Program-made: the position numbers and the translations under genes
Notes under the pieces: generated by a model
What the model saw: the letters and a program-made list of their open reading frames with translations, nothing else
Told to the model about the DNA's origin: nothing
The model's database searches: none
Shown here: positions 1 through 64,000 of the stretch, in pieces
Numbering within the stretch: the first letter of the stretch is position 1
Layout: each line of letters begins with the position of its first letter
Origin: an uncultured Flavobacteriaceae bacterium
GTDB lineage: Bacteria; Bacteroidota; Bacteroidia; Flavobacteriales; Flavobacteriaceae
Length of the DNA: 64,000 bases
Direction: 5' to 3'
Assembly: GCA_963932955.1 (NCBI GenBank)
Contig: CAWVRK010000004.1
Coordinates: 37,136 to 101,135, forward strand

Positions 1-157
1 CTTGGAAGAAGCCTTGGCTTTTGTTGCAGAAATAAATCCCAAAAGAACCTATTTTACTCATATCAGTCACCACTTGGGTTTCCATAAAGAAGTTTCCAAA
101 ACCCTTCCAAAAAATGTATTTTTGGCCTACGACGGTTTGGAAGTTACAGTGGGATAA
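1..157 (+). CDS. MBL-fold metallo-hydrolase (PhnP-like), C-terminal fragment cut by the window start
   Basis: Manual translation from position 2: LEEALAFVAEINPKRTYFTHISHHLGFHKEVSKTLPKNVFLAYDGLEVTVG-stop (TAA 155-157). THISH and LAYDGL are typical of the PhnP-type C-terminus. Not in the ORF track. Confidence 0.85.
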   Translation, partial: LEEALAFVAEINPKRTYFTHISHHLGFHKEVSKTLPKNVFLAYDGLEVTVG

Positions 158-177
158 AAGATCCTTGTTTTAGAGTT

Positions 178-822
178 TTACAGGCGTTGTAGCATCCACT
201 CTTTGAAGTCATGAAAATTTTGAGGGTGCACTCCGTGTCCAACAGGATATTCTTTGTACCCGCAATCCAAGCCTTGTTGTTTTAAGTAAGTCGGAGTTTT
301 TCGTGCCCATTCCACTGGAATCACTTGGTCCATGCTGCCATGTGAGACAAAGAAATCTGCAGTGCTTTTGGCGGGGTCTCCAGTAATTAAATCTTCATTT
401 AGGTAACCACTCAAAGCGATGACATGGTGAATTTTAGTAGAATTTAAAGCCAGTCCATAACTCAAAATAGCTCCTTGACTAAAACCCAATACAAACACTT
501 TGTTTGCATCGACCATAGGGTTTTCTGTAAATTCTTGGATAAAAGTTGCAATGCGATCTGCGGAAATGGAGGCTTCTGCTAAGTCTGAAAACTTATTCTG
601 ATTGGCGTCAAAATTGATGCTGTACCACGCATAACTGTTGTAGTCGAGTTCGTGAGGTGCTTGGAGGCTTACAATGTGCAAATTTTTGGGAAGTTCCGCC
701 GCAAAGGAAAATAAGTCTGCCTCGTTACTGCCATAGCCGTGGAGCAATACCAATAGAGGGGCTGGGATGTCTGTCTGTATTGTGGGTTTCCTTTCTAAGA
801 AATTCAGCGAACCTATTTTCAT
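178..822 (-). CDS. Alpha/beta hydrolase (phospholipase/carboxylesterase family)
   Basis: LHGYGSN, nucleophile elbow GFSQG, HGSMDQVI and VGHGV catalytic Asp/His motifs. Confidence 0.9.
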   Translation of the reverse strand: MKIGSLNFLERKPTIQTDIPAPLLVLLHGYGSNEADLFSFAAELPKNLHIVSLQAPHELDYNSYAWYSINFDANQNKFSDLAEASISADRIATFIQEFTENPMVDANKVFVLGFSQGAILSYGLALNSTKIHHVIALSGYLNEDLITGDPAKSTADFFVSHGSMDQVIPVEWARKTPTYLKQQGLDCGYKEYPVGHGVHPQNFHDFKEWMLQRL

Positions 823-832
823 CTTACTTTTT

Positions 833-2107
833 TTACAAATTCAGGCTTGCTTCGTTCAGAACCAATTCGTGGTTGGCATAAATCCCATATACCTTGCCTT
901 TGATCTTTTTTCCAAGAAACAGGCTGTTTTTGGAGGTAGATAAGATTTCTTTTTCCGAAAAAACACGAGTTTCAGTATTCGTAAATAAGCTGATGGCCGC
1001 TTCGTTTCCTTCTTCGATGCAGTTTGTTTTTAGTCCGAACACACGGCGCGGTTTTGTAGTTAAAAGTTCTACGATGGTTTCGACGTCAAAAACGGTACTC
1101 AGACAACCAAACAAACTTTCGAGACCGATCGTCCCGTATTTAGCATGGTCAAATTCCACTTTTTTGTGTTCGATATCGATCGGATTGTGATCAGACGTGA
1201 TGCAATCAATACTTCCGTCGAGAACTCCTGCAACCAGTGCTTCCGTGTCTTTTTTGGTGCGTAGGGGTGGAAGGACTTTGACATTTCCACTAAAACCGTG
1301 TAGTTCGTCGTCCGTAAGCGTTAGGTGGTGAGCTGAAACACTACAGGTTACTCGTAGGTTTTTTTGTTTTGCGACACGAATCAATTCGACTGATTTGGCA
1401 GTGCTGATTGTCGGGATGTGCAACTTTCCGCCGGTGTATTCGAGGAGAAACAAATCTCGTGAGATTTGCAATTCTTCGGCGAGGTTAGGGATTCCTTTGA
1501 TGCCCAATCGGGTGCTGTTTTCTCCTTCGTTGGCAATTCCCTCTCCGGCAATGCTCTTGTTGTGGGGGAAACTAAGAACAAGCCCGTCAAAATTTTGTGC
1601 GTACAAAAGTGCTATTTTCATCAAATTCTCATTTGCAACAGGGAGGTTGTAGTCACCAAAGGCGATAGCTCCAGAGCTCTTTAGGTCAAAAAGTTCTGCC
1701 ATTTCAACACCTTTGCTCTTTTGAGTGAGGCTTGCGATTGGGTGTAGGTTGGTCGCTTTGTGTTTGCTTTGATGGATCAAATAAGAAACGGATGTCTTTG
1801 AGTCGATCAAGGGCTGGCTATTGGAATTCAGGGCGATGTCTGTAAAACCACTTTTGGCAGCGACATCAAGACCATTGTCAAGGGTTTCTCGTTCCTCAAA
1901 TCCGGGCTCTCCCAATGAAACACTGCTGTCAAACCATCCATTCGATATGTGCAGGTCTTTTAGTTTAATTTGTTTAAAGTTTTCTGGACATTTGAGGCCA
2001 TTCCCTATTTTTACAAACACATTGTTTTCAATAAGCAAGTCCTTTTTCTGTAAGTGAAAGGGACTGTTTTTGTCTACAATCGTTGCGGATTTTATAAGAA
2101 TGTTCAT
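833..2107 (-). CDS. Dihydroorotase-family amidohydrolase; metal ligands degenerate (probable inactive PyrC'-type)
   Basis: GEPG..RETL, AAKSGFT, KVLPPLR and SDHNP motifs. The HxH motif reads DSSVSLGEPG. Start placed at MNILIK (ATG 2107). Confidence 0.85.
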   Translation of the reverse strand: MNILIKSATIVDKNSPFHLQKKDLLIENNVFVKIGNGLKCPENFKQIKLKDLHISNGWFDSSVSLGEPGFEERETLDNGLDVAAKSGFTDIALNSNSQPLIDSKTSVSYLIHQSKHKATNLHPIASLTQKSKGVEMAELFDLKSSGAIAFGDYNLPVANENLMKIALLYAQNFDGLVLSFPHNKSIAGEGIANEGENSTRLGIKGIPNLAEELQISRDLFLLEYTGGKLHIPTISTAKSVELIRVAKQKNLRVTCSVSAHHLTLTDDELHGFSGNVKVLPPLRTKKDTEALVAGVLDGSIDCITSDHNPIDIEHKKVEFDHAKYGTIGLESLFGCLSTVFDVETIVELLTTKPRRVFGLKTNCIEEGNEAAISLFTNTETRVFSEKEILSTSKNSLFLGKKIKGKVYGIYANHELVLNEASLNL

Positions 2108-2439
2108 AGGTTGTAGCATTTTGAGAGACGTGGGTTTTTCCCAAATACAAAGGTGTAAAGCCAGTATAAAAGGATGGAGACAGTGTTTGTGAATTGGAAA
2201 AATCTAATGAAATAATCAGGTTTTGCTAGTGGATTTAGCGCTAAAAATTGACACGAAGTGGTGTTTTTAACCTGCATTGGTTTGAAAGATTTGTCAAAGA
2301 TAAGCAAAGAAAATGAAATGGAGAACTTTTCAAAAAATACCTTTGTAAGAAGAGGCAAGGAAAATGTCTTGTGTAGGTGAAAAACAGCCTGTAATTTTCG
2401 TTGTAGGATTCCCTAGGAGTAGGTCTTTGAAATATTTTT

Positions 2440-3114
2440 TTAGGAGGCGCTATCTGAAACAATCTTTCCATCACGCATTTCCAAGGTGCGATCTGCCATG
2501 TTTGCCAACTCCTTGTTGTGGGTAACAATGACAAATGTCTGGCCCAATTCTTTGCGCAATTTTAAAAACAGGTCGTGAAGGTTTTTAGCCGATTTGGAGT
2601 CCAGGTTGCCACTGGGTTCATCTGCAAATATCACTGCGGGTTTATTGATCAATGCCCTCGCCACAGCCACGCGTTGTTGTTCGCCTCCAGAAAGCTCACT
2701 AGGTTTGTGATGGATTCTTTCCTTCAATCCCAAATAATTTAACAGTTCCATTGCTTTGCTCTCAGCTTCTTTTTTGCTTTTTTTTGCGATATAGGCAGGG
2801 ATGCAGACATTTTCTAGAGCCGTAAATTCAGGCAATAGTTGGTGGAATTGAAAGATAAATCCGATGTTTTTATTTCGAAATTTTGAAAGATTTTTTTTGG
2901 AAATTTTTTGGAGGTTTTGACCGTTGATTTTTAAGGCGGCTTTTTTCTTTTTGGAAGGAGAATCCAAGGTGCCTAAGATTTGCAACAAGGTTGTTTTTCC
3001 AGCTCCTGAAGGTCCTGTGACAGCTACAACTTCCCCTTTTTGGATGTGTACATCCACACCTTTTAATACTTCTAAGGGTCCATATTGTTTATGAATGTTG
3101 CTCGCTTTGATCAT
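2440..3114 (-). CDS. ABC transporter ATP-binding protein, LolD-like
   Basis: Walker [10 protein letters not shown], signature [25 protein letters not shown]. Start placed at MIKASNIHK (3114). Confidence 0.9.
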
Positions 3115-3298
3115 GTTTTTTTGACTTGAGTTCTCAAAAATAGGAAATATGCAGCAATAAGTACTTTCTTTTTTAAGCATTCTTTGGAAAACCAAGACCA
3201 ATTGAAACTTTGCTCCTATTTGGTTTTTTTTATAAAAAATAGTCTGCTAATCGAAAATGGATTGTTATTTTTGTGACGGTTTTTTAAAAAATACACAC

Positions 3299-4492
3299 AT
3301 GAATTTACACGAATATCAAGGAAAAGAGATTTTGAACAGTTTTGGTGTACGCATCCAGCGAGGCATCGTTGCACAAACTCCTGACGAAGCTGTTGCTGCA
3401 GCCAAAGAATTGACTGCCCAAACAGGTACGAGTTGGTATGTTGTCAAAGCACAAGTCCACGCAGGTGGTCGTGGTAAAGGAGGTGGTGTCAAACTCGCAA
3501 AAAATGTGGCGGAGGTAAAACAAATTTCTGATGAAATCATCGGCATGCATTTGATAACGCCACAGACAAGTGCAGAAGGAAAACTTGTACACCAAGTATT
3601 GATTGCTGAAGACGTCTACTATCCAGGAGAAAGTGAACCAGAAGAATACTACATTTCTGTTTTGCTAAACAGGGCTACAGGGACCAATATGGTCATGTAT
3701 TCTACAGAAGGTGGGATGGACATTGAAACCGTGGCTGAAGAAACACCCCACTTGATTTTTACAGAGGAAATAGACCCCGCTTTGGGAATCCTTCCTTTTC
3801 AAGCACGAAAAATTGCTTTCAACCTCGGTTTGAAAGGTCAAGCTTTGAAAGAGATGGTCAAATTTGTGACTGCATTGTACATGGCTTATGACAAATCCGA
3901 CGCTTCGATGTTTGAAATTAATCCGGTATTGAAAACTTCCGATGCTAAAATATTGGCAGTAGATGCAAAAGTATCTTTGGATGAAAACGCTTTGTACCGC
4001 CACAAAGATTATCTAGAAATGCGTGACATTCGCGAAGAAAACCCTATTGAGGTGGAAGCCAAAGCTGCTGGGTTGAATTATGTAGATTTGGATGGAAATG
4101 TAGGTTGTATGGTCAACGGTGCTGGATTGGCAATGGGCACCATGGATTTGATCAAACAAGCAGGAGGAGAGCCTGCCAACTTTTTAGATGTCGGTGGAAC
4201 GGCCGATGCAAAACGTGTAGAAACAGCTTTTCGTATCATTCTAAAAGACCCGAACGTAAAAGCAATTTTGGTAAATATATTTGGTGGAATTGTTCGTTGT
4301 GATCGTGTTGCTCAAGGAGTGGTGGATGCTTATACCAATATGGGTGATGCCATCAACATTCCCATCATCGTTCGTTTGCAAGGAACCAATGCGATTGAAG
4401 CAAAAGAACTGATTGACAATAGCGGGATGGAAATCATTTCGGCGACTGAATTTCAAGAAGCTGCAGACAAAGTACAAGAAGTACTCGCTTGA
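3299..4492 (+). CDS. sucC: Succinyl-CoA ligase (ADP-forming) beta subunit
   Basis: MNLHEYQGK start, KAQVHAGGRGKGGGV, GCMVNGAGLAM, NFLDVGG, NIFGGIVRCD. Confidence 0.98.
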   Translation: MNLHEYQGKEILNSFGVRIQRGIVAQTPDEAVAAAKELTAQTGTSWYVVKAQVHAGGRGKGGGVKLAKNVAEVKQISDEIIGMHLITPQTSAEGKLVHQVLIAEDVYYPGESEPEEYYISVLLNRATGTNMVMYSTEGGMDIETVAEETPHLIFTEEIDPALGILPFQARKIAFNLGLKGQALKEMVKFVTALYMAYDKSDASMFEINPVLKTSDAKILAVDAKVSLDENALYRHKDYLEMRDIREENPIEVEAKAAGLNYVDLDGNVGCMVNGAGLAMGTMDLIKQAGGEPANFLDVGGTADAKRVETAFRIILKDPNVKAILVNIFGGIVRCDRVAQGVVDAYTNMGDAINIPIIVRLQGTNAIEAKELIDNSGMEIISATEFQEAADKVQEVLA

Positions 4493-4509
4493 TACGTTAA
4501 CAAATTATT

Positions 4510-4542
4510 AAAAAGGTCTTCCTGTTTGGGAAGGCCTTTTTT
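4510..4542. terminator. Bidirectional intrinsic terminator between convergent sucC and nudK
   Basis: AAAAAGGTCTTCC / GGAAGGCCTTTTT stem with T/A tracts on both sides. Confidence 0.8.
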
Positions 4543-4565
4543 GTTGGTTTTCGAAATAGGTGGCA

Positions 4566-5153
4566 CTAATAAACGAGCAATTTGTGTAGCACTGCATGTT
4601 GCAGGAGCAGCATCGTTTTGGCATCTTGGATCAAACCGTTTTTCAACAATTCAATCGCTTTGGAAAAGGGCATTTCAAGCACTTCGATGTCTTCTTGTTC
4701 CTGTTCTAAACCACCGCCTTTCCCAACTTTCATCGTATTGTTGTATTCAGCGATGAAAAAATGCAATTTTTCTGTAACAGCTCCAGGAGTCATATAGGCT
4801 TCAAATACTTTTTGAACCTTTTCAATCTGATAGCCTGTTTCTTCTTGAATTTCTTTTTTGATGCAGACTTCAGGACTGTCCTCGTCCAACAAGCCCGCAC
4901 AGGTTTCTATCAAGTGGCCCGTAGGGTTGTCGTTTAAATAGCTAGGCAAACGAAATTGACGGATCAAAAGAATGTTTTGACTGTCCTTGTTGTACAAAAA
5001 AACCGTGGCCCCATTGCCGCGGTTGTAGCTTTCTCTGGTTTGACTCTGCCAAGTACCGTCCGAACGAAGGTAGTCAAAAGTTACTTTTTCAAGGAGGTAC
5101 CAATTGTCTGAAAGGACTGTTGTTTTTTTGATTTCAACGCGGTTGTTTTGCAT
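4566..5153 (-). CDS. nudK: GDP-mannose pyrophosphatase NudK-type Nudix hydrolase
   Basis: LSDNWYLL, RESYNRGNGAT, RQFRLP, Nudix-like box AGLLDEDSPEVCIKKEIQEETG, EQEDIEVLE, IQDAKT. Confidence 0.85.
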   Translation of the reverse strand: MQNNRVEIKKTTVLSDNWYLLEKVTFDYLRSDGTWQSQTRESYNRGNGATVFLYNKDSQNILLIRQFRLPSYLNDNPTGHLIETCAGLLDEDSPEVCIKKEIQEETGYQIEKVQKVFEAYMTPGAVTEKLHFFIAEYNNTMKVGKGGGLEQEQEDIEVLEMPFSKAIELLKNGLIQDAKTMLLLQHAVLHKLLVY

Positions 5154-5495
5154 CTCTTGACTTTTTGATTTTACTGGAGTTTATGTGCTTGAATTCGTTG
5201 TCAAAACAATCCTGAAAAATCCCGCAAGAAGTGCCTATTTTGGCCAACTTTTTATCGGAGAATCCCTTTGCAAGTTTGGCGATGTCGGGACTTAAATACT
5301 TCATAACAATCAAAAGATTTGTACATCGTAAATTTACAAAAAAATAAACAGTTTTTGAAGCAGTTGATTAGCAGAAGAGGAATTTGACAGTTTATTCCTT
5401 TCAATAAAAAGGTCAATCGTTCACAGTTTCAAGTTTATTTTTTGATTTACTTATTGCAAGTTCTGTATTTTAGCTGAAATTTTAAGAAACCCAAT

Positions 5496-6212
5496 ATGAA
5501 GCTCGCATTGTTTTCGGATATCCATGCCAACCTTCCTGCACTGGAAGCCTTTTTCACACAACTTGAATCTGTAAATCCTGATGGGGTGTATTGTTTGGGC
5601 GATGTGGTTGGATACTGTGTTTGGCCTAATGAAGTGATCAATGCCATTCGAAAAAAACGCATTCCCACGCTAGCAGGAAACCACGACGCTGTTGTTGGTT
5701 TTCCTACGAAAAGTCCTTCAGGAGTCTTTACAAACGGAGTGATTGGAGCATCAGAAAAGAACTATCTATTGTCTTTACCGGCTCATATTCGTTTGGAGTT
5801 TCAGTTGCCAGCTCAGCGCATGCAGTTCTTGTTTGTACATGGAAGTCCGCGACGAAACAATGAATACCTTACCGAAGAAACCGACGCTGAGTTGCTTTTA
5901 AAACTCATGGAAGAAGCGAATGCTGATGTCTTGTGCTTTGGACACAGCCACAAACCTTTTCACCGAATCTTTCAAACTGAAAACGGTTACAAACACGCTA
6001 TCAATCTCGGTTCCTTAGGCAAGCCCAAAGACGGTGATTCCAGGGGCTGTTATGCTGTTTTGGAATGGGATGCAGATTTTTCTCTGCAAAACCCCAAAGG
6101 ACTCAAAGTTGACTTTCAGCGGGTTGCATATGACTTGGAAAAAGCGACTTCAGCAATCGAAGCAAGTTTTTTGCCCAATGCATTTGCTCAAGCGCTTCGC
6201 GATGCGAAGTAG
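5496..6212 (+). CDS. Calcineurin-like metallophosphoesterase
   Basis: SDIHAN, LGDVVGY, GNHD, FVHGSP and GHSH metal-binding motifs are all intact. Confidence 0.9.
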   Translation: MKLALFSDIHANLPALEAFFTQLESVNPDGVYCLGDVVGYCVWPNEVINAIRKKRIPTLAGNHDAVVGFPTKSPSGVFTNGVIGASEKNYLLSLPAHIRLEFQLPAQRMQFLFVHGSPRRNNEYLTEETDAELLLKLMEEANADVLCFGHSHKPFHRIFQTENGYKHAINLGSLGKPKDGDSRGCYAVLEWDADFSLQNPKGLKVDFQRVAYDLEKATSAIEASFLPNAFAQALRDAK

Positions 6213-6321
6213 TTGAGGGTACATTCTTTTGAGCTTTTGAAAGAATTCCGCAAACGCATCCAAATAGGAAACACATAAATTCGTATTTTTACCCGTATAA
6301 ATTTGATTCTGCACCCATTTC

Positions 6322-7494
6322 ATGTCCAACACCCATTTATCCACCGATCTAGCACAGTTTCGTTACGACGTTTTTGACAGCATTGATGCAATCGATGCCG
6401 ATTTGTGGGACTGTGTCAATAATGCCTCCAATCACTACCTGTCCTTTTCTTATTTAAGTGCATTTGAAGAGGGAATGAAAGCAACCATGTCCTTTCGATA
6501 CCTCGTCTTTTACAATCTTGAAAATCAGGTGGTTTCTACTGTGGTATTTCAACAGTTTTCAGCTCTAGCTTCCGACTTGTTACAAAACAAAGTGGCTTCT
6601 TTTTTAGCCGAAAAAATAAGAAGTGTTTTTTCTGAGAATCCTTTGCAAATATTGGTTTGTGGCAATTTGTTTGCCTCAGGTGAAAATGGTTTTGCACATA
6701 CGCAATTGGTTTCTAAAAAGACGGTTCTTTCTTTGATGACTGCTGCAATTTCTGAAAACTTTTCAGACCAAAATAAGACAGCACCCTCTTTTGTTTTGAT
6801 CAAAGACTTTTGGCCTTCTTTCTCCGATGGTAACTCTTTGAAAGAAAAGGGTTTTATGGAATTTGAAATTGATGTAAATATGGTGGTTCAATTTGCTGAA
6901 AACTACAAAAATATGGCTGCGTATATCGGGACCATGAACACCAAATACAGGTCTCGATTTAACAATGTTTATAATAAATCAGCAGCTGTTCGCAAGGTCG
7001 ATTTTTCAGAAATACGAATTCGAGAACAGCTTCCTGTAATTGAAAAAATGTACTCTGAAGTGATCTCTAGGGTAGACTACAATTTGGGCGTTTTAGACAT
7101 CCAAACGTTCGTGTATTTAAAAGAAGCCTTGGAAGATAATTTTGTGTTTACAGGCTATTATTTAGACGACGAATTAGTCGGTTTTAGTACGGCCTTTCTT
7201 TTTGAGGCATTTTTAGACGCCAATTTTATCGGATTTGAAAACCGTTTTAAGAACTCACACAAGTTGTACCAACGCATGCTCTTGGATTTTTTAGATTTGG
7301 CACTGCACAAGAACATTCGAGAAGTTCGATTAGGGCGCACAGCGGAAACCATCAAAAGCAGTTTGGGTGCAAAACCGGTACCGATGAAACTTTATACACG
7401 GCATCGAAGTGACATCGCAAGCAAATTGATGCGTTCGCTCTTTGCTTCTTTAGGGCCCAGTACTTTCGAGCTCAGAAACCCTTTTAAAAAATGA
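6322..7494 (+). CDS. GNAT/FemAB-like double-domain acyltransferase-fold protein, function unknown
   Basis: Resembles FemAB/GNAT-fold proteins: YLSAFE, KYRSRFNNV, LYQRMLLDFLDLA, LGRTAETIKSSLGA. Confidence 0.6.
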   Translation: MSNTHLSTDLAQFRYDVFDSIDAIDADLWDCVNNASNHYLSFSYLSAFEEGMKATMSFRYLVFYNLENQVVSTVVFQQFSALASDLLQNKVASFLAEKIRSVFSENPLQILVCGNLFASGENGFAHTQLVSKKTVLSLMTAAISENFSDQNKTAPSFVLIKDFWPSFSDGNSLKEKGFMEFEIDVNMVVQFAENYKNMAAYIGTMNTKYRSRFNNVYNKSAAVRKVDFSEIRIREQLPVIEKMYSEVISRVDYNLGVLDIQTFVYLKEALEDNFVFTGYYLDDELVGFSTAFLFEAFLDANFIGFENRFKNSHKLYQRMLLDFLDLALHKNIREVRLGRTAETIKSSLGAKPVPMKLYTRHRSDIASKLMRSLFASLGPSTFELRNPFKK

Positions 7495-7495
7495 T

Positions 7496-8500
7496 ATGGA
7501 TTCCTTGACACAAATTGTTTTAGGAGCAGCCGTTGGAGAAGCTGTTTTAGGTAAAAAAGTCGGCAACAAAGCCATGTTGTGGGGAGCCATTGCGGGAACG
7601 ATTCCCGATCTTGATGTGTTGTTCAAACTCTTTTTAGATGCTGTAACATCTAATGAACTGCACCGAGGATTCTCGCATTCACTTCTTTTCAGCCTGTTGA
7701 TTGCCCCTCTTTTGGGTGGTTTTACATACCGTTTGTATCAAAAGAAAATAGCTACGTGGAAGGGTTGGAGTCAACTGTTCTTTTGGGCGCTGTTTACCCA
7801 TCCTTTGTTAGACGTACACACAACCTGGGGAACTCAATTGTTTTGGCCTTTTGACCTCCGCCTATCTTTTAAAAACATCTTTGTCGTCGATCCGCTGTAC
7901 ACCTTGCCCTTTTTGTTTTTTTTACTTTGGGCCATGTGCACGACAAGGGGGACTGTCAAAAGAGCACGACGCAATAGGTTGGGCTTGGTGGTCAGTTCGC
8001 TTTACATGGTATTGACACTCGTTTTCAAAGTATGGACATTTCAAATATTTCAGAAAAGTCTTAAAGAGCAGTCTATTGCTTACCTCGAAATTCAAACAAA
8101 ACCCACACCGTTTAACAGTGTGCTTTGGTCCGCAACCGTAGCGACTGAGGAAGCTTATCTGATAGGATACACATCTCTTTTAGACCGTTCTTCAAGCATA
8201 AAATTTGTGCGTTTTGAAAAAAACCACGAATTGTTGGGAGGACTTAAGAGCCATTCGCTTGTCAAACGTTTGATTCGACTTTCACAAGGCTGGTACACAA
8301 TTGAAGAGAGGGATGGAAAATTGTACTTCAACGATTTGCGTTTTGGATTGATGGGCATCACAGAGGAAACTTCACGTTTTGTATTTGCTTACGAGTTGTT
8401 TTTTGAAAATGGAGAATTGAAGGCAAAAGAAACACCTAAAGCATATGGCGAAATCAAGCCCATGCTCCGTGCCTTGGCACAGCGCATTCGTGGGAATTGA
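7496..8500 (+). CDS. YdjM-like membrane-bound metal-dependent hydrolase
   Basis: MDSLTQIVLGAAVG, GTIPDLD, HRGFSHS, THPLLD, G..LFWP, DLRFG, with hydrophobic segments. Confidence 0.88.
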   Translation: MDSLTQIVLGAAVGEAVLGKKVGNKAMLWGAIAGTIPDLDVLFKLFLDAVTSNELHRGFSHSLLFSLLIAPLLGGFTYRLYQKKIATWKGWSQLFFWALFTHPLLDVHTTWGTQLFWPFDLRLSFKNIFVVDPLYTLPFLFFLLWAMCTTRGTVKRARRNRLGLVVSSLYMVLTLVFKVWTFQIFQKSLKEQSIAYLEIQTKPTPFNSVLWSATVATEEAYLIGYTSLLDRSSSIKFVRFEKNHELLGGLKSHSLVKRLIRLSQGWYTIEERDGKLYFNDLRFGLMGITEETSRFVFAYELFFENGELKAKETPKAYGEIKPMLRALAQRIRGN

Positions 8501-8530
8501 TTTCCAATTATAAGAATTTTATGAGTGGAC

Positions 8531-8567
8531 AAAAAAAATCGGAGTACCGATTTAAGGCCTCCGATTT
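8531..8567 (-). terminator. Intrinsic terminator downstream of purA
   Basis: AAATCGGAG (8536-8544) / CTCCGATTT (8559-8567) inverted repeat. The A-run from 8531 gives a U-tract on the minus strand. Confidence 0.65.
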
Positions 8568-8586
8568 AGATTTTTACGAGTCTTTT

Positions 8587-9858
8587 TTATCGAACAATCG
8601 TTTGCTTTCTATCCGGTCCAACCGAAACGATGCTGATGCGAATGCCCGTTTCTTTTTCGACAAAGGCAATGTATTCTGAAAGTTCTTTGGGGAATTCAGC
8701 TTCTGAGCTAATTCCAGTAATGTCTTCACTCCATCCTTTGAACTCGGTGTAGATTGGACTTACATTTTCTGGTTCGATATTGTATGGGAAATGCTTGATG
8801 ATGTCCCCTTTGTAGTTGTATGCAGTACAGACTTTTAAGGTTTCAAATCCTGACAAGACATCTCCTTTCATCATGTTCAACTGTGTAACTCCGTTTACTT
8901 GACAAGCGTATTTTAAGGCAACTAAATCTAGCCAGCCACATCTTCTTGGACGACCTGTTGTGGCACCAAACTCGTGACCTACTTTGGCCATACGAGCTCC
9001 GTCTTCATCGAACAATTCTGTTGGAAAAGGTCCAGAACCGACACGGGTAGTATAGGCTTTAAAAATACCGAAGACTTCTCCAATGCTGTTGGGCGCGATT
9101 CCCAATCCTGTACAAGCACCTGCTGCAGTGGTGTTGGATGACGTAACAAATGGGTAAGTTCCAAAATCCACATCCAACAAAGAGCCTTGTGCGCCTTCGG
9201 CCAAGATCGTTTTGTTATTTTGAATGGCATTGTGCAAGTATTCCTCACTGTCGATAAAGCTCATTTCTTTCAAGCGTTTGACTGCTATATAAAACTCTTC
9301 TTTGAGCGCTTCCAAATCGAAGTCCAATTTCAAATCGAAAAAGGCCAACATTTTCAAATGTTTTGCGGTCAGTTTAAGAAAAACATCTTTCCAGTTGTCC
9401 AATTCCAAATCTCCGACACGCATTCCATTACGACCTGTTTTGTCCATATAGGTAGGTCCGATGCCCTTGAGTGTTGAACCGATTTTTTCCTTTCCTTTTG
9501 AGGCCTCAGAAGCAGCATCTAACAAGCGATGTGTTGGCAAAATAAGATGAGCTTTTCGGGAAATCAGAATTTTGGCGTTCAAGTCCAAATTGAATTTGTC
9601 CAAATTTTCCAACTCCTTTTTGAAAATTACTGGGTCTATGACCACACCGTTTCCTACAATATTCAAGGCTTCGTCATGAAAAATACCTGAAGGGATGGTG
9701 TGCAAAACGTGTTTGTGTCCGTCAAAAATCAAGGTGTGTCCCGCATTGGGTCCTCCTTGGAATCGTGAAATTAAGTTGTAATCTTTTGTGAGTACGTCTA
9801 CAATTTTACCTTTGCCTTCATCTCCCCATTGCAAGCCTAGTAATAAATCTACAGCCAT
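8587..9858 (-). CDS. purA: Adenylosuccinate synthetase
   Basis: GLQWGDEGKGK, GGPNAGHT, EGAQG, TYPFVTSS, GATTGRPRRCGWLD. Confidence 0.98.
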   Translation of the reverse strand: MAVDLLLGLQWGDEGKGKIVDVLTKDYNLISRFQGGPNAGHTLIFDGHKHVLHTIPSGIFHDEALNIVGNGVVIDPVIFKKELENLDKFNLDLNAKILISRKAHLILPTHRLLDAASEASKGKEKIGSTLKGIGPTYMDKTGRNGMRVGDLELDNWKDVFLKLTAKHLKMLAFFDLKLDFDLEALKEEFYIAVKRLKEMSFIDSEEYLHNAIQNNKTILAEGAQGSLLDVDFGTYPFVTSSNTTAAGACTGLGIAPNSIGEVFGIFKAYTTRVGSGPFPTELFDEDGARMAKVGHEFGATTGRPRRCGWLDLVALKYACQVNGVTQLNMMKGDVLSGFETLKVCTAYNYKGDIIKHFPYNIEPENVSPIYTEFKGWSEDITGISSEAEFPKELSEYIAFVEKETGIRISIVSVGPDRKQTIVR

Positions 9859-9869
9859 TCGTATAAAAA

Positions 9870-10322
9870 TTATTTTGTGTTAGTTTCCTTTTTTTTGGTT
9901 CCGTAAAAATACAGCGAGTGTTTGTGTATGTCGATGTTGAAAAACTCTTCAATCGACTTTTTGATATTTTGGATGCGAGGGTCACAGAACTCGATGACCT
10001 CCCCGGTATCTAAAATCACATGGTCGTGCTGTTTGTTGAAAAAACTTTTTTCATAATGTGCTTGATTTTGGCCAAATTGGTGTTTTCTAACCAAACCACT
10101 GTCCAACAAAAGATCGATGGTGTTGTAAAGGGTTGCTCTACTCACACGGTAATTTTTGTTTTTCATGCTAATGTAGAGAGACTCAATATCAAAATGCTCT
10201 TCCAAGTCATAAATTTCTTGAAGTATGGCAAAACGTTCGGGTGTTTTTCTGTGGTTGTTTTTTTCCAAAAACTTCACAAAAACCCCTTTTACAGTCTCTT
10301 GATTGTTGTTTGTTGTCTCCAT
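9870..10322 (-). CDS. fur: Fur family transcriptional repressor
   Basis: [31 protein letters not shown] metal site. Confidence 0.9.
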
Positions 10323-10472
10323 TTTTTAGCTTGCTTGTGTAGCAGGAGGCAAATTTAACCTTTTTTTCATTTTGTAGCCGCGGATTTAAGTTTTTTTAGA
10401 AATAAAAAACAAGCTGTAATAATATTTTCACAGGAGTCACTTCTTTTCACCAACCCAAATGGGAGTTCGGAA

Positions 10473-12689
10473 TCAGTCCATTCTGGAGACTTTGTTGATC
10501 CCGTCTATCTTTTTGATGTTTTCAGAAAGTTTTTGTAATTGTGTTTTGTTGCGAACATCAATGGTAATTACTCCTTCAAATGTAGATCCACGGGTTGTAG
10601 AATTGATGTTGTAAATATTCATGTTGTTATTTCCATAAATGATACGTGTGAGTTCGTTCAATATTCCTTGTTTGTCTTCTCCACTGATTTTTAGAGAAAC
10701 TTTAAAATTCTGCTGAGATGAGTCAATCCATTGGGCAGAAAGTACCCGATAGGCATAATTGGATTGCATGCTGATTGCATTGGGGCAATTGTTTTTGTGT
10801 ACTTTGATGCCCTCATTGATGGTCAAAAATCCAAAAACGTTGTCTCCAGCAATTGGGTTACAACATTTGGAAAGAGTGTATTCCAATTTCTCACCGTCTT
10901 TCCCAAAAACCAAAAGGTCGTATTTCTGAGTCAATTCCTCGGATTCTTCTCGAGGTTTTTGAGAAGAACTTCTTTGTATTTTATTTTTAAGGTATTTGTA
11001 GAGATTGTTGTTGCGCTTGGCTGCGAAATTCTTCAATTCAAAATTTTCGATGGTAGAGGCCCCCATGCGATAAAACAAATCAAAACTTGTTCGGAGTTTG
11101 AAATAGGAAACCAATTCGTTGACTACCTTTTCGCTCAAAGCAATTTTCAAATGCTTTAATTTTCGAGTCAAAAGAATTTTTCCTTCGTCGGCAATGCGTT
11201 TTTCTTCTTCTTTTAATGCAGCACGAATGCGTGCCTTTGCTCTTGCAGTGACAACAAATTCAAGCCATCTTGGATTGGGTTTGTTGGTGTTGGAGATCAT
11301 GATTTCTACCTGGTCACCACTTCCCAAGACGGTGTCGAGAGGGGTTAATTTTCCGTTTACCAGAGCGCCTCTACAGCGCAAACCGACGTCGGTGTGTACT
11401 GCAAAAGCAAAATCCAGTGCGGAAGCTCCTTTGGGCAAGGACTTTAAATCACCATTTGGTGTGAAAACAAAAATTTCTTCTGAATAGAGGTTGAGTTTAA
11501 AGTCTTCAACAAAATCAACAGCATTGAGACTTTTGTTCTCCAAGGTGTCCTTTAAACGATCCAGCCATGTTTCCAATACACTCTCAGCTGAAGTTCCTTG
11601 TTTGTATTTAAAATGTGCTGCATAGCCTTTTTCGGCAATCTCATCCATTCGTTCTGATCGAATTTGGACTTCAACCCATTTCCCGCGAGGTCCCATAACG
11701 GTGATGTGCAAAGATTCGTATCCTGTAGTTTTAGGGTTGGTGATCCAATCTCTCAAACGAAGGGGATTGGGGTTGTAGTGTTCAGTGACGATGGAATAAA
11801 TTTTCCAAGCATCAAATTTTTCATTCTTCTCATTCGATTTGTATATAATTCGAATGGCAAACTTGTCATAGACTTCGTCAAAGCGAACGTTTTGCGCACG
11901 CATTTTACGACAAATAGAGTAGATGGATTTGGTTCTCCCTTTGATGGTGTATTCAAAGTTTTGATCTTTGAGCGTTTCTCTGATTTTTTCAGAAAAAGTT
12001 TCTATATAGGCTTCTTGCTCTTCTTTACTTTCGACAATTTTGGCAGAGATGTCATTGTACACATCAGATTCTGTGTACTTCAAGCCCAAGTCTTCTAGGG
12101 TGGTTTTGATATTGTACAAGCCCAGTCGATGTGCTAGGGGAGCATAGATGTACAGTGTTTCAGAGGCGATTTTCACCTGTTTGTGAGCGGGCATGGCATC
12201 CATGGTCTGCATGTTGTGCAACCGATCGGCAATTTTGATAAGAATGACGCGAACGTCGTCGTTCAAGGTCAACAACATTTTTCTAAAGTTCTCCGCTTGA
12301 ATGGAGGCGTCTTGTGTTTTGTTGAGACGCGATATTTTGGTCAGACCACTAACAATTTTAGCAATTTTCTCTCCAAAAAACTGTTCCATGTCGTGGACAG
12401 TATATGGCGTATCTTCGACCACATCGTGTAAAAGCGCTGCAGCTATGGAAGGAGCTCCAAGGCCAATTTCGTAGGCGACAATTTTGGCTACTGCAATGGG
12501 GTGAAAAATATAAGGCTCCCCAGTTTTTCTTCTTTGCTTGCTGTGGGCCTCCAAGGACAAGTCAAAGGCTTTGCGAATCAATTTCTTATCCGTCAGCGAC
12601 AAGGTTTGGTAGGATCCTTTTAGCAAGTCCTTGTACCGCTTGGCAATTTCTTTATTTTCTTCTTCTATGGTCGCTTGGTAACTCATCAT
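10473..12689 (-). CDS. spoT: Bifunctional (p)ppGpp synthetase/hydrolase, long RSH family
   Basis: HD domain (RKTGEPYIFHP, LLHDVVED), synthetase (GYESLH, EVQIRS, AAHFKYK), TGS domain (DFAFAVHT) and C-terminal ACT domain. Confidence 0.93.
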   Translation of the reverse strand: MMSYQATIEEENKEIAKRYKDLLKGSYQTLSLTDKKLIRKAFDLSLEAHSKQRRKTGEPYIFHPIAVAKIVAYEIGLGAPSIAAALLHDVVEDTPYTVHDMEQFFGEKIAKIVSGLTKISRLNKTQDASIQAENFRKMLLTLNDDVRVILIKIADRLHNMQTMDAMPAHKQVKIASETLYIYAPLAHRLGLYNIKTTLEDLGLKYTESDVYNDISAKIVESKEEQEAYIETFSEKIRETLKDQNFEYTIKGRTKSIYSICRKMRAQNVRFDEVYDKFAIRIIYKSNEKNEKFDAWKIYSIVTEHYNPNPLRLRDWITNPKTTGYESLHITVMGPRGKWVEVQIRSERMDEIAEKGYAAHFKYKQGTSAESVLETWLDRLKDTLENKSLNAVDFVEDFKLNLYSEEIFVFTPNGDLKSLPKGASALDFAFAVHTDVGLRCRGALVNGKLTPLDTVLGSGDQVEIMISNTNKPNPRWLEFVVTARAKARIRAALKEEEKRIADEGKILLTRKLKHLKIALSEKVVNELVSYFKLRTSFDLFYRMGASTIENFELKNFAAKRNNNLYKYLKNKIQRSSSQKPREESEELTQKYDLLVFGKDGEKLEYTLSKCCNPIAGDNVFGFLTINEGIKVHKNNCPNAISMQSNYAYRVLSAQWIDSSQQNFKVSLKISGEDKQGILNELTRIIYGNNNMNIYNINSTTRGSTFEGVITIDVRNKTQLQKLSENIKKIDGINKVSRMD

Positions 12690-12760
12690 CGAAATATAGC
12701 ATATTTTGCTTAAAATTGGTTTTTATTACCTGTAAATTTTTGAAAGATTTTTTACAGGGC

Positions 12761-13570
12761 TTAGGAAAAATTCCGTTGTCGTTTGGCTTCAAAAATCAGC
12801 ACAGCTGCGGCGACAGAAACATTCATGGAGTCTATCTTTCCATTCATAGGAATGATGATTTTTTTGTTTGCATTTTCAAGCCAATCTTCGGAAAGACCAA
12901 TGGCCTCTGTGCCTACGACAATGGCCGTTGCCTTCTTAAAATCTTGCTCTTGATAGGGTTCGGCGTCTTTTTTGAGTGCAGCCGCATAGACCGCGATTTT
13001 ATGCTCTTTCAAATATGTCAAAATTTCCTCAGTAGAGCCCGTTGCAACTTGCGTAGTAAACAAACAACCGACACTGCTGCGTATGGTATTTGGATTGTAC
13101 AAGTCTGTCTTTGGATTCGCAATCAGCACGGCGTCGATGTCTGCTGCATCCGCCGTTCGCAACAAAGCACCGATGTTGCCTGGTTTTTCTGGAGCTTCTG
13201 CCACCAAAAGCAAAGGAGCTTTTCTTTTAAAAACAAGTCCCTCCAAGGCATGGCTTTTTGACGCTGCCAAGGCAAAGACACCTTCGGTTGTGTCGCGGGT
13301 AGCAACTTTGGTATAAACTTCTGTTGATAGCTCGATACAGGTTGTGGCACTCGGTAAACTTTCTAGAAGTGATGTCAAGCTTTCTTTGTCAATAATAGTA
13401 CTGCAATACACTAATTTATGAATGGAATACCCACCCTCAATAGCCAGCTGAATCTCACGTCTTCCTTCCAATAAAAAATTACCAGATAGCTTTCTTAATC
13501 GGGACTTATCCTTGAGCTGTACCCACTCTTTGACAGAAGGATTTTGAAGACTGCTGATTTTTTTGTGCAT
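12761..13570 (-). CDS. TrmH/SpoU family RNA methyltransferase
   Basis: EKPGNIGALLRTADAA, VVGTEAIGLS, IPMNGKIDSMNVSVAAA SPOUT motifs. Confidence 0.92.
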   Translation of the reverse strand: MHKKISSLQNPSVKEWVQLKDKSRLRKLSGNFLLEGRREIQLAIEGGYSIHKLVYCSTIIDKESLTSLLESLPSATTCIELSTEVYTKVATRDTTEGVFALAASKSHALEGLVFKRKAPLLLVAEAPEKPGNIGALLRTADAADIDAVLIANPKTDLYNPNTIRSSVGCLFTTQVATGSTEEILTYLKEHKIAVYAAALKKDAEPYQEQDFKKATAIVVGTEAIGLSEDWLENANKKIIIPMNGKIDSMNVSVAAAVLIFEAKRQRNFS

Positions 13571-13655
13571 GTGTAATTTTTTTACAAAAATAAGATTTTA
13601 TTCCATCTACTATTGAATTCGTCACGGAATGTAACAGGCAAAAGTCTTTGCCTGC

Positions 13656-14726
13656 TCAATCGATGGCTCGTTTATGGTTGAGGAGGAGTCCAACCATGTA
13701 GCTATATCCTTGGATGCCCTTTTTTTGGCGGTTAGCTTTTAGGTAGGTATGATACCCTTTCTTAAAAAATGGCTCTAATGGGTTTTGGTATTGCTGCCAA
13801 AAATGAGCGGCCTCCTTTAGGTTTGTTACAACCCCCGGGTGCAATTGACGGCACGTGTTTTTATAGGAGGTGTCATTTCTTTTTGCAATTTCTGAAAGCA
13901 AGTATTTCAGAGCCTTGAGTTTTCCTGCGTATTGAAAATAAGGATCTTCGTTAGAAATGCAAGCGAGGTATCCAAGAAAATTCGCTTCTTTTTCTGGTGC
14001 ATAGCCTAGTTGATGCGCCATTTCATGGCAGGTGGTGAATGCAGATCCCAACAGTGGTATTTGGTCGTTGACCTGTGCTTCCCCTGAAAAGGGATTCAGG
14101 TAGCCCGAAAAACCCATATATGTCAAGGGTTTGCTGAATAAAGAGTTTTTTACAGAGGGATTTTTGTACGTTAAAAAAGGATAGGAATCGCTTGCGTTTT
14201 GGTAGCCCTTCAATGCCAAGTCATAGACTTCCTTTTGAGAGTAGGGTGTCGATACTGCCGTTTGCTTATTTTTGGCGAGTTGGACTTGCAAACTGTTGAC
14301 TTCCAAGACTAGGCCTTCTGTAAAAGAAAGCAATTGTGTCGAAGTGAATTTTTGAGATTTGATTCCCAACTGACTTGCCAAAGGGATTCGAAAATAATTC
14401 ATTCCCCAAGTCAGGTAAAATGCCAAATGAAGGATGGACAGCGTTTTTCCAACCGCCCAAAAATACCTTGTGAGTTCTGAACCCCGATCTCTAAGAACGA
14501 TGGATACAAACCGAATGAGCAAAACCATGAGGCATCCGTAAAACACATCTCCAAAGCTAAAAGGCAGTCCTCCAAAGACAAAACGCACAAAACCAGAAAA
14601 TTTCGGATAGATGCCCGTTGCGTAAAAGCGTTCCACGAAATTTGGAAATAGCGACAGGAATTGAACTATGGCAATCTGTAAAAGTAAAAAATAAGTCCAG
14701 TAGCGGGCGTAGAGAGAATTGTTCAT
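13656..14726 (-). CDS. DUF3810-family membrane-anchored zinc-metallopeptidase-like protein
   Basis: N-terminal TM helices, WGMNYFR, GYLNPFSGEAQVN, HEMAHQLG (HExxH), E.EANF. Confidence 0.8.
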   Translation of the reverse strand: MNNSLYARYWTYFLLLQIAIVQFLSLFPNFVERFYATGIYPKFSGFVRFVFGGLPFSFGDVFYGCLMVLLIRFVSIVLRDRGSELTRYFWAVGKTLSILHLAFYLTWGMNYFRIPLASQLGIKSQKFTSTQLLSFTEGLVLEVNSLQVQLAKNKQTAVSTPYSQKEVYDLALKGYQNASDSYPFLTYKNPSVKNSLFSKPLTYMGFSGYLNPFSGEAQVNDQIPLLGSAFTTCHEMAHQLGYAPEKEANFLGYLACISNEDPYFQYAGKLKALKYLLSEIAKRNDTSYKNTCRQLHPGVVTNLKEAAHFWQQYQNPLEPFFKKGYHTYLKANRQKKGIQGYSYMVGLLLNHKRAID

Positions 14727-14974
14727 GTTGTTTTATGTTGCAGCTCACTTTTGGAAGGGGAAATGGCGTTCTAATACTTCAAATATACAGTCTTTTCCTT
14801 TGTCTTTGCAAAAAAAAACTTTCTAAAATCCGATTGAAAAGTCTTTGTTTTCAAAGGCTTTTTTATAAGATAGCTACTTATGAACAATTTTGAACTCTTA
14901 TAAACAGTCCTATGTTGAAATTAAAAGTCCCTATTTAAATTCATTAATTCAAATATTCAATTAAATTTGTAGTT

Positions 14975-16492
14975 ATGGAGCGGACAAATACGATTAAAGG
15001 AAAAAAAGTTGACAAAAGCAGAATCATCAGCCTCGAAAAAGGCAAAATTCCCCCACAAGCTTTAGATTTAGAAGAAGCCGTGTTGGGTGCTATGATGATT
15101 GATAAAAAAGGAATCGACGATGTCATCGATATTTTGCACGCAAAAGCTTTTTACAAAGAGGCACACAAAGAAATTTACGCAGCCGTATATACCTTGTTTC
15201 AAAATTCGGAACCTACCGATTTGTTGACCGTTTCCAACCAATTGCGAAAAGAGGGCAAACTAGAATTTGTGGGAGGTGACTTTTACCTCATCAAATTGAC
15301 TCAGAAAGTAGCTTCTTCTGCCCACATCGAATTCCACGCCCGTATCATCATTCAAAAATACATACAACGTCAGTTGATCAGTATTTCTAGTGAAATTATC
15401 GAAAACTCTTATGACGAAACTTCTGATGTTTTTGATTTGTTGGACAATGCCGAATCTAAATTGTTTGAAGTCACTCAAGGAAACTTAAAAAAGAGTTCTG
15501 AAACAGCCAAAGACTTGGTAAAACAAGCCGTATCTAAAATTCAAGAAATCGGAAACAAAGAGGGGATGAGTGGCCTGGAAACAGGTTTTACCAAACTGGA
15601 TGCTTTGACCTCTGGATGGCAGCCTTCGGATTTAATCATCATCGCTGCACGTCCCGGAATGGGAAAAACGGCTTTTGTCATCTCCATGGCCAAAAACATG
15701 GCTATTGACTTCAACCACGCGGTAGCCTTATTCTCCTTAGAGATGTCTTCTGTGCAATTGATCACACGTATGATCTCAAGTGAAACTGGCTTGACTTCCG
15801 AAAAGTTACGAAAAGGGAATTTGGAAGCCCACGAATGGGAACAATTGAATGTCAAGGTAAAAAACCTTTCTGATGCACCGATTTTTATCGACGACACTCC
15901 GTCGTTGTCCATCTTTGATTTGCGCGCCAAAGCGAGACGTCTCGCTTCTCAACACGGTATCAAAATCATCGTAATTGATTACCTCCAATTAATGACTGCT
16001 GGCGGTAGTGGAGGAGGAAACCGAGAACAAGAAATCTCCATGATTTCACGAAATTTGAAAGCACTTGCCAAAGAATTGAGCATACCTGTAATTGCTTTGT
16101 CCCAATTGTCACGTGCAGTGGAAACTCGTGGAGGCTCTAAAAGACCTTTGCTTTCCGATTTAAGGGAATCAGGAGCCATCGAACAAGATGCCGATATTGT
16201 TTCGTTTATCTTTCGTCCCGAATACTACGGATTGACCGAATGGGACGATGACGACCATTCACCCTGTGAAGGTCAAGGCGAATTTATCGTGGCAAAACAT
16301 CGAAATGGTGGGTTGGAAAATATCCGTTTAAAGTTTACTGGCCACTTGGCAAAATTCTCTGATTTGGAAGCTGGTTTTGGCAATGAATTTCAATCTAAAA
16401 TGAACGATTTCAACCAAGAAATTACTTCTGAAAACTTCCCGAGTACACAAGATGCTTTTGATGGAGTTGATGACGGCGAAGTGCCTTTCTAA
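14975..16492 (+). CDS. dnaB: Replicative DNA helicase, no intein
   Basis: PPQALDLEEAVLG, AARPGMGKT, FSLEMS, IDYLQLM, LSQLSRAVE, SDLRESGAIEQDAD, AKHRNG. Confidence 0.98.
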   Translation: MERTNTIKGKKVDKSRIISLEKGKIPPQALDLEEAVLGAMMIDKKGIDDVIDILHAKAFYKEAHKEIYAAVYTLFQNSEPTDLLTVSNQLRKEGKLEFVGGDFYLIKLTQKVASSAHIEFHARIIIQKYIQRQLISISSEIIENSYDETSDVFDLLDNAESKLFEVTQGNLKKSSETAKDLVKQAVSKIQEIGNKEGMSGLETGFTKLDALTSGWQPSDLIIIAARPGMGKTAFVISMAKNMAIDFNHAVALFSLEMSSVQLITRMISSETGLTSEKLRKGNLEAHEWEQLNVKVKNLSDAPIFIDDTPSLSIFDLRAKARRLASQHGIKIIVIDYLQLMTAGGSGGGNREQEISMISRNLKALAKELSIPVIALSQLSRAVETRGGSKRPLLSDLRESGAIEQDADIVSFIFRPEYYGLTEWDDDDHSPCEGQGEFIVAKHRNGGLENIRLKFTGHLAKFSDLEAGFGNEFQSKMNDFNQEITSENFPSTQDAFDGVDDGEVPF

Positions 16493-16671
16493 AAAGAAAC
16501 ACTTCGGATTTTTTCAATGGGTTTTAAAACCATGTTTTAAGCTTTCAATTCACTTTTTAAAAGTACATTTCACTCTTTTGATTCAGCTTGGATGCGCTTC
16601 AAGATATTCATTTCAAATAAGTTTGCACCATCACTTAAAAAATGTATTTTTGCGAACTAAACTCATCCAAA

Positions 16672-17520
16672 ATGGCGACAACACAAGAACTCAAAGATTT
16701 TTCTCAACAAGTAAGAAGAGATATTTTACGAATGGTACATGCTGTGAATTCAGGTCACCCTGGAGGCTCTTTAGGCTGTACGGAATTTTTGACCGTTTTG
16801 TACCAAGAAATCATGGAGTATTCGTCGGATGTTTTTGACATGGATGGAAAAAATGAAGATCTTTTCTTTTTGTCAAATGGTCATATTTCACCAGTTTTTT
16901 ATAGTGTTTTGGCACGAAGTGGTTATTTTTCCGTATCCGAATTGGCTACTTTTAGAAAATTAAATTCTCGTTTGCAAGGGCATCCTACAACCCACGAAGG
17001 TTTGGAAGGAATCCGCATGGCTTCGGGATCCTTGGGACAAGGAATGAGTGTTGCCATTGGCGCTGCACAAGCTAAAAAATTAAATGGCGACGCTAAGACC
17101 GTGTTTTCCCTTCACGGCGATGGAGAGTTGCAAGAGGGTCAAAACTGGGAAGCCATCATGTATGCTTCCGCTAAAAAAGTGGACAACCTGATCGCCACAG
17201 TAGATTTGAACGGCAAACAAATCGACGGGACTACAGACCATGTATTGGCCATGGGCGATGTCAAAGCCAAATTTGAGGCTTTTGGATGGGTTGTTTTGGA
17301 AGAGAAAAAAGGAAATGACATTGAAGCCATTAAAACCATTCTCAATAAGGCAAAAGCACTGTCTGGAAAAGGCCAACCCATTTGCATCTTGTTGTACACA
17401 GAAATGGGGAACGGTGTTGATTTTATGATGCACACCCATGCATGGCATGGAAAGGCACCAAACGACGCTCAGTTGGAAGAGGCTTTTGCTCAAAATCCAG
17501 TTACCTTAGGAGATTACTAA
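16672..17520 (+). CDS. Transketolase N-terminal (TPP-binding) subunit
   Basis: SGHPGGSLG, LSNGH, LQGHP, GSLGQG, GDGELQEGQNWEA, WHGKAP. Start placed at MATTQEL. Confidence 0.95.
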   Translation: MATTQELKDFSQQVRRDILRMVHAVNSGHPGGSLGCTEFLTVLYQEIMEYSSDVFDMDGKNEDLFFLSNGHISPVFYSVLARSGYFSVSELATFRKLNSRLQGHPTTHEGLEGIRMASGSLGQGMSVAIGAAQAKKLNGDAKTVFSLHGDGELQEGQNWEAIMYASAKKVDNLIATVDLNGKQIDGTTDHVLAMGDVKAKFEAFGWVVLEEKKGNDIEAIKTILNKAKALSGKGQPICILLYTEMGNGVDFMMHTHAWHGKAPNDAQLEEAFAQNPVTLGDY

Positions 17521-17536
17521 ATCTTATTTTACACAT

Positions 17537-17567
17537 AAAAAAAACCAGCCATACGGCTGGTTTTTTT
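17537..17567. terminator. Bidirectional intrinsic terminator between transketolase-N and queE
   Basis: AAAAAAAACCAGCC-ATAC-GGCTGGTTTTTTT perfect hairpin. Confidence 0.88.
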
Positions 17568-17591
17568 GTGAAAAATTGTATCAAACAACAC

Positions 17592-18224
17592 CTATGGGAT
17601 GTTCAAATATTTGTGTGTTTGTAGTGAGATTTTCCATTTTGGGTTTTCCATGACATATTCGACAATTTTTGGCGTCATCAGTTCTTTTTTACTCCATTCC
17701 GGTTGTAAAAACAATTGGCATGTAGCCGAAGTCTTGGCAGCTTGTTGTTCTGCAAATTCGAAATCGTGTTCGTTGTGGACAATCATTTTCAATTCATCAG
17801 CTTCTTGGTAAATTTCTGACAAGGGAAGTTTTGTCTTTTTTGGAGACAAGCAAATCCAGTCCCATTTTCCGGACAAGGGATACGCACCCGAGGTTTCTAT
17901 ATGGGTTTTTATTTGTAAATTTCGCAAAGATTCTGTGAGGTAGTCCAAAGACCACATCAATGGCTCTCCACCTGTAATCACAACGGTATTAGCATGGATC
18001 TTTGCCTCTTTTACAATGGCATCAGTTAGTGTAGGAGGGTGAAGCTGTTCGTTCCAGCTTTCTTTGACATCACACCAATGACATCCTACATCACAGCCAC
18101 CGATGCGGATAAAATACGCTGCAGTTCCCGTGTGTGCACCCTCCCCTTGAATGGTGTAAAAAGCTTCCATCAAAGGCAGCATTTTACCGAGGGCTATTTT
18201 TTCTTGTGTTTCTTTTTTAGTCAT
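17592..18224 (-). CDS. queE: 7-carboxy-7-deazaguanine synthase (radical SAM)
   Basis: FYTIQGEG, RIGGCDVGCHWCD (CxxxCxxC), ITGGEP, HIETSG, LSPK, SLQTHKYL. Confidence 0.93.
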   Translation of the reverse strand: MTKKETQEKIALGKMLPLMEAFYTIQGEGAHTGTAAYFIRIGGCDVGCHWCDVKESWNEQLHPPTLTDAIVKEAKIHANTVVITGGEPLMWSLDYLTESLRNLQIKTHIETSGAYPLSGKWDWICLSPKKTKLPLSEIYQEADELKMIVHNEHDFEFAEQQAAKTSATCQLFLQPEWSKKELMTPKIVEYVMENPKWKISLQTHKYLNIP

Positions 18225-18388
18225 TTGTATGCTTGAGCGGGCAAAGATACTCAAAGCATTAGAAAACAAACCATTTTCAAGTGCGGTTTTGTATGCCTGT
18301 GAATCATTCCTTGAAATATAGAGTGCATTTGGGTTGTCCTTTTATAGATTTCAACTATTTTTGAATTCGACTCTTTAAATTTGCACAC

Positions 18389-18958
18389 ATGGTTAAAATT
18401 GCTTCTAGTCTCGCTTTTCTTTTGTTTCTTATTGTGGGGATTTCTTGTTCCAATTCTAGCCAATTTCAACTTGCAAAAAATCAGGTAGGTCCATTAAATT
18501 CAAAGACACCAATGCATGAGATTAAGAATTTGTTTGCAAAAGATTCTGTAGTCAAAATATTGAGTGAAGGCATGTTGGGCTATCGAGGTGCTTATTCACA
18601 AGAAGATGATGTGTACTTGGTCTATGCAAAAGGAGGGAAGCACCTATTGACCATCACCCCAAGAGAGCCCTTGGATTCCTTGTCTACCATTCGAAACGTT
18701 GCCGTACACGACGCGATTTACACCACAAAAAATGGGATTGGTCTCAATTCGGTATTTTCAGAAATCAATTTGATGTCGCGCATCCCCAAGGTAGAAGCTA
18801 CTTTTACAAAAGCCATCTTGTATCTTGACGATCTCAATGCTACAATGACTCTAAATAAAAGTGACTTGGGAATCAAGACAATACGTTTGGAACCGATTCA
18901 ATTGGAGCAGATTCCTGATGCTGTCAAGCCGCAAAGTTTTGTTATTTGGTTTGATTAA
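18389..18958 (+). CDS. Hypothetical lipoprotein
   Basis: Hydrophobic signal ending in lipobox GISC; own TAnnTTTG-like element just upstream. Confidence 0.75.
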   Translation: MVKIASSLAFLLFLIVGISCSNSSQFQLAKNQVGPLNSKTPMHEIKNLFAKDSVVKILSEGMLGYRGAYSQEDDVYLVYAKGGKHLLTITPREPLDSLSTIRNVAVHDAIYTTKNGIGLNSVFSEINLMSRIPKVEATFTKAILYLDDLNATMTLNKSDLGIKTIRLEPIQLEQIPDAVKPQSFVIWFD

Positions 18959-18971
18959 ATAAAGGGGGTCC

Positions 18972-19652
18972 TTATTTTAAAACCGTCATTTTAATCGGGA
19001 TGTCTTTTTTCGGCCATTCATATACATCAATTGCCTCCGCAGTGATTTTATCAATCAGTTCGATTCCTTCGACAACTTCTCCAAACACGGTGTGCTCATA
19101 ATCCAAATGGCTTTGTGATTTGTGAGATTGGATCACATAAAACTCAAAAGGAGTTGATTTTTTTTCGGGATTGTGTTCCCAATCTCTTGCTGCCGCAAGG
19201 GCTCCCCGTTTGTGTTTCCTGTTTTTACGAAATTCTGATGGCAAGAGGTAGTTGTTGAGTCGATTTCGAAAAACCGTAGTTTGTTCGCTGTCGGAGTTTC
19301 CTCCTTGTACGATGAATCCAGGAACGACTCGGTAAAAACAGGTGGTGTCAAAATAACCTATTTGGGTCAGGTATAAAAAACTTGCGCGGTGCAATGGGGT
19401 GTCTTTATACAATTGAAGGGTCATCGTCCCAAGACGTGTGTGCAACTGTACATAGGTCTCTTTGTGCTTTTGTCCGAAGGCAGTCATAAATTCGACGGCA
19501 GTAGTCGTTCGGATATTGTCTTTTGTGAGCGGTTTTGTAGGGTGTTTGACAATCGCTTTGGTGGCGGGTTTTTTGAAAGAATTTTTACCTTTGTTTTTGG
19601 GTGTTTTTGTACAAGCAGTCATCAAAAGGCAAAGGCAACTGAGTCTTGCCAT
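18972..19652 (-). CDS. Cyclophilin-type peptidyl-prolyl isomerase (lipoprotein)
   Basis: TPLHRASF, FYRVVPGFIVQGG, HLDYEHTVFGEVVEG. Lipobox MTAC follows the start MARLS. Confidence 0.9.
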   Translation of the reverse strand: MARLSCLCLLMTACTKTPKNKGKNSFKKPATKAIVKHPTKPLTKDNIRTTTAVEFMTAFGQKHKETYVQLHTRLGTMTLQLYKDTPLHRASFLYLTQIGYFDTTCFYRVVPGFIVQGGNSDSEQTTVFRNRLNNYLLPSEFRKNRKHKRGALAAARDWEHNPEKKSTPFEFYVIQSHKSQSHLDYEHTVFGEVVEGIELIDKITAEAIDVYEWPKKDIPIKMTVLK

Positions 19653-19700
19653 GTGGGTATTGGCTTTTAAAAATAACTTTAGGAGCAACATAGCAAGTAC

Positions 19701-20609
19701 TTATATAATTCCGTAATAAAGACTTTTGATAATTCCATCAGAAAGCCCAATTTTAGGAACGTAAATTTTCTTTGATTTTGACCATTTCATGGCAGAGATG
19801 TAGATTTTTGCTGCTGGAATGATCACGTCAGCACGGTCTTGATTTAATCCCAATTCGGAAATGCGCTCTTCATAGGTCATCTTTTTTAAAAATTGGTAGT
19901 GGGCATTCATGTAAATATAAGAAAGAGGTTTGTCAGGGCGTTGGCCAGACATCTTAAATATTTTGTTGATGTTACCTCCAGAGCCAATCAAGGCCATTTT
20001 TTTAAGTCCTTTGGTGTGTACCGAGATCCAATTTTTTATTTCTTTCCAAATGATTTTGTTTTTGCTGTTTTTGTTCAACAATCGTACGGTGCCAATTTTA
20101 AAAGATTTGGAACAGAGCAATTTTCCTTTTGAAAAGACTGTAAATTCAGTACTGCCGCCACCAACATCAACATACAAATAGGATTTTTTTCCATCAATCA
20201 ACTCTGATAAATCTGTAGATGCAATGATTTCAGCTTCTTTTTTGCCGTTGATTACTTCGATGCTTATTTCGGTTTCTTTTTCAATTTCAGCAATCAATTC
20301 TTTTCCGTTTGAGGCATCTCTCATGGCAGAAGTGGCGCAGGCCTTGTACTTTTCTACGCCGTGCACCTGCATCAATAATTGAAAAGCTTTCATAGCAGCG
20401 ATCATCCGGTTTTTATTTGCTTCAGAAATACTTCCTCCATGAAAAACATCGGCTCCCAATCGAATAGGTACACGGATCAATTCTGACTTTTTAAAGGTAG
20501 GTTCTTCTTCTTTTTTTAAAATGATATTGGAGATCAACAGCCTAACGGCATTGGAACCGATGTCAATAGCCGCGTATTTTTTAATTTCGATCAAAGCGCT
20601 TGGTTTCAA
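19701..20609 (-). CDS. ppx: Ppx/GppA family exopolyphosphatase
   Basis: AAIDIGSNAVRLL, CATSAMR, VDVGGGSTE, DRADVIIPA. TTG start at 20609 or 20594. Confidence 0.9.
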   Translation of the reverse strand: MKPSALIEIKKYAAIDIGSNAVRLLISNIILKKEEEPTFKKSELIRVPIRLGADVFHGGSISEANKNRMIAAMKAFQLLMQVHGVEKYKACATSAMRDASNGKELIAEIEKETEISIEVINGKKEAEIIASTDLSELIDGKKSYLYVDVGGGSTEFTVFSKGKLLCSKSFKIGTVRLLNKNSKNKIIWKEIKNWISVHTKGLKKMALIGSGGNINKIFKMSGQRPDKPLSYIYMNAHYQFLKKMTYEERISELGLNQDRADVIIPAAKIYISAMKWSKSKKIYVPKIGLSDGIIKSLYYGII

Positions 20610-21100
20610 CGTTTTTTAAGGTTCTTGGGGAATTTTTTTAGAACAGTCTTTCCTTTTTTGATGCTTTTCCAATGGTTGTTTTCAAATTGAATAGCAATCA
20701 CACCACAGGTAGGGACGTGGGGGATGAGCTGGTTTCCAAATTTGTTGACAAAATCATTGATGCCATGGTCGTGGCTAAAAATGATGGCAGAGTCAAATTC
20801 GTCATCGAGAGCCTTGATGGTTTTCACCAAGTAGCCGTCACTAAAATTATAAAGTGATTTTTTGATTTGCAAATTGGACAGAGGGAACCCAAAAACGTTC
20901 GAGAAAATTACGGCTGTGGATAGTGCACGTGTGGCACTGCTGGTGATAAAAACAGCGGGTTTTTCAATTTTTTCTTTCAGAGCAGCTGCCACAAGGTAAG
21001 AATCGCGTATTCCTCTTTTTTTTAGGGGTCTGTCGATGTCTTCAATTCCTTTGTATTCCCAAGAGGATTTGGCATGCCGAACAATATAAACTGTTTTCAT
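20606..21100 (-). CDS. SixA-type histidine phosphatase
   Basis: IVRHAKSSW, DRPL..RG, SSATRAL..A, SHDHG, PTCG. Confidence 0.9.
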   Translation of the reverse strand: MKTVYIVRHAKSSWEYKGIEDIDRPLKKRGIRDSYLVAAALKEKIEKPAVFITSSATRALSTAVIFSNVFGFPLSNLQIKKSLYNFSDGYLVKTIKALDDEFDSAIIFSHDHGINDFVNKFGNQLIPHVPTCGVIAIQFENNHWKSIKKGKTVLKKFPKNLKKR

Positions 21101-21179
21101 CTATATGAATTGGATGAATCAAATATACTAAAATTGTTCAATTGATACGGGAAAGCAAGATAAATTTTAAACTAATAAA

Positions 21180-21827
21180 TCATGGGGCCAATCTGTCAAT
21201 TTTCCAGCTGTAATCTTTTTGGACTGTATAGCGAATTCGATCGTGCATGCGGTTGGCTCTTCCTTGCCAAAATTCGATTGACATCGGTTTCACGAGATAA
21301 CCACCCCAGTGTTTTGGTCGAGGAATCTCTTGGTTTTGATACCTTTTTTCTAAGGTCTTTAATTGCAGTTCCAATGCCTCTCTGTTAGGAACAATTTCGC
21401 TTTGTGGTGATGCCCAAGCTCCAAGTTTGCTGCCATCAGGTCGTGATTCAAAATAGCCATCAGACAGGTTTTTAGCAATTTTTTCTGCCTTTCCTTTGAT
21501 GATGATTTGTTGTTCTGAATTTTGCCAAAAAAAAGACAGGCACACTTCTGGATGTGCTGCGATTGCTTTTCCTTTTTCACTCAAATAATTGGTGTAAAAA
21601 ACAAACCCTTCCCAAGTAAACTTCTTGAGCAAAACCACCCTGCTTTTTGGAAATCCATCCGTTCCAATGGTGGAAAGGGTCATGGCATTGGGCTCGTCAA
21701 CACTTTGTGAAGCTTCAATTTCATAAAACCATTGTTGAAACAATTCAATCGGATTTTGGGGTACTTTAGTCTTGAGGAGTTCCTTTTTTAAGTAGGATTT
21801 TCTGTAGTTGCTAAGGTCTTTTTCCAT
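21180..21827 (-). CDS. pdxH: Pyridoxamine 5'-phosphate oxidase
   Basis: PNAMTLST, RVVLLK, FYTNYLSEKG, YFESRP, WGGY, EFWQGRANRMHDR. Confidence 0.97.
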   Translation of the reverse strand: MEKDLSNYRKSYLKKELLKTKVPQNPIELFQQWFYEIEASQSVDEPNAMTLSTIGTDGFPKSRVVLLKKFTWEGFVFYTNYLSEKGKAIAAHPEVCLSFFWQNSEQQIIIKGKAEKIAKNLSDGYFESRPDGSKLGAWASPQSEIVPNREALELQLKTLEKRYQNQEIPRPKHWGGYLVKPMSIEFWQGRANRMHDRIRYTVQKDYSWKIDRLAP

Positions 21828-21894
21828 AACTGTAAAAATAAGAAATTTTTAGACTGAAAGCGGTCGATTCCATGCTTAGTTTTTCATGGTTTTC

Positions 21895-23361
21895 TCAATC
21901 GGAGATTTTCTTTTTTATCAGGTACAAACCGGCAAAAGCCACCAGCCCATTTGCGATGAGAAGTTCGTATCCAAAAACATACCCGTTGAACCAATCCATT
22001 GAGTAATTGTCCAACACACTTGTCAATGCAACTGAAACAACGGCAATCAGAGGGACCAAAGCCTCTTTGAGCTGGTGTTTGGTGAAAATTCCGAATGCAA
22101 AAAGTCCTAACAGGGGGCCATAGGTATAAGAAGCAACTTTCAGCAAACTGCTAATCACATTGTCGCGAAGCACGTGTTTGAAGAGTATAATGACCAATAC
22201 CAACAACAACGAAACGCCGATGTGTACCCTTTTTCGAATGCGTTTTTGAGCTGCTTTCGATTTGGTAGATAGGGATAAAAAATCAAAGCAAACAGATGTT
22301 GTCAAGGAAGTCAAAGCACTGTCTGCACTGGAATAAGCTGCTGCCATCAAGCCTAAAATAAAAAGCAATGCAATTGGGGTGCCTAGGCCTCCATTCAAGG
22401 CGATTTCAGGAAATAAGAGGTCCGTCTTTACCGTGCCGTTTATTTGAGGAACTGAAATTCCGTTTTGTTCAGCATAGACATACAACAGCGCTCCTAAAGA
22501 CAAAAACAGAAAATTGACTAAAATCAAAACAAATCCCAAGGAAAGGATGTTCCATTGAGCCTCTTTGGTGTTTTTACAGGTCAGGTTTTTCTGCATCATG
22601 TCCTGATCCAAGCCTGTCATCGCAATTGCTATAAACACCCCTCCCAAAAATGATTTTATAAAGTGTTTTTTGTCATTGAAATCCTCCGCGAAAAATATTT
22701 TCGCTCGGTTTTGAAATGCTTCGGACTGATAGGATTCCCAGACGGATAGCCCTAGTTTGTCAGTGATAACCGCAATTGCTGCAAAGACGGCAAACAACAT
22801 AAAAAGGGTTTGCAGTGCATCTGTCCAAACGATGGTTTTGATGCCTCCTTTGTAGGTGTACATCCAAATCAGGAGAATGGATCCAACTGCGGTGAGCTCA
22901 AAAGGGATTTTCCAAGTGTCAAAAATAAAATATTGCAATACAGAAGTCACCAAAAACAAGCGAAAAGCCGCCCCCAATATACGTGAAAGTAAGAAGAAAA
23001 ATGCGCCTGTTTTATGACTGACGATCCCAAATCGCTGCAGTAAGTATTCGTATATGGAAGTGATGTTCGATCGGTAATAGATGGGCAGCAATAGGAAGGC
23101 AATTACGACATATCCCAAAAAATACCCCAATACAATTTGAAGGTAGCTGAATTGACTTCCTTCTACCCAGCCGGGAACGGAGATAAAAGTAACCCCCGAA
23201 AGCGAAGCCCCAATCATTCCAAATGCCACGAGGTACCACGGGGATTTTTTGTCCGCTTTGAAAAAGGTTGCATTGCTGTCGCTTTTACCCGTTGCATGAG
23301 AAATAAAGAACAAAAGTCCAAAATATATTGCGATGACCAAAACAATTTGGAAGGTATTCAT
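21895..23361 (-). CDS. Sodium:solute symporter family protein
   Basis: Many TM helices; [46 protein letters not shown]. Confidence 0.92.
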
Positions 23362-23481
23362 GACGTTCAAATTTAGAGGGCTTCCCACAAAGAATTAAAA
23401 GAAAACTATTGCGACAGTCACAAAGAAACAAATAATCAAATTAACGGCTAAACGTTTTCTACAAAAGATTATATTTGTGAA

Positions 23482-24102
23482 ATGAATTTTTCTTCCAGAC
23501 TTTTAGAAAATGCGGTGAATGAAGTGGCTCAATTGCCTGGCATAGGAAAGCGAACAGCTTTGCGTTTGGTGTTGCATTTGTTAAAGCAACCCAAGACCCA
23601 TACCCAACATTTGACCAATGCTTTAGAAAATTTGGTAACAGAAGTAAAACTGTGTAAAAGTTGTCATAACATTTCAGACGTAGCGATTTGTGACATCTGT
23701 TCCAACACAAGAAGAAACCCAGAAATTGTCTGTGTCGTTGAAGACATTCGCGATGTGATGGCCATTGAAAATACAGCTCAATTCAAAGGGTTGTACCATG
23801 TTTTAGGGGGTAAAATATCGCCTATGGAAGGAGTAGGGCCCCACAATTTGACCATTGAAAGTTTGGTGAAAAGAGTGCAAGAAGGCACTGTCAAGGAATT
23901 GATTTTAGCGATGAGCTCGACCATGGAAGGGGATACTACTAATTTTTACATCTACAAACAGTTGGGGAAGTTTGAAGTCAATATATCCACAATTGCTAGA
24001 GGTATTTCTGTGGGTGATGAATTGCAATATACAGACGAGGTGACCTTGGGACGAAGTATCGCCAATCGTGTGCCTTTTGAAAAATCTATAAGAACCGAAT
24101 GA
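23482..24102 (+). CDS. recR: Recombination mediator RecR
   Basis: [13 protein letters not shown]4 zinc finger, [31 protein letters not shown]. Confidence 0.97.
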
Positions 24103-25262
24103 AGCTCTCAATTGTCATTGTCAATTACAACGTTCGCTTTTTCTTAGAACTCTGTTTGCTCAGTGTTCAAAAAGCGTGTGAAGGGATTTCTGCGGAAATT
24201 ATTGTCGTCGACAATTGTTCATCAGACGATAGTTGCCGCATGGTGCGCAACCTATTTCCAGATGTTCACCTGCTTGAAAACAAAGACAATGTAGGTTTTT
24301 CGATTGCCAACAACCAAGGAGTTTCAATGGCCAAAGGAGCGTATGTGTTGGTGTTGAATCCAGACACTGTAGTCAAGGAGTTTACCTTTTCAGACATCCT
24401 AGATTTTGCTGACAAACAACAAAACTTTGGAGCTTTGGGGGTGCAATTGATCGACGGAACTGGTGCTTTTTTACCCGAGAGTAAAAGAGGTATTCCAACA
24501 ATCAAGGCTTCTTTGTCCAAGATCATAGGAACCAATTCGGCTTCAGGGACTTATTATGCCAACCATTTGGAGCGAGACGAAACGGGCCCTGTCGAAATTC
24601 TCGTGGGTGCTTTTATGTTGATAAAAACAGCGGTCTATCGTTCTGTTGGGGGGTTTGATGAAGATTACTTTATGTACGGTGAAGACATCGATTTGAGTTA
24701 CAAAATCCTAAAATCCGGTCGCCAAAATTATTATTTGGGATCTGCTTCTGTAATTCATTTTAAAGGGGAGAGCACGCGGAAGGATGTACGTTACCTAAAG
24801 CACTTTCACAAGGCTATGCGGATTTTTTACAAAAAGCACTTTCAAAAAAACTTTCTTTACAACCTCTTTGCAAATCTTGGAATCCAACTCTGGTTTCTAT
24901 TGAAATACGTACAACTTTCCGATCCAAAAATTATTTTAAACGAACGGCAAAACGTTCTCTATATTGGGGATAAAAAAATCAGCATTGACAAACAAATGGC
25001 TCGAAAGCTAAAATTTGTAAAATTCAGCTCTTTCAAACAACTCGAAAAACACATTCTCAAAAATGATGTGCAAGAAGTCTGGTTTGATGAAGCGTATCTC
25101 TCGTATGATAAAATCATTGATCTTATTGGAATTTTACACAATAAAAATTTGATTTTTAAAATTCATTCCAATGGAACGAATTATGTGATTGGGAGCAATT
25201 CTAGTGATGGCAGAGGAGAAATCATTGGACTGACTGCGTCTCAAGCAGAAGCCGCAGTCTGA
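24099..25262 (+). CDS. Glycosyltransferase family 2
   Basis: [52 protein letters not shown]. Confidence 0.92.
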
Positions 25263-25269
25263 ACTTCTT

Positions 25270-25830
25270 TTAGTTCTCTGTGCGATCCCAGCTTTTTTTA
25301 GCCCTTCTTTTTTTGTAAAATTTCACAAAACCCATCAGCAAGAGTCCAAAGACTAAGATGCCTAGAACTCCCCATATCCAATTGATGGAATTTTTCAATT
25401 CTACCAAAAACACCACTGCAAATAAAATGACTGTTGCCACCTCATTCCAAAGTCGCAATTTGGCCGCACTGTATTTGATGACATCGTTTTGAAGTTGTCG
25501 ATAAATGTTTTGACAACCCCATTGGTACCCGTACAAAAGGAACACAAAAGATAATTTAACCCACATCCATGGTGCGGTCAAAAAACCAGGAAGTAAATAA
25601 AGCATCCAAAAAGCAAAAAAACTAGCTAGAATTGCCGAAGGCCATGTGATGATATACCACAAGCGTTTGCTCATCACTTTGTATTGGGCTTGTAAGATGC
25701 CACGTGCAGGCTCTTGTTTTTTGTCGGCTTCTACATGGTAGATAAACAAGCGTACAATGTAAAACAAACCTGCAAACCAGGTGATGACAAATATGATATG
25801 AAGAGATTTGATGTAGGAAAGGTATGCCAT
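25270..25830 (-). CDS. hemJ: Protoporphyrinogen IX oxidase HemJ (CopD-like family)
   Basis: KSLHIIFVITWFAGLFYIVRLFIYH, WMWVKL, RLWNE. Start placed at MAYLSY. Confidence 0.85.
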   Translation of the reverse strand: MAYLSYIKSLHIIFVITWFAGLFYIVRLFIYHVEADKKQEPARGILQAQYKVMSKRLWYIITWPSAILASFFAFWMLYLLPGFLTAPWMWVKLSFVFLLYGYQWGCQNIYRQLQNDVIKYSAAKLRLWNEVATVILFAVVFLVELKNSINWIWGVLGILVFGLLLMGFVKFYKKRRAKKSWDRTEN

Positions 25831-25995
25831 GCGATAAATTTTAAGAAAAGAACCAATGGGCCCTTGCAAAGCTATCAAAATAATCTTGATATTATTACCC
25901 TCTTCTATGGAATTCTTGAGAACAGCATTTCAAAGGCGAATCTTTTAAAGTAGAAACCTTTTCGGCCACCTCAGTTTGTTTTATATTTGTAACCT

Positions 25996-27126
25996 ATGAA
26001 GTTTGAAATAAAATCCAAAGATCCATTGAGCAAAGCCAGAGCAGCTGTCATGACAACAGAGCATGGGCTTATAGAAACTCCAATTTTTATGCCTGTTGGA
26101 ACCATGGGCACAGTGAAAGGAGTTCATCAAAAAGACTTGAAAGAGGAAATCAACCCCGACATCATTCTCGGAAACACCTACCATTTGTATTTGCGCCCCA
26201 AAACACCCATCCTCGAAAAAGCAGGAGGCTTGCATAAATTCATGAATTGGGACCGTCCAATTTTAACAGATAGTGGCGGATACCAAGTCTACTCCTTATC
26301 GGGTAGAAGAAAGATCAAAGAAGCTGGGGTGGATTTTAAAAGCCATATTGACGGTTCTACACACTTTTTTTCACCGGAAAAGGTGATGGAAATTCAGCGC
26401 ACCATCGGAGCAGACATCATCATGGCATTTGACGAATGTACACCTTATCCCTGTGATTTCAATTACGCAAGAAAATCCATGCACATGACCCATCGTTGGT
26501 TGAAACGTTGCATGAGCCATTTGGAAAAACTCCCCTACAAATACGGTTACAGTCAAACATTTTTTCCTATTGTCCAAGGAAGTACCTATAAAGATTTGAG
26601 AAAGCAATCTGCAGAATTTATTGCAAGTGTAGGTGCTGATGGCAATGCCATTGGAGGTTTGTCTGTTGGAGAGCCTGCTGAGGAAATGTACGCCATGACC
26701 GATGTGGTTTGCAGTGTTTTGCCGGAAGACAAACCCCGTTATTTGATGGGGGTTGGTACGCCGATCAATATTTTGGAAAACATTGCTTTGGGCGTGGACA
26801 TGTTTGATTGTGTCATGCCGACACGAAATGCTCGAAATGGAATGCTCTTTACGGCTTTTGGCAGCATCAACATCAAAAACAAAAAGTGGGAAGATGATTT
26901 TTCGCCAATCGACGAAATGGGCATTACTTATGTAGATACCTTCTATTCAAAAGCCTATTTGAAACACTTGTTTGCAGCCAACGAAATGTTGGGCAAACAA
27001 ATTGCAACCATCCACAATTTAGGATTCTATCTGTGGTTGACACGGGAAGCTAGAAAACAGATTATTGCCGGTGATTTTGCAGCTTGGAAAAACAAAATGG
27101 TCAAACAAATGAACAACCGCTTGTAA
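25996..27126 (+). CDS. tgt: tRNA-guanine(34) transglycosylase
   Basis: TPIFMPVGT, GNTYHL, LTDSGGYQ, DECTP, QGS, GGLSVGE, MGVG, DCVMPTRNARNG, HNL. Confidence 0.97.
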   Translation: MKFEIKSKDPLSKARAAVMTTEHGLIETPIFMPVGTMGTVKGVHQKDLKEEINPDIILGNTYHLYLRPKTPILEKAGGLHKFMNWDRPILTDSGGYQVYSLSGRRKIKEAGVDFKSHIDGSTHFFSPEKVMEIQRTIGADIIMAFDECTPYPCDFNYARKSMHMTHRWLKRCMSHLEKLPYKYGYSQTFFPIVQGSTYKDLRKQSAEFIASVGADGNAIGGLSVGEPAEEMYAMTDVVCSVLPEDKPRYLMGVGTPINILENIALGVDMFDCVMPTRNARNGMLFTAFGSINIKNKKWEDDFSPIDEMGITYVDTFYSKAYLKHLFAANEMLGKQIATIHNLGFYLWLTREARKQIIAGDFAAWKNKMVKQMNNRL

Positions 27127-27128
27127 AT

Positions 27129-28217
27129 TTGAGAATCTTAGACAAATACATATTAAAAAAGTACCTGGGTTCGTTTCTCTTTACCTTGTTTATCTTGATT
27201 CCGATCGCCATCGCCATTGATGTTGCGGAAAAAATAGACAAGTTTTTGAGACATACAAACTTGTCTTTTGAAGAGATTGTAGAAGATTATTATGCCAACT
27301 TTATCATTTACTATGTCAATACTTTTATGCCTTTGGCGTTGTTTATTGCAGTTATTTTTTTTACGTCCAAACTCTCCAACAATACAGAAATCATCGCCAT
27401 CAATGCTGCGCGTATATCCTTTACTCGCTTTTTAAAACCCTACATGATCGGAGCGACAATCGTTGCTATTTTAGCCCTTTTGATGAATCATTTTGTGGTT
27501 CCGGCAGGAAACAAAACACTCACAAAATTTGAAAACAAATACCTGAAGAGCAACCGCAACAAGGGAACCAGCTATGTCAAAGAGTTCAACATGAAGTTGG
27601 GAGAAGGTAGGTATGTTTTTATTCAAAACTTTGGATTGAGAACACACCGAGGCTACGATTTTTCTTACGAAGAATATGAGGGTCTTAAATTGAAGTACCG
27701 TTTGACCGCAGACAATATCAATTGGAACAAAAGAGACAGTACTTTTTCATTGACAAACTTTAAAAAAAGGTGGGTGTTCAACGACAAAGATCGCATAAAC
27801 GTTGGTTCAAAAATGGACACTGTTTTTGATTTTTCGCCCAGCGACTTGTTGTATGTTGATTATCTGGCCAAAGAAATGCCTTCTACGGAATTGAAAAAAT
27901 TCATCGACATCTCCGAACAGCGAGGTGTTAAAAACTTGAATGCGTATTACGTGGAATTGTACAAGCGAACAACCTTGCCGCTTTCTTCCTATATCTTAAC
28001 ACTGATTGCAGTTTGCTTGGCCTTTCGCAAACGTCGAGGCGGTACAGGAGTGAACATGGCTGTCGGAATAGGCCTTATGTTTCTGTACGTATTCTTTATG
28101 AAAGTTTCAGAAGTATTAGGTGCAGTTGCAGGAAGCAATACCATTTTATTTATATGGATGCCCAATGCACTCTTTGGTACTTTGGCTCTCGCTTTGTATT
28201 TAAAGTCAAAAAAGTAA
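27129..28217 (+). CDS. LptF/LptG family LPS export permease
   Basis: ILDKYILKKYL N-terminus (TTG start 27129), EIIAI..A.IS..R, six-TM layout, W.PN near the C-terminus. Confidence 0.9.
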   Translation: MRILDKYILKKYLGSFLFTLFILIPIAIAIDVAEKIDKFLRHTNLSFEEIVEDYYANFIIYYVNTFMPLALFIAVIFFTSKLSNNTEIIAINAARISFTRFLKPYMIGATIVAILALLMNHFVVPAGNKTLTKFENKYLKSNRNKGTSYVKEFNMKLGEGRYVFIQNFGLRTHRGYDFSYEEYEGLKLKYRLTADNINWNKRDSTFSLTNFKKRWVFNDKDRINVGSKMDTVFDFSPSDLLYVDYLAKEMPSTELKKFIDISEQRGVKNLNAYYVELYKRTTLPLSSYILTLIAVCLAFRKRRGGTGVNMAVGIGLMFLYVFFMKVSEVLGAVAGSNTILFIWMPNALFGTLALALYLKSKK

Positions 28218-28280
28218 AAGAATTGATTTGATACTTTCCTGAAGTTAGTATCTTTGCCAAGCAATTATTAGAACAAACCT

Positions 28281-29234
28281 ATGGAATATTTAGATTTTGA
28301 ATTACCGATCAAGGAACTCGAAGAACAATTGGACAAATGCCAAATCATCGGAGAGGAAAGTGAGGTAGATGTTTCTGAGACCTGTGAGAAACTGACTGAA
28401 AAATTAAAAAGTCTTAAAAAAGACATCTATAAAAACCTTACACCGTGGCAACGTGTACAGCTTTCAAGACACCCCAATCGCCCCTATACATTGGACTACA
28501 TAAAAGCGCTAGCAGGCACCACTTTTATGGAGCTTCACGGAGATCGAAATGTAAAAGATGACAAAGCAATTATCGGTGGTTTGGGAAAAATAGGTGACCA
28601 ATCTTTTATGTTTATCGGCCAACAAAAAGGCTACAACACAAAAACAAGACAATACCGAAATTTTGGAATGGCCAATCCAGAGGGGTATCGAAAAGCGTTG
28701 CGTCTGATGCGCATGGCTGAAAAATTTGGCATTCCTGTATTGACTTTTGTAGATACACCAGGAGCTTACCCTGGATTGGAGGCAGAAGAAAGAGGTCAAG
28801 GCGAAGCCATAGCGAGAAATATATTTGAAATGTGTGTCTTAGAAGTCCCAATCATTACAGTGATTATTGGAGAAGGAGCTTCTGGAGGTGCTTTGGGAAT
28901 AGGTGTCGGTGATCGAGTTTTGATGATGGAAAACTCTTGGTACTCTGTCATTTCCCCCGAAAACTGTTCCACCATTCTTTGGCGTAGTTGGGACTACAAA
29001 GTTGAAGCAGCGTCTGCATTGAAATTGACATCCAAAGACATGGCGTCTATGAAATTGATCGATGGCGTGATTCGCGAACCTTTAGGAGGAGCACATTCTG
29101 ACAGGGAAGCAACCTTTCAAACTGTTCAAAAAGTCATTTTAAAAGAATTGGATGTTTTGCAAGGTATGACTACTGAGGATAGGGTAGAAAAACGCATACA
29201 CAAATACGAACAAATGGGTGTCTACAAAGATTGA
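28281..29234 (+). CDS. accA: Acetyl-CoA carboxylase carboxyltransferase alpha subunit
   Basis: [61 protein letters not shown]. Confidence 0.98.
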
Positions 29235-29278
29235 TTTATTTGTTTTCAAAGTCATACTTACTTTGAAAGCCTTTATAG

Positions 29279-29352
29279 GGGGCATTAACTCAGTTGGCTA
29301 GAGTACTTGGCTGGCAGCCAAGAAGTCATCGGTTCGAATCCGATATGCTCCA
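29279..29352 (+). tRNA. tRNA-Ala(GGC)
   Basis: Acceptor stem GGGGCAT/ATGCTCC with the G3:U70 Ala identity pair. D arm ACTC/GAGT, anticodon arm CTTGG-CTGGCAG-CCAAG, T arm GGTTCGAATCC. CCA is not encoded. Confidence 0.97.
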
Positions 29353-29359
29353 CAAAACT

Positions 29360-29403
29360 TACCGAAACCTGAATGTAAATTCAAAGTTTCGGTATTTTTT
29401 TTT
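29360..29403 (+). terminator. Intrinsic terminator after tRNA-Ala
   Basis: TACCGAAAC...TGAAT-GTAA-ATTCA...GTTTCGGTA followed by a T-run. Confidence 0.75.
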
Positions 29404-29738
29404 CAACGCTAGAATGATTGTGTAAACAGTAGTTGATTCCTTGGGGATTTTTCACTTCAAGCGTCCCTTTTTTATTTTTAACAGGTAGGTCTAGTTCTTT
29501 TATTTGAAAAAATTTGGTATTCATTCCTTAAGTAAGATTTCGTAAATTTTCGTTGTTTTTTATGCTTCTGGTTGGGTTGTTTTCCTTGCTGCACTTAGCC
29601 TTCAACAATGGCTAAAAAAAGGGCCTCTTTTAAAAAACACACCAACGCATTTAAAACGGTTTCGGGAGTCACACAGCCTTAAGTGGATGTATTTTTTAAA
29701 AAGTACGCCGTTAGATTGTGTGTTTTTCAATTAATTGG

Positions 29739-29746
29739 TATATTTG
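29739..29746 (+). promoter_or_regulatory. Bacteroidota housekeeping promoter -7 element of the his operon
   Basis: TATATTTG matches TAnnTTTG, 18 nt upstream of the leader ATG. Confidence 0.7.
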
Positions 29747-29764
29747 CTACGATAAAATAAAACC

Positions 29765-29821
29765 ATGAAGTCAAGTGCACTTTTTCACCATCATTTCCAT
29801 ACTTGTAATCAGACGAGCTAG
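29765..29821 (+). CDS. hisL: his operon leader peptide MKSSALFHHHFHTCNQTS
   Basis: 18-codon ORF with four His codons in five positions, directly upstream of hisG and an attenuator hairpin. Confidence 0.85.
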   Translation: MKSSALFHHHFHTCNQTS

Positions 29822-29851
29822 AGATGTTGTGCCTTACACAAAACATATATC

Positions 29852-29885
29852 AAAACCCGTTTGAGCAAATCAAATGGGTTTTTTT
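29852..29885 (+). terminator. his attenuator terminator
   Basis: AAAACCCGTTTGA-GCAAA-TCAAATGGGTTTT followed by a T-run. Its 5' arm CGTTTGA can instead pair with TCAGACG (29809-29815). Confidence 0.85.
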
Positions 29886-29930
29886 AATCATAATTCCCAA
29901 TTTTGTTCCAACAAAAAACCGACACAAATC

Positions 29931-30788
29931 ATGACAAAATTAAAAATTGCCATACAAAAATCAGGAAGACTCAATCAAGACTCTTTGGCACTCTTAAAAA
30001 ACTGTGGCATTTCCATCGACAATGGAAAAGACCAGTTGAAAGCTGCTGCGCGTAATTTTCCGTTGGAAGTCTTGTACCTAAGAAATGGAGACATCCCACA
30101 GTACCTGAGAGACGGGGTGGTTGATGTGGCCATTTTGGGGGAAAACACTTTGGTAGAAAAAGGCGAAGATTTGGCCGTCGTAGAACGGTTGGGTTTCTCC
30201 AAATGTCGTGTTTCTTTGGCTGTCCCTAAAGCCTTTGAGTACAAAAACATTCAGGATTTGAACGGCAAACGCATAGCCACTTCCTACCCAAATACCGTTA
30301 AAAAGTATTTGAAAGCACAAGGCATTGCTGCCGATTTGCACATTATCAATGGGTCTGTAGAAATTGCACCCAACATCGGTTTGGCAGATGCCATCTGTGA
30401 CATTGTTTCAAGTGGAAGCACCCTCTTTAAAAATGGTCTAAAAGAAGCTGTTCAAATGGCTGTTAGTGAAGCGGTATTGACCGTAGCCCCTAGTTTGACT
30501 GCCGAAAAGCAAGCCATTTTAGATACGGTGAGATTTCGCATACAAGCAGTCCTTAAAGGTCAGAATTCAAAGTACATCTTATTAAATGCGCCCAATGAAA
30601 AAGTCGCCGAGATCCTTGAATTGTTGCCCGGAATGAAAAGCCCGACGGTTTTGCCCTTGGCACAAGCAGGGTGGAGTTCGATCCATACCGTCATAGAAAA
30701 AAGCAAGTATTGGGACATTATCGATGCTTTGAAAAGCCACGGTGCCGAAGGAATTTTGGTCATCCCAATTGAAAAAATGATTTTGTAA
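29931..30788 (+). CDS. hisG: ATP phosphoribosyltransferase (long form)
   Basis: LKIAIQKSGRL, LRNGDIP, RIATSYP, GSVEIAP..GLADAICD, C-terminal regulatory domain. Confidence 0.97.
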   Translation: MTKLKIAIQKSGRLNQDSLALLKNCGISIDNGKDQLKAAARNFPLEVLYLRNGDIPQYLRDGVVDVAILGENTLVEKGEDLAVVERLGFSKCRVSLAVPKAFEYKNIQDLNGKRIATSYPNTVKKYLKAQGIAADLHIINGSVEIAPNIGLADAICDIVSSGSTLFKNGLKEAVQMAVSEAVLTVAPSLTAEKQAILDTVRFRIQAVLKGQNSKYILLNAPNEKVAEILELLPGMKSPTVLPLAQAGWSSIHTVIEKSKYWDIIDALKSHGAEGILVIPIEKMIL

Positions 30789-30869
30789 CCTGCCCGATGG
30801 GCGCAACAGCAATGCTTTTAGAAAGAGGAATTGATTTTAACTTTCAAAGCTTGTTAAAAATAAAACACT

Positions 30870-32159
30870 ATGAATACGACCGACAATCCATCCAGAAAAC
30901 ACTGGGCTGTCTTGACCCAACGACCGACCAAGAAATCAAATGATTTGGATAAAGTCATTGGCGAAGTGTTTGACGAGGTAAAGAAAAATGGAGATGCTGC
31001 TTTGCGAACTTACACAGCGCGTTTTGACAATGTTGTCTTAAAAGACCTCAAAGTTAGTCAAGAAGAAATCGATGCCTCTGCGGCTTTGGTTTCGGAAGAT
31101 TTGAAAAATGCCATCGCTTTGGCAAAGCACAATATTGAAGTTTTTCACCGTTCACAAATCATGCCTAAAAAGGTTGTTGAAACCACTCCTGGAGTAACGT
31201 GTTGGCAGGAGATGCGCGCCATTGAAAAAGTAGGTCTTTATATCCCCGGAGGGACAGCTCCTTTGTTTTCTACTATCTTGATGTTGGGAATTCCAGCTGT
31301 CTTGGCAGGAAGCAAAGAGATCGTGTTGTGTTCACCACCCGATAAAGACGGAAAAATAAACCCAGCCATTTTGTACACGGCCAAATTGGTAGGTGTCACC
31401 ACTCTTTTTAAGTTGGGAGGCGTTCAAGCCATTGCCGCAATGACCTATGGTACTGAATCTGTACCGAGTGTCTACAAATTGTTTGGACCCGGAAACCAAT
31501 ATGTGACAGCTGCCAAACAACATGCTTTGACACAAGGAGTTTCTATTGACATGCCAGCGGGTCCCTCTGAATTGATGGTGGTAGCAGACGAGGCTGCAAA
31601 CCCCTCTTTTGTTGCATCCGATTTGTTGTCTCAAGCAGAACACGGGCATGACAGTCAGGTCATCTGCCTGGCAAATACGAAAAAACAATTGGAAGATATT
31701 CAAGCAGAAGTGGCTTTGCAATTGAAAGAATTGCCGAGAAAAGAAATGGCAGCCAATGCCATTGACAATTCCCAACTGATTTGTTTTGAGAAAATTGAAG
31801 ACCAATTAGATTTTATCAATGCCTATGCACCTGAACATTTGATTTTGAATGTTGAAGATGAAACGATTTACCTCGACAAGATAGAAAATGCAGGATCCGT
31901 ATTCATCGGACCCTACACGCCAGAAAGTGCAGGGGATTATGCCTCTGGAACAAACCATACCTTGCCCACCAATGCTTTTGCAAAAATGTACAGCGGTGTG
32001 AACATGGATGCTTTCACAAAGAAGATTACCTTTCAAAAAATTTCACAGAAAGGAATTCAAACCATAGGAAGTGCCATTGAACTTATGGCAGATGCCGAAG
32101 GCTTGCAAGCACATAAAAATGCCGTTAGTCTTCGATTGAAAGCCTTGAAAAGGGATTGA
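30870..32159 (+). CDS. hisD: Histidinol dehydrogenase
   Basis: VGLYIPGG, GGVQAIAA, GPGNQYV, DMPAGPSE, DLLSQAEHG, PEHL, GDYASGTNHTLPT. Confidence 0.98.
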   Translation: MNTTDNPSRKHWAVLTQRPTKKSNDLDKVIGEVFDEVKKNGDAALRTYTARFDNVVLKDLKVSQEEIDASAALVSEDLKNAIALAKHNIEVFHRSQIMPKKVVETTPGVTCWQEMRAIEKVGLYIPGGTAPLFSTILMLGIPAVLAGSKEIVLCSPPDKDGKINPAILYTAKLVGVTTLFKLGGVQAIAAMTYGTESVPSVYKLFGPGNQYVTAAKQHALTQGVSIDMPAGPSELMVVADEAANPSFVASDLLSQAEHGHDSQVICLANTKKQLEDIQAEVALQLKELPRKEMAANAIDNSQLICFEKIEDQLDFINAYAPEHLILNVEDETIYLDKIENAGSVFIGPYTPESAGDYASGTNHTLPTNAFAKMYSGVNMDAFTKKITFQKISQKGIQTIGSAIELMADAEGLQAHKNAVSLRLKALKRD

Positions 32160-32214
32160 TAATTTACAGCTAATAAAAAAGTTTGAAGCAGTCAAACACA
32201 CAATTGGAAAGACC

Positions 32215-33261
32215 ATGACTTTTGATCTTAAAAACAGCATCCGACCCAACATCGCCCAATTGAAGGCGTATTCTTCTGCGCGCGATGAATTTGAGGAAAA
32301 CACAGCAGCAATGGTATTTTTGGACGCTAATGAAAACCCCTTTCAAAATGGGGTAAACCGGTATCCGGATCCCAAACAGAAAAGTGTCAAAGCGCTGTTG
32401 TCAGAATTGAAAGGAGTTCCCGCAGATCAAATCCTTTTAGGAAATGGAAGCGATGAAGTCTTGGACCTGCTGTTTAGAGCATTTTGTGAGCCCAAGGAGG
32501 ATAATGTCATTTTATTACCACCTACGTATGGGATGTATGAAGTTTTGGCCAATCTGAACAACATTCAAATCAAAGAAGTGCTTTTAGACGCTCGTTTTGA
32601 CATCGATGTGGAACTCGTATTACAAGCCGCCGATGCCAAATCCAAAATGATTTTTTTGTGTTCTCCCAACAACCCTACGGCAAATACATTTTCAACAGAG
32701 TACATCGAAACCATTTTGAAAAATTTCAATGGATTGGTTGTCATAGACGAGGCCTACATCGATTTTTCTAGCCAAGCATCTTGGTCCGATAGATTGAAGG
32801 ACTATCCAAATTTGGTCGTTTGTCAAACCTTGTCCAAGGCTTATGGGATGGCAGGAATTCGATTGGGAATTTGTCTTGCTTCCAAAGAGATTGTAGCAGT
32901 ATTGAATCGCATCAAACCCCCTTACAACGTCAATGAATTGACGCAGCAAAGAGCTAAAGAACGTCTTTTAAAACCTGAAGAAGTTGAAAAAGAGATTGCC
33001 CAAATTATTTTGGAAAGAGGGCTGTTGGAAACCCACTTAAAAACCGTTTCCTACATAGTTGAAATCCTCCCTTCAGATGCCAATTTTATATTGGTAAAAG
33101 TCGATGACGCTGACAAACGATACCGACAATTGTTAGAAAAAAATATCGTCATCCGAAACAGGTCATCACAAGCCTTGTGTGAAAACACCTTGCGATTGAC
33201 AGTTGGAACGCCAGAAGAAAACGCAAAGTTGGTTGCCGCCCTCAAAGAGCTACAACCTTAA
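32215..33261 (+). CDS. hisC: Histidinol-phosphate aminotransferase
   Basis: LDANENP, NRYPD, GNGSDE, CSPNNPT, DEAY, TLSKAYGMAGIRLG, R.TVGT..EN. Confidence 0.97.
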   Translation: MTFDLKNSIRPNIAQLKAYSSARDEFEENTAAMVFLDANENPFQNGVNRYPDPKQKSVKALLSELKGVPADQILLGNGSDEVLDLLFRAFCEPKEDNVILLPPTYGMYEVLANLNNIQIKEVLLDARFDIDVELVLQAADAKSKMIFLCSPNNPTANTFSTEYIETILKNFNGLVVIDEAYIDFSSQASWSDRLKDYPNLVVCQTLSKAYGMAGIRLGICLASKEIVAVLNRIKPPYNVNELTQQRAKERLLKPEEVEKEIAQIILERGLLETHLKTVSYIVEILPSDANFILVKVDDADKRYRQLLEKNIVIRNRSSQALCENTLRLTVGTPEENAKLVAALKELQP

Positions 33262-33309
33262 AATAAAGAAATCAATGCACTGCAATCAATTGCAACAAAA
33301 TGCAACCAT

Positions 33310-34449
33310 ATGAAAAAAGTACTTTTTATAGACAGAGATGGCACCTTGGCCATAGAACCGCCTTTGGACTACCAATTGGACGCTTTAGAAAAGTTGACCT
33401 TTTACCCCAAAGTCTTTCAATATTTGGCGAAGATAGCCAAGGAGTTGGACTATGAATTGGTCATGGTCACAAATCAAGACGGTTTGGGAACAGACTCTTT
33501 CCCTGAAGACACTTTTTGGCCGGCACACAACAAATTGATTCAGGCCTTTGAAAACGAAGACATCGTATTTTCAGAAGTGCTTATCGACAAAACATTTCCT
33601 CGTGAAAATGCAGCTACAAGAAAACCGCGCACCGGTTTGTTGACAAAATACCTTGTCGATGGCGCTTTTGATTTGGAAAATTCGTATGTCATCGGTGATC
33701 GATTGACAGATATTGAGTTGGCGAAAAACTTGGGGGCCAAAGGGATCTTTATCAACAGTGTAGTTGGATTGGCTTCCGAAGAGTTGAGCGTTGAAAAAGA
33801 ACAGTTGCAAGAAGTTATTGCCTTGGAAACCCAAGATTGGAAAAACATCTATGAGTTTCTAAAATTGTCGGACAGAACAGCTGAAATCACTAGGAATACC
33901 AACGAAACAAAGATCTATATTCGGGTCAACCTCGACGGTACTGGGAAAAGTGAGATCGATACAGGTATTGCCTTCTTTGACCACATGTTGGATCAAATAG
34001 CCAGGCATGGAAACATGGATTTGACCATTCAAGTTCAAGGAGATTTGGAAGTTGACGAACACCACACCATCGAAGATACCATGATTGCGCTTGGAGCCGT
34101 TTTTGCGGAAGCCTTGGGAGACAAACTCGGGATGGAACGCTATGGGTTTTGTTTGCCCATGGACGATTGTTTGGCACAAGTAGCCATTGATTTTGGAGGT
34201 CGAAACTGGTTGGTTTGGGATGCGACGTTCCAAAGAGAAATGATTGGAAAAATGCCCACTGAAATGTTCTTTCACTTGTTCAAATCATTTACAGACGGAG
34301 CAAAGTGCAATTTGAACATCAAAGCAGAAGGAGCAAACGAACACCATAAGATAGAAGGAATTTTCAAAGCTTTTGCAAAAGCAGTAAAAATGGCAGTCAA
34401 AAGAGATGCCGAAAAAATGATTTTGCCTTCTACCAAAGGCATGTTGTAA
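33310..34449 (+). CDS. hisB: Bifunctional histidinol-phosphatase / imidazoleglycerol-phosphate dehydratase
   Basis: HAD motif FIDRDGT, TNQDGLG, RKP, then IGPD motifs [20 protein letters not shown]. Confidence 0.97.
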
Positions 34450-34474
34450 GTTCAAAATTGAAGAAAGAGAATTC

Positions 34475-35083
34475 ATGAAGATAGTGATTGTCAATTACGG
34501 AGCAGGAAACATTCAGTCCCTGAAATTTGCAGTGCAGCGACTCGGGCACGAAGCCTATTTAAGTCACGATGCAGCTGAAATCAAAGCGGCAGACAAAGTG
34601 ATCTTTCCGGGAGTGGGAGAGGCAAGTAGTGCCATGAAAATGTTGAAAAAAACAAAGTTAGATTTGGTTCTTCCGACATTGACACAGCCTGTTTTGGGGA
34701 TTTGTTTGGGGATGCAGTTGATGTGTCATTCCAGTGAAGAAGGAAGTACCAAAGGATTGGGGATTTTTGATGTAGACGTTCATCGATTCGAGAATTCAGT
34801 AAAAGTACCACAAATAGGTTGGAATCAAATAGCAAATTTGAAATCAACTTTGTTTGCTGGCATCAAAGAAAAGGAATACATCTATTTGGTTCACAGTTAC
34901 TATGCACCTCTGTGCAAGGAAACCGTGGCGACCACTCAGTACGGATTGACCTATTCCACTGCATTGCAGAAAGACAATTTTTACGGAACCCAATTTCACC
35001 CCGAAAAAAGCAGTAAAGCAGGAACACGGATCTTAAAAAACTTTTTAGAATTGGAATTTGATACAAATAACGTCACAAGATGA
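34475..35083 (+). CDS. hisH: Imidazole glycerol phosphate synthase, glutaminase subunit
   Basis: NYGAGN, FPGVG, GICLGMQ, VPQIGWN, VHSY, QFHPEKS. Confidence 0.97.
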
Positions 35084-35808
35084 GAATTATACCCGCTATA
35101 GATGTGATAGATGGAAAATGTGTCCGCCTTTCAAAAGGAGATTACAACACGAAAAAAGTCTACAACGAACACCCTTTAGAAATAGCCAAGCAGTTTGAAG
35201 CACATGGAATCGAATACTTGCACTTGGTAGATTTGGATGGCGCCAAAGCCAGTCATATTATAAACCACAAGGTATTGGAAACCATTGCGTCCCAAACAAA
35301 TTTGAAAATTGATTTTGGTGGGGGCTTAAAAACTGACGAAGATGTGAAAATTGCTTTTGAATCCGGTGCCCGACAAGTCACGGGTGGAAGTATTGCGGTG
35401 AAACAACCTGCAGTTTTTAAAAACTGGTTGGAACGCTACGGTGCGGACAAAATAATTCTAGGTGCGGATGCGAACAACGAAAAAATCGCCATTAGTGGGT
35501 GGTTGGAAGAATCCGACGAAGAATTGATTCCCTTTGTAAAAAAACACTTAAAATCGGGAGTTTCTCATGTGATTTGTACCGATATAGCCAAAGATGGCAT
35601 GTTGCAAGGGCCTTCCTTCGCACTGTATAAAAAAATGTTGGAACAATTGCCTGGACTGAAATTAATAGCCAGCGGCGGCATTTCAAAATTTGACGAATTG
35701 CCACAATTAGAAGCTATAGGTTGTGAAGGGACCATTATTGGCAAAGCCATCTATGAACATCGCATCTCACTAAAGCAATTGGAAAAATTCATCCTATCAA
35801 AAGCTTAA
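35080..35808 (+). CDS. hisA: ProFAR isomerase
   Basis: [50 protein letters not shown]. Confidence 0.97.
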
Positions 35809-35898
35809 TTAGGAAAATAGGCAGATAACAACAATCCGGCATTTGGTGAATAGATGCTTTTGAAATGTAAGATTACAAGTTCAAAAAAATTAAAAAAT

Positions 35899-36654
35899 AT
35901 GTTGACAAAAAGAATTGTTCCTTGTTTGGATATCAAAGACGGAAGAACCGTTAAAGGAATCAACTTCATCGATTTAAAAGACGCGGGTGATCCTGTAGAA
36001 TTGGCGAAAGCTTATGCAGATACAGGAGCCGACGAGTTGGTTTTTTTGGACATTTCAGCGACAGAAGAAAAAAGAAAAACACTCTTGGAACTGGTCATGC
36101 GAGTCGCTGCGAGTATTGACATTCCATTTACAGTGGGTGGTGGGATTGCCTCAATCTCAGACATCGATGCCTTGTTGCATGCGGGAGCAGACAAGGTGTC
36201 CATCAATTCTTCAGCGGTCAAAAACCCCATATTGATCGATGAGGCATCTGCCAAATTTGGAGCACAGTGTATTACAGTAGCCATTGATGCCAAACAAATA
36301 GATGGCGAATGGATAGTACACCTAGTAGGGGGAAAAGTGCCAACCTCACTCAATTTGTTTGAGTGGGCATCAGAAGTGGAACAACGAGGAGCGGGTGAGA
36401 TCCTGTTTACTTCTATGAACCATGACGGAACAAAAGCGGGTTTTGCCAATGAAGCATTGGAAATTTTGTCCGAGATGCTAAACATTCCGATCATCGCTTC
36501 GGGTGGTGCAGGGACCGTCCAGCATTTCGCAGATGCCTTTACCAAAGGAAAAGCTGATGCAGCTTTGGCAGCAAGTGTATTTCACTACAAAGAAATTGAC
36601 ATTCAAGACTTGAAAAGGGAATTGCAAAACCAAGGCATTCCAGTCAGGATATAA
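35899..36654 (+). CDS. hisF: Imidazole glycerol phosphate synthase, cyclase subunit
   Basis: [59 protein letters not shown]. Confidence 0.98.
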
Positions 36655-36710
36655 GGACTTAGTTACAATGAAAACAGTTTGAACAAACCATCGAGATAAA
36701 ACAGACAAAA

Positions 36711-37316
36711 ATGAAAATAGATTTCTCAAAAGAAAATGGATTGGTGCCAGCAATTATTCAAGATGCCACCACCAAAAATGTGTTGATGTTGGGCTATATG
36801 AACCAAGCAGCATATGACAAAACCATTTCGATTCAAAAAGTAACTTTTTACAGTCGAAGCAAAAACCGTTTGTGGACCAAAGGGGAGGAAAGCGGTCATT
36901 TTTTAGAACTCGTTTCCATCACCAACGACTGTGATTCCGATTCCTTGTTGGTTCAGGTACATCCTGTTGGGCCAACTTGTCACAAAGGAACTGCGACTTG
37001 CTGGAATAGCGAAAATTTACAGACCTATGGTTTTTTAAGTGATTTGGAAACGGTTATTTCCGACCGAAGAATTAACAAAGACACTCAAAAATCGTATGTA
37101 GCTAGCATGTTTGAAAAAGGCATTGCTAAAATAGCACAAAAGGTAGGAGAGGAAGCCGTTGAAGTGGTTATTGAGGCCATGGATTCAAAGGACGATTTGT
37201 TTTTGTACGAAGCTGCAGATTTGTTATTTCACTACTTGATGCTTTTACAAGCAAAAGGTTTTACCTTGCAAGACATCGAAAACGAACTGAAGAAGAGACA
37301 CAAAGTCTCGAAGTAA
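36711..37316 (+). CDS. hisIE: Bifunctional phosphoribosyl-AMP cyclohydrolase / phosphoribosyl-ATP pyrophosphatase
   Basis: GLVPAIIQD, LMLGYMN, SRSK..LWTKGEESG, DCDSD, GPTCH, KVGEEAVE, EAADLLFH. Confidence 0.96.
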   Translation: MKIDFSKENGLVPAIIQDATTKNVLMLGYMNQAAYDKTISIQKVTFYSRSKNRLWTKGEESGHFLELVSITNDCDSDSLLVQVHPVGPTCHKGTATCWNSENLQTYGFLSDLETVISDRRINKDTQKSYVASMFEKGIAKIAQKVGEEAVEVVIEAMDSKDDLFLYEAADLLFHYLMLLQAKGFTLQDIENELKKRHKVSK

Positions 37317-37364
37317 ATAATAGCCCCTCCAAAAACAGGGTTTTAATGGAGAGACTTTTTTTAA

Positions 37365-37796
37365 TTAGGCAACAAACGCAACTTCCTTCATGCAAGTAAC
37401 TTCCGCATTTTTTACATGAACCCAATTTCCATTTGACTCTTGAATAGAAATATTGGCTTGGCCTTTTTTCCAAGTCTGATCTAAGAAAAGTTCGATGGAT
37501 GTGTTTGGTAGTGTTTCTAATACTTGTTCATTTTCATAGGTTGACCATTCAATCATCGGAAAGCCTTTTGCACTAATGTGCACTGCGTGATTTTTTTCTT
37601 TTTCAATTGCAAACATGTAGTTTCCAGAAATCTGAGACACAATCGGTTCAAAGAATGGTTGCGAATCACGGGTGATTTTTCCAATTCCATTTACTCCCAT
37701 AGGGTACTTTGACATGGTCAAGTGAAGTTCGTAAGACATTCCTCCGTCCTCTGAGGCCTTGACTTTGTAAGAGGTGACAAATCGTTCGTTTTCCAT
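37365..37796 (-). CDS. Hypothetical beta-rich protein, resembles DUF1842
   Basis: 143-aa ORF. FVTSY.., G.G.IT and L.LDQTWKKG.A...NGNW..V.N..V recall the DUF1842 pattern (from memory, not searched). Confidence 0.55.
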   Translation of the reverse strand: MENERFVTSYKVKASEDGGMSYELHLTMSKYPMGVNGIGKITRDSQPFFEPIVSQISGNYMFAIEKEKNHAVHISAKGFPMIEWSTYENEQVLETLPNTSIELFLDQTWKKGQANISIQESNGNWVHVKNAEVTCMKEVAFVA

Positions 37797-38030
37797 TACG
37801 CGTGTTTTATAAGTTAATAAATTAGCGATGCCTATTTTGACGAATCACAAAAAATGGGACTAGTCAAACGATTGGCGATGGGGGAAGTAAAATATAGGGG
37901 GGGGAAGTAATACTTAAATCTACTGCAATATATAAAATTCTTGTCTAAATTGTAAATATTTGTTAATTTTTTTATTCAAACATAAAAAACAACTTCAAGA
38001 AGTATTTATAAAAAAGCAATTATCGCGCAT

Positions 38031-38064
38031 AAAAAAGCCGATTTTACAAGATAAAATCGGCTTT
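38031..38064 (-). terminator. Intrinsic terminator after the outer-membrane protein gene
   Basis: AAAGCCGATTTTA-CAAGA-TAAAATCGGCTTT perfect stem; the A-run gives a U-tract on the minus strand. Confidence 0.8.
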
Positions 38065-38082
38065 GTCAGATGTGTTAGATGC

Positions 38083-38700
38083 TCAGAACTTGTAGGACAA
38101 ACCAAATACAAACTGATTGGGTTGGTTGTCAATCTTAAAGTTATTTATAAACGCTTCTTCCGCGCTGTCGTTATAAGCAGATTCGGCTTTGGAAAAGGCA
38201 GATTCATAACGAACGTCAATGCCTAGTTTCCAAAATTCAATGCCGAGACCAATTTGAAAACCGACGTTGATGTTTTCTTCTGCATCATCTTGTTCAAGAT
38301 CGATGCCTGCAACACTAAAATCAGAGTCCAAAACGTATTGAAAAGAGGGGCCGATAAAAAAGTTACCCACACCAATAAATTTCATTCCCAACAGAACGGG
38401 AACATCAATTCGATTTAAATTGAATTTTGCTGTCTGGCCAACACCCGGTAGGGAATATTCAGACGACAAAGAGGTGTAAATCACTTCGGGTCTCACATAG
38501 ATACCAACAACAGGAACTTTGAAACGCATCCAGACACCAGCATGGTAACCGGAAGAGTCATCACTGTCGAAGTTTTCATTTCCCATAGATAATTCAGAAG
38601 CATTGAAATTCAGACCTCCTTTGATTCCATAGTTTACTTGGGCAGTTGCAAATTGACAAGCAAAAACTACGAGTGCAATGGCAAAAATTCTCGTTTTCAT
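38083..38700 (-). CDS. Outer-membrane beta-barrel (porin family) protein
   Basis: Signal peptide ending ATA-Q, YGIKGGLN, RPEVIY, IDVPVLLG, GPSF, alternating beta strands, C-terminal GLSYKF. Confidence 0.88.
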   Translation of the reverse strand: MKTRIFAIALVVFACQFATAQVNYGIKGGLNFNASELSMGNENFDSDDSSGYHAGVWMRFKVPVVGIYVRPEVIYTSLSSEYSLPGVGQTAKFNLNRIDVPVLLGMKFIGVGNFFIGPSFQYVLDSDFSVAGIDLEQDDAEENINVGFQIGLGIEFWKLGIDVRYESAFSKAESAYNDSAEEAFINNFKIDNQPNQFVFGLSYKF

Positions 38701-38724
38701 ATTCGATCTATTTAGGTTATTAAT

Positions 38725-39696
38725 TTATTTTCTCGAAATCACTTTTTGAACTGCTTTGACGATTGCCTTGTCATTCAGCCCATATTTTTCCATCAATTGA
38801 GCGGGAGTTCCCGATTCGCCAAAGCTATCGTTTACCGCCACAAATTCTTGAGGAATAGGGGTGTTTTTTGCCAGTAGACCGGCAATACTTTCTCCCAAAC
38901 CTCCGATGTAATTGTGTTCCTCCGCGGTGACCACACATCCTGTTTTGGCGACAGAATTCAAAACCGCTCCAGCATCCAAAGGTTTGATTGTGTGCATGTT
39001 GAGGACTTCTGCAGTGATTCCCATTGCTTCTAGTTGTTCGGAGGCTTGCAAGGCTTCCCATACCAAGTGTCCCGTGGCCACGATGGTCACATCAGCACCT
39101 TCTGTCAATTGAATGGCCTTTCCGATGACGAACTTGTTTTCGTGAGCGGTATCCGTGTATTTGGGCATATAGATGGGAACTACAGGACGTCCAAAACGCA
39201 AATAGACAGGTCCTTCGTGCTCTGCAATAGCGATGGTCGCCGCTTCTGTTTGGTTGTAATCACAGGTATTGATGACCGTCATTCCTGGTAACATTTTCAT
39301 CAATCCGATGTCTTCGAGAATCTGGTGGGTTGCGCCGTCTTCTCCGAGAGTCAATCCCGCGTGTGAAGCACATATTTTTACATTTTTATCAGAGTAGGCA
39401 ACCGATTGACGGATTTGATCGTAGACCCTTCCTGTAGAAAAGTTGGCAAATGTACCGGTAAACGGGATTTTACCACCGATGGTCAATCCTGCAGCAATCC
39501 CAATCATGTTGGCCTCTGCAATTCCGATTTGAAAGAAACGTGTTGGATTTTCTTTGATAAAAGCATCCATTTTTAGAGACCCGATCAAGTCAGCACAGAG
39601 TGCGACGACATTGGGGTTGGTTCTTCCTAGTGTTGCCAATCCTGCTCCAAAACCGGACCGCGTATCTTTCTTTTCTGTAAATGTGTATTTTTTCAT
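38725..39696 (-). CDS. Transketolase C-terminal subunit (pyrimidine-binding + C domains)
   Basis: DTRSGFG, LCADLIGS, GIAEANMIG, HAG...GEDGATHQ, GPVYLRFGR, TIKPLD, AEEH, FGESG. Confidence 0.95.
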   Translation of the reverse strand: MKKYTFTEKKDTRSGFGAGLATLGRTNPNVVALCADLIGSLKMDAFIKENPTRFFQIGIAEANMIGIAAGLTIGGKIPFTGTFANFSTGRVYDQIRQSVAYSDKNVKICASHAGLTLGEDGATHQILEDIGLMKMLPGMTVINTCDYNQTEAATIAIAEHEGPVYLRFGRPVVPIYMPKYTDTAHENKFVIGKAIQLTEGADVTIVATGHLVWEALQASEQLEAMGITAEVLNMHTIKPLDAGAVLNSVAKTGCVVTAEEHNYIGGLGESIAGLLAKNTPIPQEFVAVNDSFGESGTPAQLMEKYGLNDKAIVKAVQKVISRK

Positions 39697-39762
39697 TGTA
39701 AAAATTGTCGTGTTTGAAAGTAACAAATGTAATAATTTTATAGAGCAATGTTCCTAAAAAGC

Positions 39763-40359
39763 TCACATTTTTGAGTCTTCAATATTTTTCAAAACTTCGT
39801 AGAGTTTGTGCATTGGAAATCCCATAACATTCGTGTAACTTCCTTCGATTTTTTCGACTGCTATTTGTCCCAGCCATTCTTGAATTCCATAGCTGCCTGC
39901 CTTGTCAAATGGCTTGAAATTTTGAATGTAATATGTAATTTCTGTAAGACTGAGCTTTTTGAAGTAGACTTTTGTTGTGTCACTCACCACTTCTTGGAAA
40001 TACTTTCCTTTGATACTTATGGATGTGATGACCTCATGAGAGTCTCCGGAAAGTTGCTGCAACATACAAACAGCATCCTTTGTATTTTTAGGTTTTCCCA
40101 GTGCTTTGCCTTGGTGCCAGACAATGGTGTCTGAAGTGATGACCAATTCATTGTCATTTATAATTTTGTCAAAGGGTTTTGATTTGAGATCGGAAAGGTA
40201 AGCGGTGATTTCTTCTCGTTGCAATTCTTTGGGATAGATTTCTTCTACAGGGAACAATTGCAAGAGATAGGGAATGTTTGCCTCTTTCAAAAACTGTTGC
40301 CTTCTCGGAGATCCAGAAGCGAGAATGATTTGGTAGCGGTCGAATAATTTTTCAAGCAT
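39763..40359 (-). CDS. Maf-like nucleoside triphosphate pyrophosphatase
   Basis: ILASGSPRR, SDTIV, LGKP, HEVIT, DKAGSYGIQ, GSYTNVMGFP. Confidence 0.93.
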   Translation of the reverse strand: MLEKLFDRYQIILASGSPRRQQFLKEANIPYLLQLFPVEEIYPKELQREEITAYLSDLKSKPFDKIINDNELVITSDTIVWHQGKALGKPKNTKDAVCMLQQLSGDSHEVITSISIKGKYFQEVVSDTTKVYFKKLSLTEITYYIQNFKPFDKAGSYGIQEWLGQIAVEKIEGSYTNVMGFPMHKLYEVLKNIEDSKM

Positions 40360-40400
40360 CTTGAATCATTTTTTTAAAAAGGAGGAAGGAAGGCTGTCAA

Positions 40401-40856
40401 CTAGAAGTTTTTTTTGATCCTCGCAAGGTCGCGAGCGTTGTCTCTGTCCTTTAGGGTGTTTCTCTTGTCGAAAAGTTTTTTCCCTTTGCACAAGGCGATG
40501 TTTAGTTTTGCCCACCCTTTGTCTGTGAGAAACAACTTTAAGGGAACGATGGTTAGCCCGACATTTTTGACTTCTTTTTCCAGTTTTTTGAGTTCTCTTT
40601 TGTTCAACAAAAGCCTTCTTTCACTTTTAGGTTTGTGGTTGTATGCATGTCCGAAGAGGTACTCTTCGATAAACATATTGACTACAAAAAGTTCTCCTTG
40701 TTCGTTGAATTCACAAAAGCTTTCTGTAATGCGGGCTTTGCTTTCTCGGATGGATTTTATTTCCGTGCCTGTCAACTGAATTCCAGCTGTATAGGTCTCC
40801 AAAATCTCGTATTCAAAACGCGCTTTTTTGTTTTGTATGTTTATCTTTTTCTGCAT
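40401..40856 (-). CDS. smpB: SsrA-binding protein
   Basis: NKKARFEY, AGIQLTGTEIKSIR, RRLLLNKRE, KGKKLFDKR. Confidence 0.97.
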   Translation of the reverse strand: MQKKINIQNKKARFEYEILETYTAGIQLTGTEIKSIRESKARITESFCEFNEQGELFVVNMFIEEYLFGHAYNHKPKSERRLLLNKRELKKLEKEVKNVGLTIVPLKLFLTDKGWAKLNIALCKGKKLFDKRNTLKDRDNARDLARIKKNF

Positions 40857-40994
40857 TGCTTTGCAAATGTAGGAAATTAATGGTCAAAAACATTCTTTAT
40901 GGAACCCCTGTTTTCCTTTGATTTTATGAATATTTCCAGGTTGGAACACAAGAACACCGTTGCTTTTGGGTAAAGGATTTTCAAGTTAATTGAT

Positions 40995-41030
40995 AAAAAA
41001 AACCGGTACAAAAAAACGCTGTACCGGTTT
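40995..41030 (-). terminator. Intrinsic terminator after dapD
   Basis: AAACCGGTACA / TGTACCGGTTT perfect stem; the A-run from 40995 gives a U-tract on the minus strand. Confidence 0.8.
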
Positions 41031-41049
41031 GATTTCGTATGTGTGCGGA

Positions 41050-42216
41050 TCAATCGTTTTTTACGTGTAAATTTGCGTTGAGTTCAATCGTTTTGGGATT
41101 GGGTCTGCAAATCAGATGGCCGTTGGTACTGTCCAAAAGGAACAGCAATTTGTCTTTTCCGTTCAATGCGGCACCTTTGACGATGTTGTCCCCTTCAGAC
41201 ACGATTGCTCCTTCGAGATTGATCGGTTCGTTCTTTTCGTTGTACATCCGTATTTTGGCTGCGGCAGTTACATAAACACCTGCTGCAATAGTACACCCAA
41301 ATCCTAAAGAAATCCCGGTACCTGCATTGGCGCCCAACAAGCATTTGTCTCCGATAGAAATGACATTTTTATTCCCGCCTGAAAGTGTTCCCATGATAGA
41401 AACACCTCCGCCAAGGTCAGAATCGTGTCCAACAACAACCCCTGCCGAGACGCGTCCTTCGATCATCGCATTGCCAAGTGTTCCCGCATTGAAATTGATG
41501 TATCCTGCAGGCATTACAGTCGTTCCAACGGCAGTATGTGCGCCGAGACGAACTTGAGAGCCAGAAGCAATTCGAACTCCGTTTGGCACATGGTAATCCA
41601 CCATGTACGGAAATTTATCTACGTGTGAAACCTGTAAGACATCGCCTTTGAATGTCGCTTTGATACGTTCTTCACTGAGGTCTTCGGGTAGGACAGGACC
41701 TTGATTGGTCCAAGCGATGTTGTTTAGTTTTCCAAAAACTCCTTCCAAACTCAACCCATGCGGTTGTACATGCAATTGTGAAAGGCATTGCAATTTGAAA
41801 TATCCTTCCACGGCATCAGCAACAGCAGTGTCTTTGTCAAATAAAAAGTAAGCGATCAGGTCGATTTCCTGGTATCCTTCTGGTTGGTTGTAGTTTTCGA
41901 GCAACTGTTGGAGCAATGTGATGTTTGGGTGCTTTTCAATTTCATGGTGAAAGGCACTGAAATTATCAAACGCTTTTTGAAGCTGTACTTTGGTCAGAAC
42001 CACAAAACCATTGGAGTTGGACTCGTAACCCGTCACATCTTGCAACAAAGCCGCTGTACCAAAAGCACTGTCCCAATTGATTGCTGGAAAGTTAACGTCT
42101 AATGTCTTGCCTGCTTTCGACCTGCGAATTCCCAATCCAAAAGCCAAAGGTTTGGTATAAGTGGGTTTTGCGTTTATCTGTTGTACGTATTGTTTAAACT
42201 GTTCAAGCGTATTCAT
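41050..42216 (-). CDS. dapD: Tetrahydrodipicolinate N-succinyltransferase, long (Campylobacter/Helicobacter-like) type
   Basis: VDKFP.MVDY.VP.GVRIA...VRLGA, NFNAGT, EGRVSAGVVVG..SDLGGG.S..G.LSGG, LGANAG.GISLG, IELN..LH. About 388 aa from MNTLEQF. Confidence 0.9.
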   Translation of the reverse strand: MNTLEQFKQYVQQINAKPTYTKPLAFGLGIRRSKAGKTLDVNFPAINWDSAFGTAALLQDVTGYESNSNGFVVLTKVQLQKAFDNFSAFHHEIEKHPNITLLQQLLENYNQPEGYQEIDLIAYFLFDKDTAVADAVEGYFKLQCLSQLHVQPHGLSLEGVFGKLNNIAWTNQGPVLPEDLSEERIKATFKGDVLQVSHVDKFPYMVDYHVPNGVRIASGSQVRLGAHTAVGTTVMPAGYINFNAGTLGNAMIEGRVSAGVVVGHDSDLGGGVSIMGTLSGGNKNVISIGDKCLLGANAGTGISLGFGCTIAAGVYVTAAAKIRMYNEKNEPINLEGAIVSEGDNIVKGAALNGKDKLLFLLDSTNGHLICRPNPKTIELNANLHVKND

Positions 42217-42323
42217 AGTAAATCTTTTTAATGGTAAAAAGCAAAGATACAGCAAAGGACTTTAAATTGAAACCGAACGGCGCGATTATCCCCAAGAAAT
42301 TTGATTCTTGACAAGGGTTGTTT

Positions 42324-42818
42324 TTAAATGATTTTGTCCGTGTTTTTCTTCAGGTAAAGGACACGCTGCTCAAATATTTTTTGAGGAATGGGCAAAACAA
42401 CCGATTCAAAGATTTCCATGAAAACATCTGTATGGGGTTCAACGCGATTTTTTTTCAAGTTGAATGGAGCAAAACCAAACCAAGCAACCGTTTTTAAAAT
42501 GGTTTTATCTTTGTTCCACATCCGCATTTCCACTTCAATACTGCGAGAATCGTAACAAATCAGCTGAGATTGTATGCAAACTTCTTCCATTGTGAAAACC
42601 GGTTTTAGGTAGGCAATTTTGTTATTAGACACTAACCATCCGAGGCCTTGTTCTTGAATGATTTTAAAAAGGTCGATGTCGTAATAGGTCAAGAGTTGGT
42701 CTTCACGGGCATTGATAAAATAATCGACATAGCGTCCGTTGTTTAAATGGTTGAAGGGGTCACAATCTTGGAAACGAATTTTTTTAAAACTTTCTAAGAT
42801 TTGGGGTAGTTGAGTCAT
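42324..42818 (-). CDS. Acyl-CoA thioesterase (4HBT/hotdog fold)
   Basis: RFQDCDPFNHLNNGRY..YF..ARE. Confidence 0.88.
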   Translation of the reverse strand: MTQLPQILESFKKIRFQDCDPFNHLNNGRYVDYFINAREDQLLTYYDIDLFKIIQEQGLGWLVSNNKIAYLKPVFTMEEVCIQSQLICYDSRSIEVEMRMWNKDKTILKTVAWFGFAPFNLKKNRVEPHTDVFMEIFESVVLPIPQKIFEQRVLYLKKNTDKII

Positions 42819-42863
42819 GGAATGTGGTTTTGTAATGATTATAGTAGGCAATGATTGAGAATG

Positions 42864-43769
42864 CTATATTGATTTTTCTAGGTGTTCCACAATTGTTTTC
42901 AATGCTGTTTTGTGGTCAAACCAAGTGGTGTCTGAATCCCTTTTGAACCATGTCATTTGACGTTTGGCAAAGCGGCGTGTATTTTTTTTAATCTCTGCAA
43001 TAGCAGCTTCCAATTCGCACTTCTCCTCAAAGTATGCAAACAATTCGCGGTATCCGACTGTTTGAAGTGCGTTCAAGTCTTTGTGCGGATGTACGCGCCT
43101 TGCTTCTTCCATCAAACCATTTTCCATCATGCGATCGACTCTTTGGTTGATGCGGTTGTAGATCAAGTTGCGCTCAGCTGTCAATCCAATACGAATGATT
43201 TCAAAGTTTCGAATTGCTTTGGGTTTGTTTTTAAAAGAGGAATAGGGCTTTCCAGAGCCGATGCACACTTCCAATGCACGAATGACCCTGTGCGGGTTGT
43301 CTAAGGTTGTTTTTTCATAGGTCTCGGCATCCAATACTTTGAGTCGTTCTTGTAAAACTGAAAGGCCTTTTTTCGCGAGTTCTTGGTTCAGTTGCTGTCG
43401 TATTTTAGGATCAATTTCAGGGAAATGGTCCAATCCGTTGAGCAAGGCATCCACATACAAACCACTACCGCCTACCAGAACAACCACCTCTTTTTTTAAA
43501 AACAACTGCTCCAATTGCTCCAAGGCATCTCTTTCAAACTGCCCCACATTGTAATTTTCGAAAATAGATCGATTTTGGACAAAATAGTGCGGTGCTTGCC
43601 CAAGTTCTTCTTCTGAAGGAACGGCAGTTCCGATTGCGAGTTCTTTGTAAAATTGCCGCGAGTCACAAGACAGAATTGGCGCCTGAAAATGTTGGGCAAT
43701 TTCAATGCTCAATGCTGTTTTTCCAATTGCAGTGGGGCCAACAATGCTGATCAAGGTTTTTGAGGACAT
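42864..43769 (-). CDS. miaA: tRNA (adenosine(37)-N6)-dimethylallyltransferase
   Basis: GPTAIGKT, DSRQFYKEL.IGTA, VGGSGLY, RVIRALEV, TVGYRE, TRRFAKRQMTW. Start placed at MSSKTLISIVG. Confidence 0.97.
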   Translation of the reverse strand: MSSKTLISIVGPTAIGKTALSIEIAQHFQAPILSCDSRQFYKELAIGTAVPSEEELGQAPHYFVQNRSIFENYNVGQFERDALEQLEQLFLKKEVVVLVGGSGLYVDALLNGLDHFPEIDPKIRQQLNQELAKKGLSVLQERLKVLDAETYEKTTLDNPHRVIRALEVCIGSGKPYSSFKNKPKAIRNFEIIRIGLTAERNLIYNRINQRVDRMMENGLMEEARRVHPHKDLNALQTVGYRELFAYFEEKCELEAAIAEIKKNTRRFAKRQMTWFKRDSDTTWFDHKTALKTIVEHLEKSI

Positions 43770-43827
43770 GTTTTTTAAGTTCGTTGAATTCAAAAATAGA
43801 CAATACCGCGTTTGTGAAAAAGTTTTG

Positions 43828-44646
43828 TCACAGCTTTTCCCCGCATTGATTGCAAAATACAGCCTCGTCAGAATGCGTGTCAAAATTGCAATTAGAACAA
43901 GATTGAGTGTTTGTCGGTGTTTTACTGAAATGACTGCTGTATTCTGCAGAAACAATCCCTGTAGGGACTGCAATGATTGCGTACCCGAGGATCATTACAA
44001 TGGAAGCGATGAATTGACCCAAAGTAGTCACAGGAGCAATGTCTCCATAACCCACTGTTGTCAGTGTGACGATGGTCCAATACACACTCCTGGGAATGCT
44101 TGTAAAACCACTGCCAGCTCTCGCTTCGACCAAATACATGACGGTGCCTAAGATGATAGAAATAACGACCACAGTAAAAAGAAAAACAGCAATTTTAGGG
44201 CGGCTTGCTCGGAGAGCTGCAAGCAGTTTGTTGGAGGCGCCGATATAACGAGTGATTTTTAAAATCCGAAAGACACGTAACAATCTTAGGGCACGTAAAA
44301 TAAGAAGTGCATGGCTGCCTCCGACAAACAAAGAAAGGTACTTTGGAAGGGTAGACAACAAATCAATGACCCCCAAATAACTGAAAATATAGTGCTTGGG
44401 TTTTTTGATGGATACAATTCGCAAAAGGTATTCGATGGTAAATAGAATGGTAATACTCCATTCTGCTCTATTGAAAAAAGTAGGGTAGTGCGTCCCAATA
44501 CTTGGAACGCTTTCCAGCAGAACCAATGCGATGCTTGCCAAAATGGTCAGCATCAAGAGTACATCAAACAACTTCCCTTTAGGCGTATCTGCCTCGTAGA
44601 TGATTTCGTGTATTTTTTTTTTCCAAGTGTGATGAGATTCTTTCAT
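43828..44646 (-). CDS. Voltage-gated potassium channel / ion transporter with C-terminal zinc ribbon
   Basis: S4 segment LRALRLLRVFRILK, selectivity filter TTVGYGD, C-terminal CxxC...CxxC. Confidence 0.93.
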   Translation of the reverse strand: MKESHHTWKKKIHEIIYEADTPKGKLFDVLLMLTILASIALVLLESVPSIGTHYPTFFNRAEWSITILFTIEYLLRIVSIKKPKHYIFSYLGVIDLLSTLPKYLSLFVGGSHALLILRALRLLRVFRILKITRYIGASNKLLAALRASRPKIAVFLFTVVVISIILGTVMYLVEARAGSGFTSIPRSVYWTIVTLTTVGYGDIAPVTTLGQFIASIVMILGYAIIAVPTGIVSAEYSSHFSKTPTNTQSCSNCNFDTHSDEAVFCNQCGEKL

Positions 44647-44659
44647 TGTTGTTTTTTAT

Positions 44660-45745
44660 TCAATACCGAACGATGCGTTCTATTTTTCCTGCTTCGAGGT
44701 ATTTTTTGATTGCATATCTTGTTGCCAACGTATCTTCAATTTTAGTAAGCAAGGTTTTGAGGATGTCCATGTTGTTAAATTGATGGGCCAAATCGATGAA
44801 TCCAACACCTAAAATTTGGTTTTCTTCGATCAACACAACTGATTTCTCTTGAGCGTGTCTTCCCTTGTCAATCAGAAGCATGTTCTCGTTGTTAAAAACG
44901 ACCGTTTGCAAGTTCTTTTTACGATGGTTGTTGAATTTTGGCTTGTGTTTCATACAAGCCATGTCAAATTTTAATTGTGCAATCAATTCATTTCCTGTTT
45001 CTTCATGACTGATCGAGTGAGAATTCTCTTGAAGGTTTAGTATTTTTTTGGAAGTTTTAAGGTAAAGTTGGTTGATGCCTTTTTTGATGTTTTTATTCCT
45101 CCCGATATAAATCACCTCTCCTTCTGTATTGTGTATGTAAAAAACGCCCATCACAGTAGGGGCATCTTCAATCATTTTGTTCAACTTGTCAGAAAACACT
45201 TTTACTTTGTCTACCAAAATCTTTATGGAGCTTTTTGTAATTTCTTTTGACAGGTCTTTGGTCAATAAAAATTTAAACAATTTTAAGGTTGCCAGTGCAT
45301 CACCACTAGCTCGATGTCTGCCATTCATGGGAATGCCTAAGGAGCGGCACAGTTTTCCCAAACTGTAGGAAGGCATTTCAGGGATAAGCTTTTTACTCAA
45401 CTCCACCGTACAAAGCGTTTCTCTCGTATAATCAAAGCCCAAGCGTTTGAATTCTGTGCGGAGAATTCGATAATCAAAAGAGGTGTTGTGGGCAATAAAA
45501 ACACAATCTTCAGTAATTTCTAAAATCCGCTTGGCAACTTCGTAAAACTTGGGAGCTGTTCGGACCATATTGGGGGTAATTCCAGTTAACTTGACAACAA
45601 AAGGCTGGATGGGTCTTTCAGGATTTACGAGTGTAATCAACTGATCTACTATCTGATGGCCATCGTATTTGTAGATGGCGACCTCTGTGATGCCTTCTTC
45701 ATTGAATTTACCTCCGGTCGTTTCAAAATCTATAATCGCGTACAT
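44660..45745 (-). CDS. DEDDh exonuclease (Pol III epsilon-like) fused to a degenerate GIY-YIG domain
   Basis: IIDFETTG, AHNTSFD, HRASGDA, then GVFYI...YIG. Confidence 0.88.
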   Translation of the reverse strand: MYAIIDFETTGGKFNEEGITEVAIYKYDGHQIVDQLITLVNPERPIQPFVVKLTGITPNMVRTAPKFYEVAKRILEITEDCVFIAHNTSFDYRILRTEFKRLGFDYTRETLCTVELSKKLIPEMPSYSLGKLCRSLGIPMNGRHRASGDALATLKLFKFLLTKDLSKEITKSSIKILVDKVKVFSDKLNKMIEDAPTVMGVFYIHNTEGEVIYIGRNKNIKKGINQLYLKTSKKILNLQENSHSISHEETGNELIAQLKFDMACMKHKPKFNNHRKKNLQTVVFNNENMLLIDKGRHAQEKSVVLIEENQILGVGFIDLAHQFNNMDILKTLLTKIEDTLATRYAIKKYLEAGKIERIVRY

Positions 45746-45769
45746 GTACTCTGTGGTTCTTTTTGTTTT

Positions 45770-46408
45770 TTAATTTCGTGCTCCAAAAATTGTGCTTCCC
45801 AAGCGGACCATGGTCGCGCCTTCTTGAATTGCGATATGGTAATCGCCACTCATTCCCATAGATAAAACAGCCAAGTCAGTCTGGTCAAAAAAGTCCTTTA
45901 AAGAACGAAATTCCTTTGCAACCTGTTCCGTGTCATCCGTAAAACTGGCCATCCCCATCAGTCCTACAATTTTTACATGTTCCATTTTTTTCAATTCTTC
46001 TGAGAAGAGGATTTTTTGTATTTCGATCATGGGCAATCCGAACTTCGTTGCTTCTTCTGAAATTTTTGCTTGCAATAAGCAGGAGATCACGCGTTGGTGT
46101 TTTTTCGCTTGTTTTTCGATTTCTCGTAAAGTGCTCAAACTATCAACCCCGTGAATCAAAGAGACAAAAGCCGCCATGTATTTCACTTTGTTCTTTTGAA
46201 GGTGACCGATAAAATGCCATTGGATATCTTTGGGCAAAGATTCCCATTTGCTGACCATTTCTTGGACCTTGTTTTCTCCAAAGGCACGTTGTCCTGTCTT
46301 GTAAGCTTCCTGTAACATAAGGATTGGCTTGGTTTTGGACACGGCTACTAATTGGACATTGGAAGGGATGTTTTGAGCGAGGGAAGAAATGTTTTTTTGT
46401 ATGGACAT
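45770..46408 (-). CDS. yggS: PLP homeostasis protein, YggS family
   Basis: LVAVSKTKP, FGENKVQE, WHFIGHLQKNK, GLMGM, LSMGMSGDY, MVRLGSTIFGAR. Confidence 0.95.
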   Translation of the reverse strand: MSIQKNISSLAQNIPSNVQLVAVSKTKPILMLQEAYKTGQRAFGENKVQEMVSKWESLPKDIQWHFIGHLQKNKVKYMAAFVSLIHGVDSLSTLREIEKQAKKHQRVISCLLQAKISEEATKFGLPMIEIQKILFSEELKKMEHVKIVGLMGMASFTDDTEQVAKEFRSLKDFFDQTDLAVLSMGMSGDYHIAIQEGATMVRLGSTIFGARN

Positions 46409-46540
46409 ATCTAAACGGGGGGACTGGTCAATAGTATTTGCTAAAACCCAAAGATACCATTTTATCGTGTATAACTACGTCAGCCTGCATATTTTCATAT
46501 CTAAAAAAAGTAAGACTTCTCAAACGAAACAAAGGCCAAA

Positions 46541-46570
46541 AAAAAACAGTCCTTTGAAAGACTGTTTTTT
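46541..46570. terminator. Intrinsic terminator after serA
   Basis: AAAAAACAGTC / GACTGTTTTTT stem. Confidence 0.75.
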
Positions 46571-46590
46571 CGAATGTAGAACAACAGCGC

Positions 46591-47541
46591 TTATGAAAGC
46601 AATGTGATGATTTGAGTTGCCAGTTCTCCACCGATTCGGTCTTGTGCCTCTCCAGTTGCTGCACCGATGTGAGGTGTCAAAGAAACTTTGGAATGCATCA
46701 ATACTTGTAAGGCAGGTTTTGGTTCTGTTTCAAAAACATCCAAGGCAGCACCGGCCAATTTTCCATTGTCAAGAGCCGCCAACAAAGCCACTTCGTCAAT
46801 CACGCCACCACGAGCAGCATTTGCAATAAAAGCACCGTCTTTCATGTTCTCAAGTTCGCTTGCGCCGATTACATAACCGTCTTGAGCAGGAACGTGAAGG
46901 GTTAAAAAGTCAGCTTGTTTGAGGACTTCTTCTTTTGAAACTGTGTCAATTTTAAGTGCGATGGATTGCCCGTCAAAAAAGTCCAAGTTAAGGGTTGCAG
47001 TTTCCATAAAAGGATCGAAAGCAACTACTTTCATCCCCAAACGCAAGGCTACAGCGGCAGTCGCCTGACCGATACGTCCAAATCCAAGGACACCTAATGT
47101 TTTTCCTTTCAATTCAACTCCCTTTGCGTAGGCTTTTTTCAATCCTTTGAAATTGGATTCTCCTTCCAAAGGCATGTTTTTGTTTGAATCGTGTAAGAAA
47201 CGCGCCATTCCTGTCAAGTGAGCAAAAACCAATTCCGCAACTGAATGTGAAGAGGCAGCAGGAGTATTGATTACGTGTACTCCTTTGTCGCGAGCGTATT
47301 GTACGTCGATGTTGTCCATTCCGACACCACCACGACCGATGATTTTCATTGAAGGACAAGCGTCAATCAATTCTTGACGTACGGTCGTAGCACTGCGAAC
47401 TAATAGGACGTCGATATTTTCTTGGTTGATAAAACTTTCTAGTTGCTCTTGGGCAACACTGGTAAGGAGGACTTCGAAACCGGCAGCTTCCAAGGCGGTT
47501 ACACCACTTTGAGCCAATCCGTCATTTGCTAATACTTTCAT
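46591..47541 (-). CDS. serA: D-3-phosphoglycerate dehydrogenase (short form)
   Basis: VRSAT, RGGVGMDNID, NTP..SS.SVAE, GxGxxG (GFGRIG), ARGG, DVF..EP, TPHIGAAT; directly downstream of serC. Confidence 0.88.
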   Translation of the reverse strand: MKVLANDGLAQSGVTALEAAGFEVLLTSVAQEQLESFINQENIDVLLVRSATTVRQELIDACPSMKIIGRGGVGMDNIDVQYARDKGVHVINTPAASSHSVAELVFAHLTGMARFLHDSNKNMPLEGESNFKGLKKAYAKGVELKGKTLGVLGFGRIGQATAAVALRLGMKVVAFDPFMETATLNLDFFDGQSIALKIDTVSKEEVLKQADFLTLHVPAQDGYVIGASELENMKDGAFIANAARGGVIDEVALLAALDNGKLAGAALDVFETEPKPALQVLMHSKVSLTPHIGAATGEAQDRIGGELATQIITLLS

Positions 47542-47596
47542 TTTTTTAGATTTATGTTTGCGTTGCGGGGCAACGATAAGTTCTAATGTTTATTTG

Positions 47597-48655
47597 TTAT
47601 CGATTCAAATCTCGCATGGCTTTGATCAACACGTTGACGCTTTCCAAAGGAAGTGCGTTGTAAATGCTCGCTCTGTATCCACCCACACTTCGGTGACCGT
47701 TTAAGGCGCTGATTCCAGCGGCAACACAAAGACTGTCAAATTTTTCTTTTAAAGACGCATCCGTCAAATTGAAGGTTACATTCATTTTAGAACGGTCTTC
47801 TTTGGCTGCAAATCCTACAAAAGAAGGATTGTTGTCAATCTCAGCATAGAGCAAAGATGCTTTTTCTTCGTTGGCTTTTTCAATGCCAGTGACTCCTCCA
47901 TTTTCTTTCAACCACTCCAAGGTCAACATAGAGACATATACTGCAAAGACAGGAGGGGTGTTGAACATGCTTCCTTTGTCTGCATGAATTTGATAATCCA
48001 ACATGGAAGGAATTTGTCTCCCGGATTTTCCTAGAATTTCATCTTTGACGATGACCAAAGTTGTTCCTGCAGGACCCATGTTTTTTTGAGCACCCGCATA
48101 GACCACGTCAAATTGACTGTAGTCCAAGGTTCTTGAAAATATATCCGAACTCATGTCTACCACTTTCAAAGTGTCTCCAGGGAATTCGTTCAATTGTGTT
48201 CCAAAAATAGTGTTGTTGGAAGTGAAGTGAATGTAGTCTGCGTCTTTAGGAACGTCGTATCCTTTGGGGATGTAATTGTATCCTTTGTCTTTTGAAGAAG
48301 CAACGACGACCGTATCTCCAAAAAGTTTTGCTTCTTTGATGGCTTTAGAACTCCAAGAACCCGTGTCTAGGTAAGCGGCTTTGCCACCGATTTTCATCAA
48401 GTTATAGGGCGCCATTACAAATTCGGTACTCGCACCTCCTTGCACAAAAAGTACGGAGTAGCCTTCGGGGAGCGCTAACAATTCCTTGACCAAAGCTTGT
48501 GCTTTGTCCATTACAGCAATGAATTCTTTGCTGCGGTGAGAAATCTCTATCAAGGACAAACCGAGTCCTTGAAAATCAACAATGGCTTCGCTTGCTTTCT
48601 TTAAAACTTCTTGGGGCAATACAGAGGGGCCTGCACTAAAATTATGTTTTTTCAT
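47597..48655 (-). CDS. serC: Phosphoserine aminotransferase
   Basis: HNFSAGP, EISHRS, QGGAS, NNTIFG, DMSSD, YAGAQKNMGPAG, FNTPP, GHRSVGGYRASIYNA. Confidence 0.97.
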   Translation of the reverse strand: MKKHNFSAGPSVLPQEVLKKASEAIVDFQGLGLSLIEISHRSKEFIAVMDKAQALVKELLALPEGYSVLFVQGGASTEFVMAPYNLMKIGGKAAYLDTGSWSSKAIKEAKLFGDTVVVASSKDKGYNYIPKGYDVPKDADYIHFTSNNTIFGTQLNEFPGDTLKVVDMSSDIFSRTLDYSQFDVVYAGAQKNMGPAGTTLVIVKDEILGKSGRQIPSMLDYQIHADKGSMFNTPPVFAVYVSMLTLEWLKENGGVTGIEKANEEKASLLYAEIDNNPSFVGFAAKEDRSKMNVTFNLTDASLKEKFDSLCVAAGISALNGHRSVGGYRASIYNALPLESVNVLIKAMRDLNR

Positions 48656-48749
48656 TGGGAAAAGTTGTCTGAGTTATTTTTACAATAAACGAAAAGCAAA
48701 TTTCGGCAATTAAATTCATTTTACCATCTTAAAACGGCTAAATTATTCA

Positions 48750-49808
48750 CTACAATGTTAACAAAAATTGAAGCGTATCCACACCATCAGCATAGTCCCA
48801 TAGTGAAGGAGCTTGTGTTTTTCCTAGCGGGATGCTTCCTGGAATGTCGATGTTGGTTGTAATACATTGAATTTTAGAGCGTTCTTGTTCTAAGGTAGTG
48901 AGCAATGAGTCTAGGTCCTCGTAATATTCGTAAAATAGAGAGGAGATCGGTGATGTAAAGCTACGGTCTTCTTTGAGCATTAAAAATCCATTTTCTCGAA
49001 TGTCAAAAAGACTCATCAAGTAGACTGCTTTGTTGTATTCGTAATTATTGGCATAGCGTTCGTAATTTACAATGTCTTTGTGTTTGAAGACAGCTTTGAA
49101 AATCCTGTTCAAATCAAAGCCTTTGGGCAGGTATATTTTTGAAATACTCCTGCATCCCAAGCCAAAATAGCGAAAAATATCATCGCTCATGCGCTCCAAA
49201 GTTTTTAGATCTTCGTCTCCGGAGAGAATTGCAACGGTATTTCTGTTTTGGCGAATGATGTGTGGGTGTTTGCCAAAATAATAATCAAAATAGCGCGCGG
49301 TGTTGTCGCTTCCTGTGGCAATCACGGCATCAAAATCTGTCAATTTTCCTTCTGTAAACGTAATTTTTCCATTGAATTCGGGATGCGCATATTGCATGTA
49401 TTTTCCTAACATCGGAAGGAAATGCTTGTCGTTTGAGGATAATTTCGCGACCAGGGAATGGCCAGCTATCAGCACACTTAAAAAGTCGTGAAATCCAACC
49501 ATAGGAATGTTTCCAGCCATAATGACCGCAATGGTTTTGGGAGTGTTTTGCTTAAAAATATAAGAGGAGGTCCATTTGTTAAGGTTTTCAGGCCGCAAGG
49601 CTTGGCTCCAGCTTTCCATAGCAAACAATACATTGTCTTTGGTAAACCACCCGTTGAATTCTTGTGCTCTGTCAATTTGCATTTGGAAAGCGTCAAAAAA
49701 CAAATCGTTGTGAGGGATGTTTTCCTTTCGGAGAATTTCCTTTCTTGAAAATTGACTTAAAAAAACACCTAAGGCAACAAAAGCGTCTTTTCTCTGCTGT
49801 AATGACAT
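48750..49808 (-). CDS. Acyl-CoA reductase, LuxC-like family
   Basis: IMAGNIPMVGFHD, AKLSS, IATGSDNT, RNTVA, YFGLGCRS (catalytic Cys). Confidence 0.85.
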   Translation of the reverse strand: MSLQQRKDAFVALGVFLSQFSRKEILRKENIPHNDLFFDAFQMQIDRAQEFNGWFTKDNVLFAMESWSQALRPENLNKWTSSYIFKQNTPKTIAVIMAGNIPMVGFHDFLSVLIAGHSLVAKLSSNDKHFLPMLGKYMQYAHPEFNGKITFTEGKLTDFDAVIATGSDNTARYFDYYFGKHPHIIRQNRNTVAILSGDEDLKTLERMSDDIFRYFGLGCRSISKIYLPKGFDLNRIFKAVFKHKDIVNYERYANNYEYNKAVYLMSLFDIRENGFLMLKEDRSFTSPISSLFYEYYEDLDSLLTTLEQERSKIQCITTNIDIPGSIPLGKTQAPSLWDYADGVDTLQFLLTL

Positions 49809-50025
49809 GCGTAGTTTTATTTAGATCGCTGCAAAAATAGGGAAACTTAAGAGAATTGTTTTAAGAGGAGATTTATATTTTTTTTTGAAGAGGAAACGAT
49901 TGTACGCATATTTGTGTATTTTGCCTTGGTACTTCTTGATGTAACTGAAAAGTATTTAAAGGTGCTTTGAAAACAGCTTGCCATTCAATGAATAGATACC
50001 AACGACTCTTCAAAAACCTCGCTTT

Positions 50026-52266
50026 ATGAATTTTTATTCTAGTATTAAATACATTCAATGGATATTTTTTTTGACGCTTTTGACAATTTCTTTTGCTCCT
50101 GTGCAATCCCAAACTAACGTTCAAGAGATTGCTGAAAAATCCAATGGAGGGATGTCCAAAGATACCGACACCTACATTGAGCAATTATTAAAAGAACTTA
50201 CCCTAACGGAAAAAGTGGCACTGTGTCACGCACAATCAAAATTTAGCAGTAAAGGAGTTCCGCGTCTTGGCATTCCAGAAATTTGGATGGCAGATGGTCC
50301 CCACGGTGTGCGTGCTGAGATGAGTTGGGATTCTTGGAATTATGCCCAATGGTCAAACGATTCCATCACAGCTTTTCCGGCATTGACTTGCTTGGCAGCT
50401 TCTTTCGACCCTCAGTTGTCAAACGAATACGGTCTTAGTTTAGGAGAAGAAGCGCGGTACCGAGAAAAAGATGTTTTGTTGGGGCCGGGTGTCAATATAT
50501 ATCGAACCCCCATGAACGGAAGGAATTTTGAATATTTAGGTGAAGATCCTTTTTTGGCTTCTAAGATGGTGGTTCCCTACATTCAAGGAGTCCAAAAAAA
50601 TGGGGTCGCAGCATGTGTCAAACATTTTGCGTTGAACAACCAAGAGCATTGGAGAAATGTCATCAATGTAGAAGTAAATGATCGGGCTTTGTACGAGATC
50701 TACTTGCCCGCTTTCAAAGCTGCTGTAATGGAAGCTGGTGTTTGGTCAATCATGGGTGCCTACAACAAATTTCGGGGTCAATACGCCTGTCACAATGAAC
50801 TCCTTTTGAATAAAATTTTAAAACAAGATTGGGGCTTTGACGGGGTTGTGATCAGCGATTGGAGCGGCACCCACAGTACCATCGAGGCTGCTTTGTATGG
50901 CTTGGACTTGGAGATGGGAACGGGTACCGATGGTTTGGGCACAACGACCGACAACCATTATGAACATTACTATTTGGCCAAGCCTTTTCTGAAAGCGCTC
51001 AAAAGTGGTGAAATAGCAACCGCTCATCTAGACGATAAAGTTCGAAGAATTTTGCGTTTGATGCTTCGTACGAATCTAAACCCGGACAAACCTCTTGGAA
51101 GCTTGAATACTAAAAAACACCAGAAAGTCGCGCGCAAAGTTGGAACGCAAGGAATGGTTTTGTTGAAAAATAAAAATAATTTTTTTCCGATTCAAGATCA
51201 GAAAAACACCATCATCGCTGTCATCGGTGAAAATGCAACCCGTAATATGACTGCTGGAGGAGGATCTTCAGAATTGAAGCCGCAGTTTGAAATCAGCCCT
51301 TTGGAAGGCCTCAAGCAACGCTATAAAAATGCGACTGTAATTCACACCATGGGTTTTGAATCTGGTACTTCTGTTTACAACCAAGTGATTTCTGGAAAGT
51401 TGGACGCCGACTCTTTGAGGCTAAAAGCCATTGCATTTGCAAAAAAAGCAGATGTGGTTTTGTTTATAGGGGGGTTAAATAAAAGTCACCACCAAGATTC
51501 AGAAGGAGATGACAGGTTGCAATTTGAACTGCCCTTTGGGCAGGAAACGTTGTTGAACGAAATCCATCAAGTGAACAAAAATTTAGGCATGCTTTTGCTA
51601 ACAGGTAATGCTGTTGAGATGCCGTGGTTAGAGAACGTGAACGGACTGCTTCAAACTTGGTATCTGGGGAGTATGGCAGGACATGCCATCGCAGATGTTG
51701 TGTGTGGAGCTGTCAATCCATCGGGGAAGTTGCCGTTTTCCTTTCCAAAGAAACTCAAGGACAATGCCGCCCATTATTTTGGTGACGTATCTTATCCAGG
51801 AGATGGGGTAAATCAATATTACAAAGAAGGTATTTTGGTCGGGTATCGATGGCATGACACAAAAGGAATCAAACCGCTCTATGCCTTTGGTCATGGATTG
51901 TCATACACAAATTTTAAAATAACCAATGTCAAAACAGACAAGCAAATGTATTCTCCAACAGACACCCTTGCCATCTCTTGTGTGGTGAAAAATACGGGGA
52001 CTCGTGATGGGGCAGAGGTGGTGCAGGTTTATATAGGAAAACCCGACTCCAAAGTAAAAAGAGCTTTAAAGGAATTGAAGGGATTTGAAAAAGTGGAGTT
52101 GCCTAAAGTTACTTCGAAAAAAATCAGCATAGATATCCCAATAAATACCTTGGCTTTTTACGATGAAAGTCGCTCTGAATGGAACCTCGAAAAAGGAACC
52201 TACGTGCTTTTTGTAGGAAACGCATCTGACAACATTTCAAAAGAAATCAAAATCTTCGTTGAGTGA
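50026..52266 (+). CDS. Glycoside hydrolase family 3 (beta-glucosidase/xylosidase), secreted
   Basis: DGPHGVR, GPGVNIYRTP..GRNFEY..EDP, KHF, VISDW nucleophile, VLLKN, PSGKLP, PFG.GLSYT-type motif, FN3-like C-terminus. Confidence 0.95.
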   Translation: MNFYSSIKYIQWIFFLTLLTISFAPVQSQTNVQEIAEKSNGGMSKDTDTYIEQLLKELTLTEKVALCHAQSKFSSKGVPRLGIPEIWMADGPHGVRAEMSWDSWNYAQWSNDSITAFPALTCLAASFDPQLSNEYGLSLGEEARYREKDVLLGPGVNIYRTPMNGRNFEYLGEDPFLASKMVVPYIQGVQKNGVAACVKHFALNNQEHWRNVINVEVNDRALYEIYLPAFKAAVMEAGVWSIMGAYNKFRGQYACHNELLLNKILKQDWGFDGVVISDWSGTHSTIEAALYGLDLEMGTGTDGLGTTTDNHYEHYYLAKPFLKALKSGEIATAHLDDKVRRILRLMLRTNLNPDKPLGSLNTKKHQKVARKVGTQGMVLLKNKNNFFPIQDQKNTIIAVIGENATRNMTAGGGSSELKPQFEISPLEGLKQRYKNATVIHTMGFESGTSVYNQVISGKLDADSLRLKAIAFAKKADVVLFIGGLNKSHHQDSEGDDRLQFELPFGQETLLNEIHQVNKNLGMLLLTGNAVEMPWLENVNGLLQTWYLGSMAGHAIADVVCGAVNPSGKLPFSFPKKLKDNAAHYFGDVSYPGDGVNQYYKEGILVGYRWHDTKGIKPLYAFGHGLSYTNFKITNVKTDKQMYSPTDTLAISCVVKNTGTRDGAEVVQVYIGKPDSKVKRALKELKGFEKVELPKVTSKKISIDIPINTLAFYDESRSEWNLEKGTYVLFVGNASDNISKEIKIFVE

Positions 52267-52537
52267 TTTTTATGGGTAGAACGATGAGTGGTATTGAGAA
52301 ATTGGAACCGTAGATTCATTTCTTTAAAAGTGTGCTGTTGGTTTGTTTTTCTAAAGAATTGAAATCACATCCAAATGAATTTATTGACAGTTTCCACTAT
52401 TTTAAAAAGACTTTGCTATTAACAAAAAAAGGGGGGGTAAAAATATTCTTCGTACATTTATAGTGTTATTGCGCTTTTCAATACTGTGCAAATTTTTGAA
52501 TGATAATTGCAAGTTATTTTGCCTTTTAATTTTTTAT

Positions 52538-53890
52538 ATGAAAACACAAAAAAACCTTATTTTATTCTTGCCAATACTGTTGTTTGTCTTTTCGAGCTGT
52601 ACCCAAACGGTTTCTGATAAGTTACCGAAAGAAGACGACGCTTTGTCGATGGTCGCTGTCATGGACCTCTTGACGAGTCAATTTGACAACAGTGGCAATT
52701 TGAGACAAGATGAAAACCCGGTGGGAAACATTGTTTTTGATTTTTGCTTTAATTTTGTCTACCCCTTGGAACTTTCTTATAGCAGTGGCGCTACCAAAGA
52801 AGTTCTGAGTTTAGAAAATTTGCTTTTTGTATTGATTACCGACAGTTCTGAAGAACAGTCTGTAAACGGCATTGTATTTCCTTTTTCTGTAGAAGTCTTT
52901 AATTCCCAACGCGCTGCTATTGAAGTCGTCTCCATCCAAGATGTTGGTGAATTTGAAAGTCTGGTTGAAAATTGTGATTTTGAAAACGATCTCTTTTGCA
53001 TTGAAATTTACGCACCCGTATGTGTAAAGGTTTCGGATCCGGCAGGAGATGCATTTGTCATTACCTATCCAAACGCTTGCTATGCAGGATTGGACGGATT
53101 TACGGAAGAAGACTTTATAGAGGATTGCAAAGAAGGAACCAATAAAGGAGATCTTTTTGAAAGGAAGTGTTTTGAATTGGATTTCCCATTGACCATCAAA
53201 ACCGGAAGTGGCAAGTCCATTACATTGGAATCTGAGTTAGAATTAGAAAAAACGGTTTACCAGCTGTACCATTGGGAATACCAGTTTCCGATATCGATCA
53301 CAAAAGAAGACGGTTCCGAACAAATTCTTGAAAGTACAGAAAGTTTGAATGCTCTTTTGGAGGAATGCTATGGTGATTATTGGAAAACGGATTGCATGTG
53401 CACAAAAGAGTACAATCCTACCTGCATTCAAATCACCGACCCACTGAACCCAGAGAAAACCTATACTAAGTTGTTTTCAAATCATTGCGAGGCTATTTGC
53501 GCAGGATTTAAAGAAGAAGACTTTGTCAAATGTCCATCGACAGATGTGGAAGAAAATTACAAACTTTGGGAGTCTGCTGAAATAAAGTCCTACAGTTTTG
53601 ATTTGATGGTGAGTTGTTATTGTGAAATTCAAGAACCTTACCAAATACGGGTGATCAACGGAAAAGTTGAGCAAATCAAAGGCAACGAAGCTTGGGGCAG
53701 TGAAGGCATCCCGACTACGGTGGACGCATTGTTTGACACAATTCTCAAAAAACTAGAACAAAAGCCTTTCCATTACGAACTCAAATTTGATCCCAACTAC
53801 GGGTATCCTACAGATGTCTATTTTGACATGGTAGAAATGATGGCCGATGAAGAAATAGGTTACAGCATCTCTAATTTTAAGATTTTATAG
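52538..53890 (+). CDS. Lipoprotein with two Kazal-like domains and a C-terminal DUF6174-like domain
   Basis: Lipobox FSSC. Kazal loops CIEIYAPVC and CTKEYNPTC, each followed by TY.N.C or FSNHC. C-terminal Y....SCYC...FDPNYGYP...DEE.GY.ISNF. Confidence 0.75.
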   Translation: MKTQKNLILFLPILLFVFSSCTQTVSDKLPKEDDALSMVAVMDLLTSQFDNSGNLRQDENPVGNIVFDFCFNFVYPLELSYSSGATKEVLSLENLLFVLITDSSEEQSVNGIVFPFSVEVFNSQRAAIEVVSIQDVGEFESLVENCDFENDLFCIEIYAPVCVKVSDPAGDAFVITYPNACYAGLDGFTEEDFIEDCKEGTNKGDLFERKCFELDFPLTIKTGSGKSITLESELELEKTVYQLYHWEYQFPISITKEDGSEQILESTESLNALLEECYGDYWKTDCMCTKEYNPTCIQITDPLNPEKTYTKLFSNHCEAICAGFKEEDFVKCPSTDVEENYKLWESAEIKSYSFDLMVSCYCEIQEPYQIRVINGKVEQIKGNEAWGSEGIPTTVDALFDTILKKLEQKPFHYELKFDPNYGYPTDVYFDMVEMMADEEIGYSISNFKIL

Positions 53891-54208
53891 CTGTCACTAA
53901 ATGTACACATTGCGTTTTAAATAAGTCTTTAAAACACCCTGCCTCCTCCTTTTAAGTTGACAAGAGCCTTCTCGGTTTTTCTGTGTTTTTAAAGCTTGTT
54001 CTGAAACGACCAACACATTCGTTTTTTCAAGATAATTTCAAACAACTTTTTGACGCATCACCAAGCAATGCTTCTAAATTCATTGAGAAATTGACAGGAG
54101 GAGTTATCGGTTTTGGAATTTTATAGACTCTCGTTGGAGTTCTGATTGCGGCAATGGTAAGCAGAGAATTGGAAGGGATTGTCGCCAAAAAAAAGAATAA
54201 ACTTCATT

Positions 54209-55510
54209 TTAAAAACTTTTTACAAACGCTTTCATCAGGTCTGAATAACCCTCAAAGGAAGTGAGCGGCAAGGTGTCAGCACGGTCGTTAACATCATGGT
54301 AAGCGGCAATTCCCCCTAAGGTATAACTGTAAAAGCTGGGGACTTGAAAAGTATCAAAAGAACAATGGTCACTATTGCACGCAGGACCACGTGGTTTGAT
54401 TGCTTTTATGTAGCCTTGTTTTTGATTGAGTTCCTGCAGTGTCTTAAATTGATTGGGATAGGCTGTCGCATTGACTACTTGAATGCCTTTACTTCCTGTG
54501 CCTGCCAAATCAAAATTCAAAAGAAATTTGATGTTTTTCAGAGCGAAAGGAGGGTGGTCAACAAAATACTTTGATCCTAAAAGCCCGAGTTCTTCGGCAC
54601 CAAATGCGACAAATACCAACGAGTACTTGGGCCGATTTTCACTTATTGAAAAATACTTGGCAAGATCCAATAACAAAGCAACCCCACTAGCATTGTCATT
54701 GGCACCTGGAAAATAGGTGTTTTTACCCATGCGTCCAAGGTGGTCGTAATGGGCAGAGATAACAAGCAAAGAGTCGGAAGCATCGCGCCCTTTGAGAAAG
54801 CCGATGACATTTTGAGAACTTGTCTTTTTTATAAACCGGCTTTTGCTGTGAATGGACACTTGTTGCATGCTTTTGATGTTTGTTATTTTGCCAATGGTAA
54901 AAGATGGTTTTGCACTTTGAAAAGTACTGCCGTTCCAAGTCAGTTTTTTTGAAGAAAACACCAATGTGGCAGCAGCAGGATGTGCATCGGAATACCTGAG
55001 GAACCGAACGATTTCTAAGATTTTAGCAGCGGCTTGTTTGGACTGTGTCTCCAGGTCGTAGATGTCTATCAACAAGACTTTGTCTTTGGATTTATTGAGT
55101 TTTTGAACAAAGACATTTTCGTCCAACAAATCAGCTATTCCCAACACAATACAGTCATAGGTGCCTTTGAGTGAAGGGCTGCTCGGATCGATCAAATAGT
55201 CCTTTCCGGGTACTAAAGTTTTGCCGTCTATTTTCAAGTCCAAGGCTCCCGGTTGTGTGTTGACGCTGATAGGAAAGCTTTGCAAATAGCTGCTTCCAAA
55301 CTTTTGAAGTCCCCTTTTTTTAAATTCCTTTGCAAGGTATGCCGCAGCTTTTTTGTGGCCATTTTTCACATAAGCCCTTCCGTGCATTTCGGGAGCGCTC
55401 AAATCTTGAATCACCTTTCTTGCGGCCTCCAATTGTCCAAAAAGAGATGTGTGACTAATGAACGTGAGGATGCTAAAGAAAAAGAAAATAGGATTTTTGG
55501 AAAAAGACAT
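54209..55510 (-). CDS. M28 family metallopeptidase, secreted
   Basis: SAHYDHLG, GANDNASG, AEELGLLGS, NFD, SDH and YH.VND zinc/catalytic motifs are intact. Confidence 0.92.
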   Translation of the reverse strand: MSFSKNPIFFFFSILTFISHTSLFGQLEAARKVIQDLSAPEMHGRAYVKNGHKKAAAYLAKEFKKRGLQKFGSSYLQSFPISVNTQPGALDLKIDGKTLVPGKDYLIDPSSPSLKGTYDCIVLGIADLLDENVFVQKLNKSKDKVLLIDIYDLETQSKQAAAKILEIVRFLRYSDAHPAAATLVFSSKKLTWNGSTFQSAKPSFTIGKITNIKSMQQVSIHSKSRFIKKTSSQNVIGFLKGRDASDSLLVISAHYDHLGRMGKNTYFPGANDNASGVALLLDLAKYFSISENRPKYSLVFVAFGAEELGLLGSKYFVDHPPFALKNIKFLLNFDLAGTGSKGIQVVNATAYPNQFKTLQELNQKQGYIKAIKPRGPACNSDHCSFDTFQVPSFYSYTLGGIAAYHDVNDRADTLPLTSFEGYSDLMKAFVKSF

Positions 55511-55562
55511 GCGATGAAATTTTTATCAAAAATAATCTTTTTGTTTTTGTAATTTGCCAAAC

Positions 55563-55680
55563 GATGAACGATGAAAATAAACCTTTGGGAATAGCTGCTT
55601 TGATCTCCAGGCAAAAAAAGCAAGCAACAATTGCAAATCCAATCAATTTAGAGGCGGAAGTAAATGCGGGTAGGATTCAC
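55563..55680 (+). ncRNA. Structured non-coding RNA, candidate 6S RNA (6S-Flavo type)
   Basis: No ORF in this gap between two minus-strand genes. The ends TGAA/TTCA pair, the inner stem GCTGCTTT pairs with AAAGCAAGC, and a large unpaired purine-rich centre lies between. A promoter-like TAATTTG is just upstream. Similarity to flavobacterial 6S is from memory only. Confidence 0.55.
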
Positions 55681-55737
55681 AGCAAAAACGGAAAAAGAAA
55701 ACCCAACTCGGAGAAGGAAATGAAGGAGTAAATAGGC

Positions 55738-56331
55738 TTATCGTTCGTGGAGCAGAGCCTTGTCTAACAAGGCCATTCCTTCACACAAACGCGCTTCGGA
55801 ATTTTCTGTTCCATAAGCCTCTACTTTCAAGAGGTATAGGCTGCCGTTTGTATTTGGAAAATAACTTTGAACAGTCTGAAAGTCAAAACCCAAACGCCTG
55901 TACTTTGAATGGATGCTGTACCCTTTTTTTTTGCCCAAACGAACGTGTTTTGATTGCAGCACCTCGCCGTTTTCTTTTTGAAGGACTTCGCCTTCAATTG
56001 TTTTCACAAACAACGTGTCCAAAATGGTGTTTTTGGTGTAGTGTCCGATTTCTATGATGTAAGTGTCTGTAAGTTCTTTTGTGGTGTCAGCACAATAGAA
56101 GCGTGTGGAAGAACTGTCGATAAAAAATTCTTTTTTCCAGTTGGAGGGAATCGAAATCTCAAAGCGTTGGTGAAGGTCTTCGATGTTTTTTTGAGCTTGT
56201 TCTTGCTGTGTGCTTTTACAGGATCCGAAAAGTGCTTTTTGCAAACTAGGTTGTTGGCAACCTGTCAAGAGTAGTGCAAAAGAAAAAATAGACAGAAGGC
56301 AGGGCAGGAAAAGAGAAGGCAATATTCGCAT
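55738..56331 (-). CDS. Hypothetical lipoprotein
   Basis: Signal peptide with lipobox LTGC; F.I.IP.NW motif suggests a PsbP/DcrB-like fold. Confidence 0.7.
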   Translation of the reverse strand: MRILPSLFLPCLLSIFSFALLLTGCQQPSLQKALFGSCKSTQQEQAQKNIEDLHQRFEISIPSNWKKEFFIDSSSTRFYCADTTKELTDTYIIEIGHYTKNTILDTLFVKTIEGEVLQKENGEVLQSKHVRLGKKKGYSIHSKYRRLGFDFQTVQSYFPNTNGSLYLLKVEAYGTENSEARLCEGMALLDKALLHER

Positions 56332-56396
56332 GAGATTTCCTTTTTTTTAACGTTTTATTTTGAGTAAATTTATCAAACATACTAAAAAGGATTGAG

Positions 56397-57308
56397 ATGA
56401 AAGCATTGGTGATTTCAGGAGGAGGGAGCAAAGGCGCGTTTGCGGGAGGTGTAGCCGAGTATCTGATTTGTGAACAACACAAAAAATACGACATCTACAT
56501 TGGCACATCTACGGGCAGTCTTTTGATTTCTCACCTCGCTTTGGGAAAAACCCAAGAATTGAAAGCACTGTATACCAGCGTAAATCAAAAAACCATTTTT
56601 AGCAATAACCCATTTCGCATCAAGAAAGTACACGGCGAAAAAGTGGTCACAATCAATCACTTTCATGTGTTGTGGAATTTTATTCGCAAACGAAAGACTT
56701 TTGGAGAAAGTTATAATTTGAGAAAGCTGATTCGCAACAACATTCGGGAAAGTTATTTCAAGCAGTTGCAAGATTCTGATATGGATCTTGTGGTGACCGT
56801 TTCCAACCTGACTTTGAATGAGATTGAGTACAAGTCAATCAATGATTGGTCTTATGTCGAATTTTGTGATTGGATTTGGGCTTCTTGCAATTACGTTCCT
56901 TTTATGAGTTTGTACGAAAAGGACAATTGCCAATACGCAGATGGTGGTTTCGGTTGTTTGGTTCCCATTCGTGAAGCCATCCGAAGGGGAGCTACCGAGG
57001 TAGATGTAATTATTTTGGATACGGAAGTGACGCATTACAACCGACTCCCGGTAAAAAACCCTTTTTCACTGATTTCTCATATTTTTGATTTCACCTTGGG
57101 ACATGTAGAAAAGCACAATGTAACCATAGGCAAATTGGCTGCCAAGAACAACGGTGTTTCTTTGAATATGTTCTACACACCCTCTGTATTGACAACAAAT
57201 TCTTTGATTTTTGACCAAAAACAAATGACGGCTTGGTGGCAGGAAGGCTTTGAATATGCGGAAAAACGGTTTTACGAACAAACTGACCCTGTTCGTTTTG
57301 ACAACTGA
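56397..57308 (+). CDS. Patatin-like phospholipase
   Basis: SGGGSKG, GTSTG nucleophile motif and DGG catalytic Asp are intact. Confidence 0.93.
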   Translation: MKALVISGGGSKGAFAGGVAEYLICEQHKKYDIYIGTSTGSLLISHLALGKTQELKALYTSVNQKTIFSNNPFRIKKVHGEKVVTINHFHVLWNFIRKRKTFGESYNLRKLIRNNIRESYFKQLQDSDMDLVVTVSNLTLNEIEYKSINDWSYVEFCDWIWASCNYVPFMSLYEKDNCQYADGGFGCLVPIREAIRRGATEVDVIILDTEVTHYNRLPVKNPFSLISHIFDFTLGHVEKHNVTIGKLAAKNNGVSLNMFYTPSVLTTNSLIFDQKQMTAWWQEGFEYAEKRFYEQTDPVRFDN

Positions 57309-57416
57309 GAAGAGGGTACAATGAGTTCGGCAAAAGCTAAAATTGTATTTAACACTTAATTATAAGACTGTCTTCTCAAGTATTTCTATTTTTACAATCA
57401 AAAAATATTCCTTCCA

Positions 57417-59873
57417 ATGCGTTTTCAGAAACAGATATGCTTGTTTTTTTTATCGTTTGCTCCTTTTTCAAATGCGCAGCAATCTTTACAAAACACCCAC
57501 ATTCCCAACACAACAATTGTTGAAAAACCCTTTGACCTCCATCACACTCAGCTAAAAATCCGCTTTGACTTTTCAGAAGAACGACTCTATGGCGAAGCGG
57601 TTCTTTCGGCGAGCCCTCATTTTTACAAAACCCAAAACATCGTTTTGGATGCTAAAAATATGACTGTCCAAAAAGTGAGCAGTTTGGACAAGGCACTTGA
57701 CTACCATTACGACGGGGAGCAAATACACATCGACCTGAACAGGATCTACCATCGAGAAGACACCCTGCAGCTCACGGTTGCTTACAGCGTCAAATCTCAA
57801 AAAACATTCAAAAAGTTAAATGAAACCGGAAGAAAAATTCCAGGCTTGAATTTTGTCAATCCCCTAGCGCTTCAAAAGAACATTCCCACGCAAATATGGA
57901 CACAAAGCATTGCAGACGCCAACAGTTTTTGGTTTCCGACACTAAACAGTCCCAATCAAATGACCCTTCAGGAAATATTCCTAACCGTCCCGGATTCGTT
58001 GACAACCCTGTCCAACGGAACGTTGGTTTCTAAAACGGCACTTCCCAATGGAGAACGCCAAGACCATTGGAAGTTAGGTCACAAACACGCTCCCCATTTG
58101 TTTTTTATAGCGGTAGGAGAATTTGCATTAATCAAAGAAGTCTGGAAAGGCAAAGATGTCAACTATTATGTAGAAAAAGACAAGGAAAACTTGGCAAAAA
58201 AAGTTTTTGGAAACACACCTCAAATGATGCAATTCTTCTCTGAAATTTCGGGAATTGATTTTGTTTGGGATCAATACAGTCAGGTGGTTGTTCGCAATCT
58301 TAAAGAAAAAGCGGAGGCTTATACAATGGTTTCTGTTTTTTCAGATGAAGCCTACCAATCTGAGGGAGATTTGGTGGATGGCAATTTGTGGGAGCCTGTC
58401 ATTGCAAACCGCTTATTCCAGCAATGGTTTGGGAGTTTTGTAAGTCCTAAAAGCTGGAGTGAAATGTCTTGGAACGAAGGTTTTGGAGAATACGCGGCGT
58501 ATTTGTGGATGGAGCAAAAACACGGACAAAACGCAGCAGATGCATACCTGCAAAAGATAACTGCTCTTTACAGGGCAAGTACAAACACGCAACAAAGTTT
58601 GGTGGAGCAAAATTCCGACAGCCAACTGCTCTTGAAAGAGGGAAGACAGGAAAAAGGGGCTTTGGTCCTTCACATGCTGAAAGACCTGCTCGGAGACAAA
58701 GCTTTTTTCAAAGGATTGCAGCAGTATTTAAAAACACATGCATATGCTACTACTGAAGCGGCGCAATTGCGAATGGCTTTTGAAGATGTGTCTGGAAAAG
58801 CATTGGGTTGGTTTTTCGACCAATGGTTTTTCAAGGGAGGGCATCCCGTAGTTCATGTTTCCTACGATTACAATTTGTTGGAAAAAACAGTGACGGTTAA
58901 TTTGAGACAACAAGGCGAAGTGTTTAATTTTCCCTTGAAGATTGTGCTACATGAGAATGGGCTTAAAAGGGTGCAGAAGGTATTTGTCAAGGAAGAAGAG
59001 AGTTCTTTTACTTTTGCTTACAACAAAACCCCTCAATGGGTACAAGTCAATGCTGATCATGTGGTGTTGGGTGATTTTATCGAAAACAAAACACAGAAAG
59101 CCTACATATACCAGTACAAGCATGCAGCGCATATTGCAGATCGCAAAGAAGCATTGCTTGCCCTGTCTAAGCACCAAGCGGACAAAGAAGTCTTCGAACT
59201 TCTTGTTTCGGCATTTGACGATGTCTATGCGCCCTTGCAGATAATCGCATTGGAACACATTGACCTCAGTTTCAAATACTCAAAGAGACAGGTCATCAAA
59301 AAAATTGAATCCCTTGCTAAAAGCAGTCAAAACAATGCTGTAAAAGCAGCTGCCATCAAGCTATTGGGAAAATTGGTGTATTTTGATTACCAATATTTCT
59401 TTGAAAAATCTGTAGACAGCCCATCCAATCTGGTCAAAGAAAGTGCCTTGGAGGCATTGTATTACTTAGATGCAAAATCAGCGATGGACAAGGCGAAATT
59501 CCTGCCCTCAAGCGTCAAAGAATCCATCGCCATTCCACTCACCAAATTGTATATAGAAGCCAAAGAAACCTCTGAAATGGCGTTTGTTGCCAAATACATC
59601 GTACAAGGTTTGTACCTAAGCAATGACAAAAAAGCTAAAGAACTCTACAAAAACGCGTTTATATGGGTGGCCACTTCAAACAACGTGGCAGCAATAACGA
59701 ATTTGGCCAACGACCTCGTTGTTAAAGGACAAGAATACCGCAGCTACAACTTCCATTTAGAGGCGATTCGCATGCTTAGAGAAATCGCCTACGAGCAGGA
59801 AAGACGTCAGAATTCACACCAAAAAGAACTGGTAACAATAGCAAATAGCGCATTGTCACAATTGATCGAATAA
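57417..59873 (+). CDS. M1 aminopeptidase homolog with HEAT-like C-terminus; catalytic motifs lost
   Basis: Signal peptide, WFPT...PN, TLSNG, HAP.LFF..VGEF, YSQ, WFG, NEGF and KG..VLHML show the M1 scaffold. HEXXH reads NRLFQ and GAMEN reads KAEAY. Confidence 0.9.
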   Translation: MRFQKQICLFFLSFAPFSNAQQSLQNTHIPNTTIVEKPFDLHHTQLKIRFDFSEERLYGEAVLSASPHFYKTQNIVLDAKNMTVQKVSSLDKALDYHYDGEQIHIDLNRIYHREDTLQLTVAYSVKSQKTFKKLNETGRKIPGLNFVNPLALQKNIPTQIWTQSIADANSFWFPTLNSPNQMTLQEIFLTVPDSLTTLSNGTLVSKTALPNGERQDHWKLGHKHAPHLFFIAVGEFALIKEVWKGKDVNYYVEKDKENLAKKVFGNTPQMMQFFSEISGIDFVWDQYSQVVVRNLKEKAEAYTMVSVFSDEAYQSEGDLVDGNLWEPVIANRLFQQWFGSFVSPKSWSEMSWNEGFGEYAAYLWMEQKHGQNAADAYLQKITALYRASTNTQQSLVEQNSDSQLLLKEGRQEKGALVLHMLKDLLGDKAFFKGLQQYLKTHAYATTEAAQLRMAFEDVSGKALGWFFDQWFFKGGHPVVHVSYDYNLLEKTVTVNLRQQGEVFNFPLKIVLHENGLKRVQKVFVKEEESSFTFAYNKTPQWVQVNADHVVLGDFIENKTQKAYIYQYKHAAHIADRKEALLALSKHQADKEVFELLVSAFDDVYAPLQIIALEHIDLSFKYSKRQVIKKIESLAKSSQNNAVKAAAIKLLGKLVYFDYQYFFEKSVDSPSNLVKESALEALYYLDAKSAMDKAKFLPSSVKESIAIPLTKLYIEAKETSEMAFVAKYIVQGLYLSNDKKAKELYKNAFIWVATSNNVAAITNLANDLVVKGQEYRSYNFHLEAIRMLREIAYEQERRQNSHQKELVTIANSALSQLIE

Positions 59874-59931
59874 GCTCAAGGCTTGATAAGGAAGACGATG
59901 GGTTGTTTTGCGAGAAGCAAACAACGGAGTT

Positions 59932-60357
59932 CTACAAGGATTGTTTGTTGGGTGTATAAGCTTCAAAAGTTCCATCTACATAAAACACAAGTACTTTTTC
60001 AATTCCTATGTCTTTTGGCAAATATGCTGAGGCTGTGGTTGCTTGTGACAGATCTGGAAATCCCAATTCGGAGATTTTGTGACTCAATTGGTTTTTTGTT
60101 TTTGGGCTAGGGGACTGACTACCAGGATTGTTTTTTGGAAAAACACCCAATCCCTTTAACAGCCATTGCAAATCAACCTCTTTGTATGTTTCTGTTATTT
60201 TCAACACAAAATCCAAGCTAGGTTTATTTCTTCCAGATGCGATGTGGGAGATGCTAGACCGCGGCACTTCGATAGATTCTGCAAATGCAGCTGCAGACAG
60301 GCTGTAATAATCCATGATTTTTTTTAGTCTTGTAGCAAAGGCTTGAGTGTTTAACAT
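59932..60357 (-). CDS. XRE-family helix-turn-helix transcriptional regulator
   Basis: RLKKIM...LS...FA..I.V.RSSISHI.SGRNKPSLDFVLKI...VDLQWLL.G. Confidence 0.92.
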   Translation of the reverse strand: MLNTQAFATRLKKIMDYYSLSAAAFAESIEVPRSSISHIASGRNKPSLDFVLKITETYKEVDLQWLLKGLGVFPKNNPGSQSPSPKTKNQLSHKISELGFPDLSQATTASAYLPKDIGIEKVLVFYVDGTFEAYTPNKQSL

Positions 60358-60375
60358 TGTAACTTATTTGAGTGT

Positions 60376-60642
60376 TTACAAATGTAGTTTTTTTTACTCA
60401 CAGGGCAAATCTATTTTTAAGAACTGATTATTTATTAAACTAAAACTTTACTTAGGTAAATTCAAAAGACTCATTTACAATAATTTAAACATAATATAGC
60501 TTGTTATTACTACCTTTGTTAGAAAATGAAACACAAGGGAAGAACCTCTTTGGGAGCGCAAGTGAAATTTGTTTACATATTTAAACATAAAGCTTGTCGG
60601 AGATAATTACATTTGTAAACACAAGATTATTTACATTTGTAA
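60376..60642. promoter_or_regulatory. Divergent promoter region with repeated TTACA-WW-TGTAA operator-like palindromes
   Basis: TTACATTTGTAA at 60607-60618 and 60631-60642, and TTACAAATGTAG at 60376-60387. Each embeds a TACATTTG (TAnnTTTG) -7 element. Confidence 0.65.
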
Positions 60643-60643
60643 T

Positions 60644-61738
60644 ATGAAAAAAATACCCCTGTCACTCATAGAAAACTGGTATGCGAACCATTATGAAAAA
60701 GCGCTTTCTGGACGTCGCATTCTCTGCGACACCATCACTCCGTTGTTAAACGCGATGGACAGTTCCTTGTTTTCAATCAAACAATTAGGGAGCTCAGAAA
60801 AAAACACCCCCATTTATTCTGTTCAAATTGGTAATGGGTCACGAAAAATCTTGCTTTGGTCTCAAATGCATGGGAACGAAAGCACGGGCACCAAAGCGAT
60901 GTTTGACTTGTTTAAGTTCCTAGACGGTCCTGAAAACTTAGTCCATATAAAAGCAGCTGTTCTAAACAAGTGCAGCCTTGTTTTTGTGCCCATACTAAAT
61001 CCTGACGGAGCCGATGCCTTTACACGTGTCAATGCCAATGGGATTGATTTGAACAGGGATGCCGTAGCTTTGGTTGCCAAGGAAAGCAAGCTTTTGCGTA
61101 ATTTGTTGGACACTTTCAATCCTGAATTTTGTTTTAACCTTCACGACCAACGAACCATATTCAACGTCGAGGGCACCAAAAACCCTGCTGCTGTCTCTTT
61201 TTTAGCACCATCTGAAGACTTAAAGCGAACTTTGACCAAGGGACGTACAGAAACCATGAGCGTAATTAGCTCTATGAATGCACTCTTGTCTGAGCTCATT
61301 CCGAATCACATCGGTCGTTATACGGATGAATTTTACCCAACCGCCACTGGGGACAATTTTCAAAAAATGGGCCACAACACTATTTTAATTGAAGCGGGTC
61401 ATTATTACGACGACTATGATCGAGAATTGGTGCGAAAATTCAATTTTTACGCAATCTTGCAAGGTCTTTATTTCTTGAGCGAAACAGATAACTTCTCCAA
61501 CTACGCACCCTATTTTGGCATTCCTAATAATGCGAGCGATTGTTTCGATATCATTTGTAGAAATGTACTAACAGAAGAAGGAACGGTATTAGATATTGCT
61601 TTTCAGTACGATTATATAGTCAAAAACAAGCAAGTGCATTTGGAGAAAAAAGAAGCCGCAAGAGGCGACCTTTCTGCCAACATTGGCCACAAAGAACTTG
61701 ACTTGAAGAAACAACCTTTAAAAAACATGATTTTTTGA
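60644..61738 (+). CDS. M14 family zinc carboxypeptidase
   Basis: SQMHGNESTGT, LNPDGA, NANGIDLNRD, FNLHDQ, LIEAGH. Start placed at MKKIPLS. Confidence 0.9.
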   Translation: MKKIPLSLIENWYANHYEKALSGRRILCDTITPLLNAMDSSLFSIKQLGSSEKNTPIYSVQIGNGSRKILLWSQMHGNESTGTKAMFDLFKFLDGPENLVHIKAAVLNKCSLVFVPILNPDGADAFTRVNANGIDLNRDAVALVAKESKLLRNLLDTFNPEFCFNLHDQRTIFNVEGTKNPAAVSFLAPSEDLKRTLTKGRTETMSVISSMNALLSELIPNHIGRYTDEFYPTATGDNFQKMGHNTILIEAGHYYDDYDRELVRKFNFYAILQGLYFLSETDNFSNYAPYFGIPNNASDCFDIICRNVLTEEGTVLDIAFQYDYIVKNKQVHLEKKEAARGDLSANIGHKELDLKKQPLKNMIF

Positions 61739-61821
61739 ATATTTCGTAATGTAAATCTATTTTTGGTGAAAATATTTTAGTAATTTTGTATTTTTACGTT
61801 TTATCTGATAATTAATTAGCT

Positions 61822-62301
61822 ATGAAAAAATACATTTTAGATGAAGTTGATCACCAAATATTAGACATGTTGATTGACAACGCACGAACTCCTTTTACAG
61901 ACATTGCAAAAAAACTATTGGTTTCTGCCGGAACCATTCATGTTCGTGTCAAGAAAATGGAAGAGGAGGGAATTATCAAAGGATCCACGCTCACTTTAGA
62001 TTACGAAAAAATGGGCTATGCTTTTATCGCTCATATTGGAGTTTACTTGGAGAAAACATCCATGACCAAAGAAGTGATCAGTAGTTTGAGACTGATTCCA
62101 AACGTAACGGTTGCTTATGTAACGGCTGGAAAGTTCAACATCTTTTGCAAGATTAGAGCCAAAGACACAGAAGATGCAAAAAACATCATTTTTAAAATTG
62201 ATGACATCTCAGGGGTCAACAGAACCGAGACGATGATTTCTTTAGAAGAAAGCATCAACGATAAGAAAAGAATGATGCATGCAATTTTTAGAGACTACTA
62301 G
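61822..62301 (+). CDS. Lrp/AsnC family transcriptional regulator
   Basis: LDEVDHQIL..L..NARTPFTDIAKKL.VS.GTIHVRVKKME..GIIKG, TAGKFNI. Confidence 0.93.
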   Translation: MKKYILDEVDHQILDMLIDNARTPFTDIAKKLLVSAGTIHVRVKKMEEEGIIKGSTLTLDYEKMGYAFIAHIGVYLEKTSMTKEVISSLRLIPNVTVAYVTAGKFNIFCKIRAKDTEDAKNIIFKIDDISGVNRTETMISLEESINDKKRMMHAIFRDY

Positions 62302-62338
62302 GTTCTAAAAGCACAAAGAACAATTCTCAACTCCTGAC

Positions 62339-62364
62339 AAAAGCTATTTTTTCAATAGCTTTTT
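62339..62364. terminator. Terminator hairpin between the convergent Lrp and LTA-synthase-family genes
   Basis: AAAAGCTATT-TTTTC-AATAGCTTTT; overlaps the minus-strand stop codon. Confidence 0.65.
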
Positions 62365-64000
62365 GTTGTTGTAATACAGATACTTACTACTTTGGTAGAC
62401 GGCCTGAACCAAACTGTCCATGTGCTGATTGATTGTTGGGTTTTTGTCTTTTACATCCACAAGTTCGGCAGCATTCAACTTGTACAGTCCCGTTTTATTT
62501 GTAGTCAGTGTTCTGGAAAAGTAAAAGTCATCTTCCAAAAGGTGAATTGCGGGTTCTCCAGAAACTTTTTTGTAGAGAAATGCCGCAGAACGAGTTCGTC
62601 CAGGCGCCAACAAGTCTGTCCCCAGCGTATGGTTGGTGTGTGGAATTTTAGCGACACCGGCAGCTGTAGGAAACACATCAAACAAGTTGCCGTATTTTTC
62701 AAAAACACCTGGTTTTACATAGTTAGGTGCGTGGATAAAAAAGGGCACATGGTGTACACTCAAGCCCAATGCATACTCCTTTCGTTTCATGTAATCAAAG
62801 GGGTTCATAGCGGTGTTGTGGTCTCCAAAAAACAAGAAAATTGTGTTGTCGTAATAGCCTGATTTTTGTGCACGTTTTAAAAAAACTTCTATGTTAAAAT
62901 CCAAATACCTCAACGCGTTGAGTTGCGCGATGGATTTAAATCCTGACTTCTGAAATGCCTCTTGATCCAAAGTTTCTTCTGTCAGTGGACGGTAGCTTTC
63001 TTTTTGGTCAGGAACTGTAAAAGGCATGTGATTGGAAGCGGTTTGAATATAAGCCACAAAAGGCTTGTTCTCTGCGTGTTTTCTTGCAAGTTCCTTGTCG
63101 GACTCTTTGAACAATTCGTAATCGTCCATGCCCCATACATCGGCTCTTTTTTCAACCTCGTAGCTCCCTTCTTCAAAAAGCTCCAAATCGACAATGTTGG
63201 ACTGAAGGAGCCCGCGAATGTTAGCCCAATTGGCACTGCCACCGATAAAATACAATTTCTGGTAACCTTTAAATTGGTCAAACAAAATCCGTTGGTCGAT
63301 TACCAAAGGATTTCGAGAAGCGGTTTTGACCCTGTCGATGTCTGGCAAACCTGTGACACTCGCAAAAACACTGGCCGCAGTTCCTGCTTTGTGTACGAAA
63401 AAATTCGTGAAATGGGCACTCTTTTCAGCCAAACTGTCCATGACAGGAGTACTTTTGAGGGGGTTGCCATAAGCACTCATTCCAGCAGCTCCAACCGATT
63501 CCATCATGACAAAAACCACGTTGGGCTTCACGGCATGGGCATTTGAAAATGAAACGGTTCTCGCATACGAAAGCGGGCTCTTTGAAAGCTTTAAAAAGTT
63601 TGCAATTACCGGATAGCTATCCCTTGTAGCTTTTTCGTCAAATCCCGTATTTCGAAACGCAAAACTGTCAAAAAAATACAGAATGGGATTCAAAGCAAAT
63701 TGATTGACGGAATTTTGTTTTGAAAAAAAAGCTTGACTCCACCGCAAAGGGTAGTGGGAAAAACTGTTGTAAACACCAAAAGACAGGGAAAGAAACAGCG
63801 CAATTCCAAACACAATCTTCTTTCTTTTTGTAAGTTCACCTGTCTTTTCTGTCAACTTAGTATAAGCGTATGCATTGATTTTATACACCCCAAACAAAAA
63901 TACCAACAACAAAAGCCCTCCCTCAACGATTGGATAGCTTTCTAGCAAAACCTGAGTGGAAATAAGGATGTCGTCAAAAAATCGGAGGGAAGTAGCATCG
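62344..64000 (-). CDS. LTA synthase / sulfatase-family membrane phosphotransferase; N-terminus lies beyond the window end
   Basis: TM helices, PNVVFVMMES, TPVMDSLA, catalytic-Thr region AGTAAS, TASNHMPF, FFGDH. The frame stays open to the window edge (DATSLRFFDDILISTQVL precedes the ORF-track start). Confidence 0.88.
   Translation of the reverse strand, partial: DATSLRFFDDILISTQVLLESYPIVEGGLLLLVFLFGVYKINAYAYTKLTEKTGELTKRKKIVFGIALFLSLSFGVYNSFSHYPLRWSQAFFSKQNSVNQFALNPILYFFDSFAFRNTGFDEKATRDSYPVIANFLKLSKSPLSYARTVSFSNAHAVKPNVVFVMMESVGAAGMSAYGNPLKSTPVMDSLAEKSAHFTNFFVHKAGTAASVFASVTGLPDIDRVKTASRNPLVIDQRILFDQFKGYQKLYFIGGSANWANIRGLLQSNIVDLELFEEGSYEVEKRADVWGMDDYELFKESDKELARKHAENKPFVAYIQTASNHMPFTVPDQKESYRPLTEETLDQEAFQKSGFKSIAQLNALRYLDFNIEVFLKRAQKSGYYDNTIFLFFGDHNTAMNPFDYMKRKEYALGLSVHHVPFFIHAPNYVKPGVFEKYGNLFDVFPTAAGVAKIPHTNHTLGTDLLAPGRTRSAAFLYKKVSGEPAIHLLEDDFYFSRTLTTNKTGLYKLNAAELVDVKDKNPTINQHMDSLVQAVYQSSKYLYYNNKKLLKK

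Follow-up and report, generated by a model that had tools for sequence, protein, structure and literature searches.

A stretch of 64,000 nucleotides from an uncultured Flavobacteriaceae bacterium, referred to here as the window, carries an intact gene for an exported M1 aminopeptidase-like protein whose catalytic motifs are replaced, and the question is why such a gene is kept. The open reading frame (positions 57417 to 59873, forward strand) is complete and encodes 818 residues (P0001, hereafter the window protein). Residues 1 to 20 (57417-57476) were judged by eye to form a Sec/SPI signal peptide, with a basic n-region, the hydrophobic core ICLFFLSFAPF and a cleavage site between SNA and QQ. 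Q21 is invariant across 51 orthologs, in agreement with the Q-rule for signal peptidase I substrates of Bacteroidetes (PMC5837995). Since the sequence contains neither a lipobox nor a T9SS C-terminal domain, the protein is probably periplasmic. Pfam identifies an M1 N-terminal β domain (PF17900, residues 43-219, 57543-58073), at 29.3 bits against a gathering cut-off of 25.8, followed by a thermolysin-like catalytic domain (PF01433, residues 266-470, 58212-58826, 9e-27), at 94.5 bits against a cut-off of 27.7, which places the protein among the MEROPS and Pfam M1 homologs. The PF01433 score is 94-98 bits in the degenerate form and about 160 bits in active orthologs from the genus. In the AF2 model (pLDDT 84, pTM 0.82), these domains precede an Ig-like β sandwich (domain III, residues 478-555, 58848-59081), which matches Pfam TAF2_3rd in some orthologs, and a HEAT-like helical domain (domain IV, residues 560-817, 59094-59867). 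A Foldseek search with this model matched IRAP, ERAP1, F3, PepN and TAF2 with E-values of 1e-35 to 1e-31 and TM-scores of 0.6-0.7, as expected of a four-domain M1 architecture. The uninterrupted 818-residue frame, signal peptide and M1 scaffold noted in a preliminary description of this locus were thus all recovered.

M1 activity requires the HExxH-X18-E motif for zinc binding and catalysis, the GxMEN motif that anchors the substrate N-terminus, and a Tyr that stabilizes the transition state. None of the three is present in the window protein. When the protein is aligned to tricorn factor F3 (3q7j) with HMMER, IA-NRLFQ-QWFG lies opposite IA-HEIAH-QWFG, WNEGF opposite LNESF, and rqeKGA opposite syGKGA. 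Residue replacements were read from an alignment of 121 ortholog sequences. The zinc motif HELFHH is replaced by NRLFQQ (residues 331-336, 58407-58424; H331N, E332R, H335Q and H336Q), and GAMEN by KAEAY (residues 298-302, 58308-58322; G298K, M300E, E301A and N302Y). The distal Glu of WNEGF, E354 (58476-58478), lies exactly 18 residues past position 335 and is the only remaining zinc ligand; it is itself replaced by Lys in part of the clade. The transition-state-stabilizing Tyr is a Gln (Y411Q, 58647-58649) in 27 of 27 full-length clade members, and the loop ahead of it has a one-residue deletion at the column of Y399. The shell contributed by the N domain is gone as well, including the conserved E165/E167, Y145 and C171; of the two Glu residues that anchor the substrate N-terminus, E167 has become D or N and E301 has become A. 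In the N-terminal and catalytic domains, about 35% of the columns that active orthologs conserve are altered. Both alignments bear out the preliminary description as to NRLFQ at 58407-58421, and the ortholog alignment agrees with it on KAEAY, on the spacing of the third ligand and on the absence of the oxyanion Tyr. The description had also suggested a decoy; a canonical one that binds peptide N-termini is unlikely, as both anchors are lost and the former pocket is drifting. With both His ligands, the catalytic Glu, GAMEN, the anchor Glu and the Tyr lost, peptide hydrolysis by the M1 mechanism would be impossible. The window protein is a clear M1 homolog without the essential catalytic residues, that is, a pseudoenzyme, and is predicted to be catalytically inactive.

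That these replacements stem from a sequencing or assembly artefact, or from a mis-called frame, is a negligible prospect. Identical motifs are found in the window, in the genome of a second species (G007) and in ENA, JGI and Tara assemblies. N331, Q335, Q336, A301, Y302 and Q411 occur in all of five DNA loci from independent assemblies and in all 27 full-length cluster members. Assembly error, which the preliminary description had asked to have checked, is excluded by the presence of these motifs in no fewer than 27 independent full-length copies.

The protein could also still be an enzyme that acts on peptides or other substrates through a non-canonical site, for instance with another metal or with the residual E354. 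Most members do keep E354 together with the core formed by WFG, N353 and F356, and reviews of pseudoenzymes cite catalytic residues that have migrated (PMC10211241). However, there is no conserved substitute set of ligands, N331, Q335 and Q336 being poor zinc ligands, and several positions of the former site are polymorphic within the clade (R/H332, E/K354, K/N/D298 and the variable position 300). The entire active-site shell is relaxed. The window protein and an active ortholog were also folded from one 51-sequence alignment, and their pLDDT and secondary structure were compared. Site-lining loops have lower model confidence in the window protein, where residues 130-140, 224-226, 340-348 and 399-405 fall below a pLDDT of 50, a level to which no segment of the active ortholog drops; this slight hint points the same way. 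We regard retained enzymatic activity as highly improbable.

We examined how the degenerate form is distributed. The approximately 222 Flavobacteriaceae orthologs, with 41-54% identity and equal length and synteny, all have HExxHH-WFG and GAMEN and are thus of the active type, which answers the call for an ortholog alignment in the preliminary description. Active orthologs from Flavicella sediminum (P0014), Flavicella marina (P0018), Polaribacter, Tenacibaculum and Lutibacter are secreted proteins of about 815 residues. They share with the window protein its length, the Q21 signal peptide, the four domains and a patatin-M1-HTH(-)-M14-AsnC neighborhood, but hold HExxHH-WFG, GAMEN, E354 and Y411, of which the window protein has only E354. 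The loss exceeds chance by far: HExxH and/or GxMEN are missing from only 8 of 230 collected family members (six lack both, one lacks GxMEN only), and seven of the eight sit in two tight clades. The loss seen in the window is limited to one Flavicella-like lineage, comprising the genome of the window, a single sister species and some 90 sequences from metagenomes, with full-length members that diverge down to 82% identity. The second clade (P0086, P0122 and P0123) reads IAN[AG]LFHH, with E301A and Y411S/G; it lost the catalytic site independently and is under purifying selection, with a dN/dS of 0.09-0.10. A search for active paralogs, also proposed in the preliminary description, found three further M1 genes in the genome of the window, all with HExxH. 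No compensating new M1 paralog was found, the genus core consisting of the same four M1 genes. Shortened members of the window-type cluster are mostly contig-edge fragments; P0410, for example, begins at base 25 of its contig. On one metagenome contig (L036) the M1 gene has three 1-nt insertions, either an error or a strain variant, and the sequence of a short cluster member (P0401) diverges past residue 218. These two may be strain-level pseudogenes and not errors.

The gene of the window clade evolves under constraint. Its dN/dS (NG86) is 0.13-0.18 overall, with 0.17 in the N domain, 0.155 in the catalytic domain, 0.12 in the C domain and 0.17 in the former pocket, and purifying selection is strongly supported over the whole gene (Fisher p=2e-63). 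Purifying selection acts on every domain. The window copy and 26 other full-length copies are free of stops, whereas a neutral simulation gives a probability of just 0.004 that no stop has arisen by the time divergence reaches 5%. The gene is therefore not decaying: its dN/dS, about 0.15, is well under 1, and neutral drift would have broken the frame by 5% divergence. A value near 1 is what the preliminary description had expected of a pseudogene. These patterns of substitution suggest that the protein is still produced and required.

Constraint is nevertheless weaker than in active orthologs. The latter have a dN/dS of 0.05-0.08, a value that is indicative only because dS is saturated (>1.4), and that of the window clade is 2-3 times higher. 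Within this clade, M1 has also diverged about 2.5 times more relative to patatin, and constraint is therefore relaxed. This two- to threefold relaxation, together with two possibly disrupted alleles among about 39 members read, is what one would expect of a functionless gene awaiting deletion, in which the residual purifying selection only keeps an expressed periplasmic protein from misfolding or becoming toxic. Several observations make this very unlikely. The degenerate form persists to a pairwise dS of about 0.6 and 82% protein identity; it is represented in two or more GTDB species and by no fewer than 27 intact copies. A genome as streamlined as this one (1.85 Mb) is unlikely to carry a useless 2.4-kb gene. 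Polar, surface-type invariants of domains III and IV are retained, and the second clade behaves alike, with a dN/dS of about 0.09.

We compared the fate of individual columns. Among the columns conserved in active orthologs, 153 are retained in the window clade and only 10 of these (6.5%) vary within it, whereas 61 are altered, of which 23 (38%) vary and 38 are fixed. Scaffold positions and the C-terminal half, with its Ig-like and HEAT domains, are conserved as strongly as in active orthologs, and domain IV is the most constrained section of the protein. The two degenerate clades both keep 41 of 43 conserved C-domain columns, including the polar K620, K623, Q587 and D766; K620 and K623 (59274-59285) belong to domain IV. 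The former active-site shell is now free to drift. The two clades have 17 released conserved columns in common, a significant overlap (odds ratio 6.6, p=2.6e-5).

The branch leading to the window clade is strongly accelerated and, at 0.75 substitutions per site, the longest in the tree. By domain, it measures 1.09 substitutions per site over the N-terminal and catalytic domains but 0.39 over the C domain, an approximately threefold difference. At equal patatin divergence, M1 identity to the degenerate form is 0.46-0.50, compared with 0.57-0.67 for pairs of active orthologs. A stem of this length (0.75-1.09 substitutions per site) could include adaptive change, and with the 38 of 61 changed columns that are fixed and a patatin gene directly upstream, it might suggest that the protein acquired a new, lineage-specific role after the loss of catalysis, such as sensing, regulating another peptidase or working with the patatin. 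However, the changed columns vary as much as the least constrained class of columns (38% against 29.5%), residues of the former site are polymorphic, and the independent clade released overlapping positions with different replacement residues. The patatin connection is not supported either. The upstream gene (56397-57308, forward strand), which encodes a patatin-like phospholipase of 303 residues, is syntenic genus-wide whatever the state of M1; this synteny is thus older than the loss, and the patatin shows no co-acceleration. In the second clade, patatin does not adjoin M1. The partnership with patatin put forward in the preliminary description accordingly finds no support, and we consider a newly gained role unlikely.

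Downstream, the gene is followed by a convergent HTH_3 regulator (59932-60357, reverse strand), which also lies downstream of M1 in sampled relatives from the genus and in both degenerate clades, by an M14 carboxypeptidase-like gene with an HGNE motif and no signal peptide (60644-61738, forward strand), and by an AsnC/Lrp-type regulator (61822-62301, forward strand). These form a conserved M1-HTH-M14-AsnC block, which is also found in the second clade. A general decay of peptidases in this region was considered and rejected, as a nearby M28 peptidase retains its His/Asp/Glu-Glu/Asp ligand motifs and the M14 protein its HGNE.

The reading that we favor, and regard as probable, is that of a lineage-specific pseudopeptidase kept for a peptidase-independent role that was already present in the active ancestor. 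The sequences show that an ordinary secreted enzyme of the aminopeptidase N type lost its catalytic site along the branch leading to one Flavicella-like lineage. In active orthologs, the peptidase would already be accompanied by this second role, for which the closed M1 clamshell may bind a partner or ligand, chiefly via domains III and IV. One of the two ancestral functions would then have been lost, and the degenerate proteins would retain the binding or scaffolding role alone. The proposal of the preliminary description, that an intact dead scaffold is kept for a non-catalytic role, is thus supported by the dN/dS values and by the active-type orthologs. More tentatively, the whole Flavobacteriaceae family of TAF2-like periplasmic proteins of about 815 residues might have an important peptidase-independent function, for example peptide or protein binding through domains III and IV, and the degenerate clades might then represent natural separation-of-function alleles. 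If so, these clades would bring that hidden function to light and show, at genus-level resolution, how a pseudoenzyme arises.

Pseudoenzymes are well known, and the pseudo-metallopeptidases studied so far are nearly all eukaryotic. Among characterized M1 aminopeptidases, F3, E. coli PepN, ERAP1/2, IRAP and LTA4H share fold and domain order with the window protein, with E-values down to 9e-20 by sequence and 4e-35 by Foldseek; these zinc enzymes have HExxH-X18-E, GxMEN and the Tyr, whereas the window protein has only the distal Glu. The analogy with TAF2 drawn in the preliminary description is apt: TAF2 uses the M1 N-terminal, thermolysin-like, Ig-like and HEAT-repeat domains without catalysis, the ortholog group combines the same M1, Ig-like and HEAT elements, and TAF2 gives the best Foldseek TM-score (TMq 0.70, 7edx_B) and a PDB sequence match of E=1.9e-14. 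TAF2 itself is subunit 2 of eukaryotic TFIID, a nuclear, anciently inactive protein of about 1200 residues in a transcription complex, whereas the window protein is exported, bacterial and lost its activity within a genus-level lineage. The likeness is one of fold and architecture only, since its nearest relatives are bacterial secreted peptidases. A 2024 review of pseudometallopeptidases lists yeast Tma108 as its sole family M1 entry and no bacterial case (PMC11266112), and our literature searches found no described bacterial M1 pseudopeptidase. Tma108 is likewise an M1-family protein proposed to bind and not to cleave (PMC11266112), but it retains HExxH-X18-E and uses the substrate pocket (PMC11266112, Table 2), whereas in the window protein the zinc site and N-terminus anchors are lost and the pocket is drifting.

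The loss described here is recent, with active orthologs of about 50% identity in the same genus and gene neighborhood, and it has happened a second time independently; it therefore provides a clean natural experiment. The degenerate clades separate some 60 positions constrained by catalysis alone from positions that serve something else, and allow a second, non-catalytic job of abundant marine flavobacterial "aminopeptidases" to be tested directly. Public databases annotate the degenerate proteins as "aminopeptidase N" or "M1 family metallopeptidase", names that make the peptidase repertoire of this marine lineage, as inferred from genomes and metagenomes, look larger than it is.

The M1-like protein P0001 is encoded on the forward strand at 57417-59873 by 818 codons without interruption. 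Pfam detects a Peptidase_M1_N domain (residues 43-219) and a Peptidase_M1 domain (residues 266-470, 9e-27), both in forward orientation, and matches to the NCBIfam equivalogs PepN and LTA4H fall far under the cut-offs. When aligned with tricorn-interacting factor F3 (3q7j), IAHEIAHQWFG of F3 corresponds to IANRLFQQWFG in P0001, LNESF to WNEGF, and 'syGKGA' to 'rqeKGA'. Residue replacements were read from a 121-sequence ortholog alignment: GAMEN is replaced by KAEAY at 58308-58322 (G298K, M300E, E301A, N302Y), 58407-58421 carries H331N, E332R and H335Q with H336Q adjoining, Tyr411 is replaced (Y411Q), and E354 is still present. The ORF, Pfam, 3q7j and ortholog alignments bear out every coordinate and residue of the preliminary description, which had proposed a secreted M1 homolog with replaced catalytic motifs and a candidate pseudopeptidase. 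Judged by its motifs, P0001 has lost the canonical catalytic apparatus; it is an M1 homolog that reads as inactive by each test that marks out a working M1 peptidase, and would be classed in MEROPS as a non-peptidase homologue. At the N-terminus, a basic n-region is followed by a hydrophobic core and SNA|QQ; Q21, invariant across 51 orthologs, agrees with the Q-rule that describes Bacteroidetes substrates of signal peptidase I (PMC5837995). P0001 is probably soluble and periplasmic, since its N-terminus has no lipobox and its C-terminus is helical. P0001 and the clusters of its close relatives P0002-P0004 bear public names such as 'aminopeptidase N' or 'M1 family metallopeptidase [Flavicella sp.]' (e.g. 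MDG1503080.1), and labels of this type on dead M1 proteins, i.e. those that lost the catalytic residues, mislead functional inference.

Hundreds of full-length close relatives (811-834 aa, 41-54% identity) occur in Flavobacteriaceae, from Flavicella, Polaribacter, Tenacibaculum, Lutibacter and many metagenome sequences. HExxH and/or GxMEN are absent in only 8 of the 230 collected relatives: P0001-P0004 (mutual identity 87-92%), the trio P0086, P0122 and P0123, and P0017, in which the loss is confined to the Gly of GAMEN and the Tyr. HELFHHWFG and GAMEN are found in all orthologs of 40 related genomes, including ten further species of the window's GTDB genus, except that of the sister species G007 (88% identical). 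Two of the comparisons suggested in the preliminary description yielded orthologs with intact motifs in nearly all cases, the loss being rare, and paralogs that each keep HExxH in the same 1.85 Mb genome, namely three further M1 proteins of 619, 551 and 745 aa. The genus core contains the same four M1 paralogs, and therefore no gain replaced the lost activity. The order patatin-M1-HTH(-), with a patatin-like phospholipase gene directly upstream of M1, is kept genus-wide. P0017 (820 aa) keeps HELFH and E354 and carries G298D in GAMEN and a Gly in place of the catalytic Tyr (Y411G); its terminal branch is 0.35 versus 0.15 in its sister, and it may show this loss at an early point.

Contigs from ENA, JGI and Tara, as well as the G007 genome, carry the identical 818-codon frame and substitutions. 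We read 39 of the 92 members of three 90% clusters, and all 27 that are full length carry N331, Q335, Q336, A301, Y302 and Q411 (identity down to 82%). This agreement between independent assemblies rules out an assembly error, which the preliminary description had named as one case against itself, and leaves an artefact with a negligible probability. Another such case, a dN/dS near 1 across the whole gene, is not what we observed: Nei-Gojobori dN/dS among five DNA copies of the dead M1 is 0.13-0.18 at dS 0.2-0.63, with 0.17 in the N-terminal, 0.155 in the catalytic and 0.12 in the C-terminal part, 0.17 in the former pocket, and at most 0.24 in every 60-codon window. The non-synonymous deficit of the most divergent pair is significant over the whole gene (Fisher p=2e-63) and over residues 290-420 (3e-11). 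A decaying gene is ruled out by these dN/dS values together with a frame kept despite a simulated neutral P(no stop) of 0.004 already at 5% divergence. Many independent copies thus show an intact gene on which purifying selection acts. Neighbouring genes provide a scale (patatin 0.01-0.04, M28 0.21-0.29, a 197-aa protein 0.21-0.27). Active orthologs give 0.05-0.08 with saturated dS, M1 normalised to patatin has diverged about 2.5 times as much inside the dead clade as between active pairs, and constraint in the dead clade is relaxed relative to active orthologs.

On metagenome contig L036 (2630-5089, 99.3% identical to locus L005), three 1-nt insertions at codons 137, 143 and 717 cut the dead M1 into three ORFs, the four neighbouring genes being intact; these insertions reflect either erroneous indels in the assembly or a pseudogene confined to the strain. 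The P0401 sequence departs from the clade past residue 218. Both are possibly disrupted alleles.

The dead-clade stem is the longest branch of the ML tree (0.75 substitutions per site); it measures 1.09 over the N-terminal plus catalytic part versus 0.39 over the C-terminal domains. At matched patatin identity (~0.72), M1 identity is 0.46-0.50 between dead and active proteins and 0.57-0.67 between active ones. Of the columns that active orthologs conserve at 90% or more, the share altered is 35-36% for the N-terminal and catalytic domains, as against only 8% for the C domain. Inside the dead clade, the changed columns are as free to vary (23/61, 38%) as the least constrained column class (29.5%), and only 10 of the 153 retained conserved columns (6.5%) are variable. 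The acceleration and present drift are thus centred on the active-site shell. Polymorphism at the former site includes R/H332, E/K354, K/N/D298, E/K300 and D/N167; since changed columns vary freely and these residues are polymorphic, no new conserved site has arisen at the zinc-site location. Leftover non-canonical catalysis, in a protein whose E354 alternates with Lys within its clade, is highly improbable. Ancestral constraints persist in the scaffold and in domains III/IV: neither dead clade has altered 41 of the 43 conserved C-domain columns, and those kept include the polar residues H476, D484, N486, Q498, K558, Q587, K620, K623, Y682, N762, D766 and Q794. That the gene has no function and is held merely by selection against misfolding, a reading to be set beside both the relaxed constraint and these retained columns, is quite unlikely.

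The same loss occurred twice. P0086, P0122 and P0123 (77-79% mutual identity) lie in a Polaribacter-like region of the tree, sister to the active P0052, and carry IAN[AG]LFHH, E301A, G298T/P and Y411S/G, with a variable E354 position. Their dN/dS is 0.09-0.10 in every domain, the P0086 branch is 0.49 versus 0.08 in its sister, and their genes (L029:336-2789, L030:323-2776, L033:1695-4175, L034:8001-10454) sit within the same M1-HTH(-)-M14-AsnC block. Upstream, L033 and L034 carry two DUF4252 genes. L034 additionally shows an ECF sigma factor. Across 213 columns at least 97% conserved among 222 active orthologs, 17 are altered in the two dead clades alike (odds ratio 6.6, p=2.6e-5), including S135, E165, E167, K286, R293, S297, G298, E301, T304, H331, E332, S410 and Y411, with H331N and E301A being the same replacement in both. 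In the wider Bacteroidota family, P0241 and P0290 also lack HExxH (2/149 representatives at 50% identity; e.g. AAQIFKQWFG), so that catalytic-site loss is rare, yet recurrent.

From the motif loss, purifying selection, shell drift, kept scaffold and two losses, we infer that P0001 has no peptide-cleaving activity and that it is kept for a role independent of the active site. This role was most likely already present in the active ancestor, the change being a subfunction loss, given that both clades released coinciding positions and held on to those that active enzymes conserve; a lineage-specific neofunctionalisation, which the long stem might accommodate, is rather unlikely. The relaxed constraint and the two possibly disrupted alleles temper the reading of a retained ancestral role.

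The AF2 model of P0001 (51-sequence alignment) predicts four M1 domains (pLDDT 84, pTM 0.82). On the flanks of the former site, loops 130-140, 224-226, 340-348 and 399-405 are below pLDDT 50; the active P0014, modelled with the same alignment, reaches 89.6 with every segment at least 50. In Foldseek, the predicted fold matches IRAP, ERAP1/2, F3 and PepN with E-values from 1e-35 to 1e-31, the top query TM-score (0.70) being that of TAF2 (7edx_B), and some orthologs match Pfam TAF2_3rd and HEAT_2. The retained role would probably be binding or scaffolding via the clamshell and the Ig-like/HEAT half. P0001 would work in the manner of TAF2, an M1, Ig and HEAT scaffold without catalysis, although it lies outside the TAF2 family. 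A 2024 review of pseudometallopeptidases lists Tma108, with HExxH retained, as its only M1 entry and contains no bacterial examples (PMC11266112); our literature search for a described bacterial M1 pseudopeptidase found none. The particular value of the present case is a recent, replicated loss within an otherwise active ortholog group.

The M14 carboxypeptidase-like ORF of the conserved M1-HTH(-)-M14-AsnC block (60569-61738) has an HGNE zinc motif and no signal peptide; its listed start is a TTG at 60569, and relatives called at 364 aa correspond to an ATG start at 60644. The neighbourhood at 52463-55510 is rich in peptidase-related genes, with a DUF6174 lipoprotein (52463-53890) and, on the reverse strand, the M28 aminopeptidase (54209-55510), whose metal-ligand motifs are intact and whose dN/dS is rather high.
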